Origin: Octopus vulgaris
Taxonomy: Eukaryota
Direction: 5' to 3'
DNA length: 64,000 bases
Assembly: GCA_951406725.2 (NCBI GenBank)
Contig: OX597821.1
Location: 51,894,001-51,958,000 of the forward strand
The notes under the pieces are model-generated. The model saw only the letters and a list, made by a program, of their open reading frames with translations, was not told the origin of the DNA and made no database searches. Made by a program: the position numbers and the translations under genes. This document shows, piece after piece, positions 1 to 64,000 of the stretch; within the stretch, counting starts at the first letter, position 1, and every line of letters starts with the position of its first letter.

Positions 1-768
1 ACCTCTTCTGCACGAAAGCATTCACATCTCAAAGACCTTCGTTAAAACATCTCAACTCTTGTTCTTTTGACTTACATCAAACAATTTTAGCACAGTCTTC
101 CATTGAAAGGTCACTTCTCCTCCTATTCAGTTTCACATCAAACGTTTCAGGCACAATCCACCAAAGAAGCATCAAATTCCTCCTCCTCCTCCTCCTCCTC
201 TTCTTCTTCTTCTTCTTCTTCTTCCACCTCCTCCTTCTCCTCCTCCTCTTTTTCAACAAGGGGGTGGAGAAGGAGGACAGTTTATATTGGCCAATAGTTT
301 ATATTTACAAGTTACCTCCCACGCAGATCATTGCAAGTGTTCCTGTAGTCTGTAGACTTCCTCCCTTTACCCTTAATGTCTCAGCTGTTTTGCTACTGCC
401 CTGCCACCACCACCACCACCACTCTATGAAAGTATGACACCTCCATCTACATGACAGAATACTAAATTTAAAAATAGCAGAATAAGACAGAAATAGTGCA
501 GATATATATTTATAGCATTGCTAGAATATAAAGCACAGAATAACGGCAATAGTAGCAGCAGTAGCAACACAGTATAGGTATTGGAAAATCAGTTTGTAGA
601 GTATTATAATAAAGTGACCTTAATTGTTATATGGTTAGCAAAATGTCACGGTATACAGTGGTTGGCATCAGGTTTACAGAGTGTGTAGAAAGTACAAAAT
701 AGATTAGAAATGTAGATACAATGCATATTTATAGCATAAACAACCTAAATAATAATAATAATAATAAC

Positions 769-816
<48 letters not shown>

Positions 817-1100
817 CCATCATCATCATTTAGCGTCCGCTTTCCATGCTAGCATGGGTTGGACGGTTTAACTGGGGTCTGGGAAGCCAGAAGACTGCAC
901 CAGGCCCAGTCTGATCTGGCAATGTTTCTATGGCTGGATGCCCTTCCTAATGCCAACCACTCCGTGAGTGTAGTGGGTGCTTTTTACATGCCAGACGGGG
1001 CTGGCAAACAGCCACGGTCGGATGGTGCTTTTTACGTGCCACTGGCACGGGGGCCAGGCGAGGCTGGCAACGGCCACGATCGGATGGTGCCGGTGGCACG
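817..1100 (-). mobile_element. RTE-type LINE 3' end fragment with (GAT)n tail
   Basis: Reverse complement of the terminus at 24500-24670 (AGGAAGGGCATCCAGC...GGAAAGCGGACG..(GAT)n). Also includes a copy of the ~59 bp subunit. Confidence 0.75.
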
Positions 1101-1105
1101 TAATA

Positions 1106-1136
<31 letters not shown>

Positions 1137-1140
1137 CGAC

Positions 1141-2171
1141 CTCAAATTTTGGTACAAGGCCAGTTATTTCAGGGGAGTGGGTAAATCGATTCCATCATCT
1201 CCACTACTCAACTGGCACTTATTTTATCGACCCCAGAAGGACAGAAGGCAAAATCAACCTCAGTGGATTTTGAACTCAGGACATGTAGATGGACGAAATG
1301 CCGCTAAGCATTTTGCCCAGCATGGTAATGATTCTGCTAAATCACTGCCGTAATAATAATAATAATAATAATTATAATAATAATAATCATCATCATCTTT
1401 TAACGTCCGCTTTCTATGCTAGCATGGGTTGGACAATAATAATAATAATCTTTTCTACTCTAGCCACAAGGCCCAAAATTTTGGAAGATGGGATCAGACG
1501 ATTAGACTGACCCCAGTACGCAACTGGTACTTAATTTATTGACCCAAAAAGAATGAAAGGCAAAGCTGACCGTGGCAGAATTTGAACTCAGAACGTAAAG
1601 ACAGATGAAATATCGCTAAGCATTTCGCCCAGCATGCTAATGTTTCTGCCAGCTTGCCACCTTATTAATAACGATGATATTAATAATCTTTTCTACTCTA
1701 GGCACAAGGCCCGAAATTTTTGGCAAGTTAGGGCCAGGCTATTAGATCAACCTCAGTACATAGCTGGTACTTAATTTATCGATTCCAAAAGGATGAAAGG
1801 CAAAGTTGACCTGGGCGGAATTTGAGCTCGGAACACAAAGAGAGATTCTGCCAGCTCACTGCCTTATTGATGATAATGATGATGATGATGATGATGATGG
1901 TGGTGGTGTTGGTGGTGATGATGATGATGAGGAGGAGGAGGAGGAGGATTTCAAATTTTGGTGCATGGCCAACAATTTCGGTGGTTGGGGAGGGCAAGTC
2001 AACTACACTGACCCCAGTACTTGACTGGTGTTTATTTTATGACCCTGAAAGGATGAAAGGCAAAGTCAACCTTGGATGAAATGCCGTTAAACATTTCACC
2101 TGGCATGCTCACAATTCTGCCAGCTTGCTGCCTGAATAATAATAGTAATAATAATAATAATAATAATAATG

Positions 2172-2207
<36 letters not shown>

Positions 2208-2805
2208 GTAACAATCCTTTCTACTATAAGCACGAGGCCTGAAACTTTGGGGGAGGAGACTGGTCGATTACATCTACCCCAGTGCCTAATTGGTACTTAA
2301 TTTATCAATCCTGAATGGATGAAATGCAACGTCAACCTTGGCAGAATTTGAGCTCTGAATTTGAAGACAGACGAAATGCCGCTAAGCATTTTGCCCAGCA
2401 TGCTAATGATTCTGCCAGCTCACCACCTTAATAATAATAATGATCTTTTCTACTATAGGCACAAGGCCAGAGTTTTTTTTCGAGGAAGGGATGGTTGATT
2501 GCATCAACCCCAGTGCTTGACTGGTACTCTTTTCATCAACCTCGAAAGAATGAAAGGCCAAGTTGACCTTGGCAGAATTTGAACTCAGAACATAAAAACA
2601 GACAAAATACCGCTAAGCATTGTGCGAAATGCATAACGGTATTTCATCTGCTGTTATGTTCTGATGTTTAAATTCCGCCGAGGTCGACTATGCCTTTCAT
2701 CCTTTTGGGATTAATAAATTAAGTATCAGTTAAGCACTGAGGTCAATGTAATCAACTAGTCCCCTCTCAGTAAATTTCAGGCCTTGTGCCTTCAACAGAA
2801 ATCAC

Positions 2806-2850
<45 letters not shown>

Positions 2851-3045
2851 GGCAGTGAGCTGGTAGAATTGTTAGCATGATGGACAAAGTGCTTAGTAGT
2901 ATTTGGCCCAGTGCTATGTTCTGAGTTCAAATTCTGCCAAGGTTGACTTTGCCATTCATCTTTTTGAGACCTGGGCATGGTGTAATTGATTTAATCCACC
3001 CACCGCAAAAAAAATTTCAGGCCTTGTGCCTATAGTAGAAAGGTT
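1141..3045. mobile_element. Array of about 8 SINE copies ('family B') separated by (AAT)n
   Basis: ~210 bp unit with A-box GAGCTGGCAGAA, B-box GAGTTCAAATTC and core GTCGACTTTGCCTTTCATCCTTT..AAGTACCAG. Minus copies at about 1141, 1449, 1688, 1949, 2215, 2443; plus copies at about 2630, 2849. Confidence 0.85.
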
Positions 3046-3061
3046 TGTCATTATTATTATT

Positions 3062-3603
3062 TAGTGAGAGAGCAACTCATACCATCAAAGTAACACTGGG
3101 GTACAAATATACAAAACCCAATATATCCATCATGACTACCCGTCTGATAAGGGTACACTAGGCACATGCATCACAGCCATATGTGTACAACATGGTGATC
3201 TCATATCAAGATAAACAGTGTATTACCTTTCAGGTCGAGCCCTCCTAGGATTTTCTTCTGGCCGAGTAGCCCATCCCACTTAGAAGTTTCCCTGAATAAA
3301 GGGTTTTTAAGAGTGTTGAAGGAAACACCCATGTTTCCGAGGTGACTTATTCAAACCCCAAAGAATTCCTCTCAACACATCGCTGTGATGCTCATCCACT
3401 ACTCTTGCTTGTGATCAAAGATGTACATATTGTCAGCCACCAAGGTTAAGGTAAAACAACTGACAAGCAAATCTGTGGTATTGAGCAGAATATTTGTTGT
3501 AGCCCATCTTTTATAAAATGACAAAATATGTACATAATAACACTTCCAATCAGTTAAGATAAGAAGCCATGAGAGCCACTGCCTGGTATTGCATTAAGAC
3601 ATT
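3062..3603 (-). mobile_element. ~550 bp interspersed non-coding repeat associated with (AAT)n
   Basis: Reverse complement of 62084-62639. Partial copies at about 17690-17855 and 53983-54208. Confidence 0.85.
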
Positions 3604-3950
3604 GTTGTCAATGTCAGCGGTGGAGGTGGCGTCTTCGTTGGCGGTAGCTTCGGCGTTGGCAGCGTCGGCATCGGCGTCAGCATCAGCATTGGCATCGTCA
3701 GCATCAGCATTGGCGTCATCAGTGTTATTGGCGGTGGCAACGGCAGCGGTGGCGACGGCGGCGGCGGCAGCATTGTTGGTGTCATCGGCGCCATTGGCGT
3801 CAGCATTGTGGGCGTTGGTGGTGGTGGTGGTGGAGGCAGCAGGGGCAGCGACAGTAGCGGTGTCATCAGAGGCGTCAGCAGTGTCGGCATTGGTGTCATT
3901 GGCGGTGGCGGCAGTGGCAGCAGCGTTGGCGTCATCATCATCATCATCAT
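3604..3950. repeat. Degenerate GC-rich trinucleotide tract (GCG/GCA/GTG/TCA)
   Basis: Low-complexity triplets between two repeats; the source of spurious ORFs on both strands. Confidence 0.85.
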
Positions 3951-3951
3951 C

Positions 3952-4425
3952 AAGGCAGCAACTGGCAGAATCATTTGCACACTGTGCAAAATGCCTCATT
4001 TGTCTTTACATTCTTAGTTCAAATTGTACAAAGTTCAACTTTGCCTTTCATCCTTTCAAGGTCAATAAAATAAGTACCAGTTGAGCACTTAGGTTGATTT
4101 AATCAGCTTGTCCCCTCCCTGCAAAACCGCTGGCCTTGTGCCAAAATTTGAAACTAAGCATTTTGTCTGGTGTGATAACAATCCAGCCAGCTTGCCACAT
4201 TAACATTTATAATAATAATGATTTCAAATTTCGGCATAGGGCCAGCAATTTCAGAAGTGGGGCTAAGTTGATTAAATCAGCCTCCAGTGTTCAACTGGTA
4301 CTTACTTTAGTGACCCCAAAAGGATGAAAGGCAAAGTCAACCCCAGCAGCATTTGAACTCAGAATGTAAAGAAGGATGAAATACCATTAAGTATTTTGCC
4401 TGACATGCTGTGGATTATGCCAGCT
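3952..4425. mobile_element. Two family-B SINE copies in opposite orientation
   Basis: Plus copy at about 3952-4155 and minus copy at about 4221-4425, same diagnostic core. Confidence 0.8.
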
Positions 4426-5199
4426 TTCTGGCAACAGAATATTTACATCCTTTCTCTGCAAAACACAATAAATTAAAGTTTTATTGTGTTTGTGTCTTTG
4501 TTTTTATTTATGTATTTTTTCTTTTCAATTAAAGAGTTATTTAAGTAGTTTCACAAAAAATTTTACAATAGTTTGATGTGACTAATATTAAATAAAATGT
4601 ATTGCTTTTCAGTAATGAAAGTGAATAGAATGAAATATTAATGAGAAAAACGAAATAAATTGATGAAATATCTGCTTAAATTAGTTATAATGAAATGGAA
4701 TAAGTAAACAATCAACTTGTTAGATCATTATCATTAACATCGTCACCATCATTATCATCACCAATGTCATAATTATAAGCATCACCATCATCATCAACAT
4801 CATCATCTCTATTACCATCACCACCACCAACAACCACAGCAACAACAATAACAAGAGTAGTAGCAGTAGCAACACCAACACCACCACCATCACCACCATC
4901 ACAAACCATTAATGTCTGCTATTACCATAAACCACCAACAGAAACAGACTCTAATTTCTTTTTTTTTTTTCGTTCCCTAACAAGGATTTTGATGTATTTT
5001 TTTCCAAATGGCAATATTTTGATAGAATTCCAAGCAGCTTTTCATTGATTTTTTCATAAATCAGTTATAGCAGAAGGAATGAATGGTGTCCATGACTTTT
5101 ACTGACCCTACCACGCTGGTGATATTAGTGTAGTTAATGTTCAACTTAAACATGGATATAGGTTCACCATTCTCCAAGAAATGAACAACTGGTCTATGA

Positions 5200-5665
5200 T
5201 ATACCACATTTGTAGGTTAATCCTCTCTCTTGCAGTCTCCGGTGAAACTGATGTAGTTTGTACAATATCTGTAGGTTAACATCCTCTTTTACATTGGTAA
5301 CAATATCTGTAGGTTAACCTTCTATCTTACCCTTGTAATACTGATGTCATGGGTAAGGTATCTGTAAGCTAACCCACTCTCTTTTACACTGGCGAGTCTG
5401 AGGTCCGTACCAAATCTGTAGATTAACCTCTCTCTGACAGGAGACACTGATGAAGCCTGTACCACATCTGTAGGTTAACTTTCTCTTTCACATTAGTGAC
5501 ACTGATGTAGTGTATGATACATCTTTAAGTTAATCTTCAGTCTTATTCTAGTGAGACTGTTGTAGTGTGTACCATGTCTATATGTTAACCCTCTCTGTCT
5601 TTCACACTGGTGAGTTTGATGTAGTCAATACCAAATCTGTAGGTTAACATTCTCTCTCATACTGG
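5200..5665. repeat. Minisatellite, ~52-56 bp unit, about 9 diverged copies
   Basis: Recurrent ATCTGTAGGTTAAC(C)TCTCTCT..CACTGGTGA.ACTGATGTAG. Confidence 0.85.
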
Positions 5666-5850
5666 TGGGATTGTTCTTTATGTTGCCTGTCTCGTTTCTC
5701 TATTTGTTTCTTTCGTTGTCCGAAAAAAAGTTTGTTTTAAATGTTTTTGTGTTTTTATGTTCTCGTTTTTCATTTTGTTCCTGTGTTTTTGACATCTGGT
5801 ACCCATATATGCATGTATACATACATACATACATATATATATATATATAT

Positions 5851-6148
5851 CACGTGACCGCCCAGACCATCAGATGTTGTTACACATCGCTGGTCACAAT
5901 GCGTTCGCATTGTTTTAGCTTTCGAATGACGCCACCCCGCTGGCTAAGCGAGCAGGCCAATAGAAGAAAGAGTGGGAGAAAGAGTGGTGAAAGAGTACAG
6001 CAGGGATCACCACCCCCTGCTGGAGCCTCGTGGAGCTTTTAAGTGTTTTCGCTCAATAAACACTCACAACACCTGGTCTGGGAATCGAAACCACGATCCT
6101 ATGACCCCGAGTCCACTGCCCTAACCACTGGGCCATTGCGCCTCCACA
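5851..6148 (-). mobile_element. tRNA-derived SINE ('family C'), near full length
   Basis: Minus strand starts GTGGAGGCGCAATGGCCCAGTGGTTAGGGC (A-box) ... GGTTTCGATTCCC (B-box). Flanked by (TA)n; homologous to 30509-30685. Confidence 0.85.
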
Positions 6149-6499
6149 CATATATATATATAGTGGTATGTGAGGGTGTTTGTGTCCCCTTTTTTGTCAC
6201 CATAATACAAATAGTGCCCCTTGCATCTAGCCTTCTGAGAAAACATAATTGATGAGGGAGCCATGTGAGTGTTGATGACTGCAAAAGGCATCTTGTACCC
6301 ACTTCCTCCCAAAATGGAATCTGCTTCAATGAATTCCTTCTGATCCTTGCAAGCTTTAGAAAACAGACATAATAATAACAACTATTTTATTTATCAATAA
6401 GTCCCGGGGTCGAGTTGCTCGATTAAAGGCGATGCTCCAGCATGGCCGCAGTCAAATGACTGAAACAAGTAAAAGAGTAAAAGAGTATATACACACACA

Positions 6500-6579
<80 letters not shown>

Positions 6580-7471
6580 AACACTCACACACACATATGA
6601 AAGAATGCTAAAAACAAGAAGAATGCAATTAGGAAGATTGCGATGACTTAGAAAACTAAGTTTGTTGTGATTTATTATAGAAAAAACCTCTTCACTTATT
6701 TTGCTTTTCTCCAGAGACTGACAGAATTGGAGATTAATAATATTTAAGGCTTGGACAGAGAAAAAAAGTCTTCAGAAATTCTCATAATAACTTCATTTTC
6801 TCTTAAACAATTGTAACAGAGACATAATACCTCTCTTGATATGGTAAATTATCTGAGAAGAAGAGAGAAAAATAAAATAGTGAAAAAAATATATTAGATG
6901 ACATTTTTTCTTTTTGTTTGATCAAATATTCTGTTTCAAGCTAACTATTCTATATAACATTCTAAAGACAGTTTAATTTCCTGTAAAGTTATTCTTCTGT
7001 TGTTTGTCAAAGAATTTTTCCAATCACATCTTGAATGCGTGAGCCACGGTGTGTGTGTGTGTGCATGTCTTCATGTGTGTTTGTGTATATAAAATAGTTG
7101 TGGCTATAACTGTTTGGTAAACAAGTTCACTCTGCAGTCATGTCGTTTAAAGTTCGCTCCCATTGCTTGACTTCTTGGTGTTTTCTACTACATTCTGAGT
7201 CTGACCAATGCCTTAAAAGTGAATTTGGCTGGCAGAAACTGGATGAAACCTGCCGTACGTGTGTGTGTGAGTGAATGTTGATATTTTTTTGTTGACATAA
7301 GACCAGTTGTTTTGCACTTTTGGAAATGTCTGGAATGTCTCTCCTATTATAGTCTTGGGCTGACCAAAGCCATGTGAGTGTATTTGGTAGATGGAAATTG
7401 GAAGAAGCCCATCACACACACACATTCATATATACACACACATATATATATACACACACACACATATATAT

Positions 7472-7515
<44 letters not shown>

Positions 7516-7518
<3 letters not shown>

Positions 7519-7691
7519 GTCTTTCTTTCTGTCGCTTAATTCTCTAACCCATCTTTTCCCAACTTCCACTCATAGAAACTTATGCACACGATCGCAAAGC
7601 ATTCCGTCTCAAATCCTGTCTTTCTTTCTGCCGCCTAAAAATCTCATCTTCTCCCATTGCGCGGTGTCGTTTTGTCCCTCTGTTATCACTA

Positions 7692-7736
<45 letters not shown>

Positions 7737-9055
7737 ATGTGGTGTCGGTTTCTCCCTCTGTTATCACTGTCTCTCTCTCTCTCTGTATATATATCTCGCC
7801 TTCACTCGCTTCCACAGGCTTAGCCAATACGCAGGATGAAAAATATCAGCTAAGTCCTGTTCCTTCTTTTCATTGTTTTTGCAAGTATCATCATCACCAT
7901 CAAGCCTTCTTATTATTATTGTTTCCCCATATATTGGCGTTATCGTTGTCTTTCGTCTCAAATGCTAGCTGAAGCATATAAACTTTCATTCACAAAAACT
8001 TCGCAAAAACATCTCGTCTCAAATTTGGTCTTTCTTTCTGTCGCTTAATTCTCTAACCCATCTTTTCCCAACTTCCACTCATAGAAACTTATGCACACGA
8101 TCGCAAAGCATTCCATCTCAAATCCTGTCTTTCTTTCTGCCGCCTAAAAATCTCATCTTCTCCCCCATTGCGCGGTGCGCCCGCCCTCCCACCCCCACCA
8201 CCAATACCACCCCCAATACCACCCCCACCACCAATACCACCCCCACCACCAATACCACCCCCACCACCAATACCACCCCCACCACCAATACCGGTGAACA
8301 CTGTTCTCACCATCTACACCGGATACTCCCTCCTCCTCCCCCACCACCCCTTCTCCTCATATGCTTTCACTGAGAAAAGACAAGCTGCTAGCGTCTCAGC
8401 TCATCAACCGCCCTCTGATCTTACGCTTCCTCCTGTTTTGAATCTGACACTGCCTCAATCCTACTATCTCCTTCCAGTCCCCTCCATGCCTCGTAATATC
8501 CTACGTTTTTATTTCTTACGAACCTGCACCAACCCTTCCTGCCATCGTTCCTCCTTACCCCCCCAACCTCCCCCACACCTACCCATATATATATATATAT
8601 ACACATCCTACGTTTATATTTCTTACGAACCTTCACCAACCCTTCCTGCCATCGTTCCTCCTTACCCCAACCTTCCCCACTGGTGCTCCCCTATATTACC
8701 CGCACCCCTTTACTATCCCTCCCTCTCTTTTCACTGGTGAAACCTTTCTCAGCTGAACCCCCCCCCAACTCAACTCTACCCCGCATCCCGTTGCCCCCGT
8801 GTCCCTGGCACGTTAAAAGCTCGAACCGATCGTGACCGATGCCGGACCCCCCGGCCCCTGTGCAGGTGGCACGTAAAAAGCACCCAATCCACTCACGGAG
8901 TGGTTGGCGTTAGGAAGGGCATCCAGCCGTAGAAACTCTGCCAGAATCAGACTGGAGCCTGGAGCGGCCCTTGGCTTCCCAGACCCCGGTCGAACCGTCC
9001 AACCCGTGCTAGCGCGGAAAACGGACGTTTAAACGATGATGATGATGATGATGAT
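7516..9055 (+). mobile_element. ~1.5 kb composite insertion ending in the RTE-type 3' tail, nested in the central microsatellite of a family-A SINE
   Basis: SINE-A 5' half at about 7345-7412 and 3' half at about 9060-9290. The insert ends GTTGGCGTTAGGAAGGGCATCC...CGGACGTTTAAAC(GAT)n and has internal duplications (about 7516-7665 vs 8024-8175; about 8497-8575 vs 8604-8680). Confidence 0.65.
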
Positions 9056-9324
9056 GTATGTGTGTGTTTGTGTCTGAGTTTGTCCCCGTCACCACTTGAC
9101 AACTGATGTTGTTGTGTTTACATCCCCATAACCTAGTGGTTCAGCAGAAGTGGCTGATAGAATGAGTATGAGGCTTCAAAAAATAAAAAAGCAAAGTACT
9201 AGGGTCAGTTAGTTCGAGTAAAAATCTTTGAAGGTAGTGCACCAGCATGGTTGGAGTCTAATGACTGAAACAAGTAAAAGATTAAAGATAAAAAGGTGTG
9301 TGTGTGTGTATGTGTGTGCGATGG

Positions 9325-9440
9325 TGTGGGTTCAGTCCCACTGTGTGGCACCTTGGGCAAGTGTCTTCTACTATAGCCTAGGGCCTACCAAAGCCTTGTG
9401 AGTGGATTTGGTAGATGGAAACTGAAAGAAGCCTGTCATA

Positions 9441-9479
<39 letters not shown>

Positions 9480-9480
9480 T

Positions 9481-9512
<32 letters not shown>

Positions 9513-9728
9513 CAAATGTTTGTGTGTCTGTGTTTGTCCCCTCTAACATTGTTTGACAACTGATGTTGGTGTGTTTACGTCCCCATAACTTAGCGGTTCG
9601 GCATAAGGGACCGATAGAATAAGTACTAGGCATGCAAAAATAAGTCCCGGGGTCGATTTGCTTGACTAAAGGCAGTGCTCCAGCATGGCTGCAGTCAACT
9701 GACTGAAACAAGTAAAAGAGTAAAAGAG
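9325..9728 (+). mobile_element. tRNA-derived SINE 'family A', 5' truncated
   Basis: B-box GGTTCAGTCCC, CCTTGGGCAAGTG, central (TA)n(TG)n, tail GACTGAAACAAGTAAAAGAGTAAAAGAG. Confidence 0.85.
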
Positions 9729-10296
9729 TTGTAAATAAATGTCACTGTTGTACAGCAGCGTCTTTCATTTCTAACCTTCCATGAAAACATGGGGAAATAT
9801 TACCTTCCTTGAAAGCAAGTGAAAGTCAACAACAGAAAGGCCATCTGGCTACAAGAAGTTCCATCCAGTTCATACGATCTTAGAAAAGTAGATGTTAAAA
9901 GGATGACAATGATGATGATGATGATGGTGATATTGATGGTGGTGGTGGTGGTGGTGGTGCCGAAGGTGATAATTGTGGTTGTGATGATGAATATGATGAT
10001 GATAATGATGATATATTTAAGATAAATTATTGATTTATTAAGTGTTTTGTTTCAATGTTTTGCTACACCATACAATATCAATGTAGATATTTTGCCAACA
10101 TTGCATATATAAACAGATGTTTATATATGTATTGACAAGATGTAAACATCTTGTGGATACACAACTTATTCTATTCATCAATACAAGCAATGAAACAATA
10201 CACTGTTAAAGCACCATTAATTTAATATTTGAAGTAGCTGCCAAGAATGCATTATACATATCTCTGTGTGTGTGCGTGCATGTGTGTGTATGTGTA

Positions 10297-10541
10297 TTCA
10301 ATAATGATTTAAAAGCAGTGTTAGTGCTGTAAGCATTATCAACCTCACATACTCAAGGCATGTGTTTTGTTTGTTCTCTGGTTCACTGTGGTACAGCGAA
10401 ATTAAATAGTTCGGATGTTTTAATGCCCATCATTATGAGCAAGTCAGGCAAGTAATCAGGCAAACAAACAAAACGCATGCCATGAGTATGTGTGTTTGAT
10501 AATGTTTACAACACTAGTGCTGCTTTTAATTTATTATTGAA
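10297..10541. repeat. Inverted repeat / MITE-like element with ~85 bp arms
   Basis: TTCAATAATGATTTAAAAGCAG...GTTTTGTTTG is reverse-complementary to CAAACAAAACGCATG...CTGCTTTTAATTTATTATTGAA. Confidence 0.85.
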
Positions 10542-10853
10542 GTTAATCTTTTGTGGGCATTGCCGTAGAATACCGGCAAATAGTTCCTACACTATATATA
10601 TATAATCATAGACTGGCAATTCAATTTGTCCCTGATTCAATTCAGGTACATGATGTTGATGAGCCATACAAAAAAAAAAAATGGCAAAATATCATTGTTC
10701 ATCACTCCTGAATTTAATTGGAGACAAGTTGTCTCACCTATCTATGACTTTCAGGTGTTTTAACACCCAGCATTATAAGGGAGTTGTCCCCCAAATGTTA
10801 CACCACAATGAAGTGGTAAACAAAAAAAAAAAAGATTGAGTATGGTATAGGTA

Positions 10854-11018
10854 GGTGCAAGAGTGGCTGTGTGGTAAGTAGCTTGCTTACCAACCACATG
10901 GTTCCAGGTTCAGTCCCACTGCGTGGCACCTTGGGCAAGTGACTTCTACTATAGCCTAGGGCCAACCAAAGCCTTGTGAGTGGATTTGGTAGACGGAAAC
11001 TGAAAGAAGCTTGTTGTA

Positions 11019-11083
<65 letters not shown>

Positions 11084-11288
11084 TTATGTTTGTGTGCCTG
11101 TGTTTGTCCCGCCCCCACCATCCCTTGACAACCGATGCTGGTGTGTTTACGTCCCCGTAACTTAGTGACCAATAGAATAAGTACTAGGCTTACAAGTCCT
11201 GGGGTTGATTTGCTTGACTAAAGGCGGTGCTCCAGCATAGCTGCAGTCAAATGACTGAAACAAGTAAATGAGAATGAGAATGAGAATG
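10854..11288 (+). mobile_element. SINE family A, full length
   Basis: A-box TGGCTGTGTGG, B-box GGTTCAGTCCC, central microsatellite, conserved 3' end. Confidence 0.88.
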
Positions 11289-11658
11289 TGCGGTCAATAA
11301 TACATATATGTGTTTAGTATGGGCAAAGCCTGATAAAGCACATGTAAAGGCTCCTAAGTTTCTTGTTGGCTATCACTTGTTGACAAATAATAAGTTAGAG
11401 AAATACAATTGACTATAAATGTATGTATGTATGTATGTATTATATGTGTATGTTTGTGTGTGTGTGTGTGTAAGTATGTATGTATGTATGTATGTGTGTG
11501 TGTATGTATAATAATAATAATAATAATAATAATAATGTGTACAGTGCTCAGGTGCACTACAACTCATCTAAAGTGTATATATAATCAGGTGTAGTTTCGG
11601 CGGATTTCGGAAAGCATGAGGGCCTTAAAGGATGCAGTATGTATGTATGTATGTGAGG

Positions 11659-11954
11659 TGCTACAGGTCTGACAGCTGTTTCTGGGGGCTCAGAGATCCA
11701 TCATAATGTTGGTAGCTGTATTTCACCTTAAATATGCAGCCAGTAATCAAAGCAAATAAGCATTTGATAAATTGAGCCTCCATCTTCAGGATACAAGCAA
11801 ATCTTACATTTCAGATCATAATGGAGAGAAGTTTAAACTTCTCTGCGTCATGATCTGAAATGTCAGATTACTAGCCGCATGTTTTGATGAACTACATCTA
11901 GCAACATCATGATGGATCTCTGAGCCCCCAGAAGCAGCTCTCAGACTTGTAGCA
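11659..11954. repeat. Fold-back (palindromic) element
   Basis: Outer arms at about 11659-11748 and 11866-11954; inner arms 11806-11863 centred on GTTTAAAC. The left arm carries a ~55 bp extra segment. Confidence 0.88.
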
Positions 11955-12332
11955 TGTTACCTGCTCCCCTTTAATTTTCTCTGTCATTTGTACTCTGTAT
12001 AAGTTTGATATATTAATATATAAATATCAATATATTTATACTTAAATATTTTGTTGTGTCCATGGAGAAACATTATGCCAATATTATCGTTATTAAATAG
12101 TCATTGTATGAATGTCTTCACTCTTTGTTTTCTTTCTTTTTGCATGTATATATACACACACACACACATATATATATATACATACAAGTAATTATTTGGA
12201 CTTTGGATATATGTATATTAGTATGTTGATCAAAGCACATTCACTATTAGGGCTACCTGATGTCATCTACTGTTAAGGTATAATTTTCACTGGATCAACG
12301 TCAGGAATTCTGCGGTGTTCATTTATATTATG

Positions 12333-12421
12333 ATTGATGAGGGAAACGGAAAATGGATTTGGTATGAATCTTTGTTCAACGAATGTTTCTACCATATCCA
12401 TTTTCTGCTTCCTTCATCAAT
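12333..12421 (+). other. Isolated 32-bp stem hairpin (pre-miRNA-like or tiny MITE)
   Basis: ATTGATGAGGGAAACGGAAAATGGATTTGGTA pairs with TACCATATCCATTTTCTGCTTCCTTCATCAAT, with 2 mismatches and 2 G-U pairs. Confidence 0.6.
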
Positions 12422-12424
12422 TAC

Positions 12425-12594
<170 letters not shown>

Positions 12595-12651
12595 ATATAT
12601 TGTATATAAATATAATCCAAACTATTATATTTAATTTGTTTATCCACATAA

Positions 12652-12707
<56 letters not shown>

Positions 12708-13077
12708 AAAACAGCAAGTAAGTTAGGGGTTATGGATCCAACCCACCAAGGGATATTATTTATCCAATATACTGTTGGTATAGTACCCAAATTCTTAATA
12801 CACAAATGTTTTAATTGCAATGCAATTAACTTATTTATTGCATTAAACGGGTGAAGGTAAAGAAATATTTTACCATTAATTTATAATGCAAATAAGAAAA
12901 TGGAGAAACAATTTAGTTGGTTAATCAGCTTTCGGATATTAGGATGTTGAATTATTTATTCATTTAACAAAAATGAGAACCTTAATAGCATACATATATA
13001 CATTATAATTCAATACAAATAAGATAAGAATACAATTATAAAAATCATAATATAAATTATTGAAATCATTAAAATCA

Positions 13078-13210
13078 CTCCTTACAGCTGTTTCAGCCTA
13101 TGGATAAAAGTAGTTTTTTTTCGTGACTATATTTGCCAATTATATTCAGGTTGTAGGCATTTCAAAATAGGGTACTTATACATATGTAACCATAGGCCTT
13201 GTCAGAGATT
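13078..13210 (-). ncRNA. Decayed type I hammerhead-ribozyme-like motif (Penelope-like terminus)
   Basis: Minus strand: CTGACAA-GGCCTATGG...(~86 nt)...CCATAGGCT-GAAA-CAGCTG-TA-AGG. 9 bp stem II and palindromic stem III; core G8 is A and stem I is weak. Confidence 0.45.
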
Positions 13211-13304
13211 ATACACACACACACACTCACATATACATACATATATATATATACATACACACATACATATATATATACATATATATATACATACACATGC
13301 ATAC

Positions 13305-13337
<33 letters not shown>

Positions 13338-13681
13338 GATTCAGATGAATATGGTACTTAAGTTAAAGGCACCAGAATTTTGTATGGTATTATCCATATA
13401 AATCATATGATAAAATCTACAGTTAGAGAGGGAACATACCATCACGTTCTTAAGAATGAAATCAACCTCTCTATCTATATATCTACCCTCTTTATGATGT
13501 TGGCAAATGAAATAGGGATAAGAATGTGCATTGTCCATTTAATTGAAAAATTTTATAAGTGGCTGAAGATTGCTTGACATTTTAAAACTGATGTAATACT
13601 TACTGTGTTTAATAAAATGAAAGTAGCATGAAACAATTGTACTACTCTACCTTGGATATACTTGTTGCTTATTTTGATTAT

Positions 13682-13763
<82 letters not shown>

Positions 13764-14000
13764 AGAGGGACTTCTATCATAACTGCATTATATTGCTGCC
13801 GTGTTCAATTGTACATATAAATATATTTGTATCAATAAATTTGCTCAACTCACAATGGTGTTATCCACAGTCAAGACTATGTGCATTAGAGGTTTGATAA
13901 TAAATATTGTTACCCAGAAATCATTATGATTGAACAATTTATTTTAGATTATGACGTTAATAATATTACTAATGCATCTGTTTAACTCTATATTTGACAG

Positions 14001-14144
14001 AGATGGTGATAACATTTTGGACAACCTACTATCGCGTATGGAACAATACGCTAACAATCTGGAAACATTAGTAGAGGAAAGAACTGCTGATTATCTTGAA
14101 CAGAAGAAAAAAGCTGAAGACCTTTTATATAACATGCTTCCAAA
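14001..14144 (+). CDS. Receptor guanylyl cyclase (NPR1/NPR2-like), exon encoding the dimerization/signalling helix; first exon visible in the window
   Basis: Acceptor ttgacAG, donor GTatgt. Translates [47 protein letters not shown](K), the receptor-GC hinge motif ([14 protein letters not shown]). 144 bp, phase 2-2. Confidence 0.95.
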
Positions 14145-14213
14145 GTATGTATGCATTCTTTTTGTTGGTTTAGTTTTTTGTTTATTTGCTTTTGCGGCTT
14201 AGAAACAGTTAAA

Positions 14214-14596
14214 ATTTACACTGGTTGCATACTTGTCTAAACTACTGACACCGACATTTATTCTGCCTCTTTTTTTAAATAATAACCTAACTGATATTAT
14301 TGCTTTACAATTTCATTGCTGACAGCTGAATGACCACCAAAGGTGGTTATTGCTATCAGTCTACTAAGTCCATACTAAGTGTCTATTTAAAGTGCTTGTA
14401 ATGGCTGTCTAATCTGCATTATGATCAGGGTTGTATGGTAATTTAATTTGACTAGAGGCCAATGTATATCTAATTGCCATCTAGTTTAACCTGAGATCAA
14501 TATATTTTATTTAATGATCATTTTGTTTAGCCAGATTATCCTCAGTATGACTATAAACTGCATTTGGTGTAGGGGCCCTAGTTCAAAAGTTCCTGG
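14214..14596 (+). repeat. Old local duplication, copy 1 (copy 2 at about 16764-17135)
   Basis: Collinear similarity from ATTTACACTGG.TGCATA to GGGGCCCTAGTT.AA.AGTTCC.GG. Confidence 0.85.
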
Positions 14597-15679
14597 GATC
14601 TGAGTAAAAATTGAAGAAACGCCTTTGTTGGGTAACATTTTTCAGGTTCTAAAACAAAACTTTTCTAATTAAAACGATATATTAACTACATTTAATTATT
14701 CAAGTAAAGTTTCTATGACAAAAGGTGTTTTGAGTAAAGTTCTTTGCTGGGGACTCTTTCTTTTAAATTTAGCATCAATGCAGATGTGTCTGTGTAGTAA
14801 GAAGTTTACTTCCCAACAACATGGTTCCGGGTTCAATCCCACTATGTGGCAACTTTGGCAGGTGTTTTCTGCTATTGCTCCAGGCTGACCAAAGCCTCAT
14901 GAATGAATTTGGCAGGCAGAAAATGAAAGAAGCTTATTGTATATTTATGTATAACTATCTATGTGTGTCTTTGTATGTCTCCTACCATTGCTTGACATCT
15001 GTGACAACTGGTGCTGGTTTGTTTTTGTCCCAATAACTTAGCAGTTTTATAAGATGTCCAGTAGAATAAGTATCAAGCTTAAAAAAAAAATAGGAGCCGC
15101 AGTTGATTTAGTCAACTAAAACCCTATAAGCCAATGCCCCAACATGACCACAATCCAACAACTGACACAAGTAAAAGATAAACAATAAAGATAATTATTT
15201 ATATTACATTTAATGTCATATCACTCTCTGTGGACAATACAGTCATGGGTTGCATGTATCAATTACTGATTTTCTACATTGCTGATGATGAAACAATAAA
15301 GTATTTTTAAAATGTTCTGAGAGCAGAAAAAGTAGGACCAATCTGATTAGTTTCTAGCTTGTTTATCTCCTTCAGGATCAGAGATTAACTCTCGTTTAAC
15401 AGGGTTTAGTGAATGAGAAATCAAACTGTTCCTGACTATGACACCAGTCCTTTGTAGTAAACATCTCAAAATCTTCTTATTACAATGACAGATGAATAAG
15501 GAAGTGTAGTTTCTTTATTATTGAATACATAATGAAGTAGCGCAAATCATTTGAGCTGAAAACTTGGTAGTCCAATAGTATATTCACTTTTAGGGATGTA
15601 ACTGATGAAGAACTGTACCTCCACATGGTATAAAACATCCACTCTACCATGCTAGATGAGTGGGATGAAAAAATATGTG

Positions 15680-16440
15680 ATCCTCCTCATAATATAATGT
15701 GCCTCTCCATGATATAACAACACCAGCCCCTAATAACAATTACCCATACTTCTCATATAATAACATCATGCTCCAGCAGTGATTAACCGTGCTTCTCCAT
15801 GATATAGCAACACCAGCACCTAATGATGATTACCTGTGCCTCCCTGTGGTATAACAACACCTGCCTCCCAATTATGATTACCTGTGTCTCCCCATAGTAT
15901 AACAACACCAGCCTCTGGAGGTGATTATCTGTGCTTTCCCATGCATAAGAACACCAGCCCTAATGATGATTACCTATGTCTTCCTATGGTATAACGGTAA
16001 CAGCCCTTAACTGTGTTTACCTGTGCCTCCCCATTGCATGACAATGCCAATTATGATTACCTTAACCATCCCATGGTATAACAACACCAGCCCCAATGGT
16101 GATTACCTGTGCCTCCCCATAATATGTTAGTCCTCAACTGTGCTTATTTGTGCTTCCCTATGTATGACAATACCAGCCCACAGTGGTAATTGCCTGTGCC
16201 TCTCCATAGTGTGACAATACCATCCCCCAATGGTGATTACCTGTGCCTCCCCATGGTATAACAACCCTATCCAGCTCCCAGTTGTGATTACAGGTGCCTT
16301 CCCATGTTATAACAACACTAGCCCCAAATGAGGATGACCTGTGCCTCCCCATGGTATAACATCACCAGACCCAATGGTAAATACCTGTGCCACCCCATGC
16401 TATAATACACGACCACCAGCAACCAATCATGTAATACCAA
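15680..16440. repeat. Minisatellite, ~40 bp unit
   Basis: Consensus approximately CCATGGTATAACAACACCAGCCCCAATGGTGATTACCTGTGCCTC, many diverged copies. Confidence 0.9.
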
Positions 16441-16763
16441 CTTCTTGCACTATAACTAACACTCTCTTCTCTATTTTAATCAATGTTTAACAAATCAATA
16501 TCACCATGGAAACACTGCTAGGGATAGTGAAGCTATTTAATTAGTTGAGGAGATAGACTCTAAACTAAGTTCTAAACACTAAAACAATCAAATAAATAAA
16601 AATTTTAATTAGTGAAAACAAAACTAAAACATTTTACAATTAGTAGAACTGTCTGTTCATTGTCTAATGACAGAATTATACAAATGTGAGTGCATTAAAC
16701 TCTCAATTGACTATTGTTGGTTCATTAGAAGTTTCCTTTTCACCAGTAATGCTTTTAAAACAA

Positions 16764-17135
16764 CATTTACACTGGCTGCATATTTGTCTAAATTATTGAT
16801 ACCACCATTTATTCTGCCTCTGTTTTTAAATCATAACCTAACTGATATTATTGTTTTAGTTTTGGTATAGCCCACTGAATGACCACTGAAGGTGGTTATT
16901 GCAATCAGTCATCTCGGTCCATGCTAAGTGTCTATTTTAAGTGCTTTTGATGGTTGTCTAATCTGCATTATGGTCAGGGTTCTATGGCAATTTAATTTGA
17001 CCTGAAGTCAATGAATACTTAATTGTCATCTAATCTAACCTGAGATCAATATATCTATTTAATGATTGTTTAGTTCAGCCTGAGTATGACAATTAACTGC
17101 ATTTGGTACTGGGGCCCTAGTTTAAGAGTTCCAGG
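16764..17135 (+). repeat. Old local duplication, copy 2
   Basis: Homologous to 14214-14596. Confidence 0.85.
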
Positions 17136-18295
17136 AATTTGAGGAGTGTGGAACCACTTTTTAATCACTATTGTTCCCAAGTTTCATCTGATCCAGAGTT
17201 GTGTGGTTTATAATATATCTAATAGAAATTTTGTCTGAATATGATATACTTAGTAGAAATAAAGTAATGGTTAAAGAGATAATATATTGGATGATGGTCA
17301 GTATAAAGGCCATCCTCTAATGAACTATACTTAGTAAAACAGTAACCACCAGCAACTAGGTTAAAAATCTTCTTGTAGTGACCTTCCTCTTATATCTATC
17401 TTGTGTAGCTCTCAAAAATAACAACTACATCCAACTAAAATTAACATGGAAGTCTATCCATGATCCCTTATCAGAAATGAAAAATTCCCTCAAATCACAT
17501 CCCTGCTATCATAATATCCCTAAAGATGGGATGATCTTCATAAGTCTGTTTAATCAGGATTGTTTAGAAATAAGATAATACTGTGTAACACGATTTTTGT
17601 CCTTGGGTAGCTCCTGTAATGTTCTATTTGCTCAGCTTTAGAAAGTCCGAAAAGTAGCTATTTCTTTTAAACTTAACTTTTGTTACATTTATTCAAACCC
17701 CCAAAATCTCTCTCAACATATGGTTATAATGCTTCCCCACTACTCGTGTTCATGATCAGAGATGCATATATTGTCATCCACTAAGGGATATGCTCCAATG
17801 GTTATGGTTAAACAACTGACAAACAAATCTGTGGTATTGAGCAGAATATTTGCTATAATGATATGTCTGCTTCAGCAACTCAGCACTGAATCTGTCAGAA
17901 ATGTAATGGAAAATAGGTCAGTTTTAAAACATTGGTGTCCAGGTCACAAAAGTAAAGATTGAAAGGATTCCTAGTTGTTTCCTTTGATTTCTAGATAGAA
18001 GCAAATAGGGAATAAAGACATACTGACCAAAGACAAAAAGAATTAAAATTTTATTACACAGTATTAGCAACTAGTTTAACCACAGATGTCCACAAAAGAC
18101 ATCTTCTTTAAAGGAAAAACATTTTCCAGCAAAGCACACCAGCTTTTGGAAATATTTTGTCAATAACAGGATATTCTTCAATGAAATAGAAATATTACTT
18201 TACCACTGTTATAATTGTTTCTACAATTGCCCCAAGGCCTGAATTATAGAGAGCAGGGTTCATTTGATTACATTGATCCCAGTGTCTAACTATTA

Positions 18296-18861
18296 TTGGG
18301 TTGTCTGGAAAGTTCATGCCGATTTTTAAAGGACAGAAAAAAGTCAATAAATACTTGCCATTACATTTTTAATCAACCAAATATGAACCATTTTGTTGCA
18401 CAATGTGTCCCCATCTTTCCTTTAACTTGAAAATACCCTCTTCCCAGAATTGAGGTGGTTTCATGGCAAAGAATTCATCAAGGTCTCTTTTTATGTCATC
18501 TAAGGAATTGAAATTTTTACCATTAAGACTATTCTGCAGAGACCTGAATAAGTGGAAATCAGAAGGAGCAATATCTGGTGAATATGGAAGCTGGGGTAAC
18601 ACATCCCAGCCAAGCTGCAGCAATTTTTATCTGGCTCCCAAAGCATCAAGTGTGGAAAATGAACTTTCTTATCTCCCAATTTAAAGGGTTACAGAATTAA
18701 CACAGGTTATAAGAACATAAACCTTCTTCCACGAAAAGATAGCTTAAACTGTGCTTTAAATGGAGGTGTAGTCAAATCCTATTTTATGGACTCAACCATG
18801 TTCTAAAATAAGTCGAAAGGCAAGCTGCTAAAAATCGGCACAAACTTTCCGGACAACCCAA
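18296..18861 (-). mobile_element. Internally deleted mariner transposon with both TIRs and TA target duplication, inserted into a family-B SINE
   Basis: TA|TTGGGTTGTCTGGAAAGTTCATGCCGATTTTTA ... TAAAAATCGGCACAAACTTTCCGGACAACCCAA|TA. The minus ORF 18369-18623 has YSPDIAPSDFHLFRSLQN..W..GI.KL..RW, the mariner C-terminus. SINE sequence resumes on both sides. Confidence 0.93.
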
Positions 18862-20870
18862 TACTTATTTTACCAACCTCAAAAGGATGGAAAGCAAACT
18901 TGACCTCAGCAGAATTTGAACTCAGAATGTAAAGCCAGAAGAAATGTGACAATGCATTTTGTCTGGTATGCTGACAACTGTTAATCCTGCCACAGCACTG
19001 CATTTATCACCTCTATCATAAAACTGGCAAGTAATCATTGACATAGTCATTCACTTGCTAGAAATAGCAACCATTTCTTCAAAATACACAAACAGCTAAA
19101 AACAAGGAAGGGCATACTAGATATATTCCTAGAAATACTATTGTAGATAAAAGAACAAAAAGAGAAAAATGGAATGGTCTTAGTTTTGATCATACATTTA
19201 TTTACACAGGCCCCCACCTGGAGCTAAAGTACTGCTACTACCATTGCATTACTGCTGCTGCTACTACTACTACTAATGTTAGCAATAATGCCATTGATTT
19301 AGTGTCTTACAATTAACTCTCTTACATGTACAGTTATTAATATTAGCTCTGTTCCTGATTAAACAGCTATTATCTAGATATGTATGAACAAGACTGTGAA
19401 TTTATGCTTTCTTGTCACCATAAATTACAGACTGGTTGGTTCTACAGGGGTTAACCTTAAAACTTTTATATTCAGTATTGTTTCAAACCACCTTTGATCT
19501 TTCTTACCCAATTTGTAACTGTCAACTTGGCAGCATTTATTTGTGTTTCACTTGTTTTAATCTTCAGTAGCACAATGGCTGACCTAATTCTCACTAAATT
19601 ATGGCTTGAGTCAATGGTAGCTCTGTAAATATACACCAACTAAATGCAAAGAATATACTCAGTTTTATTAATCAGTGCAATGTTTGCTTTGCCAAACCTT
19701 TTATGCAAATATTATTGAATCTAAAAGACGATTAAAGTGTCTCGTTAACTTGATGGATAGACATTTGGATAGCGATTGCAATCAACATATTTAACCTGAT
19801 TTCTGAATGAATCTGAAAATGAAGCCCATAATTTTCATTTCTGTTTCAAAAATAAAAAAAAAAATGAGATCAAGTTTTTAATATATAATATTGATGCGAT
19901 CAATATCAAATTAAACCTTTTGGAATTAACAGTTTTTACTCTGTCAAGAATTCTACAAATAGTAGTAGAATCTCTGAGAATTTAGTATGTGTATTCATGA
20001 GAAATTCAAACTGATCAGAGGCAATGTGGCATCAAAATATATTTACTTGATCCTGTCACTCCTGTTTCAGCCCTTGTTCTTCTTGAATGTTCAGATAGTA
20101 CTATGTGTTTTCTCATAAATTGGTTAATATATTCCTGGAAGTAGTATTTAGGTCAAAGATGCTACAGTACCTCCACATTTACAAAACATAATTATCTTAA
20201 CTATAATAATTTTCCAATAACATATATATTCCTAATCTAGATAAGTTTACATACCATGGGAAAATGAGGTTATTGACATTTCGAGAAAAGCAATTTTTAA
20301 AATGATTTCTTGTCATCGAAGGGTTTTAATTAAACTATTAATAATCTTGTCTCCCAACAGCTTAAAAACTTATCAAAATTTGGAAACTTTGCTTAGTAAT
20401 TTTAGTCACCACTGACTGTTTCAAGTCTCTTTAGACATTGTTTTTTTTTATTTACTAAATGCTGTAATCTGTCCTAGTTTTATTACAGTCAAGTAGATAC
20501 ATGACACTCAATGAGTGAGATATTCATAAATAATTTGGCTTCGAGAAACATCACAGGATCAAGACACTACTGAATCTATGAATAATTCAAAGAATACTAC
20601 TATTAATAAAAATAGTAGTTGATTAATAATTCTATTGACTGACCTCTGCCTCTCCTAATGCCATCAGCCATATTAGACAACAGGGACCCTTTTTGTCCCC
20701 ACTAAACTCAACCTTTTTGAAGTAGCAGCAAAATCTCCCTGTATCTTTCAAAAACATGGATACTGAATATGATCCAAGATACACTATGCCTGGAAAAAGC
20801 ATGAAGGCCTTTGCTCATAAATCTGTTGGTTTAGGGCTGACCTAGGGCTGCACACCAGCAGTCAACCATG

Positions 20871-20904
<34 letters not shown>

Positions 20905-20924
20905 TTGTATATATACATATTAAA

Positions 20925-21349
20925 AATGGGGAAGGCCGGTTTATGGGATTACCTTAGGTCTCCTGTCCATAAAGGGTTTAGTTTTATGGCGTATCATCAG
21001 ATTCCAAACATCTGTTGGCTCGTGACCTGTTAAAAGTATGGAGGGGGAAATATCTCACAACCCAAAGGTAATAATTGAGGATTATCTCTCTTTGCTATTG
21101 GCTATCAACTTCCAGCTGTGCCTCCATCTTGTGGGCTCTGAAATGCTGGCAGGAACCTCCCAGAAGTCAATAGCCAATAGTGAAGGGAGATAATCCCCAA
21201 TTGTTACATTTGAATGGTGAAGCATTTCCCCCTCCGTATTTTTAAGTGGTCATGGGTCAACAGATTTTTGGGATCTGACAATATGCCATAAAGCTGAATG
21301 CTTTATGGACAAGAAACCTAAGGTAATCCCATGAACTAGCCTCCTCCAT
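20925..21349. repeat. Long fold-back element, ~185 bp arms and ~50 bp spacer
   Basis: AATGGGGAAGGCCGGTTTATGGGATTACCTTAGG... is reverse-complementary to ...CCTAAGGTAATCCCATGAACTAGCCTCCTCCATT; differences are mostly transitions. Confidence 0.9.
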
Positions 21350-21456
21350 TGCATAATGCACCCTTTATTCCTTTGGAATGAAAACATGCTGTCTTCGAAA
21401 CATGTGTCGAGAGTAAAGGAATTTTGGAAAGCGGACGCTAAATGATGATGATGATG

Positions 21457-21526
<70 letters not shown>

Positions 21527-21528
<2 letters not shown>

Positions 21529-21930
21529 CGCAGGAGTGGCTGTGTGGTAAGTAGCTTGTTTACCAACCACATGGTTCCGGGTCCAGTCCCACTGCATGGC
21601 ATTTTGGGCAAGTGTCTTCTACTATAGCCTCGGGCCGACCAAAGCCTTGTGAGTGGATTTGGTAGATGGAAACTGAAAGAAGCCCATCGTATATATGTAT
21701 ATATATATATATATGCATTTGTGTGTTTGTGTTTGTCCCCCTAGCATTGCTTGATAGCCGATACTGGTGTGTTTATGTCCCCGTTACTTAGCGGTTCAGC
21801 AAAAGAGACCGATAGAATAAGTACTGGGCTTACAAAAGAATAAGGGGTCGAGTTGCTCGATTAAAGGCGGTGCTCCAGCATGGCCGCAGTCAAATGACTG
21901 AAACAAGTAAAAGAGTAAAAGAGTAAAGAG
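21527..21930 (+). mobile_element. SINE family A, full length
   Basis: GGCGCAGGAGTGGCTGTGTGG head; tail GGTGCTCCAGCATGGCCGCAGTCAAATGACTGAAAC(AAGTAAAAGAG)n. Confidence 0.9.
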
Positions 21931-21977
21931 TATAATATTATATATATATATATAATATTATATATATATATATATAT

Positions 21978-24670
21978 GTTGAGGGAACCTGTGGAAGAGG
22001 TAGACCCAGGAAAACCTGGGACGAGGTGGTGAAGCACGACCTTCGAACTTTAGGTCTCACCAAGGAAATGACTGAAGACCGAGTCCTATGGAAGTGTGCT
22101 GTGCATGAGAGGACCCGGCAGGACTAGTCAGGCCATATCCCGTGGCCCCTACCTGGGACGTAGTCGATCCACCTGTGCATACCTTCCTTCTTGTGACACT
22201 TGTGAAGACCTACTGAGGCAAGTGAAAATCAATCAAAATAGATGAACATCAATGGAATTTGTATCTTTGTGGTACCAGTGCCTGTGGCACACAAGAAAAC
22301 CATCCGAACGTGGCCGTAGCCAGTACCGCATCGACTGGCCTCCGTGCTGTGGGAACATGGTGGCACATAAAAACACCATCCGAAGACCCGGCAAGACTAG
22401 TCAGGTCATAACCCATGGGCCCTACCTGGGACGTAGTCAGTCCACCTGTACATACCTTCCTTCTTGTGACACTTGTGAAGACCTGTTGAGGCAAGTGAAA
22501 ATCAAATCAAAACAAATCAAAATAGATGAACATCAATGGAATTTGTATCTTTGTGGTACCAGTGCCGGTGGCACACAAGAATCCATCCGAACATGGCCGT
22601 AGTCAGTACCGCTTGTGGTACCAGTGCCGGTGGCACACAAGAATCCATCCGAACGTGGCCGTAGTCAGTACCGCATCACTGGCCATCGTGCTGTGGGCAC
22701 ATAACAAACACCATCCGGTCGTGGCCGTTCACCAGCCTCATCTAGCACCTGTGTCGGTGGCACATAAAAAGTAGTCAGTGCCGCTTGTGGTACCAGTGCC
22801 GGTGGCACACAAGAATCCATCCGAACATGGCCGTAGTCAGTACCGCATCACTGGCCATCGTGCTGTGGGCACATAACAAACACCATCCGGTCGTGGCCGT
22901 TCGCCAGCCTCATCTAGCACCTGTGTCGGTGGCACATAAAAACACCATCCGAAGACCCGGCAAGACTAGTCAGGCCATAAACCATGGCCCCTACCTGGGA
23001 CGTAGTCAGTCCACCTGTGCATACCTTCCTCCTTGTGATACTTGTGAAGGCCTGTTGAGGCAAGTGAAAATCAAAATCAAAATCAAATCAAAACAAATCA
23101 AAATAGATGAACATCAATGGAATTTGTATCTTTGTGGTACCAGTGCCGGTGGCACACAAGAGAAAACCATCCGAAAGTGGCCGTAGCCAGTACCGCATCG
23201 ACTGGCCTCCGTGCTGTGGGCACATGACAAACACCATCCAATCGTGGCCGTTCGCCAGCCTCATCTAGCACCTGTGTCGGTGGCACATAAAAACACCATC
23301 CGAAGACCCGGCAAGACTAGTCAGGCCATAACCCATGGCCCCTACCTGGGACGTAGTCAGTCCACCTGTGCATACCTTCCTTCTTGTGACACTTGTGAAG
23401 ACCTGTTGAGGCAAGTGAAAATCAAAATCAAAACAAATCAAAATAGATGAACATCAATGGAATCTGTATCTTTGTGGTACCAGTGCCGGTGGCACACAAG
23501 AGAACCATCCGAACGTGGCCGTAGCCAGTTCCGCATCGACCGGCCTCCGTGCTGTGGGCACGTAACAAACACCATCCGATCATGGCCGTTCGCCAGCCTC
23601 ATCTGGCACCTGTGTCGGTGGCACATAAAAACACCTTCCGAAGACCCGGCAAGACTAGTCAGTCCACCTGTGCATACCTTCCTTCTTGTGACACTTGTGA
23701 AGACCGGTTGAGGCAAGTGAAAATCAAATCAAATCAAAATAGACAAAATAGATGAACATCAATGGAATTTGTATCTTGTGGTACCAGTGCCGGTGGCACA
23801 CAAGAAATCCATCAGTGCTGTAGTCAGTGCGGTGGGCACATGACAAACACCATCCGATCGTGGCCGTTCGCCAGCCTCATCTAGCACCTGTGTCGGTGGC
23901 ACATAAAAACACCATCCGAAGACCCGGCAAGACTAGTCAGGCCATAACCCATGGCCCCTACCTGGGACGTAGTCAGTCCACCTGTGCATACCTTCCTTCT
24001 TGTGACACTTGTGAAGACCTGTTGAGGCAAGTGAAAATCAAAACAAATCAAAATAGATGAACATCAATGGAATTTGTATCTTGTGGTACCAGTGCCGGTG
24101 GCACGTGGCACATAAGAAAACCATCCGAACGTGGCCGTAGCCAGTACCGCATCGACTGGCCTCCGTGCTGTGGGCACGTAACAAGCACCATCCGATCGTG
24201 GCCGTTTGCCAGCCTCATCTGGCACCTGTGTCGGTGGCACATAAAAACACCATCCGAGCGTGGCCGTCTGCCAGCCTCGTCTGGCACCTGTGTCGGTGGC
24301 ACATAAAAACACCATCCGAGCGTGGCCGTCTGCCAGCCTCGTCTGGCACCTGTGTCGGTGGCACATAAAAAACACCATCCGAGCGTGGCCGTCTGCCAGC
24401 CTCGTCTGGCACCTGTGTCGGTGGCACATAAAAAACACCATCCGAGCGTGGCCGTTTGCCAGCCTCGTCTGGCACCTGTGTCGGTGGCACATAAAATCAC
24501 CCACTACACTCTCGGAGTGGTTGGCGTTAGGAAGGGCATCCAGCTGTAGAAACACTGCCAGATCTGACTGGACTGGTGCAGCTTTCGGGCTCCCTAGACC
24601 CCAGTTGAACCGTCCAACCCATGCTAGCATGGAAAGCGGACGTTAAATGATGATGATGATGATGATGATG
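21978..24670 (+). mobile_element. 5'-truncated RTE-clade LINE: ORF2 C-terminus, tandemly amplified 3' UTR and (GAT)n tail
   Basis: About 21978-22127 translates VEGTCGRGRPRKTWDEVVKHDLRTLGLTKEMTEDRVLWKCAVHERTRQD* (RTE GRPR.TW motif). Then about 6 long repeat units, the conserved terminus and (GAT)n, inside (TA)n flanks. Confidence 0.88.
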
Positions 24671-24720
24671 ATATATATATATATATATATATAAAATATT
24701 ATATATATATAATATTATAC

Positions 24721-24783
<63 letters not shown>

Positions 24784-25369
24784 GACACCAATGTCTTGAC
24801 ATTCTCTGGTTTCAGTCATGACGCAAAGTTGTTGAGTACTTTGCCATCTGATATAATGCATGTTCAATATCTGTTACTGTTATGTGATGAAATTTTACAT
24901 CTATTATCTAGTATGTTGTTGTGGTTGCTGTTGTTATCATTCACAGTAGAATAGATGCTTTTACTTCCTAATTGCTGGCTGCAGATATTCATAATAGTTT
25001 TTCTGTTTTTTCATTTGCTTCCATAGTGACAAAGTAGTAGGTGACAGTATCTGCTACAATCAAATGACAGATGGAGATAGATTCTCATTTCATTATGTTA
25101 GATGGATCGAATTCAATTAGAAGTGATCCTCTATATAGTCACTCAACTATTTCGTTTTTTTAATTAATAATCTGATGTCAAGTGAGCATGTCCATATCCT
25201 TTGTAGGTGCTTCCCAGATTTGTAAGGCTGATAAAGTTGATGCTCAGCTTCAACATCTGCTGGAAAAATCTAAGTGTGGAGAGAATTGGAGGGACTGGTT
25301 CGAATGCATGCAACAGAATTGAATTTTCTAAAGGCAGCTGAGAAACATATAATGACAAATTGGACAATG

Positions 25370-25760
25370 TTAATCAATGGTACCATCCTGTTATATAGCA
25401 ACAGTAATGCCATTCTGTTGAATAGCGACTTTACTGACATTACAATATTTCCTATTATCCTGTTGTATAGTGACAGTACTGTCACTAAAAGAGTCTCATT
25501 CTGATGCATAGTGAGAATACTGTAATTAAAATATTGTCTAAGATCCTGTTGTATAGCAACAGTGATGTTATAACAACTTTGTCTATCATCCCATTGAATA
25601 GCAAAAGTACTATAACTAGAACATTATCTGCTAATCTGTGATATAGTAATAGTATCTTTTATCCTGTTGCATAGTGATTGTACTACTACTACTATATTAG
25701 TGTCATTCTGTTGCATGGTGATAGTACAAGTATCTACTATCCTGCTATATTCATACTACA
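25370..25760. repeat. Degenerate minisatellite
   Basis: Recurrent ATCCTGTTGTATAG(T/C)GACAGTA. Confidence 0.75.
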
Positions 25761-26804
25761 GAACAGCTGAGTGTCCATTGACGCTTGACATTAAATTCCA
25801 GTGAAGAATATCAATAAAATTTGCTGGAAATACTTTCTCTATTAATTCAAGAAAATAACATTCATTCATTGATTCTTCTCAGTTCTGAAGAAGAAAATAT
25901 CCAATATTTTCAGTCATATTAAGATGTTGTGACTGAAACCTCAAGAGGAATGACAATGGGCTGATAAATGAAGTGTCTTAATTTTAAACAAGTTGGTTGT
26001 CATTAACCTTGAGCTTGTCAGCAGTTTGTGTTGCCATCTTAGACTGTCAACGATTGAATTTGATGGCCCAATCAATAGTTATTTGGTACTTTTTATCGAG
26101 TGGTATAAGCTTAAGTATTTAAATGCAACTATCACAGAGAGTAAATAGATTTAATAAAATCTAATATAAAATATAGATCCTATGAGAGGAGGAGTATCAG
26201 AATTGCTCATTTCTTTCAAAATGTTTTGTGGTATTTTGTTAAAGCTCTTTATCCCTTTTAGCTACCTGATATGGTTCTTTGCTTCCTCCGTTTTCCACTC
26301 ATTTCAAACCCATTTTTTAATCTTTTAGTCAAGAGGAATAGCATCTTGTATAAATATCTTCTACAATAACCCCAGTCCAACAAAGCCTTGTAAGTGGATT
26401 TGGTTGACAGAAACTGAAAGAAACACTGTGTGTGTGTGTGTGTGTGTGTATGTATTTATGTATGCATATATACATAACACCAGCATATTTCCAAAACATT
26501 AGAGAAGTTATAAGGCATTCAATTTTCAAATATCTTCTTAGAGAGAGAAGGAGAGAGAGTATAATTTCAATATTGTAACTACATTCAAGTCTTTAATTCA
26601 GGTATTCAACTATGATAGGAATTAAAACTCTGAATTATGATACACCTACTACTCCTTGCATTATCACAGCCTCTACCATAGGAGTCAAATCTCACTCAAA
26701 ACAAACCCTACCATTTTAAAGCAGAATGGACAAAGAGTATCAAGAATAATATAGTCCCAGATATGCTAATTCTGGAAAAGTGAAAACAAAATGCCCAAAG
26801 TTTT

Positions 26805-27050
26805 AATACCTTTGATCATAGGCCTATGTATTGGACCAAGGCTGACCTAAGGCTAAACGACACCTTTGATCATAAGTCTATGCTATGACAGCAAACCTAG
26901 GACTAACCAACACTGTTGATCAGAGGTCTGTGCTGGATGCGGGCAGACCTGGGGCTAAACAAAACATTTGACAATAAGGTGGCCGAGAGCTAAACAACAT
27001 TGTTGATCAGAAGTCTGTGAGATGAATCAGGATGGATTTGGGGATAAAAG
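26805..27050. repeat. Degenerate ~40 bp tandem repeat
   Basis: Recurrent TTTGATCA(T/G)AGG(C/T)CT(A/G)TG...GACCT..GGCTAAAC. Confidence 0.65.
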
Positions 27051-27056
27051 AAGTCT

Positions 27057-27245
27057 TATGAGGAGGTGTTGCAAATATCCTGGTTTTAAGGGTATTGTGA
27101 AAGGCCTGGTTGGAAGCCCAACATTTTGAGTTCTTTTACAGGGCTTAGAAAACCTGAAGGACCATTACAATAAGTGTGTGAATCTGAGAGAGGAATATGT
27201 TGAATAAAATTTAATGAACTGATCCTCCTGTATCTTCTTTTACCC
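27057..27245 (+). mobile_element. Mariner-derived remnant
   Basis: TIR-like TATGAGGAGGTGTTGCAAATATCCTGG followed by FFYRA/GLENLKDHYNKCVNLREEYVE*, resembling a mariner C-terminus (KCV...GEYVE). Confidence 0.6.
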
Positions 27246-27364
27246 ATAGAATAGAATAAATGTATTCTTTGATCAGAAGTTTGTGGGCAGAATCAGGATT
27301 AAACTGGAGCTAAACCATAACTTTTATTAATGACATGTAACTCTTAAGGAATTTCCCAATAGTA

Positions 27365-27763
27365 GGTGCAGGCACGGCTGTGTGGTAAGTAGCTTGCTTA
27401 CCAACCACATGGTTCTGGGTTCATTCCTCACTGCATAGCACCTTGGGCAAGTGTCTTCTTCTATAGCCTCAGGCTAACCAAAGCCTTGTGAGTGGATTTG
27501 GTAGATGGAAACTGAAAGAAGCCCGTCGTATATATGTATATATATATATATATGTATGTGTGTGTATATGTTTGTGTGTCTGTGTTTCTCCCCACCAACA
27601 TCGCTTGACAACCGATGGGGATGTGTTTACGTTCCCGTAACTTATAGTTTTGGCAAGAATAAGTACTAGGCTTCCAAAGAATAAGTCCTGGGGTCGATTT
27701 GCTCAACTAAAAGGTGGTGCTCCAGCATGGCTGCAGTCAAATGACTAAAACGAGTAAAAGAGT
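27365..27763 (+). mobile_element. SINE family A
   Basis: Head, central microsatellite and tail as in the other copies. Confidence 0.88.
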
Positions 27764-27934
27764 AGTACTTTGATTTTATTAGATTCTTGGTTGCATTTTT
27801 GTTGGTTATGTCTATCTTTACAATCCTTTTTATTACGCTTACTTACTCTTCATCTCTCTCTTCTCTAGTTTTAATTGTGCCCTTTATTAGCCATTATTAC
27901 ATAATTATCCTCTTCTGCCTCCTCCTCCCTACAG

Positions 27935-28058
27935 GTATGTAGCAACTCAACTAATTAAAGGTGAAGCAGTAACAGCAAAATCTTACGAAAGTGTATCAAT
28001 CTACTTCAGTGACATTTGTGGTTTTACAGCAATGTCAGCAGAGAGCACACCTCATCAG
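27935..28058 (+). CDS. Receptor guanylyl cyclase exon, start of the catalytic domain
   Basis: Polypyrimidine tract plus acAG, donor GTaac. (K)[41 protein letters not shown] includes the first metal-binding Asp. 124 bp, in frame with the previous exon. Confidence 0.95.
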
Positions 28059-28197
28059 GTAACATTACTACTAATTTATTATTTTTATCCATTTTTTACT
28101 GGTTTCATCATTGAACTACAGCCATGCTGGGTACAAAGATGAAACAAATACAATAATAATGTCAATCACATTGAGAAATGTATTTAAAGCAGCAACG

Positions 28198-28950
28198 TAG
28201 GTGTGGCTCTGTGGTAAGGTTGGTTTCGCAACCACATAGTTCCAGGTTCAGTTCCACTGCATGGTACTTTGGGCAAGCGTCTTCTACTATAACCTCGAGC
28301 CAACCAAAGCCTTGTGAATGGATTTGGTCGATGGAAACTGAAAGACACCTATTGTGTGTATATATATAAGTTTATGAGTGTGTTTGTCCCCACCATTACT
28401 TGATAATCAGTGTTGGTTTGTGTATGTTCCCTTGAACTTAGTGGTTCAGCAAAAGAGACTTGATAGAATAAGTACTAGGCTTGAAAAAGTGAGTACTTGG
28501 GTTGATTTATTTGACTAAGACCTTTCACAACCGTTCCTCCCCATTGACTGAAACAAGCAGGAGTGACTGTGTGCAGGTATGGAAGTGGCTGCGTGGTAAG
28601 AGATTTGCTTCCCAGCCACATGGTTCCCGGTTCAGTCCCACTGCATAGCACCTTGGGCAAGTGTCTTCTACTATAGCCTTGGGCTGACCAAAGCCTTGTA
28701 AGTGGATTTGGTAGATGGAAACTAAAAGAAGCCCATCATATGCGTATGTGTGTGTTTGCTTGCCCCACCACCACCATCGCTTGACAGCTGTTGTTGGTGG
28801 GCTTATGTCCTTGTAACTGAGTGGTTTGGCAAAAGAGACCAATAGAAGATGTACTAGGCTTACAAAGAATAATTCCTGGGGTTGATTTGTTTGACTAAAG
28901 GCAGTGCTCTAACATTGCCTCAATCAAATGACTGAAACAAGTAAAAGAAT
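28198..28950 (+). mobile_element. Two tandem family-A SINE copies
   Basis: Copies at about 28198-28555 and 28576-28950. Confidence 0.82.
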
Positions 28951-30202
28951 AAATTATATATATATATATATATAATGTGTGTAAAGGGATAAAATTATCC
29001 AGGCAAGTATGATGGTAGCTCTCAGGTATGTTCCAGTTAATTGCTAACCTCATCAAGTAGTAATAAGTGTCAATGATCACTTAATATTAGCAATTACACT
29101 ATAACTCTTCTGTTGGGTAACTCTGAGTTTGCTTCCCTGGATTATGAATATTATCAGGAGTATACGTTTCAAACAGTTACAAAGAATACGGAGACTGGTA
29201 CATCATTGAATCTTCCTTTTAATATTACATTTCGTCATAATCATAATTATTTGGTCACAAATGACCAACACATGTTTCTGGTGCACAGAGTATTGCAGTT
29301 GCACATGCAACCCAGTATAATTTTCTGTGCACCTTCATTCAGGGTCTCTCAACAAGCATGGTTGAAAGTGAACCTTGTTTAGCATTCTGTTAATAAGACT
29401 CTATCTACCAAACCCATTCACAAGCCATTTGTTGACCTAAGGCAATAATAGAAGATACTTAATCAAGGTAACATGCAGTAGGACTGAACCTGAAACCGTG
29501 TGGTTTCAAAGAAAGGATGCATTTGATCATACCATACTGCATTGTACCTTGGGCAAGGGTCTTGCACCATAGTCTTAGGTTAACCAATTCTTTGTGAGTG
29601 AAATTTGGTTGATATAATTGACTAGATACGTCTCAAAGCTGTGCAGCAACATGGCTACTTTTCAATGGCTATAAGTAGTAATAGAAAAAAGAATAAACTA
29701 TATATATATATTCTTTATTGAATTGCAGAGGAGTATGGTTCTCTAAACAAGTTAATATAATTAATTTAGATCATTTGGTTATGTACTAGCAGGAATTATA
29801 ACATAGGTCACTGCTCAATGGTAGCACTTCATCATCATCAAAGAATGTCTTTAATTGAATGGAGGGAATGGTAGGGAAGATTTATCCTTTCATTTGTTTA
29901 TTTTTTGATTTGTTTATATCTGCATTATTTCAAGTGGTTTGTGGTTGACTTTAGCCTTTTGATGCTTTTAGATATTTTCAGCTCTATAAGTAGCTCCAAG
30001 CTTTAAAAGAATTAATAAACAACACTTAAATAGAAATAGTAGTAGTAGTAGTGGTGGTGGTGATGATGAAATTGTATTGTATGTTACATTTCCTCAACTA
30101 AAGATAGCTCTCAACTTAAAGGAGTAAATATAAAATATACATATATACATACATACATATATAAGTATATATATATATATATATACATACATATATATAT
30201 AT

Positions 30203-30243
<41 letters not shown>

Positions 30244-30393
30244 CATATATACATACATATATATATACATACATATATACATACATATATACATACATAT
30301 ATATATATATATACATCACTTTCCAAATACGATGATGGTGTTGGTGGTCGTGGTCGTGACTGGAATACCATTTATATATTTTTTCTTTTTCAG

Positions 30394-30462
30394 GTTGTGG
30401 ATCTCCTAAATGATCTTTACACAACATTTGATTCAATAATTGAAAACTATGATGTATATAAG
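30394..30462 (+). CDS. Receptor guanylyl cyclase exon
   Basis: Acceptor tttcAG, donor GTaagc. [23 protein letters not shown], 69 bp. Confidence 0.96.
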
Positions 30463-30508
30463 GTAAGCTTCATTGAATATGTATATAATAGTAACTATAC
30501 TGTGTATA

Positions 30509-30685
30509 GTGGAGGTACATGGCCTAGTGGTTAGAGCAGCGGACTTGCAGTTGAGGGATCGCGGGTTCGAATCTCAGACCAGGCGATGTGTGTGTTTATG
30601 AGTGAAACACCTAAGCTCCACGTGGCTCCGGCAGAAGGTAATGGCGAACTTCTGCTGACTCTTTCACCACAACTTTCTCTCACTC
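30509..30685 (+). mobile_element. SINE family C, 5' part
   Basis: GTGGAGGTACATGGCCTAGTGGTTAGAGC...GGGTTCGAATCTC; homologous to 5851-6148. Confidence 0.85.
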
Positions 30686-31161
30686 TGTGGTCACATGATC
30701 GAAGTTTGAACCTGATCATGCCAATTTTCTTTCTGGCTTTACAGTGTAAGCATGGCCGCACCACTAGCAATGTGCACCAAAGAAGAACTAAGAGCAGTGA
30801 TCCGATTTCTCTGGTCAGAATGTGTGTCAGGTGCTGAAATTCATTGGAGGCTTTTAGCTCAATACGGGGACAGTGCACTACTACATAGAAATGTATATGA
30901 ATGGATCAAGAAGTTTAAAAGTGGATGCTCAGGCATGACACATGAAGAGGGAGCCGGATGCCCATCAACCTCCACCACTGGTGAGAAGATTCAGCAAGCT
31001 TGAGAGATGGTAGAGATGAACCACTTCACCATTATCATCTCTTGGATCACTGCTCTTTGTTCTTCTTTGGGGCACATTGCTAGTGGAGCAGCCATGCCTA
31101 TACTGTAAAACCAGAAAGAAAAATGGGATGATCAGGCTCAATCTTCGATCATGGGACCACA
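30686..31161 (+). mobile_element. Mariner fold-back derivative: transposase N-terminal fragment bracketed by two inverted copies of the same 5' region
   Basis: ORF 30752-31003 (MAAPLAMCTKEELRAVIRFLW...EIH.RL..QYGD.AL...VYEW.KKFKSG..EG.G.PSTS) matches a mariner HTH. About 30686-30803 is reverse-complementary to 31043-31161. Confidence 0.85.
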
Positions 31162-31260
31162 ATAGTACCAACTATAAGCATGCATGTGCAGAAGGCAGTG
31201 TGACAATAATAAAGGCATATTATGGTGAAAGCACAGACACATATATACATGTACACGCAT

Positions 31261-31292
<32 letters not shown>

Positions 31293-31336
31293 TTATATAT
31301 ACATGTATTTATGTATGTTACTTTTTTATTCCGCAG

Positions 31337-31511
31337 GTGGAAACCATTGGTGATGCATACATGGTTGTATCTGGTGTTCCTATATTGAATGGTAACCTCC
31401 ACTGTAGAGAAATAGCCAGGATGTCTCTTGCCTTGCTGAAGGCTGTCAAAACATTCCGCATTCGACATCGACCAACTGAACAATTAAAGCTTAGAATAGG
31501 CATTCACACAG
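31337..31511 (+). CDS. Receptor guanylyl cyclase exon (VETIGDAY motif)
   Basis: Acceptor ccgcAG, donor GTaagt. [15 protein letters not shown]...LKLRIGIHT(G), with the guanine-specifying Glu and the second metal-binding Asp. 175 bp. Confidence 0.97.
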
Positions 31512-31903
31512 GTAAGTGTTTTAATACACACTATTGTTTTTTTCTCCCTCCCTCCTTCTTTCTCTCTCTCTCTCTCTCTCTGCATACATATGTGTATATG
31601 TGTGTATATCTATTTCTATATCTATCTAACTATATTTATCTATTACCTGTCTGTCTGTCTCAGTGTGTATGTATGAATATCAATGTGTTAAGTCTCCGTG
31701 TGTAGCAGCAAGTATTAACGCATGTTTAACAGTGTCTTACTACACACACACAATGTGTGTATGTATTTATATGCATGTTTATTTTGTATCAAGGCATCAC
31801 TAACTGTTGAATACTAGTCTGTATGTCTGATGTAGCCAAGTTTAACACAACCATCGCTTTGTTCTTGGGTACCTCTAGTAGAAATTATTCTCTCAGAAGC
31901 TTC

Positions 31904-31957
31904 TGACAAGATCTCTGGTCTATAGGTATGAAAATTTATAGGCCAGAGATCTTGTCA
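31904..31957. other. Short near-perfect hairpin
   Basis: TGACAAGATCTCTGGTCTATA / TATAGGCCAGAGATCTTGTCA, 21 bp stem with one G-U pair. Confidence 0.7.
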
Positions 31958-32465
31958 TATATCCTATATGGCTTACAGATATGGAGATCTTCTGCTTTCT
32001 TTCCACCAGGGTCAGGAGAACTACTAAAAGATCAGCAGCTTGGTTCTTCCTCCTCTAAGATAATAAACAAAATAACAAATGTTCAGAACTGAACTAACAC
32101 TTATTCTATGCTTTCTTAAGAAAAGAAGACAACTAAATTAGCCATACCTCTCTCTATGCTCACCTGACCATCCTAGGGCTGACTTGGAGCTAGGCATCAA
32201 CCAAAACAACATCATCAGAAATACCGTTACAAAGAGTTTAACTTGCTCATCTGTGACTGACTTATGTTTCTACACACCAGGAAAATCTGATGCCGTGGAA
32301 TTGGTTAAAATGAAAGAGTTTCTATCAAATGTAATGGAAAGTAACTTGGATTATATATTGAAACAGCAAAATATTTGTATAAAGCCATATCTAACACATT
32401 CAAGTGCATTTGGACATGAGAAGACACGCTGCTGCAGAAAGAGTCCTGGGAAAAATTTTATCTCT

Positions 32466-32615
32466 TAACCCTTTAGCATTTAAACCGGCCATATCCAGCC
32501 TAAATATTTTACCTGTTTTATGCTCAAACTGACCAGATCTGACCTCTTGCATCAACCCTACAATGTCATTTTAAAAATATACAAACACATCATCAATACT
32601 TTGAAGCTATCAGAT
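32466..32615 (+). mobile_element. piggyBac-like MITE end
   Basis: TTAA|CCCTTTAGCATTTAAAC terminus; reverse-homologous to the right half of 55167-55395. Confidence 0.6.
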
Positions 32616-35358
32616 TAATTGTAAAGGGCACTCAGTCCACTTTGTAGGATGGTTGGTGTAAGGAAGGGCATCCAGCTGTAAAAACCATGCCAAAACAGTC
32701 ACAACAGCCTGGTGTAGCCTTCTCCTGTCAAACTGTCTAACCCATGCCAGCATGGAAGGTAGACATTAAGCAATGATGATGATGGTGGTGGTGGTGATGG
32801 TGATGAGGATGATGATGATGATGATCTTTACATTTAGCAGAATAGTCTGAAGTGAAAACATATTTGGTTGTGAATGATGTTATTGGATTGTAGGATGCAT
32901 GCATTTCTACGTCCTTGAGAGAAATGCACGAGAACATGTTAAAAATGACTCTATATGAATATATTTTATACTACACTAATATATATATTTTATTCAGAGC
33001 TGTTTCATGTGACATTATTAGTCCAGTGAAGCACTTTTGTGTAACCAGTAAGTCGGCTGCCCGTTGTAGGTCAATGTTGACTGTTCTGTTCAGAAATCAT
33101 CTCTGGCAGGCTCAGATGTGGGTGATAAAGACTGTTCTTCATTTACAGTGGTAATGACATCTGCTGCCGAGAAACTATTTGATGCAATGGAGAAGTGATT
33201 CCTGCCACATGCTCTTTCATAGTCTCTCTGTTGTTTCTCCTCAATGGCTGGAATTACAGACTTCAGAGATCGGTGCCATTCATTGCACTGCAGTGTCTTC
33301 TCTTCCTAAGTGTCTGGGGAAACGCAGGAGATTTTCATGTGTCCCTTCCGCAGAGCCAGTAAGTAGCATCTGGGAAAATAAATCAGAAAGTAGAGTGTTG
33401 CTAAAAATAGGCAATTATTTATTTCAATTGTTTGGATAAACCAAAACCTTGTAATTAAAATTTGGAAGACAGAAACTGAATGGAAGCCTTTCATAAGATG
33501 TAGACCTTATCAATTTCCTTGTTTAACATGACCACCTGTTCACTGGATATCATGAGTCTACTCTGTTAATAAGTTCCTGATTATCAAACCCATTCAGAAG
33601 TCACTTGTTGACCTAAGGCTATTGTAGAAGATACTTACTCAAGGTACCATGCAGTAGGACTGAACCTGAAACCATGTGGTTGCAAAGTGTGCTTCTTCAC
33701 CACATAGCCATGCCTGCACATATGAAAACTATAGAATTCTCCATGAATTTGCATGTCTTGTATAGTACATGTACACACACACAAATATATATAAATATGC
33801 ACACACACTCACATATATATATACATATGTATACATATAGACACACATGTATATATACACAGATATATACACACATATACATACATATGTGCTCACACAC
33901 ACACATATTCACATTTACACAAATATATATATATATATACTTATACATACACATATATATGTACAAATAAATATATGTAATATATAAATCTATGTATACA
34001 TGCATATTCACACTCCTATTTATTTACATATGTGTTGGGGGTACATTGTGTGTACGTGTGTGTGTGTGTGTGTGTGTGTGTGAGTGTGTATGTGTGTGTG
34101 TGTATGTATACTATTAACAAACTTTTGAACAAGTCTATTTATCTATCAGACTGTATATATGTTGTGTGAGTGTGTACCATTAGGAGAAAGATCTCTTCAC
34201 TTACATGTGTATGTGTCTCTGGACCATTAACAAACTTCATAGCTTACAAATGTGTGTGTGTGTGTGTACCATTAGCAGGCCAATCATTTATCTTCGGACA
34301 AACGTCAAAGGGAAGATGGAATCAAAACCAGTTTATCATCATCTTTGATCACTACTGATTCAGTTTTTAGTAAAAGTCCATCCAAGGAATATCAAACAAC
34401 GATTCTGTTTAGAAGTGATAATTGAATATTTGACATAATTCCATTGTATTTTATTGGATTTTTGTTGAAGAAATGTAGTTGCGTCACAACCTTGCATTGT
34501 GGAAGCAGTCAGAGTTAGAACTTTTTGAAGTTAGTCTTCATAAAACTGGACAATGAAAGAACAAAACATGAAATCTTCAAACAGAACTCAGCTGTGTTGT
34601 GTAAATATGCAGATTATATTAATTATCTTCATATTCAGAATAGTTTTGGTTTGGTTAGGTTTAATATTATTCTAGTACTACTTTTAGTCATCATCATCAT
34701 CATCATTGTCATCATTTTAACAGCCACATTTTCATGCTTGCATGGGATGAATAAAATTTGTTGTGGAAGAATTTCCATGACTGGACACCCCCCCTGTCAC
34801 CAACCGTCGCCTGTTTCAAGTAATATTTCTCCATGATCAGACATGCTTTCATGGAAGACTGGACACAAAGAGACTTCTTGTATGATGGTGACATTTGTTT
34901 ATATCATGTGATGTGGAAGCAAGGTAACACCTGCACTCACCCACGTACACACACGCACACACACAAACACACACTTATAAATACAGTGGGCTTCTTTCAG
35001 TTTTCATCTACAAAATTACTGACAAGTCTTTGTCAGCCCAGTTCTTTATGGGGAGAAATGTATGCTATTAATTCTTGAAAGCCACTTTTTCTCAGTGCTT
35101 TCTGTATATTTTGTGTTATCATTATGCCAGTCTGTGAAATACTTCTAATAAAATTATTCATAATAGATCTAGGATGATTAGAATGTATGTGCATGTAATG
35201 TAGTTTTCATTTCAGCTTATAGTAAGATAGTGCGAGCCAGTGTTAAGATTAAGTGTACATTTAATATAAAGAAATATATATTTAAATATTTGTATATTCA
35301 TTTAATACATTCTAGATGTTTTAAAATATTTGCTATTTACTAATTTCTGTAATTGCAG

Positions 35359-35457
35359 GTCCTGTTTGTGCTGGGGTTGTTGGATTAAAAATGCCCAGAT
35401 ATTGTTTGTTTGGAGACACTGTTAACACAGCATCAAGGATGGAATCTCATGGCCATC
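35359..35457 (+). CDS. Receptor guanylyl cyclase exon ([18 protein letters not shown])
   Basis: Acceptor ttgcAG, donor GTaac. [33 protein letters not shown](P), with the GC-specific Cys and catalytic Asn/Arg. 99 bp. Confidence 0.97.
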
Positions 35458-36319
35458 GTAACTATCTTTTCACTTCTCCATACTTCTCTGCTTTGTCCTA
35501 GTAAAGAATTTAATCTTCAAATAAGTACTTCATGGGTTAGCTTTAGAATTGTATCAATTCCATTCTTGTATAGAAAAAACTGATGTCAAAACATTTGAAA
35601 ATTTACATATTCTAAACTTCTAAAGGATTTCATTCCATTGGTGAATGGAATGAAATTATTTAATGGTGTGTTTGGTGGGGGGTGCAGTTACTGCACATCT
35701 TTGATATGATGAATCCCACAAAATTTGGCAGTCTTTCTTGGACTCCACCCAATGAAGTGACCACACAAAGTAGTTGTTAAAAAATATTCAAATACATAAT
35801 TATTAAGAGTAATCTTAAATAATGTTATATGAAGATGAAAATTGCTACTTAATACTGCTGTAGGGTGTAGAAACATATGTTGTGATATACCATAAAAGAA
35901 TGTCAACCGTGTACTGAGTTCAAATTCTATCAAGGTAAACTTTGCCTTTCAACCTTTCAGGGTCGATAAATTAAGTACCAGTAGAGTACTTGGGTCGATG
36001 TAATTAACTAGTTCCCTCCCACAAAATTTCAGGCCTTGTACCTTTAGTAGAAAGGATTATTATTATATATATATATATAATATAATATAATATGATATAT
36101 ATATATATTTCCTAGTCTTCAGTATTACTCAATACTGTTATATATTTATATATTTAACTCTAAAAGTCAATACTACCATATTCTTAAAAAATTACATACC
36201 TCCTTAAACACCTCTCAGTGAAAAATTAATAAGCTTGCTAAAATAAGTTACTTTAAAATAAATTACTTACTAAACAATTTTTAATTAACATGCTATTGTT
36301 TTCTTTGAATTCATTCTAG

Positions 36320-36411
36320 CTTTGAAAATTCATGTAAGCCCTCAGTCAAAAGCGATTCTTGATAAGTTCCAGACCTTCATACTTGAATGCCGAGGACCTG
36401 TAGAAATGAAG
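36320..36411 (+). CDS. Receptor guanylyl cyclase exon
   Basis: Acceptor ttctAG, donor GTaatt. (P)LKIHVSPQSKAILDKFQTFILECRGPVEMK, 92 bp. Confidence 0.95.
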
Positions 36412-37619
36412 GTAATTCTTATAATATTAATCTTTTTTTTATTTGCAGGATTGTATTTTCACAGGTATTTATTTTATCAAAATTTTGGACAAATATTTAA
36501 ACTGGAAAACAATATATGGACTACAAAACACAAGTACAATATAGATATATGTAAACACAAACACACATACATACACAACCAGCTTAGTGGTTAGAGCACT
36601 GGCCTCACAACTCAGTAGTGAGTTTAATTCCAGGGCCAGGCTGTGAGTTGTGTTCTTGAGGAAGACACTTTATTTCACATTGCTCCAGTTAACTCAGCTG
36701 TGGAAATGAGTGGTGACATCACTGGTGCCAAGCTGTATCGGCTTTTACCTTTCCCTTGGATAACATCAATAGTGTGGAGAGGGGAGGCTGGTATGCATGG
36801 GTGACTGCTGGTCTTCCATAAACAATCCTGCCTGGACTTGTTCCTTGGAGGGTAACTTTCTAGGTGCAATTCCATAGTCATTCATGACTGAAGGGAGTCT
36901 TTACCCTTTACCCTTTATGAAGTCACTCAACCCATTAGAAATGAATAGGACAGAGGATAATATTGTCTAAAGTATACTATACCTAAAACAAGACAGGTAT
37001 AATGTCATAGTTGAAAATCATTTGATGATAGTTCTGTTGGATTAATGCCAACTTGGAGCTAAACAATAATACCATAATTAAACAGATGTATATTCAAATT
37101 GCTAATCCTGTTGTGTCTGGGGAGAGTCATTCTCTTTTAGTGCTTTATAATTTAACAAACTCACATTAAGAATCTTGCAAACCAAATCCAAAATCGAAAT
37201 AAATTGCTAATATTCTACCATAATGATAGACATAATTATGCACATTCCTTATATAGGTTCATATATATTGTCATCATTATAACATCCATTTTCTCTATGC
37301 TAACATTGCTTGAATGAAACATATTAACATACCCTTCCTGTCACCAACCCTTATTTGTTTTCAAATAAGGGTCTTATTGACCTGGTCTTCCACAAAATGA
37401 ACTGCTCATATGTCGGAAGTAAAAGTATTTGAATTATACCTGCGTTAAACTCCATTTATTTATTTATATATTATACAAAAAATTCCATGTAAACCTGAAG
37501 TTTCTACCTTTAAAAACAAGGAGTTACAGCCTCTTTACTTGTGTGATTTTTTGCTACCCTGGTAACTATTTATCTATTTTTTCCATGTTAATTGTTAACA
37601 AGGGAAAAATACACACATC

Positions 37620-37673
<54 letters not shown>

Positions 37674-39440
37674 TATAAAATTGCATCGTCATCAGTAGCA
37701 GCAATTAGTATCCATTTTCCATGCTGGCATGGTTGGACAGCTTGACAGGAACTAGCAAAGCCAGGTTCCATAGTCTGTTTTGGCTTGGTTTCTATGGCTG
37801 AATGCCCTTCCAAATGCCAACCAATTTACAGACTGTACTGGGTACTTTTTACATGACACCATTACCAGTGAATTTTACATGGCACAAGCCTGTGAAATGC
37901 ACTGGTGCATAGATGTATGTATGTATGTATGTATGTATGTATGTATGCATGCATGTACGTACATACATATGTACACACGCATGCATGTAGGTATAGGTGC
38001 ATGCGTGGATGTATTTCCTTTGGAACCATGTGCTTAGAGATTTGACCTTATTGCATGAATATTGTGTGCTGGGGTGCTATACCTTAGTCAAGAGTTGACC
38101 AGTAGTTTGTTTGTGGAATTGGTTGCCAGAAACTGTAGAAGCCTGATACACACACACATGCATACATGTATATATGTCTGTGCATGTGTGTTTGTGAGGG
38201 TTCATATTTCCTCTCAATTTCATGTGTGTTCACTGACTATAAGCAGTCTTGCTGTCTATACACGCAACATCTTTTACTTGTAGCCAATGGCGAAAGCATG
38301 TCTGGGATTGATGCCACATTAAAAGTACCCAGCACACATCGTAAAGTGGTTGGCACTAGGAAGGGCATCCAGCCATAGAAACCAAAGCCAAATCAGACTG
38401 GTATCTAGTGCAGCTCTCCTACTTGCCATTTCTGGTCAAACCGTCCAACCCATGCCACTATGGAAAATGGACATTAATAGATGATGATGCTGATGATGAT
38501 GATGATAATGATGATAATGCCACCACCACCGATGATGATACATTATATGATCTTTGTAAACAAAAGGCTCGCACTAATGGTCCATAGGTTCTAGCTCACC
38601 ATGTGACTATGTCCAAGCTGTTTGCTCTTAGAGTGACTGAGGGATTGTTACCTTGCTAAGAAAGAGGTGTGTATTGGCAACAGAAAGGCCATCCAGCCAT
38701 AGAAAATTTGCCTCAGTGAATTTTGTCTGGACCATGTTTGCATGAAAAAATAGATTTAAGAAAAAAAAATTATTATGATTGTGTGTATGTGTTATTATAT
38801 ACAATATATTTTTACTTTAGTAAACATGTTTTACTTTGACATTCAATGATGCAACATTTATTATCTAAAGGAGATAACCAGTAAGTACACAATCGATGAA
38901 TTGATGCACAAGAGAAAATTCTTAAACCACAATACTAAATACAAGACTGGAGATACTATGTGGTTTTTCAACTCATCATGTACAATATCACTAAAATCAA
39001 TAAGCAATGAAAGCAGATCACATATGATCAATGTGGTATATTGTTTTTGTTTTAAAAATAAAAGTAGCAAATGTTAGGAATACACGCTATATAGGTTATT
39101 CTCTTACCACACCATGCCATAAACCAACACTTGTAACAAACAAGCTAAACCTAAAATCAGTTAATAACTGAAATATTCTTGAATATTAGATGTAACTGTA
39201 TCTCAGCGAGGAACTGATACCATTATCCCAACACCACCATCCTTTTAAAGCCACCAAAACTATTCAAAAATATGAATCATGTGTTTAAACTATTCTCATC
39301 CAATCTGTTTTACTATGAAACATCACATTGCAGGCAAAAGCAGCCACTATGAACCAAGATTAGAAATAATTAAAAAGCCATTGATTATCATACAGTGAAT
39401 TGGGATTATATATTTTTGAATATTGAAAAATTTAATGATA

Positions 39441-39845
39441 GGCACAGGCACGGCTGTGTGATAAGAAGCTTGCTTCCCAGCCACATGGTTCTGGGTCCAG
39501 TCCCACTGCCTATCACCTTGGGCAAGTGTCTTCTACTATAGCCTCAGGCTGACCAAAGCCTTGTGGATTTGTTAGATAGAAACTGAGAGAAGCCTGTTGT
39601 ATATATGTATATATATGTGTGTGTCTTTGTGTCTGCATTTGTCCCCACCACCATAGCTTGACAACCAATGTTGATGTGTTTACGTCCCCGTAATGTAGCA
39701 GTTCATCAAAGGAGACCAATAGAATAAGTACCAGTCTTACAAAGAATAAGTCTGGGGTGGTGGGGGGAGAGTTCTTTGGCTAAAATATCCTTTAAGGCAG
39801 TGCTCCCGCATGGCTGCAGTCAAATAACAAACAAGTAAAAGAATG
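39441..39845 (+). mobile_element. SINE family A
   Basis: Same head, core and tail. Confidence 0.85.
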
Positions 39846-40783
39846 AAAGTATACACTACTTAAACAAAAATCAGTGAAGAAATAAATACATGATAGTTTC
39901 AAATTTTGGCACTGGGCCAGGACCTTTTGAGGGCAGGAGCCAGTTGATTTAATTAACCCATGTACTTGAATGATTCTTATTTTATGACTCCAAATGGATG
40001 AAATATAAAGTCAGCCTCAATGGTATCTTAAGGCAGCGAGCTGGCAGAATCGTTAGTGCACTGGACGAAATGTTTAGCTGTATTTCGTCTGCTGCTACGT
40101 TCTCAGTTCAAATTCCGCCGAGGTCGACTTTGCCTTTCATCCTTTCAGGGTCGATTAAGTAAGTACCAGTTATGCACTGGTGTCAATATAATCGACTTAA
40201 TCCATTTGTCTGTCCCTGTTTGTCCTCTCTGTGTTTAGCCCCTTGTGGGTAGTAAAAAAATAGGTATCTGAGCTCCGAACATGAAGATGGATGATGTACT
40301 GCTAAACAGTTTGTCCAGCATGTTGGATCACTGCCTTTGAATAAAGAAATAATAAATATGGATTTCTAACATAAGCACATGGTTGCAAATTTCACATTTG
40401 GGATATAAAAACCATCAATTTTATTAATCCCAATCCAACATATATATATATACATATAATAAATATTAGGGAATAAATCCAAATTTACAGGGAAAAATCA
40501 GATTTAGGATTGAATCCAATTTTATAGTAAAATATAATATAATATTAATTAGAGACAAAACCACTATTATGCAATCAAACAAAAAAAGACATAATCCAAT
40601 ACATAAAAAATTTTATATAAATTAAAAATAATTAAGATCATATACATATATATATACATATATACATATATATATACATATATACATATATATATATGTA
40701 TAAATATATATACATATATATATGTATAAATATATATACATATATATATACATATATACATATATACATATATATATACATAT

Positions 40784-40813
<30 letters not shown>

Positions 40814-40814
<1 letters not shown>

Positions 40815-41480
40815 TCCTTAAATCCTTAAAAATGTTTTAGCCTGAAGGCTGCGGCCATGCTGGGGCACCACCACTGAATGAGCTACACTAATATGTGAAT
40901 CCACCTCTGATACGTGGCACTTGGTCAACAAGGGAGTTCGATGCCGCTGCCCGCATCTGTGTCTCCTGGGACCCCCGACAAGAAGAGATACAGTTTAGTT
41001 TTAAAGAAACCCACATCCACACCATGCAAGTCTCTCAGGCATTTATGGAGGATGTTGAAGAGCTGTGGTCCTCTGAAACCCAAGCTGTTGCAGTATCTGG
41101 TCCTGTATTTTGATGGTGATGTTGGAATCTTTGACACCATGCAGTGGTGCCCCATTCTGTGGTTGGGGTAACTTTGAATGCCAAAGTTTAGGACAAGACC
41201 CTCCAGGATTTTCCAGATGTATATCATCGCATATCTCTCCCACCTTCGCTCTAGGGAAAAGAGTTTTAATACTTTCAGTCTTTCCCAGTAGCTGATATGT
41301 TGCATTGAGACGATCTCCTTTGTGTAGCTTCTTTGAATTGCTTCGAGTTCTGCTGTTAGTTTTATATTGTGTGGTGACCATAGTTGTGAGCAGTAGTCCA
41401 AGCGGCTGAGGATGAAAGTTTTCCACAGGACCATCAGTGTCTCCTTCTCTCCTGTTCTGAAAGTTCGGAGAATCCATCCA
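40814..41480 (-). mobile_element. 5'-truncated CR1-group LINE (ORF2 C-terminus plus 3' end)
   Basis: Minus ORF 40925-41527 contains LWKTFILSRLDYCSQLWSP..ELEAIQR..SYWERLK.LKLFSLERR.ERY..IYIWKILEG, the CR1/L2-group post-RT motifs. The 3' end is GGTGCCCCAGCATGGCCGCAG...(TTTAAGGA)2. Confidence 0.88.
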
Positions 41481-41824
41481 GAGTCTATTTTCCATGGTGA
41501 CATGGGTTGGATATTGAATGATGACAATGAGGGTGATGATGATGATTACTATATTTCAGATGATGATCTTACCTACGATAAACTGCTGTTTCTGGAAAAT
41601 CTCTTTTTCCTTGGTGCTAAATCACCCCATGTTTCCATACCTACCAGCAGATGTTGCCTATTATTGTCAGCAGTAATACAGCCCCGAACGTCTGTCTGAT
41701 AGAGCCAAGAAGTAAAACTAATATTAATATATTATGAGGTTGAGCCAGAGAGATTATATTCATTGCCAACAGATTAACAGTAGGATTATTATTATGTGTA
41801 ACAATGTGGATGGTGATAGACCAG

Positions 41825-41860
<36 letters not shown>

Positions 41861-42633
41861 TGATCAGCTGTTTGTTACTGCCAATGAAAATAAGATGACT
41901 GAAGTATCTTCATGACAATTATAGCTTCATACTTATAACCTTTGACATTTATTGATCAAACGTGGTTTATAAAGGTGGAGATGGTCTCTACATATTTACT
42001 TGTTTTGCTAGGAGTAGCAACCAACTCTCCCTCAGTGTGTTTAAAAGAAGTAACATAGAGGTCCAAGATACATTATACCATTAAACTGCTTTGATTAGAG
42101 ACCTATGCAATCAGAGTAGGCCTAGGGCTATACAAGAACAACAAAATTGAGATTTTTCATAAATAGTAACTTCCCATAGGTTAGATCATCAAGATTAGAA
42201 ATATAATAGTCTTGGAAAATGTTTTTGGAGCTTATCACCTCTTCTGGCAACAACGTGTTTCTCTCTCTTTTTCTCACCATGATGGACAGATTGTGTAATT
42301 TCTTGTGTAATATGAATAAATTTGAGGTGCCTTTATGCAAAAAGTAAAAGGAAAACACTTTTCCATTCATCCTTAATCATGAAATTAAATTTAATGGTTA
42401 TTCCTGTAATGAAGTTAAATATCTATAAAAGAAATAGAATTGGCGTTTTCTGCAAGTTACACTGTTTCAGCAAGGGTACATGGCCTAGCAATTAACATGT
42501 TGCACCCATGATCGTGAGATCATGGTTTTAGTACCTGGACCAGAGGGCGTGTTGTACTGTGTAGCACTTTGAGCAAGTGTGGTTTTTTTATAGCTTCAGA
42601 CTATATGTGTATATATATATGTATATATATATG

Positions 42634-42668
<35 letters not shown>

Positions 42669-42669
42669 G

Positions 42670-42702
<33 letters not shown>

Positions 42703-42714
42703 GTGTGTGTGTAT

Positions 42715-42779
<65 letters not shown>

Positions 42780-42831
42780 ATCATGTGTGAGTGGATTTGG
42801 CAGAAGAAAACTGAAAGAAGCCTGTCTCATC

Positions 42832-42870
<39 letters not shown>

Positions 42871-43280
42871 GTTTGTGTTTGTCCCCACCAGTGTTTGACA
42901 ACTGGTGTTGGTGTATTTTCATCCTTATAACTAGGAAGGGTATACAGCCATAGAAACCATGCCAAAACAGACAATTGGAGCCTGATGCTTGCCTGCTCCT
43001 GTCAAACTGTCCAACCCATGTCACCCATGTCAAACTGTCCAACCCATGTCACCATGCTAAAATAGGTACTGGAGTCAATTCTTCAAAGCAGTGCCCCAGC
43101 ATGGCCACACTCAAGTGATTGAAACAAGTAAAAAGAAAATAGAAGTCATTATAATTTTTGAAATTGTCATTATCATTTTTGATATTATATTGGTTGTTTT
43201 AAAAGAACTATTTATTTATTTATTCTATAATAGTTCTTCCCTTTTTTTATTTCTATAATTCTTCTTTCATTTACTTGTAG

Positions 43281-43403
43281 GGCAAAGGAAAGATAATTAC
43301 ATATTGGCTTCTAGGAGAAGACCCAGGGTCTGAAGGCATTATGAATCAAAGTTCAGAACAGATATCACAACTACAGATATCACAACCAAATTCCCAAAGC
43401 TGA
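43281..43403 (+). CDS. Receptor guanylyl cyclase terminal coding exon
   Basis: Pyrimidine tract plus ttgtAG. GKGKIITYWLLGEDPGSEGIMNQSSEQISQLQISQPNSQS*, completing the conserved (K)GKG...TYWL motif. TGA at 43401-43403. Confidence 0.94.
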   Translation, partial: GKGKIITYWLLGEDPGSEGIMNQSSEQISQLQISQPNSQS

Positions 43404-43662
43404 AAATCCTGGAAACTCACCTTCAACAACCAAAGCATCATTAAATCCACAAATTTAGACAACAAGACATGAACACCCACCAGAACTTTCTCTTACATTT
43501 CTCTTGCTAAATATTTTCATTGAACATGTTGGAAAAAAAAAAGTCTAACAAGAAATAATTATTATTATTGATTACAAACAAAAGGAAGATAGGCCAAAGT
43601 AAAATGTTTGAATCACTCTGGACAATAACAGTAAGCGAAAACAGAAGGAAAAAAATATATAG

Positions 43663-43668
43663 AATAAA
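43663..43668 (+). promoter_or_regulatory. Candidate polyadenylation signal of the cyclase gene
   Basis: First AATAAA after the stop codon; another at about 43756-43761 is followed by GT-rich sequence. The AT-rich context makes this weak. Confidence 0.3.
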
Positions 43669-44073
43669 GACAGACAAAACAAACTGAGGAAATTTGATTT
43701 CTAGGACTAAACTTTGGAAATGGTTGTGGAAAATAACAATAATGATAATAATAATAATAAAACATTTGCTGAGTTTGTGTTTGGTGTCATTGTGTCAAGA
43801 TATATATATTACTTGCATATAAATATAAATTTGACATCACTTTATAACACAACATGCACATATGCACTTGTAAACACACCATGCACAGATGTGTATATGT
43901 GTGCATGTATGTATGAATGTGCATTTTATATATATGTATAAATATATATGTATACACACACACACTCATATACATATGAATGCACATATACATATATGTA
44001 TGTGTGTGTGTATACATATAAATGTGTGTGTATATATATACATATACACACACACACATATATATACAGATAT

Positions 44074-44120
<47 letters not shown>

Positions 44121-44124
44121 CAAA

Positions 44125-44157
44125 TATAATATATATATATGTGTGTAATATATTTAT

Positions 44158-44189
<32 letters not shown>

Positions 44190-44265
44190 GTATATATGTA
44201 TATATATATAATTATATATATTTATATATATATATATAATATATGTATATATAATTATATATATT

Positions 44266-44321
<56 letters not shown>

Positions 44322-44412
44322 TATATATATATATATATATATAATATATGTATATATATATAATTATATATATTTATATATATATATATATATATGTATA
44401 TATAATTATATT

Positions 44413-44504
<92 letters not shown>

Positions 44505-44544
44505 TATAAATATATATATGTATATATATATAATTATATATATG

Positions 44545-44580
<36 letters not shown>

Positions 44581-44593
44581 ATTATATATATTT

Positions 44594-44629
<36 letters not shown>

Positions 44630-44630
44630 A

Positions 44631-44661
<31 letters not shown>

Positions 44662-44662
44662 T

Positions 44663-44742
<80 letters not shown>

Positions 44743-44743
44743 A

Positions 44744-44796
<53 letters not shown>

Positions 44797-44808
44797 TATA
44801 CATATATG
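44125..44808. repeat. ~680 bp compound (TA)n tract
   Basis: Almost pure A/T alternation. Confidence 0.95.
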
Positions 44809-45292
44809 AATGTCTGAGGTTGTTGTTTTTTTGTTTCCTTACAGTTCGAAATTAAGAAATGATAATGTAATGATAATAATAATGAACTTCTAGTTTCTCC
44901 AATTTAAATGAAAAAAAAAACGTACAAAAATATATGTGGAAACAAAAAAAATATTTGGTCAAAAACCAAAAGAAAAAAAGCTAAAAAAAGAAAAAAAACA
45001 AGAAAAATTCTAGAACTTTGTGATGTAGCTATTTATACATGTGTGTATATATATGTTGTGCATATATTCATTCCCTGGCTTAATATGCATTATTGTACCA
45101 GTTGTCTTTAAAGTGTGTTTAAATTTGTTTAAATTTTATGTCTTACATATGAAATTGTTCACATCCCACTCCAACAAACAAACAATTAAAAACCTCAATA
45201 TATATATATTCAGAGAGAGATCTTTTCTTTTCTTTCATTCATTTTGTTTTCTGTGTTTAACCCATTAAGGGCTATAATTTGCCTATGAATAT

Positions 45293-45751
45293 TCTATTTC
45301 TATAAAACAGTCCTTGGATGAAAATTGTACGCACATTTTGCTTTGACAGCCAAACTGCGACTAGGATCAAGCTGTAAATTGGTGGGGATACTAAATGCAT
45401 GGTGAGAATGAGACCTGTGATGGTTAAAATTCGCAAGCTATAAAGATGTGGTTGCTATGGCAAAAAAGAGTGATTTTTTATCGATTCAAGGGGACCCAGA
45501 GCCCCTCTAGGTTTGTGCGATTGGCTTTTACTGCCCAGCGGCATGTACTGCAGGCTGTTGTGCTTAATAAACATACATTTTGTCGTGAAATTCCAGCTAC
45601 TAGGAAACGATTTTTCATTGTGAAAAAACGAGTGCTTTTTGCCCTCATTTTCTTTTTAATTTTTAATAAAATTTTCGTTTTTTTTTTTAAAATTCCTCAT
45701 CTTTAAAATGTGGCCCGAGTAGACCCGAATGAAATCGGGTTATAATACTAG
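45293..45751 (+). mobile_element. Probable non-autonomous Helitron
   Basis: 3' hairpin ACCCGA-ATGAAA-TCGGGT (45723-45740), then 7 nt, then CTAG|T. Candidate 5' end TCTATTTCTATAAAAC is preceded by T rather than the canonical A. Confidence 0.6.
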
Positions 45752-46173
45752 TTATCTTTAAATCTTTACACATTCTGAGCTCTGAAAGGTGTTTTTAAAC
45801 TATATTTCTCCTGTTATATGTTAATTTAAATGTATACTTGAAGAATACTGCAAATATGAAGGATATAGCAAAAGAAACACAACTTTATAATATTATTTAT
45901 AACAAATTTTAAATCTTTGTTCCAAAAACAAGACATTGGTTATTAATGGGTTATTCTTTTACTTGTCTCAATCATTTGACTGGGGCTGTGTTGGAGCACT
46001 GCCTTTTAGTCAAAGAAATCGATCCCTAGACTTATTCTTTGTAAGCTGGTACTTATTCTATCAGTTGTTTCTGCTGAACGTGGATATAACAGCATCAGTT
46101 GTCAAATGATGGCAGTGGGGGAAAAAACACAGACTCAAAAACACACACATAAACATATATATATATATATCAG

Positions 46174-46480
46174 TGTAGCTGCTAGAATAAGAATAGCATG
46201 AGCGAAGTTCAGAGAGATCCTACTTCTGCTGGTAACAAAGGGCTTCTCACTCAGAGTGAAAGGTTGACTGTATGGCACATGTGTGCAAACAGCCATGCTT
46301 CAACGGCAGTGAAACATGGGCTGTGACTGCCAAGGATACAAGAGAGCTGTCTGCTGGTAAGAACCAGCAGAGTATAGAGCAGAGTAATTTGGCTAAGATG
46401 TGGCAAATGATCAAAATGGAAGAAAGCTGTGACTGAAAGGAAGATACCAAAAGAAATGATGAGGGCAGATCTCAAGATTA
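46174..46480 (+). mobile_element. RTE ORF2 fragment (degraded)
   Basis: ARIRIA*AKFREILLLLVTKGFSLRVKG*LYGTCVQTAML/GSETWAVTAK (RTE GSETW motif). Confidence 0.8.
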
Positions 46481-49400
46481 AGGAACACAAGAAGATGACA
46501 AGAAAAAGTGTTGTGCTTGAGAAAGTCTGAAGACCTGACTAATTATGGAAACATGAAAAAATGGCTGTAAGTTGATGATGATATATATGAGTATGGATTT
46601 ATGTATAATTTTCATCATTCACTGCATTCCCCCCACCACTTCTTCACACTCATGTGAACTCCCTACTCCTTACTCAAGCACCTTTGGCAATACTCTACCA
46701 CCATTTATATTCTCATTCCTGTACTTTGAGAGTATACTCTGGCACATTGGTATCATCTTTTCTTTTTCACTCTCTCTTGCACTGCCACACTCTTGCTCTC
46801 TCTCATACTTGATCACTCCCTCTCTCTCCTGTCTCTCCCTCTTACTATAGTAGCCTTGTATCTCCTCCATAGCAAGACACCTATTTTTGTTCTTCTGTTA
46901 CCCTTTGACCACTTATCACCTGGTACAAGGCCATCTCCTTCAATAGCCCCCTCTCAAAGGATCTTTGCCTTGCGAGTTACTTGGTGACCCCACTGGTGCT
47001 GGTGCCACATAAAAACCACCCAGGCCACTCTGTAAAATGGTTGGCATTAGGAAGGGCATCCAGCTGTAAAAACCACGCCAAAGCAGAGAGTGAGGCCCAG
47101 TATAGTCCTCTGGCATGCCAGCACCTGTCAAACTGTTCATCCCTAGCCAGATGTATTTTCTAGTTCTTTAGTTATTATCAGTGGGAAATATGGAAGAGAA
47201 GCAACTCTGGACAAACTTAGTTAGAGCTGTAACCTTAACTAAAACAAAATCAACATTGATTAAGTTGCACAATTAGATCACCATGTCAGAAAAAAAATAC
47301 AGCAGTATTGACACCAAGCAGTTTTAGGCATAAGGGAATTTTAGGTTAGTTAAAATATGTTTGTGACATATTTCAACTTCTGAAGGAGAAAAACATTCTC
47401 TCTTATGATAAAAAGGTGTAAAAACACTATATCTGTCCAGCTAAGTCATCATTGCACAGTGTAATGATGGCTTAGCCGGTTAAAACTTCAAAGTATGCGT
47501 GTGTATGCATACGTGTGCATGAGTGTGTGTGTGTGTGTGTACAAATGAGCATGCTGGTTAAGGATAGGACTTCACTCTCAGAGTTAGTACTTCATTCTTC
47601 TCCATGGCCACCTCATCTGTTTGAGATGAGAAGCAGTATTTGGATCTCTTTGGTTTCACATATAAGATCCAACTTCTTTGAAAATTTCTACACAGCTCAC
47701 AATTTTCATGTCCGCTTTGTCACATAAACTCAATGGGGTATGAGTCAATCATAGAAAGATGCGTGCCACAGAACTTTTATTATTTAATCTTTTAAAGGCA
47801 ATGAGCTGGCAGAATCATTAACCTACCGGGCAAAATGCTTAGCGGAATTTCATCCCTTTTCTGTTCAGTTTTTTCTCAACGTATTCATACTCAGTCATTG
47901 AAGATCAATTCACCATCTTCTCTAAAAGGAGAAGAGAAATTTTGTTTTCTAGCTGTAATAGCTATAGCGAAAGAGGTGATATAGAAGATGCATGGAAGAG
48001 GTATCACATCAGGCATGCTTTAGTGAACCTCTTTTTATATCAACTAAGAGGGAAAGCATGTCTGGAGAAGAAATGCCTGATGGCAAAAAAGTATGAAAGA
48101 AGAGGAAAGAAAGTACAAAAGAAGATGAAAGGAGTAAATGGAAGAAATTAAGTGGAGTAAAAAAAGAAGGACAAAATTAAACAGTGCATCACAGGAATGT
48201 GGTTGGTGGGTTCAAACCCAGTCCACGTTCATTCATTTTTTTGTTTCTCACTTCACATCCGAAATTATAATATATTTATTCATTTAATATCATTCAATGC
48301 AGTCCCTTGTATTGTCTCCTCTTTGTTTAACCCTTGTAGTTTTAATAAAATCGTCCTACTCTATCGTTCATGCACACGAATATCTGAGGGAGTATGTTTG
48401 CTCATCCTCTGTGCTCAATGTCCACATATCTTGCTGTGCGTGTGTATGTGTGTGTATGTATGTGTGAGCATGCATGTATATGTGCATGTGTAGGTGTGTG
48501 CTTGTGTGTGTGTGTGTGTGTGTATGCATGTGTATGTATGTGTGTAATCCTTCATTCATTATTTCCTTCTCTGCTATTTTTCTAATTTTCGGGCCCTCCT
48601 TTTATTCTCTCTTTCCCTATTCCCACCAATAACACACATGACTTCATCTTGTTCCTCCTCTTTCTCTCCAATCCTTCAACACCAGTTGACATTTCCCCCC
48701 CCCCCAGCACTACCACCACCACTACTATCACCACTTCTTCCTTTCCTCTTCCTCCTTTAACACTTCCTATCTTTCTGACAACGTTACACATATTCTACTG
48801 CAAGAACTCTCAATACATATAAATATATATATATATATACAATATACTGAAGACGGTGTGTATGTGGGGGAGGTGTAATTTAATTAACTGCTCTCCCACC
48901 ACTAACCACTACCACCACCACTACCTTCGTTATAGAACTTCATTTTCTGCCAAGTCAAAATGTCTCCATAATTATTATTGTTAAGTCAGGTGAGGTTAAT
49001 GGAAATAGCACAGTCAGCAGAGGGACTTGTTAAATACCTTATGGCACAGCTGATTGTCCTTCTCTCTCCTCCCATGCTTGTGACCTTAAAACTTGTAAAG
49101 AATGGTAACATTTCCATATTCTGTGATATATATGTTTATAACAGTGAGAGCAACTGGGATGGGGGTGATTATGGTGGGGGAATTTTTCCATGAGTCAAAC
49201 TGGTGTTATAATTTTCTACTAGAGCACCTCTTTGAAGCTATCTGACCTGCTAGAAATAGCAGCCAATCTCTCTGATATTACACCTTTCCATCATAAAAAG
49301 AGAAAGGTCACTTTAGTTATCATCATCATAAATGCGTCATCATCATCATCATAGATGTGTCATCATCATCATCATCTTTTAACATCTGTTTTCCATACTC

Positions 49401-50241
49401 ACATGTGCTGGACGATTTGACCAGAGCTAGCTTGCAGGAGAGCTGCATCAGGTTCCAGTCTGGTTTGGCTTGATTTCTACACCTGGATGCCCTTCCTAAT
49501 GCCAACCACTTTACAATGTGTGTTGGGTCTGGCATGAGTGCTTTTACATGGTGCTGGCACAAGTGTTTTATACAGAGCATCAATGCAGGGCTCTTGCAGA
49601 ATCAGCCTCTTCAGCAGGGGGAGTGGCATTAACACTTCTGCTGTGGAGGACAGGTCTTCTTGAATACAGCAAGGTGCCAGAAATTTTGGTCCTTTGTCAT
49701 AGCCACTGTAAGGTTTTGTGTCCTGATGTTGTCCTTCAGTATTTCATCATATTTCTTCTTGGGGCTCCCTCTTTCACTCCTTTGATCATAGGATCATCTG
49801 GGACTTTAACAATTAAACAATTACCTGACTTCACATTTCTCTATCATTTTGAAGATATATTTCCTTCTTCAACCATTCTTGGAATTCTCTTACTCTCACC
49901 ATATGGTTTTAGATAACTTTCTTGAATACAAATTAAACAGAGCCACCATCTATATATATAGTTCTAACATACAAAACCGTTTGACTTTAAAATGTTCACA
50001 TTTATATCACAAAATATGTACGGGTGTGGTTATATGGTTAAGAAGCTCACTTTGGCACTATATGGTTCAGTCCCATTGTGTGACACCATGGGCAAGTGTC
50101 CTCACAATAGCCTTGGGCCAACCAATGCCTTGTGACTGAATTTTGTAAATGGAAACTGCATGGAAACCTATTATATATATGTATATATGTATGCACACAC
50201 ACACACACACACATATGTATGTATGTATATATGTATGTATG

Positions 50242-50300
<59 letters not shown>

Positions 50301-50621
50301 ATATGTGTGTGTGTATATATATATATATATTGAACAATGAAAATGAGTGCTCAGCACTGCTTTAGTAAACAAATTCTTTGTTTATGGGTTAAGGTTACCA
50401 TTGGTTTCATGTTTAGGGAAGTTCCTTAACAATTATCAAGCCTATCCCTTGGAACATTGGCATTTAGTCATGCAGATGATATGTGACAGGCTTGATAGGT
50501 GTTGAGGGACTGCCCTTAACCTGAAACCAATGGTAGCCTTAATCCATATGTGTGTGTATGTGTGTATATTGCTTTACCTGTTTCAGTAATTTAACTTCTC
50601 TTTTGCCAACATACATACACT

Positions 50622-50653
<32 letters not shown>

Positions 50654-50763
50654 ACGGGAAGCTTTATGAAAATAAACAAAAGACGAAGGCAGGTGCAGTA
50701 CAAACAAACAATTGTATTAGTATGGCGCTCAGGAATATAAATAAAACAAGTCTTTTACATTTC

Positions 50764-50987
50764 GAAATATGGTCAGGAAAAGGTTAAAAAGAAATAGTAA
50801 ACTAGAATTGTCAATTAGAGAAATTGCGTATTTGTCTTCACAGCAATCTGCTGGCAATTGATTGAAAATGCCTGCAAGTGATAGAGATTATTTGAAGATC
50901 TTTATCACATGTATGGAGATACAAAGACCTCATTAAGTTGACTAAATGTACAAGTTTCTCAGAGAGACAATGAAAGAAATAATCCAC
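50764..50987 (+). repeat. Segment A, near-identically duplicated at 51803-52026
   Basis: GAAATATGGTCAGG...GAAAGAAATA.TCCAC, about 224 bp with only a couple of differences. Confidence 0.92.
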
Positions 50988-52037
50988 ACACGTAACTCAA
51001 TAAATTTGTTGAATGCCCTTCTTTCCTTTGTCTACTCACTCATATATATATATATATATACACGACACAATGGGCTTCTTTCAGTTTCTGTCTATCAAAT
51101 TCACTCACAAGGTTTTGGTCAGCCCAAGGTTATAGTAGAAGACACTTACCTATGGAGTCACACAGAGAGACTGAACCCAGAACTATGAGGTTTGGAAGTA
51201 AACTTCTTACCACATAGCCATGCCTGTGCCTATACATATATATAGCTTGACAACAGCTGTAGGTTTGTTTAGATTCCTGTAACTTAGCAGTTCTGCACTA
51301 AAAACTAATAGACTTCAAAAGAAATAGTTGACTTGTTTGACTAAAGCCCTTTAAAGTGGGGACCTAATATGGCCACAATGCAATGACCGAAACATGCTAA
51401 ATACAAAAGATGATCTTAGTCATTCCAACCACAAGTTAAATCTTGTCATAATTTTTGGTTAAATTTTTGTTTTTCCTTAAATTATACTCCGATGGTTTCA
51501 AAATTTAGCACAAGGTCAGTAAGTTAGGAGGAGGGGTTAAGTCAATTCCATCAATCCCAGTTCTCAGCTGGAACTTGTTTTATTGACCCTGAAAATTTGA
51601 AAGGCAAAGTTGACCTCAGCAGAATTTGAACTCAGAACAAGATGGATGAAATGCCGCTAAGCATTTTGCCTAGCATGCAAACAATTCTGCCAGCTCACTG
51701 CTTTAAGGATCAAATTAATAATGATAATGAAAAATCATTTTACTAAATTCCTTTAAATTATTGATATTTAAAGTAGCTTAATTGAAATGGTGTATTTTCT
51801 TTGAAATATGGTCAGGAAAAGGTTAAAAAGAAATAGTAAACTAGAATTGTCAATTAGAGAAATTGCGTATTTGTCTTCACAGCAATCTGCTGGCAATTGA
51901 TTGAAAATGCCTGCAAGTGATAAAGATTATTTGAAGATCTTTATCACATGTATGGAGATACAAAGACCTCATTAAGTTGACTAAATGTACAAGTTTCTCA
52001 GAGAGACAATGAAAGAAATATTCCACGAGACACAGTT

Positions 52038-52340
52038 CAGACTAGTATCACATTAATCCTGATTCCACAACTAATCCTAGCTATACTATATCATACAGGG
52101 TATTACTTTAAACAGCATCCAGTAGTGGGACCCTGATTTAAGAGTTCCAGCCACTATTGTTCCCAGGTCCATTCTGACTTGGAGTAGTAGCACTTGTTGG
52201 GGTCCCAGCTAATAGTCCCAGCTATAGGTCCCAGCTATAGTACCAGCTATGGAATTACCTCCGAAAGAAGGTCACTTACAGGCACCCCAAAGGGCCTAGG
52301 TCTTATGCAGCCCTTCAGCTCTCTAGGTGCTCATCTAAGA
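52038..52340 (+). repeat. Segment B, duplicated at 52996-53298
   Basis: CAGACTAGTATCAC...CATCTAAGA, about 303 bp apparently identical; the ORF track shows the same peptide at 52194 and 53152. Confidence 0.92.
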
Positions 52341-53687
52341 AATAACAAGGCACCAAATCTCTATATATCAATGATAGTAGATGGTGGTGGTTGCAGCAGT
52401 GGTGGTGGTGATGGCATCAGTTGACAAACAATAAAATCTTGTCACAAAAGAAGTAAAGTTTTTGCACAGGCCTCAGATATGACTTTTTTTTTATTTATAA
52501 TAAGCCCATCGTATGTGTGTGCATGCAGGTGTATGTGTGTGTGAGTGTGCATGCATGTGCATGCGTGTTTGTCTGTGTTTGACAACAGGTGGTGTGTTTA
52601 TGTCCCTATAACTTGGTGGTTTCAGAAAAAAGACCATCTTTGTAACCATGTTTGTGCCACCACCAACATTTGACAACTGCTGTTGGCATGTTTACATCTC
52701 TGTAACTTATGAGTTCAGCAAAAGAGATCGATAGAATAAGCACCATACTTAAAAAAATAAACTACTTGGGTCAATTCATTTGCCTAAAATTCTTCAAAGC
52801 AATGCCCCAGCATGGCCACAGTCTAATGACAGAAACAAGTAAAAGATAAAAGAGAGAAGATACTTCTTTTAAATGAACAAACCCACAGAGAACTCACAGC
52901 ATCTCCTTTACTGTTGCTAAATGATTTACAAGAAACATTGATTCTAAGAAAGGAAAGAGGTGGAAAAATATTGTCTTTGAAGAGAAGCAGGTAAACAGAC
53001 TAGTATCACATTAATCCTGATTCCACAACTAATCCTAGCTATACTATATCATACAGGGTATTACTTTAAACAGCATCCAGTAGTGGGACCCTGATTTAAG
53101 AGTTCCAGCCACTATTGTTCCCAGGTCCATTCTGACTTGGAGTAGTAGCACTTGTTGGGGTCCCAGCTAATAGTCCCAGCTATAGGTCCCAGCTATAGTA
53201 CCAGCTATGGAATTACCTCCGAAAGAAGGTCACTTACAGGCACCCCAAAGGGCCTAGGTCTTATGCAGCCCTTCAGCTCTCTAGGTGCTCATCTAAGAGC
53301 TTCGCACAGATTCTGCATCCTGATAACTACTGGTCTTGCGGTGCTCATTGCACCAGACCAATAATTGTTCGAAAGATGACAGTATAAATTTAACTCTGGA
53401 AAAATCACCAATGACGGAAAAATTTTGTTCTCATCTACCTTATGTCACAGAATTAGAAACGATAATAAAAGTAATAAAAACGGTTTCAAATTTAGACACA
53501 AGGCCAGCAATATTGAGGGAGGAGTTAAGTGGATTACAACAACACTAATGTTCAACTGGTACCTATGATCTTGAAAGAAAGAAAGACAAAATCAACCCCA
53601 GCAGCATTTGAACTCAGAATGTAAAGTCAGAAGAAATACTTTGAACCATTTTTCCTGATATGGTAATGATCCTGCCAGCTTGTCACC

Positions 53688-53749
<62 letters not shown>

Positions 53750-55166
53750 TTATTTTGCTTTTTGTGGGAGGGGTATAGTTGATCACATCGACCCCAGTAC
53801 TTGACTGGTACTTAATTTATTGACCCAGAAAGGATGAAAGGGTAAAGTTGACCTCAGCAGAATTTGAACTCATAATATAACAACGGGCAAAATACTGCTC
53901 AACATTTCACCCAGCATGCTAACAATTCTGCCAGCTAGTCACCTTATAATAATAATGATGATGGTGATGATGATGATAATAACCTTTTGAGTGGGATAGA
54001 CTACTCAACCTGAAGAAAATTCAAACTGGGCCCCATCTGCAAGGTCATGTGCCATTTATCTTGATATAAGATCACCATGTCATGCACATATGGTTGTGAT
54101 ACATGTGCCTGGTGTACCCTTATCATATGGGTAGTCATGATAGGTATACTGGGCTTCATATATTTGTACCCCAGTGTCACTTTGATGGCATGCACTGCTC
54201 TCTCAATCAATACTAATAACAATAATAATGATAATAATGATCAAGCAGGCAGTGAAAAAGAACAGGCAGAAACAAAAATGAGAATCTAGCAGTTTCTTAC
54301 AATATATCCATCTTAATCAAAATGTGGATCTTCAATTTACTGTTTTGCTTGTGTGAACACTGAAAATCCTATAAGGACCTCCAAGAATCATATGGACCAC
54401 AGTTGAGAACCACTGATTTAAACCCTTTGAAGCAGTGCTCCAGCATTGCTGCTGTCTGTGGCTGAAGCAGTTAAAAGGTAAGAGATAAAAGATGCAACAC
54501 AAAAATTAGCCGTTTGAACAACAAAAGCAAATAAATTATCTAAAACATCACAGAAAGCATTAGAGCAAAAAGTTCACAGTATGTACATAGTTCAAAATAG
54601 TCCAATAAATGTATAAATTGCTATAGCACAGAAACATTATATATAACAAATGTGTTTGTGCTTAGTGGTAATGTCTTTTATGTGCTGAAAGTGTTTATGT
54701 ATAAGAGAATTTGATGTTGTGTGTGGTGATGTAGTTGTTTCAGTTGTATTTGCATCAGTGTACATTGTTTTTTAAACATTATTAATGCTGACTGTCTCTT
54801 CTTTTACTATGTGCATTGATAATACACATTTAGGATATGCTTGTACAATACAATATGGTCTGATATATGGTGTATGTAAGGGCTTTTGTGCCACATCATT
54901 ATGGACAAAAATACGAGACCACAAAGTAATGCCAGCTGGAACATAAGTCTTAACTGTTTACTGTTAGGGCAATAATTTCAGATAAATTAGACTTATAATG
55001 TTACTGACAATAAACATAATTGCATGGATCATATTACATATTAGAATTTCCAGCTACCACAAAGCAGCTCCACTTGAGTATAACCTAAGTCTACTTAATT
55101 GATAGTATGACACCTAGTAGAATAACCAGCAGATATTCCAACCATCTAGCTGTGTTGTCATATGCT

Positions 55167-55395
55167 TTAACTCTTTAAATTCAAATTACTTTGTCAAGTG
55201 TAATACTTGTTTATTGACATGGTTTTGAATTAATCATGTGCATTATCTTGTAGCTTTGAATTTCAGGGATGTAATTTTTTACTTTTAGAATAGCATTGTA
55301 GAATAGGTGTGATGAGTTGGATCCTTTCAGTTTGAATGTAAAACAAATAAAATATTTTGAACTAGATATGATCAGTTTAAATGCTAAGGGGTTAG
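55167..55395. mobile_element. piggyBac-like MITE inserted in the Gypsy integrase region
   Basis: TTAACTCTTTA ... AATGCTAAGGGGTTAG: degenerate TIRs with TTAA-type ends. Confidence 0.6.
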
Positions 55396-56587
55396 ATGAT
55401 ATTTTTAAGTTGCTGATAAAAATATTCTATCATACTTTTCACCTAAACAATAGTACAAATCTTCTTAGTACCCAGTAATTAGGTTATGTTAATAAATAAA
55501 CTAGTTTCAAATTGTTGGGCCTTGCTGGTTATATTTTGCTGGAATTTCAAAACATGAAATCCAGTGGAAAAGCAACATTTGTGCTATTGTTGCAGTTGAA
55601 ATATGTTTAACAGGAATGGTTACAGACCACCCAGAAAAACGATCAATACAGGTGAACAGATAGATATTATCCTGAGCAGGAGATAAGGGTCCAACAATAT
55701 CTATGCGTATGTGCTGAAAATGAGCATCTGGTGTAGTAACAGTGCCTGTGTGATCTCTAATGTGTCAATGAACTTTTGTCTTTTGACAAGTTATACAATT
55801 CTAAGTGCATTGACAAAACTTTCAAGCCATACTGGGCCAAATGAATGAAGCTGAAATGAATTTTTGCAATACTGCAACTCCTGAATGGGATAAATTGTGA
55901 AGCGTGGGAAAGATCGAGCTTCTGTGTTAAATAGGCATGAAGGATTGTTCAAGGCCAGAAAACACATTACATCAAATATGCAGAGGAACAAGATGGAATT
56001 CTAAAGATAATACAGTTCTTTAGTTGTAGTAGTTCTTTATCTGATTCTTGGTCCATAACCCCTTTTTTACAAAACAGTGCAGGGAACCCAGATGAACTCA
56101 GTATGAAATAGCAACAGAGCACTTATTAGAATCTTTAATATAACAAATATCAGTAGTAAACTGTGATACAAACACAAGGGGCCAAATTTTCCTCACATAA
56201 TGTTTATCCAGTTTAAACTGAAGAGCAAAACTTAATGGTTTATAATCAGTTGTAGAAAATGATAAAGATGTTTATCAGATGAATATGCCACTCATAATTC
56301 CCAACCAAAAGTATTATGTCTAATTTTAGCAGGTTTCAAACGCTTCAAGTAAAAGGACAAAAGTTGCCAGAAGTCCTGAATAAATTGTGATAAAACATTA
56401 TTGACTCCACATAAGAAGCACCCACTAACAGAGAAAGAGATGTATCTGGTATCAGATGAATTAATAAAATTTCCTTGAATAATTTCTCCTTAAATGATTA
56501 TATTGGCTTGCCAACTCCTGTTGAACCATCCAACCCATGTCAGCTTGGAAACAACAACAACAACGACGATGACGACAAAAAAGAAGA

Positions 56588-56632
<45 letters not shown>

Positions 56633-57410
56633 GTGTTAAAAGAATGTTCTCACTTTTTTGAATATGTAACAATTCAGTTAAAGAGTAAGCCATGTCACCA
56701 TCTGCAGAAATTCATGACAACAGTACAATTCTAAAGATAACACAGTTCTTTAGTTGTAGTAGTTCTTTATCTGATTCTAGGTCCATAACCCTTTTTTCCA
56801 AAACAGTGCAGGGAACCCAGATTAGCTCAGTATAAAGTAGCAACAGAGCGCTTCACAATTTATCCCAATCAGGAGTTGCAATATTGCAAAAATTCATTTC
56901 AGCTTCATTCATATGGCCCAGTATGGCTTGAAAGTTTTGTCAATGCACTTAGAATTGTATATCTTGTCAAAATTCATGGAAACAGTACAATTGCATCTTT
57001 TTTTTTTTTTTTCATGGGGCAAATACCACTGCTGTCAATATTGTGGCCTAGAATGGTTAACGATAAACACAAAAGAGACATTTAATAGGGTCAATGTCCA
57101 CTCCATAATGTACTAATCTAGGGAAGATTTTAGATGATGCCCACAGTCCAGTTCCAAAGTACTAACAATCAATAAATTGTCAATATAAGTAAAATTGAAA
57201 TTAAAACCATTGTAGCAAGGTTTACATATGAAACCCCATTAGCTAAGTGGGGAAAAATATGCCACAGCTTATCAGGTGACTTGCCCTGAATCCTGACCAA
57301 TCATATTTTAGATGCATCATGTAATCATTTGATTTGAATGATTTCCATGAGGTTTCCTATTAAAACATGGCCATAAATTGAAGTGCAGGCCAAGATCTTT
57401 AGGGAAGAGG

Positions 57411-57475
57411 GACATGACACCAAGATCTTTAGGGCAAAGGGACATGACACCAAGATATTTAGGGCAGAGGGACAT
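57411..57475. repeat. 30 bp tandem repeat, about 3 copies (first copy starts ~57390)
   Basis: CCAAGAT(C/A)TTTAGGG(A/C)A(G/A)AGGGACATGACA. Confidence 0.85.
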
Positions 57476-59440
57476 CGCCTTCATGACATGCACAACAAAG
57501 GCAAAAAAAAGCAGGAGTTAAACAGTCCCAGAGAAAATAGGCAAAGACAGTTCTTTGGCAGCTGCTTTCACCTTAGGCTAAAAAGAACACAATATTCTAA
57601 CAAGAACACAATATTCTCATTTCTCCAAGCACTGACGCAGGACATTCTAAATTTTCACCTTCCTCTCACTCCACATAAATACGTAGCTATCTCATTCTTG
57701 GCCTACATACATACATGTGTCACTCCTAGTAATCAGTGATACAGCCTCTGGCAAGTAGCAATTGTAATCATTGTAATGCTTAAATATAAATAGATGTTTT
57801 CCTCAAAAACTTAAAATGGACTTGGTTTTAATGTGGATGGTAATACACAACCTCACCAGTATAACCAAATATCAATAAGCCATCCAACCAGTTCTAAACT
57901 GCAAATCACTTCATCAATAAACTTTTCAATGGAATTTTCAGAATTACTGATCCCAAAAGGCATGCTAACAAATTCATGTAGTCCAAAAGATGTGATAATA
58001 GCCGTCTTATGTATGTGACTAGATACTATTGGAATCTGGCTGTACGCATAAACTAAATCTGTCTTCAAGAAAACTATAGCATCATGTAGAGGAGATGGGA
58101 AATGAAGATGAGGAATAAAATATATTTCTGGCTCCATTCTGGTATTTAATATCCTGTATTTAATATCCGGCACCATTCTGGCATTTGATATCCCTAAGGA
58201 TGCAAATCAGCTTCAGTCATTTTTAGTGCCATATGGAGAGGAGAACCCCAGTTGCTAGAAGGTTGAATAATACCAAGCTGCAACATATGGCTAAATTCTT
58301 CTTTATCAATTTTCATTTTGGCTGAAGCAAGATGTCTTGGCCAAGCTAAAACAAAAGATCCACTTGTAACAATATGATGTATTTCTGAATGTAACAGGTT
58401 TTTGCCACTAAAAATGAGCACAAATAATGTTTAGAAATTGGATAAGAAGAGCATCTTAATTGTCATGGATAAAAGCAATGTCTAAAAGAGAACTAATAGT
58501 AGTCATCTTTGTGCTAATAGTCATGGAATCAATTAAAAAAAAAAAATTTTTAGAGATTAACTAGAAGACCATAAGGGTGGGGAAAATCAGCACTGATAAT
58601 TGAATGTGGAAAATAGGACACATTTAAAACTACTGCATGTTTACATCTTGAAATAATGGCCAGATATCTAAGAACATAGGTACAAGATTACATATTTGAT
58701 AGATTAACACAGACAATTATATCAATTTCAGTATATGACAGAAGGATAGAAGGAAAAGTCAGCCCCTGATTGGATTTGAACTCAGAATGTAATGTTTCAT
58801 GTAAATAGCTAATGAGTTGAAAAAACTGAAGAAGATAGATATCGAAAGCAGAAAATTCTTAACACTTCATGGTATACACTGAGATTAAGAGCATAAATCT
58901 GCAAGAAGATGAAGAGTACCTGGGATTATCTGAATATGGAGATTTAAATTAGAAACATTTAAGCAGGAAGAATATTTCAACTCAACCAATTATCAGCTTC
59001 TCAAAGAACTCTTAAAACAGGAAGCAGTAAGTAAAATAATAAGATACTTAATATGTGTTAATAATGCAGATGTTTTAATTACTCAGATAAAATGTCAGAC
59101 ATTTACTCTAAAGATTGGGTGGCTAACAACAGAGTTTCTCTGTTATTTCTGAAAATAGCAGCCTAATCTTCCTCATACCACTCCTTACCATCTTAAAAAA
59201 TACTGGATGCATTTGGATAATGTAATCTTTGATATATTATATCTGAATAAAAAACACGCAAGAAGGCCATTACTAGAATACCTTTATTCATTGGTTTGTG
59301 TAATTAACATTGACATGGAGCTAAACAATAACAAACAGTATTGATAGAACTATAACTATAATCTCAAATACAAAGCTCCATTGACAAAAACCAGCATTGT
59401 GAGACTTTATTTATACAAACCGACACAAATAACTGCAATA

Positions 59441-59608
59441 GGCGTAGAAGTGGCTGTGTGGTAAGTAGCTTGCTTACCAACCACATGGTTCAGTCCCACT
59501 GCATGGCACCTTGGGCAAGAGTCTTCTACTATAGCCTCGGCCCGACCAAAGCCTTGTGAGTGGATTTGGTAGACAGAAACTAAAAGAAGCCCATCGTATA
59601 TATGTATA

Positions 59609-59640
<32 letters not shown>

Positions 59641-59847
59641 TTTGTGTGTCTGTGTTTGTCCCCCCAATATCGTTTGACAACCGATACTGGTGTGCTAACG
59701 TCCCCGTAACTTAGCAGTTCGGCAAAAGAGACTGATAGAATAAGTACTAGGCTTACAAAGAATAAGTCCTGGGGTCGATTTGCTCGACTAAAAGGCAATG
59801 CTCCAGCATGGCCACAGTCAAATGACTGAAACAAGTAAAAGAGTAAA
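59441..59847 (+). mobile_element. SINE family A
   Basis: Same head, core and tail. Confidence 0.88.
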
Positions 59848-62028
59848 GCAACCAACATAGTAATGTGAAACTCTTGAAGTTAAGTTTTCATATCAACAAA
59901 TTTATTATAATAGTCTAACATTAGCAAGAACAAATATAGAAATAGCCACAAATCAGACTATTAACACAAACTGCTGCTTATGCAAAGCCACTGCTATGAG
60001 AAGGATAATTTAACCTATTACAATCCTATGTCATAGACACTACCATATCAATCTCAGTTGTAGAATAAGTACACTATGTTCTGTACATATAACCTTTCAT
60101 GAAACTGTAGCTTATTCAAAGTTCCAAGACATTTAACCCTTTGCATGTCCAAAGCATTTTCATAAGTCTGTCTTAAATATCCATGCTTGTTTTCATACTT
60201 CTAGTTATCTCTTGTTTCATATGTTCTGAGTAAAATAAAGCTTTCCTTGTCTCAAGAAAAAAATTGGAAATATGTATCACATATGATGCATGGAGGCCAG
60301 AGGAATATGTCCTGTGCATCACATGTAATGCACAAGACAGGCAAAGGACTAAGTCGAAAAAGTCAGACCCCACCATCACTTGCACTGAATGGAATGCTAT
60401 CAGTTGCAGACAGATGGCACTAATTTCCTGCCGAGAGCAGCATAAAAAGTTGAATGCTGTTCAAGGACACAATGCATTGCCTGACACAAGAATTGAACTC
60501 ATGATCTAATTATCAAGAGGCCAGCACTCTAATCACTAGGCCAAACACCTTTACCAGTATGTCATTAGGGGTGACTAAAAGAGTTGACAACAGAAAAAAC
60601 ATTCAGGAGTAAGCACTACGTTAGAAATATTGTCTAACCCATCACACTATAGATGTCATCTTTTATATTTTACTTGTTTCAGTCATTGGGCTGTGGCCAT
60701 GCTGGTGCACTGTCTTGAAAGGTTTAGATGAACAAATCAATGTCAGAACTTACTTTTTAAGTTTGGTACTTATTCTATCAGTCTCTTTTGCTGAACATAA
60801 GCAAACCAACACTGGTTGTCAAGTGGTGTTCGGAGGACTAACACAAAGACAAAAACACATACATTAATATATATATATGAATATATATATGAATATATAT
60901 ATATATGAATATATATATATGAATATATATATATATATATGTTAATTATTCTTGTTTTATTCTATACACAAAATTTTGTACCTAACACATGTCTCTTGTG
61001 TTGCAGTATTTCTTTTGTTTCGTATTTGACCCTTGAGGCTAATAAAGAAAAAAACTGTTATTACTACTACTATTATTATTATTATTGATGCCAATAGCAA
61101 TGTTAACAAAATTAGAAAACAAAATTAATAGCTAATTGTTACTGAAAGTATTGGTGAGTGGATTAGTGAGTATTAAATTAATCAGCTAAGTATTTAATGA
61201 GTTAATCATCTGCTTTACCTCTTCCTTCTCCTTGACTGTGTTCTTTCAGCTAGAAAAATGAAGTCATAATGAGAGGCAGACAAGTTATTACCATATAAAT
61301 GTACACACACACACACAAACACATATGTGTGTATGTATATACGGATATACATATATGCATATTGTGTGTATATATGTGTATATATATATATATGTATGTA
61401 TGTATGTATGCGTGCATATATATATATTTATGTGTGTGTGTGTATAAGTGAATATAGATATATACACAAAGAGAAGACCTATAGCAGGACTCCTTACATG
61501 CTGGAAAGGGTAGTTAAACCCAACCATGAAAAATAATTATTTTTTCGTGGTGGTGTTTAACAGCATACATCTATATGCACTTTTATATATGAAAATATGT
61601 TGCCTTATGACTTTTATTATGCACATGAACCACTGGTAATAAATTATTCTACTTTTGAGGTGTTGAGTACTCATTCTCATTGTTTGATATATATATGCAA
61701 ACACATATGTAATCACTGATTACCTGCTCTCTTGTGGTGTTTAGTCAACTTAGTAAGTGAAGTTCTGCCAGACATCTCTCTTATACCTAGCTTTTCTCTC
61801 AACTCATTTGCATAACATTACACATCCAGCAGAACATGCTCACTTCATTTCATTCCTGCCTTTATGAATCCTTCTCAGACAGTGCTCATGTTTCACTACC
61901 ATACTTTGTATATGAGGTGGTATCAAAAAGTTACAGGCATATAGCGTAGTGGTTAAGAGTGTGGGCTACTAACCCCAAGATTCCGAGTTTGATTCCAGGC
62001 AATGATCTGAATAATAATAATAATAATG

Positions 62029-62071
<43 letters not shown>

Positions 62072-62083
62072 TAATAATAATAA

Positions 62084-62639
62084 ATGCCCTGATGCAGTAC
62101 CAGGCAATGGCTCTCATGGCTGCTGATCTTAACTGATTGGAAGTGTTATCATGTACATTGTTTTGTCTTGGTATAAAAGATGGGCTACAGCAAATATTCT
62201 GCTCAATACCACAGATTTGCTTGTCAGTTGTTTGACATTAACCAGTTGACCATGTCCGTTAGTGGCTGACGATAAGTGCATCTCTGATCACAAGCAGAAG
62301 TAGTGGGGGAGCATCATAGCTGTGTGTTAAAAGGAATTATTAGAGGTTTGGATAATTCACCTTTGGAAACATGGGTGGTTCGTTCAACATCATTAAACAA
62401 TCTTTATTCAGGGACCTTTTGAGTGGGATGGGCTACTCAACCTGAAGAAAATTCTAACTGGGCCTCACCTGCAAGGTCATGCACTGTTTATTTTGATATG
62501 AGATCACCATGTCACGCACATATAGTTGTGATGCATATGCCTGGTGTACCCTTATCAGACAGGTAGTCATGATGGGTATACTGGGCTTCGTATATTTTAC
62601 CCCAGTGTCACTTTGATGGCATGCACCACTCTCTCACTC
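62084..62639 (+). mobile_element. ~550 bp (AAT)n-associated repeat, full copy
   Basis: Homologous to 3062-3603 (-); flanked by (AAT)n on both sides. Confidence 0.88.
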
Positions 62640-62708
62640 AATAATGATAATAATAACAACATCGAAAAATATCTTAGGAATGAGAACCTAGGTTCGAAAT
62701 TTCCCCAA

Positions 62709-62754
62709 GACACCTGATGAAGGCTGGAGGGTATATCAACCGAAACATTGTGTT
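62709..62754 (+). ncRNA. Minimal type I hammerhead ribozyme motif (Penelope type)
   Basis: GACAC-CTGATGA-A-GGCTGG-agggtata-TCAACC-GAAA-C-ATT-GTGTT. Stem I GACAC/GTGTT; stem II with one mismatch; no intramolecular stem III. Confidence 0.65.
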
Positions 62755-62832
62755 AACAACAAATAAGATGAGGACAAATGTCTGTCAAATGTAAATAATG
62801 TAAAAAATAACTTATTTACCTAAATTTTAAGA

Positions 62833-64000
62833 TCATCGTCATCATTGTCATCATAATCATCATCATTTAACTTCTGTCCATGCTGGCATGGGTTGGACGG
62901 TTTGACCACGGCTGGCAAGCTGGAAGGCTGCACCAGACTTCAGTCTGTTTTGCCATAGATGCCCTTCCTAACGCCAACCACTCTGAAAGTGTAATGGGTA
63001 ATTTTACATGCCACCGGCATGAGTGCCATTTGTGTGACACCAGTACCATCTATGATTGTGGGTTTACTTGCCTTGCTGGGTCTTCTGAAGCATGGCATAA
63101 TGCCAAATGGATTTGGTAGTTGCCTCCATTAGACCCAATGCTTGAAGCACAGTATAATGCCAAATGGTCTCGATCCTTGCCTCCGTGAGGCCCAATGCTT
63201 GAAAGGTGCTTTTACATGTTACCAGTACAGGTGTCACTTGTATGACACCGGTATCTGCTACAACTGCAATTTTACTTGACTTGATGGGCCTTCTTCTCAT
63301 GCAGAACATAATGCCAAAGGTCTTGGTCATTAGAAAGGAGCTCAGCCATTTTTCCTCTATGATGCACCACACTTCAAAGGTGCTTTTTATGTACCACCTG
63401 CATGGCTGCTGGTTACGTGACACCAGCATCAGCCATGACTGTGATTTCATTTGGCTTGATGGGTCTTTTCAAGCACAGCATATCGTTAAAGGTTCCAGTC
63501 AATTGTCATTGCCTCTGTGAGGCCTAAAGTTCAGAGATTATGTTTCGCCACCTCATACTATGTCTTCCTGGGTCTACTTGTACCACAGTTTCCCTCCACA
63601 GCTAGGGATAAGCATTCTTTACACAGCTGTCCTCATTCATATGCATCACATAACCATACCAACACATTCATCTCTCTTGCACATCACATCTGATTCCTCT
63701 TATACCTAATATTTCTCTCAATATGCTTACACTCTGTTGAACATGCACGCTTACATTGAACATCCAGTGAAGCATACTGGCTTCATTTCTTTCAAGCTTA
63801 CACAATACCTCGGCTGTCACAGCTCATGTTTCACTGCCATGTAGCATAGCTGTTTGCACACAGGCATCATACAATCTGCCTTTCACTCTGAGAGAGAGGC
63901 CCTATGTTGCCAGCAGAGGCAGGAGCTTTCTAAACTTTACCCAGCCTAATCTTATTCTAACAGCTACACCCTTGGAGTATCCACCTAACTTGAACACCTA
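62833..64000 (-). mobile_element. RTE-clade LINE 3' portion (ORF2 C-terminus, 3' UTR, (GAT)n tail), running off the window
   Basis: Minus strand: AVARIRLGWVKFRKLLPLLAT..LSLRVKGRLYDACVQTAMLHGSET*AVT...VEGNCGTSRPRKT*YEVAK. Terminus GTTGGCGTTAGGAAGGGCATC and (GAT)n. Confidence 0.88.

What the first reader, a model, noticed from the sequence alone, without database searches (positions are those of the whole stretch)
61936..62803. tRNA-derived SINE apparently carrying a Penelope-type hammerhead ribozyme in its 3' part
Seen: a Pol III tRNA-like head (A and B boxes), then (AAT)n. Once the nested 62084-62639 insert is removed, a ~150 bp 3' segment follows that contains GACAC-CUGAUGA-A-stem II-GAAAC-AUU-GUGUU. 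Known: minimal type I hammerheads that lack an intramolecular stem III and use a palindromic one in dimers mark the termini of Penelope-like elements (PLEs), and SINEs normally borrow the 3' end of their mobilising LINE. Inferred: a ~230 bp tRNA-headed, self-cleaving SINE possibly mobilised by a PLE, an unusual combination. Two single G>A changes (AACATT from palindromic AACGTT; TCAACC from TCAGCC) would account for this copy's defects, so it may be inactive. I cannot check whether the family has already been described.
Basis: partly seen in the sequence, partly recalled or inferred. Interest (0 to 1): 0.85.

Follow-up and report, generated by a model that had tools for sequence, protein, structure and literature searches.

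The report
Penelope retrotransposon with tRNA-derived promoter

Summary
In detail: tRNA-like head, (AAT)n, a nested 556-bp insert and a minimal type I hammerhead are all there, and head and tail are linked in 27 of 29 head-picked copies. But this is not a SINE that borrowed a partner's tail. The whole unit is the pseudo-LTR of an autonomous Penelope/Poseidon element: the head follows the GIY-YIG stop codon in 29 of 29 loci, and the tail is the start of the 843-codon ORF (15 of 15). Short and ORF-bearing copies share one majority sequence. Short copies pile up at the head start, often have an inverted twin, mostly lack target duplications, and end at two internal sites, all as for PLE insertion. 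Three features appear new: a tRNA-Arg-like head with canonical A/B boxes inside an autonomous PLE repeat; no TTTT terminator on the 2.6-kb sense strand (3.0 expected, P=0.024, suggestive only); and 2-5-nt deletions at the predicted cleavage bond in 24 of 203 copies, a likely footprint of cleavage in vivo. Pol III transcription and cleavage are untested; RNA reads showed no discrete ends. tRNA SINE plus hammerhead is known (schistosome Sm-alpha). The window copy is decayed.

The parts
61936..62009 (+). tRNA-Arg-like head; 5' part of the PLE pseudo-LTR
   Evidence: Family majority aligns without gaps to a genomic tRNA-Arg(TCG), 42 of 66 nt; score 59 vs 27.5+-4.3 in 1000 shuffles, best of 33 tRNA genes tested; follows the PLE ORF end in 29 of 29 loci
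61942..61952 (+). A box (one transition from the family majority at 61943)
   Evidence: sequence
61985..61996 (+). B box, damaged here by C>T at 61990 (tRNA C56 position)
   Evidence: C in 69% of 134 copies at this CpG column
62010..62083 (+). (AAT)n tract of the pseudo-LTR, left part
   Evidence: present with variable length in other copies
62084..62639 (+). nested 556-bp repeat of another family that sits in (AAT)n tracts; not part of the element
   Evidence: fixed ends and AAT flanks; 32 BLAST pieces in 1.4 Mb of evenly spaced stretches; three more copies in the window
62640..62655 (+). (AAT)n tract, right part
62656..62803 (+). 3' part of the pseudo-LTR, equal to the start of the PLE ORF; ends at the first of two 3' end clusters
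   Evidence: direct continuation into the ORF in 15 of 15 loci; 3' ends cluster at tail positions 143-154 and 174-181
62680..62803 (+). remnant of the ORF N-terminus (first in-frame ATG 62680-62682; two stops in this copy)
   Evidence: homologous N-termini in P0005, P0085, P0099
62709..62754 (+). minimal type I hammerhead: stem I 62709-13/62750-54, core 62714-20, bulged A 62721, stem II 62722-27/62736-41, GAAAC 62742-46; predicted cut after 62749
   Evidence: same architecture as in PMC4209133; deletion hot spot at the cut in 24 of 203 copies
62766..62774 (+). 5' arm of a predicted stem whose 3' arm lies in the 30-35-nt extension missing from this copy; the first 3'-end cluster lies in its loop
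   Evidence: fold of two natural copies, not better than shuffles (z -0.6, -0.7)

Best explanation
The feature is a decayed, short copy of the pseudo-LTR of an autonomous Penelope/Poseidon retrotransposon, and such short copies likely arise when the element's own RT-endonuclease copies an RNA that RNA polymerase III likely starts at the tRNA-derived head. Shown: the full unit is head-(AAT)n-hammerhead-ORF(RT, GIY-YIG)-head-(AAT)n-hammerhead-tail. Inferred steps: (1) a tRNA-Arg-derived SINE-type head was captured just behind the ORF stop and became the repeat's promoter, starting RNA about 12 to 0 nt before the head; (2) the protein nicks both target strands and starts reverse transcription inside the RNA at two sites about 55 and 85 nt past the ribozyme cut, as shown in vitro for the anole Poseidon; (3) when this happens in the 5' repeat, cDNA runs out at the RNA 5' end and gives a SINE-sized copy, often as a head-to-head pair; when it happens in the 3' repeat it gives ORF-bearing, 5'-truncated copies; (4) two hammerheads in one transcript pair through the ACGU palindrome and cut some RNAs; RT crossing the cut (ligated, or by a jump on a 2-nt match) leaves the 2-5-nt deletions. 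Short copies are probably mostly dead ends rather than a self-propagating SINE.
For: Head directly after the endonuclease C-terminus in 29 of 29 loci picked by that coding stretch. Tail directly before the ORF start in 15 of 15 loci picked by the ORF start; L300 and L304 begin at head 0 and +3, then AAT, tail, ORF. Near-full copies L126, L421, L424 carry both repeats. Column majority of 103 fragments gives one 843-codon frame with DKG, YVDD and GIY-YIG/CCHH motifs and no linker zinc finger; RT is Pfam PF00078, E 1.4e-10. Of 30 tail-picked copies 16 begin at -17..+10, 6 inside the head, 8 have no head match, 0 reach into the ORF (P 5e-5 and 2e-17 under equal per-base rates). In 140 evenly spaced 10-kb stretches: 14 loci, 5 starting at -9..+8, 3 with ORF, 6 starting further in. 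RNA read depth is flat (300-410) over 260 nt of ORF end and rises to about 860 across the head (X23, first mate +). Adjacent inverted partner for 48 of 70 heads without ORF, pairs counted from both sides. Two 3'-end clusters: 126 and 122 of 271 (the second includes copies that run on into the ORF). No majority difference between 68 ORF-bearing and 54 short copies apart from two non-significant columns. Deletions of 2-5 nt starting at tail 91-93 in 24 of 203 copies, versus mean 1.2 and maximum 4 in 37 other 3-nt windows and 0.0026 per copy at 113 ORF sites with like microhomology; lengths vary and carriers share no more substitutions than others (0.24 vs 0.27). No T4 run in 2,636 nt. Mechanistic frame from PMC11167929 (parts 1-2 of 4 read) and PMC8557442 (passages).
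Against: Pol III transcription and cleavage were not measured. Two raw RNA-seq runs (about 6% of each read) show both strands equally, 72-78% of reads running on into unlike sequence, and no pile-up of starts or ends. 5' ends spread over about 20 nt rather than one base, and coincide with a small palindrome at -7..+5 that could itself favour termination or fold-back. Short copies also carry the deletion (4 of 58, against 12 of 63 ORF-bearing, P 0.06), so they are not cleanly the products of uncut RNA. One ORF site has a similar deletion rate (6 of 51), so an inherited variant cannot be excluded for the commonest deletion. Five columns differ in minor-allele frequency between long and short copies at P<0.01; the sets were picked by different queries. 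Hammerhead core is not more conserved among copies than other non-CpG positions (3.2% vs 3.8%). 3 of 48 related PLE ORFs also have no T4.
Confidence: 0.68

Rival explanations
1. The unit is the PLE pseudo-LTR, but the tRNA-like head is a passive passenger. Transcripts come from Pol II or host read-through, and short copies are 5'-truncated insertions whose ends cluster because RT stops or folds back at the palindrome at the head start.
For: Palindrome at -7..+5 coincides with the cluster and many twin junctions centre on it; no discrete RNA ends; short copies carry cut-site deletions too; PLE promoters are described as lying in the pLTR without mention of Pol III (PMC6765202 passages).
Against: A and B boxes are canonical in the majority at exact tRNA spacing while the cloverleaf stems are broken; clustering is also seen in copies without an inverted partner; no T4 on the sense strand; RT is expected to stall at the 3' foot of a structure, not 60 nt further on (general knowledge).
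Confidence: 0.22
2. One reading: an independent tRNA SINE lineage with a PLE-derived tail that propagates from its own master copies; one copy also became fixed at the end of the PLE.
For: Short copies outnumber ORF-bearing ones (5 vs 3, plus 6 shorter) and look slightly younger (divergence 0.053 vs 0.069, biased by how they were picked); tRNA-Arg SINEs were described from octopus (recalled; title only seen).
Against: Same majority sequence as the PLE repeat; every ORF end examined has the head (29 of 29); no target duplication in most (9 copies: longest shared word 5.4 vs 4.75 for mismatched pairs); copies ending at the first 3' cluster lack the 3' arm of the stem, and the anole element needed 172 nt of ORF as template, more than short copies hold.
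Confidence: 0.08
3. The hammerhead-like motif is a by-product of the coding sequence and never cut.
For: No Rfam match; folding not above shuffles; no selection among copies.
Against: All minimal-hammerhead features of PMC4209133 are met; related PLE proteins keep the in-frame peptide spelled by the two core boxes while the stem II peptide differs; equivalent motifs lie 200-330 nt after the ORF in related loci L349, L359, L360, L418 (read by eye); deletion hot spot at the bond.
Confidence: 0.04

Closest known systems
Penelope/Poseidon PLEs, e.g. Poseidon of Anolis carolinensis (PMC11167929; PMC8557442; PMC4209133)
   Same: Single ORF with N-terminal domain, RT, C-terminal GIY-YIG; pseudo-LTRs; minimal hammerhead overlapping the ORF start; two internal 3' ends about 30 nt apart; inverted 5'-truncated twins; heavy 5' truncation.
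   Different: Pseudo-LTR starts with a tRNA-Arg-like A/B-box head and an (AAT)n tract; 5' ends pile up there; no T4 on the sense strand; deletion hot spot at the cut, whereas the anole study found no reads ending at the cut. None of 31 related loci with a readable 3' flank had a tRNA-like head.
Schistosome Sm-alpha / Sj-alpha SINE-like elements (Ferbeyre 1998, Laha 2000, seen only as summarised in PMC2770079, PMC6765202, PMC8490949)
   Same: tRNA-derived Pol III promoter followed by a type I hammerhead; after cutting, the promoter lies at the 3' end of the unit.
   Different: Sm-alpha is non-coding, often tandem, tRNA-Gln-related, and no autonomous element containing the whole unit was mentioned in the passages read; here the unit is part of a coding element and copies are single or head-to-head.
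TRIMp3 elements Cassandra, Helenus, Ajax (PMC10886601, passages)
   Same: A small-RNA-derived Pol III promoter captured inside a terminal repeat, probably by SINE insertion.
   Different: Those are short non-autonomous LTR elements, and that paper argues autonomous partners must use Pol II; here the carrier is an autonomous non-LTR-type PLE with a ribozyme.
Non-LTR retrozymes (PMC7229834 passages; bioRxiv 10.64898/2026.07.22.740005 part 1 of 5)
   Same: Non-coding pLTR-derived units with type I hammerheads, proposed to be PLE derivatives.
   Different: Retrozymes are tandem arrays; these are dispersed, tRNA-headed and identical to the parent's repeat.
Octopus OR1/OR2 tRNA-Arg SINEs (Ohshima and Okada 1994; content recalled, title seen, paper not held)
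   Same: Possibly the very same short family, if the host is an octopus as its repeat landscape suggests (inference, no call names the organism).
   Different: Could not be compared; I recall no hammerhead or PLE link in that description.

Membership tests
Penelope/Poseidon PLE | single ORF with RT followed by C-terminal GIY-YIG endonuclease | tested here: met
   843-codon majority frame with YVDD, GIY-YIG-type and CCHH motifs; natural 569-aa frame in L422; PF00078. The local Pfam scan did not score the endonuclease; 3 of 81 homologues carry PF01541
Penelope/Poseidon PLE | DKG motif, no zinc-finger linker between RT and EN (unlike Neptune/Nematis) | tested here: met
   motif scan; criterion from PMC8557442; no tree was built
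Penelope/Poseidon PLE | direct pseudo-LTRs and adjacent inverted truncated copies | tested here: met
Penelope/Poseidon PLE | optional 30-40-nt tail extension (two internal RT starts) | tested here: met
   3' ends at 143-154 and 174-181
PLE minimal type I hammerhead | CUGANGA and GAAA cores, extra base before stem II, G10.1-C11.1, palindromic 15.2-16.2, short stem I | tested here: met
   majority and 38 of 160 copies with both cores plus palindrome; 91 of 160 with both cores; window copy fails stem II and palindrome
PLE minimal type I hammerhead | self-cleavage as dimer or with protein help | not testable with these tools
   indirect only: deletion hot spot; 5' ends at the cut inconclusive; cofold did not give the dimer as lowest-energy form
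tRNA-derived SINE (SINE2) | tRNA-derived head with A and B boxes | tested here: met
   isotype assignment limited to the 7 amino-acid types sampled
tRNA-derived SINE (SINE2) | transcribed by Pol III from the head | tested here: inconclusive
   5'-end pile-up but no RNA ends seen
tRNA-derived SINE (SINE2) | lineage independent of the autonomous partner, sharing only its 3' end | tested here: not met
   whole unit shared, no fixed differences
tRNA-derived SINE (SINE2) | target-site duplications and simple-repeat 3' tail | tested here: not met
   9 copies tested, 2 with a 9-10-nt shared word (one within AAT); window copy 4 nt; simple repeat is internal
Non-LTR retrozyme | tandem head-to-tail arrays of hammerhead units | tested here: not met
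   no such array among 14 loci in 1.4 Mb or loci L001-L060

The most novel reading that the evidence does not exclude
An autonomous, protein-coding retrotransposon transcribed end to end by RNA polymerase III: it captured a tRNA promoter, purged every TTTT terminator from 2.6 kb of sense strand, is processed by its hammerheads in vivo (scar at the cut in about one copy in eight), and sheds SINE-sized copies from its own first repeat. This would be a route to SINE birth without recombination and the missing parent type for Sm-alpha-like elements.
Probability: 0.35. Interest if true: 0.9.

Novelty: new variant of a known kind. Interest (0 to 1): 0.72.

Why it matters
It shows that a large 'tRNA SINE' family can be the terminal repeat of a Penelope element, which changes how such repeats are annotated and suggests an origin for hammerhead-bearing SINEs. 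It makes two open questions directly testable: what promoter drives a PLE, and whether PLE hammerheads cut during transposition in vivo (the anole study found cleavage dispensable in vitro and no reads ending at the site; here genomic copies carry deletions exactly there). If Pol III transcribes the full ORF, it would contradict the usual view that coding retrotransposons need Pol II.

Tried and rejected
Rfam and ARAGORN: no tRNA or hammerhead call. Selection on the ribozyme among copies: none. 5' ends at the cut site: 10 of 113 internal ends at tail 93-96 (P 0.005 uncorrected), but about half are explained by microhomology or by the deletion variant breaking the alignment, so not used as support. 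Target-site duplications: not general; no empty-site relative of the window flanks found. Run search: no RNA holder listed; laid reads gave no discrete ends. tRNA heads in related PLEs: A/B-box pattern gave 72 hits vs 72 in shuffles (uninformative); a tRNA profile gave two hits at E<0.01 in 80 loci, neither behind an ORF end; positive control found 20 of 29 own heads at 5-20 bits. Sister families without the head in this genome: the best-scored places of two protein searches overlapped largely with this family, and the ten long copies fetched from such lists all matched it. No relatives in viral contigs. The closest proteins (52-67% identical, P0001-P0006) have no DNA context available. A first reference-guided majority had two false frameshifts and was replaced. 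Three look-ups of earlier findings returned nothing. Literature: ten searches listed no paper whose title, abstract start or read passages describe a tRNA promoter in a PLE repeat; the library lacks most subscription papers, and Repbase/Dfam could not be checked.

Full report
Observation. The window holds, as described, a tRNA-like head (61936-62009), an (AAT)n tract split by a 556-bp insert (62084-62639), and a 148-nt segment with a minimal type I hammerhead (62709-62754). The genome is a 2.8-Gb animal assembly; head and tail each have thousands of first-look candidates. Head is followed by tail in 27 of 29 head-picked loci. In 81 aligned tails the majority restores stem II (G at 62739 in 72) and the ACGU palindrome (G at 62747 in 41, A in 31). 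Of 160 copies spanning the motif, 91 have both cores and 38 both cores plus palindrome. The layout matches the PLE minimal hammerhead of PMC4209133 (parts 1-2 of 4 read). Rfam and ARAGORN call nothing and folding is not above shuffles. In 140 evenly spaced 10-kb stretches I counted 14 insertion loci, about 28,000 genome-wide (15,000-47,000).

What it is. In locus L005 the head follows the C-terminal coding part of a Penelope-like ORF twice. Searching with that coding stretch gave 29 further loci and in all 29 the head follows directly. Searching with the ORF start gave 15 further loci and in all 15 the tail precedes it directly; L300 and L304 begin at the head start and run head, AAT, tail, ORF. 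L126, L421 and L424 are near-full copies with tail sequence at both ends. The column majority of 103 fragments is one open frame of 843 codons from the first tail base to a stop 30 nt before the head, with DKG, YVDD, GIY-YIG-type and CCHH motifs and no linker zinc finger, i.e. Penelope/Poseidon type (RT PF00078; 81 homologues at E<=1e-20 among 1441 candidates, best 52-67% identical). So the 'SINE' is the pseudo-LTR of an autonomous PLE and its 'tail' is the ORF start. Between 68 ORF-bearing and 54 short copies no column changes majority apart from two non-significant ones; five columns differ in minor-allele frequency at P<0.01.

The head. It aligns without gaps to a tRNA-Arg(TCG) gene of the same genome (42 of 66 nt; score 59 against 27.5+-4.3, maximum 43, in 1000 shuffles), the best of 33 tRNA genes of 7 amino-acid types that I fetched, which is not the full tRNA set. 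A and B boxes are canonical in the majority; stems are broken in register (2/7, 1/4, 3/5, 3/5 pairs). None of 31 related PLE loci, out of 80 from metagenome contigs, that show the ORF end and 200 nt or more of flank has such a head; these relatives are distant (48% or less in RT).

How short copies arise. 5' ends cluster at the head start: 16 of 30 tail-picked copies begin at -17..+10, 6 inside the head, 8 lack a head match, none reaches the ORF; in the unbiased sample 5 of 14 loci begin at -9..+8, 3 carry ORF, 6 begin further in; RNA read depth, which here mirrors embedded copies, is flat over the ORF end and rises about 2.5-fold across the head. 3' ends fall in two clusters about 30 nt apart (126 and 122 of 271). 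An inverted partner abuts 48 of 70 heads without ORF. Target duplications are not general. These are the PLE signatures listed in PMC8557442 (passages) and explained in vitro for the anole Poseidon, which nicks and extends both strands and starts RT at two internal sites near the ORF start, giving shorter products on 5'-shortened RNA (PMC11167929, parts 1-2 of 4). The simplest reading is an RNA that starts at the tRNA head, copied from the internal start in the first repeat. A palindrome at -7..+5 offers a rival cause for the cluster.

Footprint of cutting. 24 of 203 copies have lost 2-5 nt starting at tail 91-93, at the predicted scissile bond; the commonest loss (15 of 198) is the three bases just 5' of the cut. 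Other 3-nt windows of the tail have a mean of 1.2 and at most 4 events, including perfect short repeats; 113 ORF sites with like microhomology give 0.0026 per copy; one ORF site reaches 6 of 51. Lengths vary and carriers share no extra substitutions, which points to recurrent events, though an inherited variant is not excluded for the commonest form. A template jump from a cut 5' end to a cut 3' end on a 2-nt match would give exactly this loss (inference). ORF-bearing copies carry it in 12 of 63, short ones in 4 of 58 (P 0.06).

Terminators. No T4 run is shared by even a quarter of copies anywhere along the element and the majority has none in 2,636 nt; synonymous shuffles give 3.0 (P 0.024), a composition-based draw 5.1 (P 0.002). 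Single copies have 0.32 per kb against 2.03 per kb in 48 related ORFs of similar T content, 3 of which have none. 25 of 33 host tRNA genes have T4 or longer within 21 nt downstream. This is suggestive, not proof, of Pol III read-through of the whole element.

Expression. Two raw RNA-seq runs under the species label of a partial holder, about 6% of each read, gave both strands alike, 72-78% of reads running into unlike sequence and no start or end pile-up. These reads most likely come from copies inside host transcripts and do not test the model.

The window copy. It starts at the head (-2..+1), ends at the first 3' cluster, has no inverted twin and no target duplication, differs from the majority at 6 head and 8 tail positions including B-box C56, stem II and the palindrome, has two stops in the tail frame, and is split by an unrelated insert. 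It is very likely inert.

Comparison with what is known. PLE minimal hammerheads are known. A Pol III promoter followed by a hammerhead is known from schistosome Sm-alpha (passages in PMC2770079, PMC6765202, PMC8490949; the 1998 and 2000 originals not seen). Pol III promoters inside terminal repeats are known for non-autonomous LTR elements (PMC10886601 passages). Retrozymes as PLE derivatives: bioRxiv 10.64898/2026.07.22.740005 (part 1 of 5), PMC7229834 and PMC4918200 (passages). A recent octopus repeat annotation has no occurrence of 'ribozyme' in its main text (PMC13282606 passages; supplements not seen). The short family may equal the octopus OR1 or OR2 SINE (recalled; title seen in PMC3531059's references; paper not held). 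Ten searches showed no description of a tRNA promoter within an autonomous PLE; Repbase and Dfam could not be checked.

Verdict. Real feature; a new variant of a known kind. That it is a PLE pseudo-LTR is close to certain; Pol III origin of the short copies about 0.7; Pol III transcription of the whole coding element about 0.35. Interest 0.72.

Noticed in passing
window 62084-62639; also 3063-3602, 17689-17857, 53982-54208: A 556-bp repeat family with fixed ends that sits in (AAT)n or similar triplet tracts, sometimes in tandem; about as abundant as the PLE family or more; partner element not identified.
   Followed up: partly
L016 (minus, before the tail) and L025 (minus, before the tail): 3' ends of a LINE with restriction-like endonuclease coding sequence (R4/Dong-like by my reading) inserted in the AAT tract of the pseudo-LTR; the tract is a landing site for several elements.
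   Followed up: no
window 30517-30576 (+), 6079-6135 (-), 36581-36630 (+): Other tRNA-like heads, unrelated to this head by BLAST; probably other SINE families.
   Followed up: no
L011:360-1470 and L104:1-945: A second, C-rich PLE-type RT family in this genome; both pieces contain T4 runs (4 each).
   Followed up: partly
L292, L293, L295, L296, L298, L301, L305, L306, L430: Mini-elements: tail, 100-250 nt of ORF start, then a jump back to tail or head sequence, often at short matches; look like template jumps between RNA molecules. In L430 the jump joins ORF position 412 to head position -6.
   Followed up: partly
proteins P0005, P0085, P0099: Related PLE ORFs from other organisms (one neighbouring cluster holds barnacle proteins) keep the in-frame peptide spelled by the hammerhead cores at their N-terminus.
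   Followed up: partly
L307-L340: About half of the top tRNA hits in the genome are diverged tRNA-Lys(TTT)-like copies, suggesting a further tRNA-derived repeat or many pseudogenes.
   Followed up: no
L349:2039-2107: A tRNA-like sequence about 440 nt upstream of a related PLE ORF, absent from that element's 3' repeat; probably an independent insertion.
   Followed up: partly
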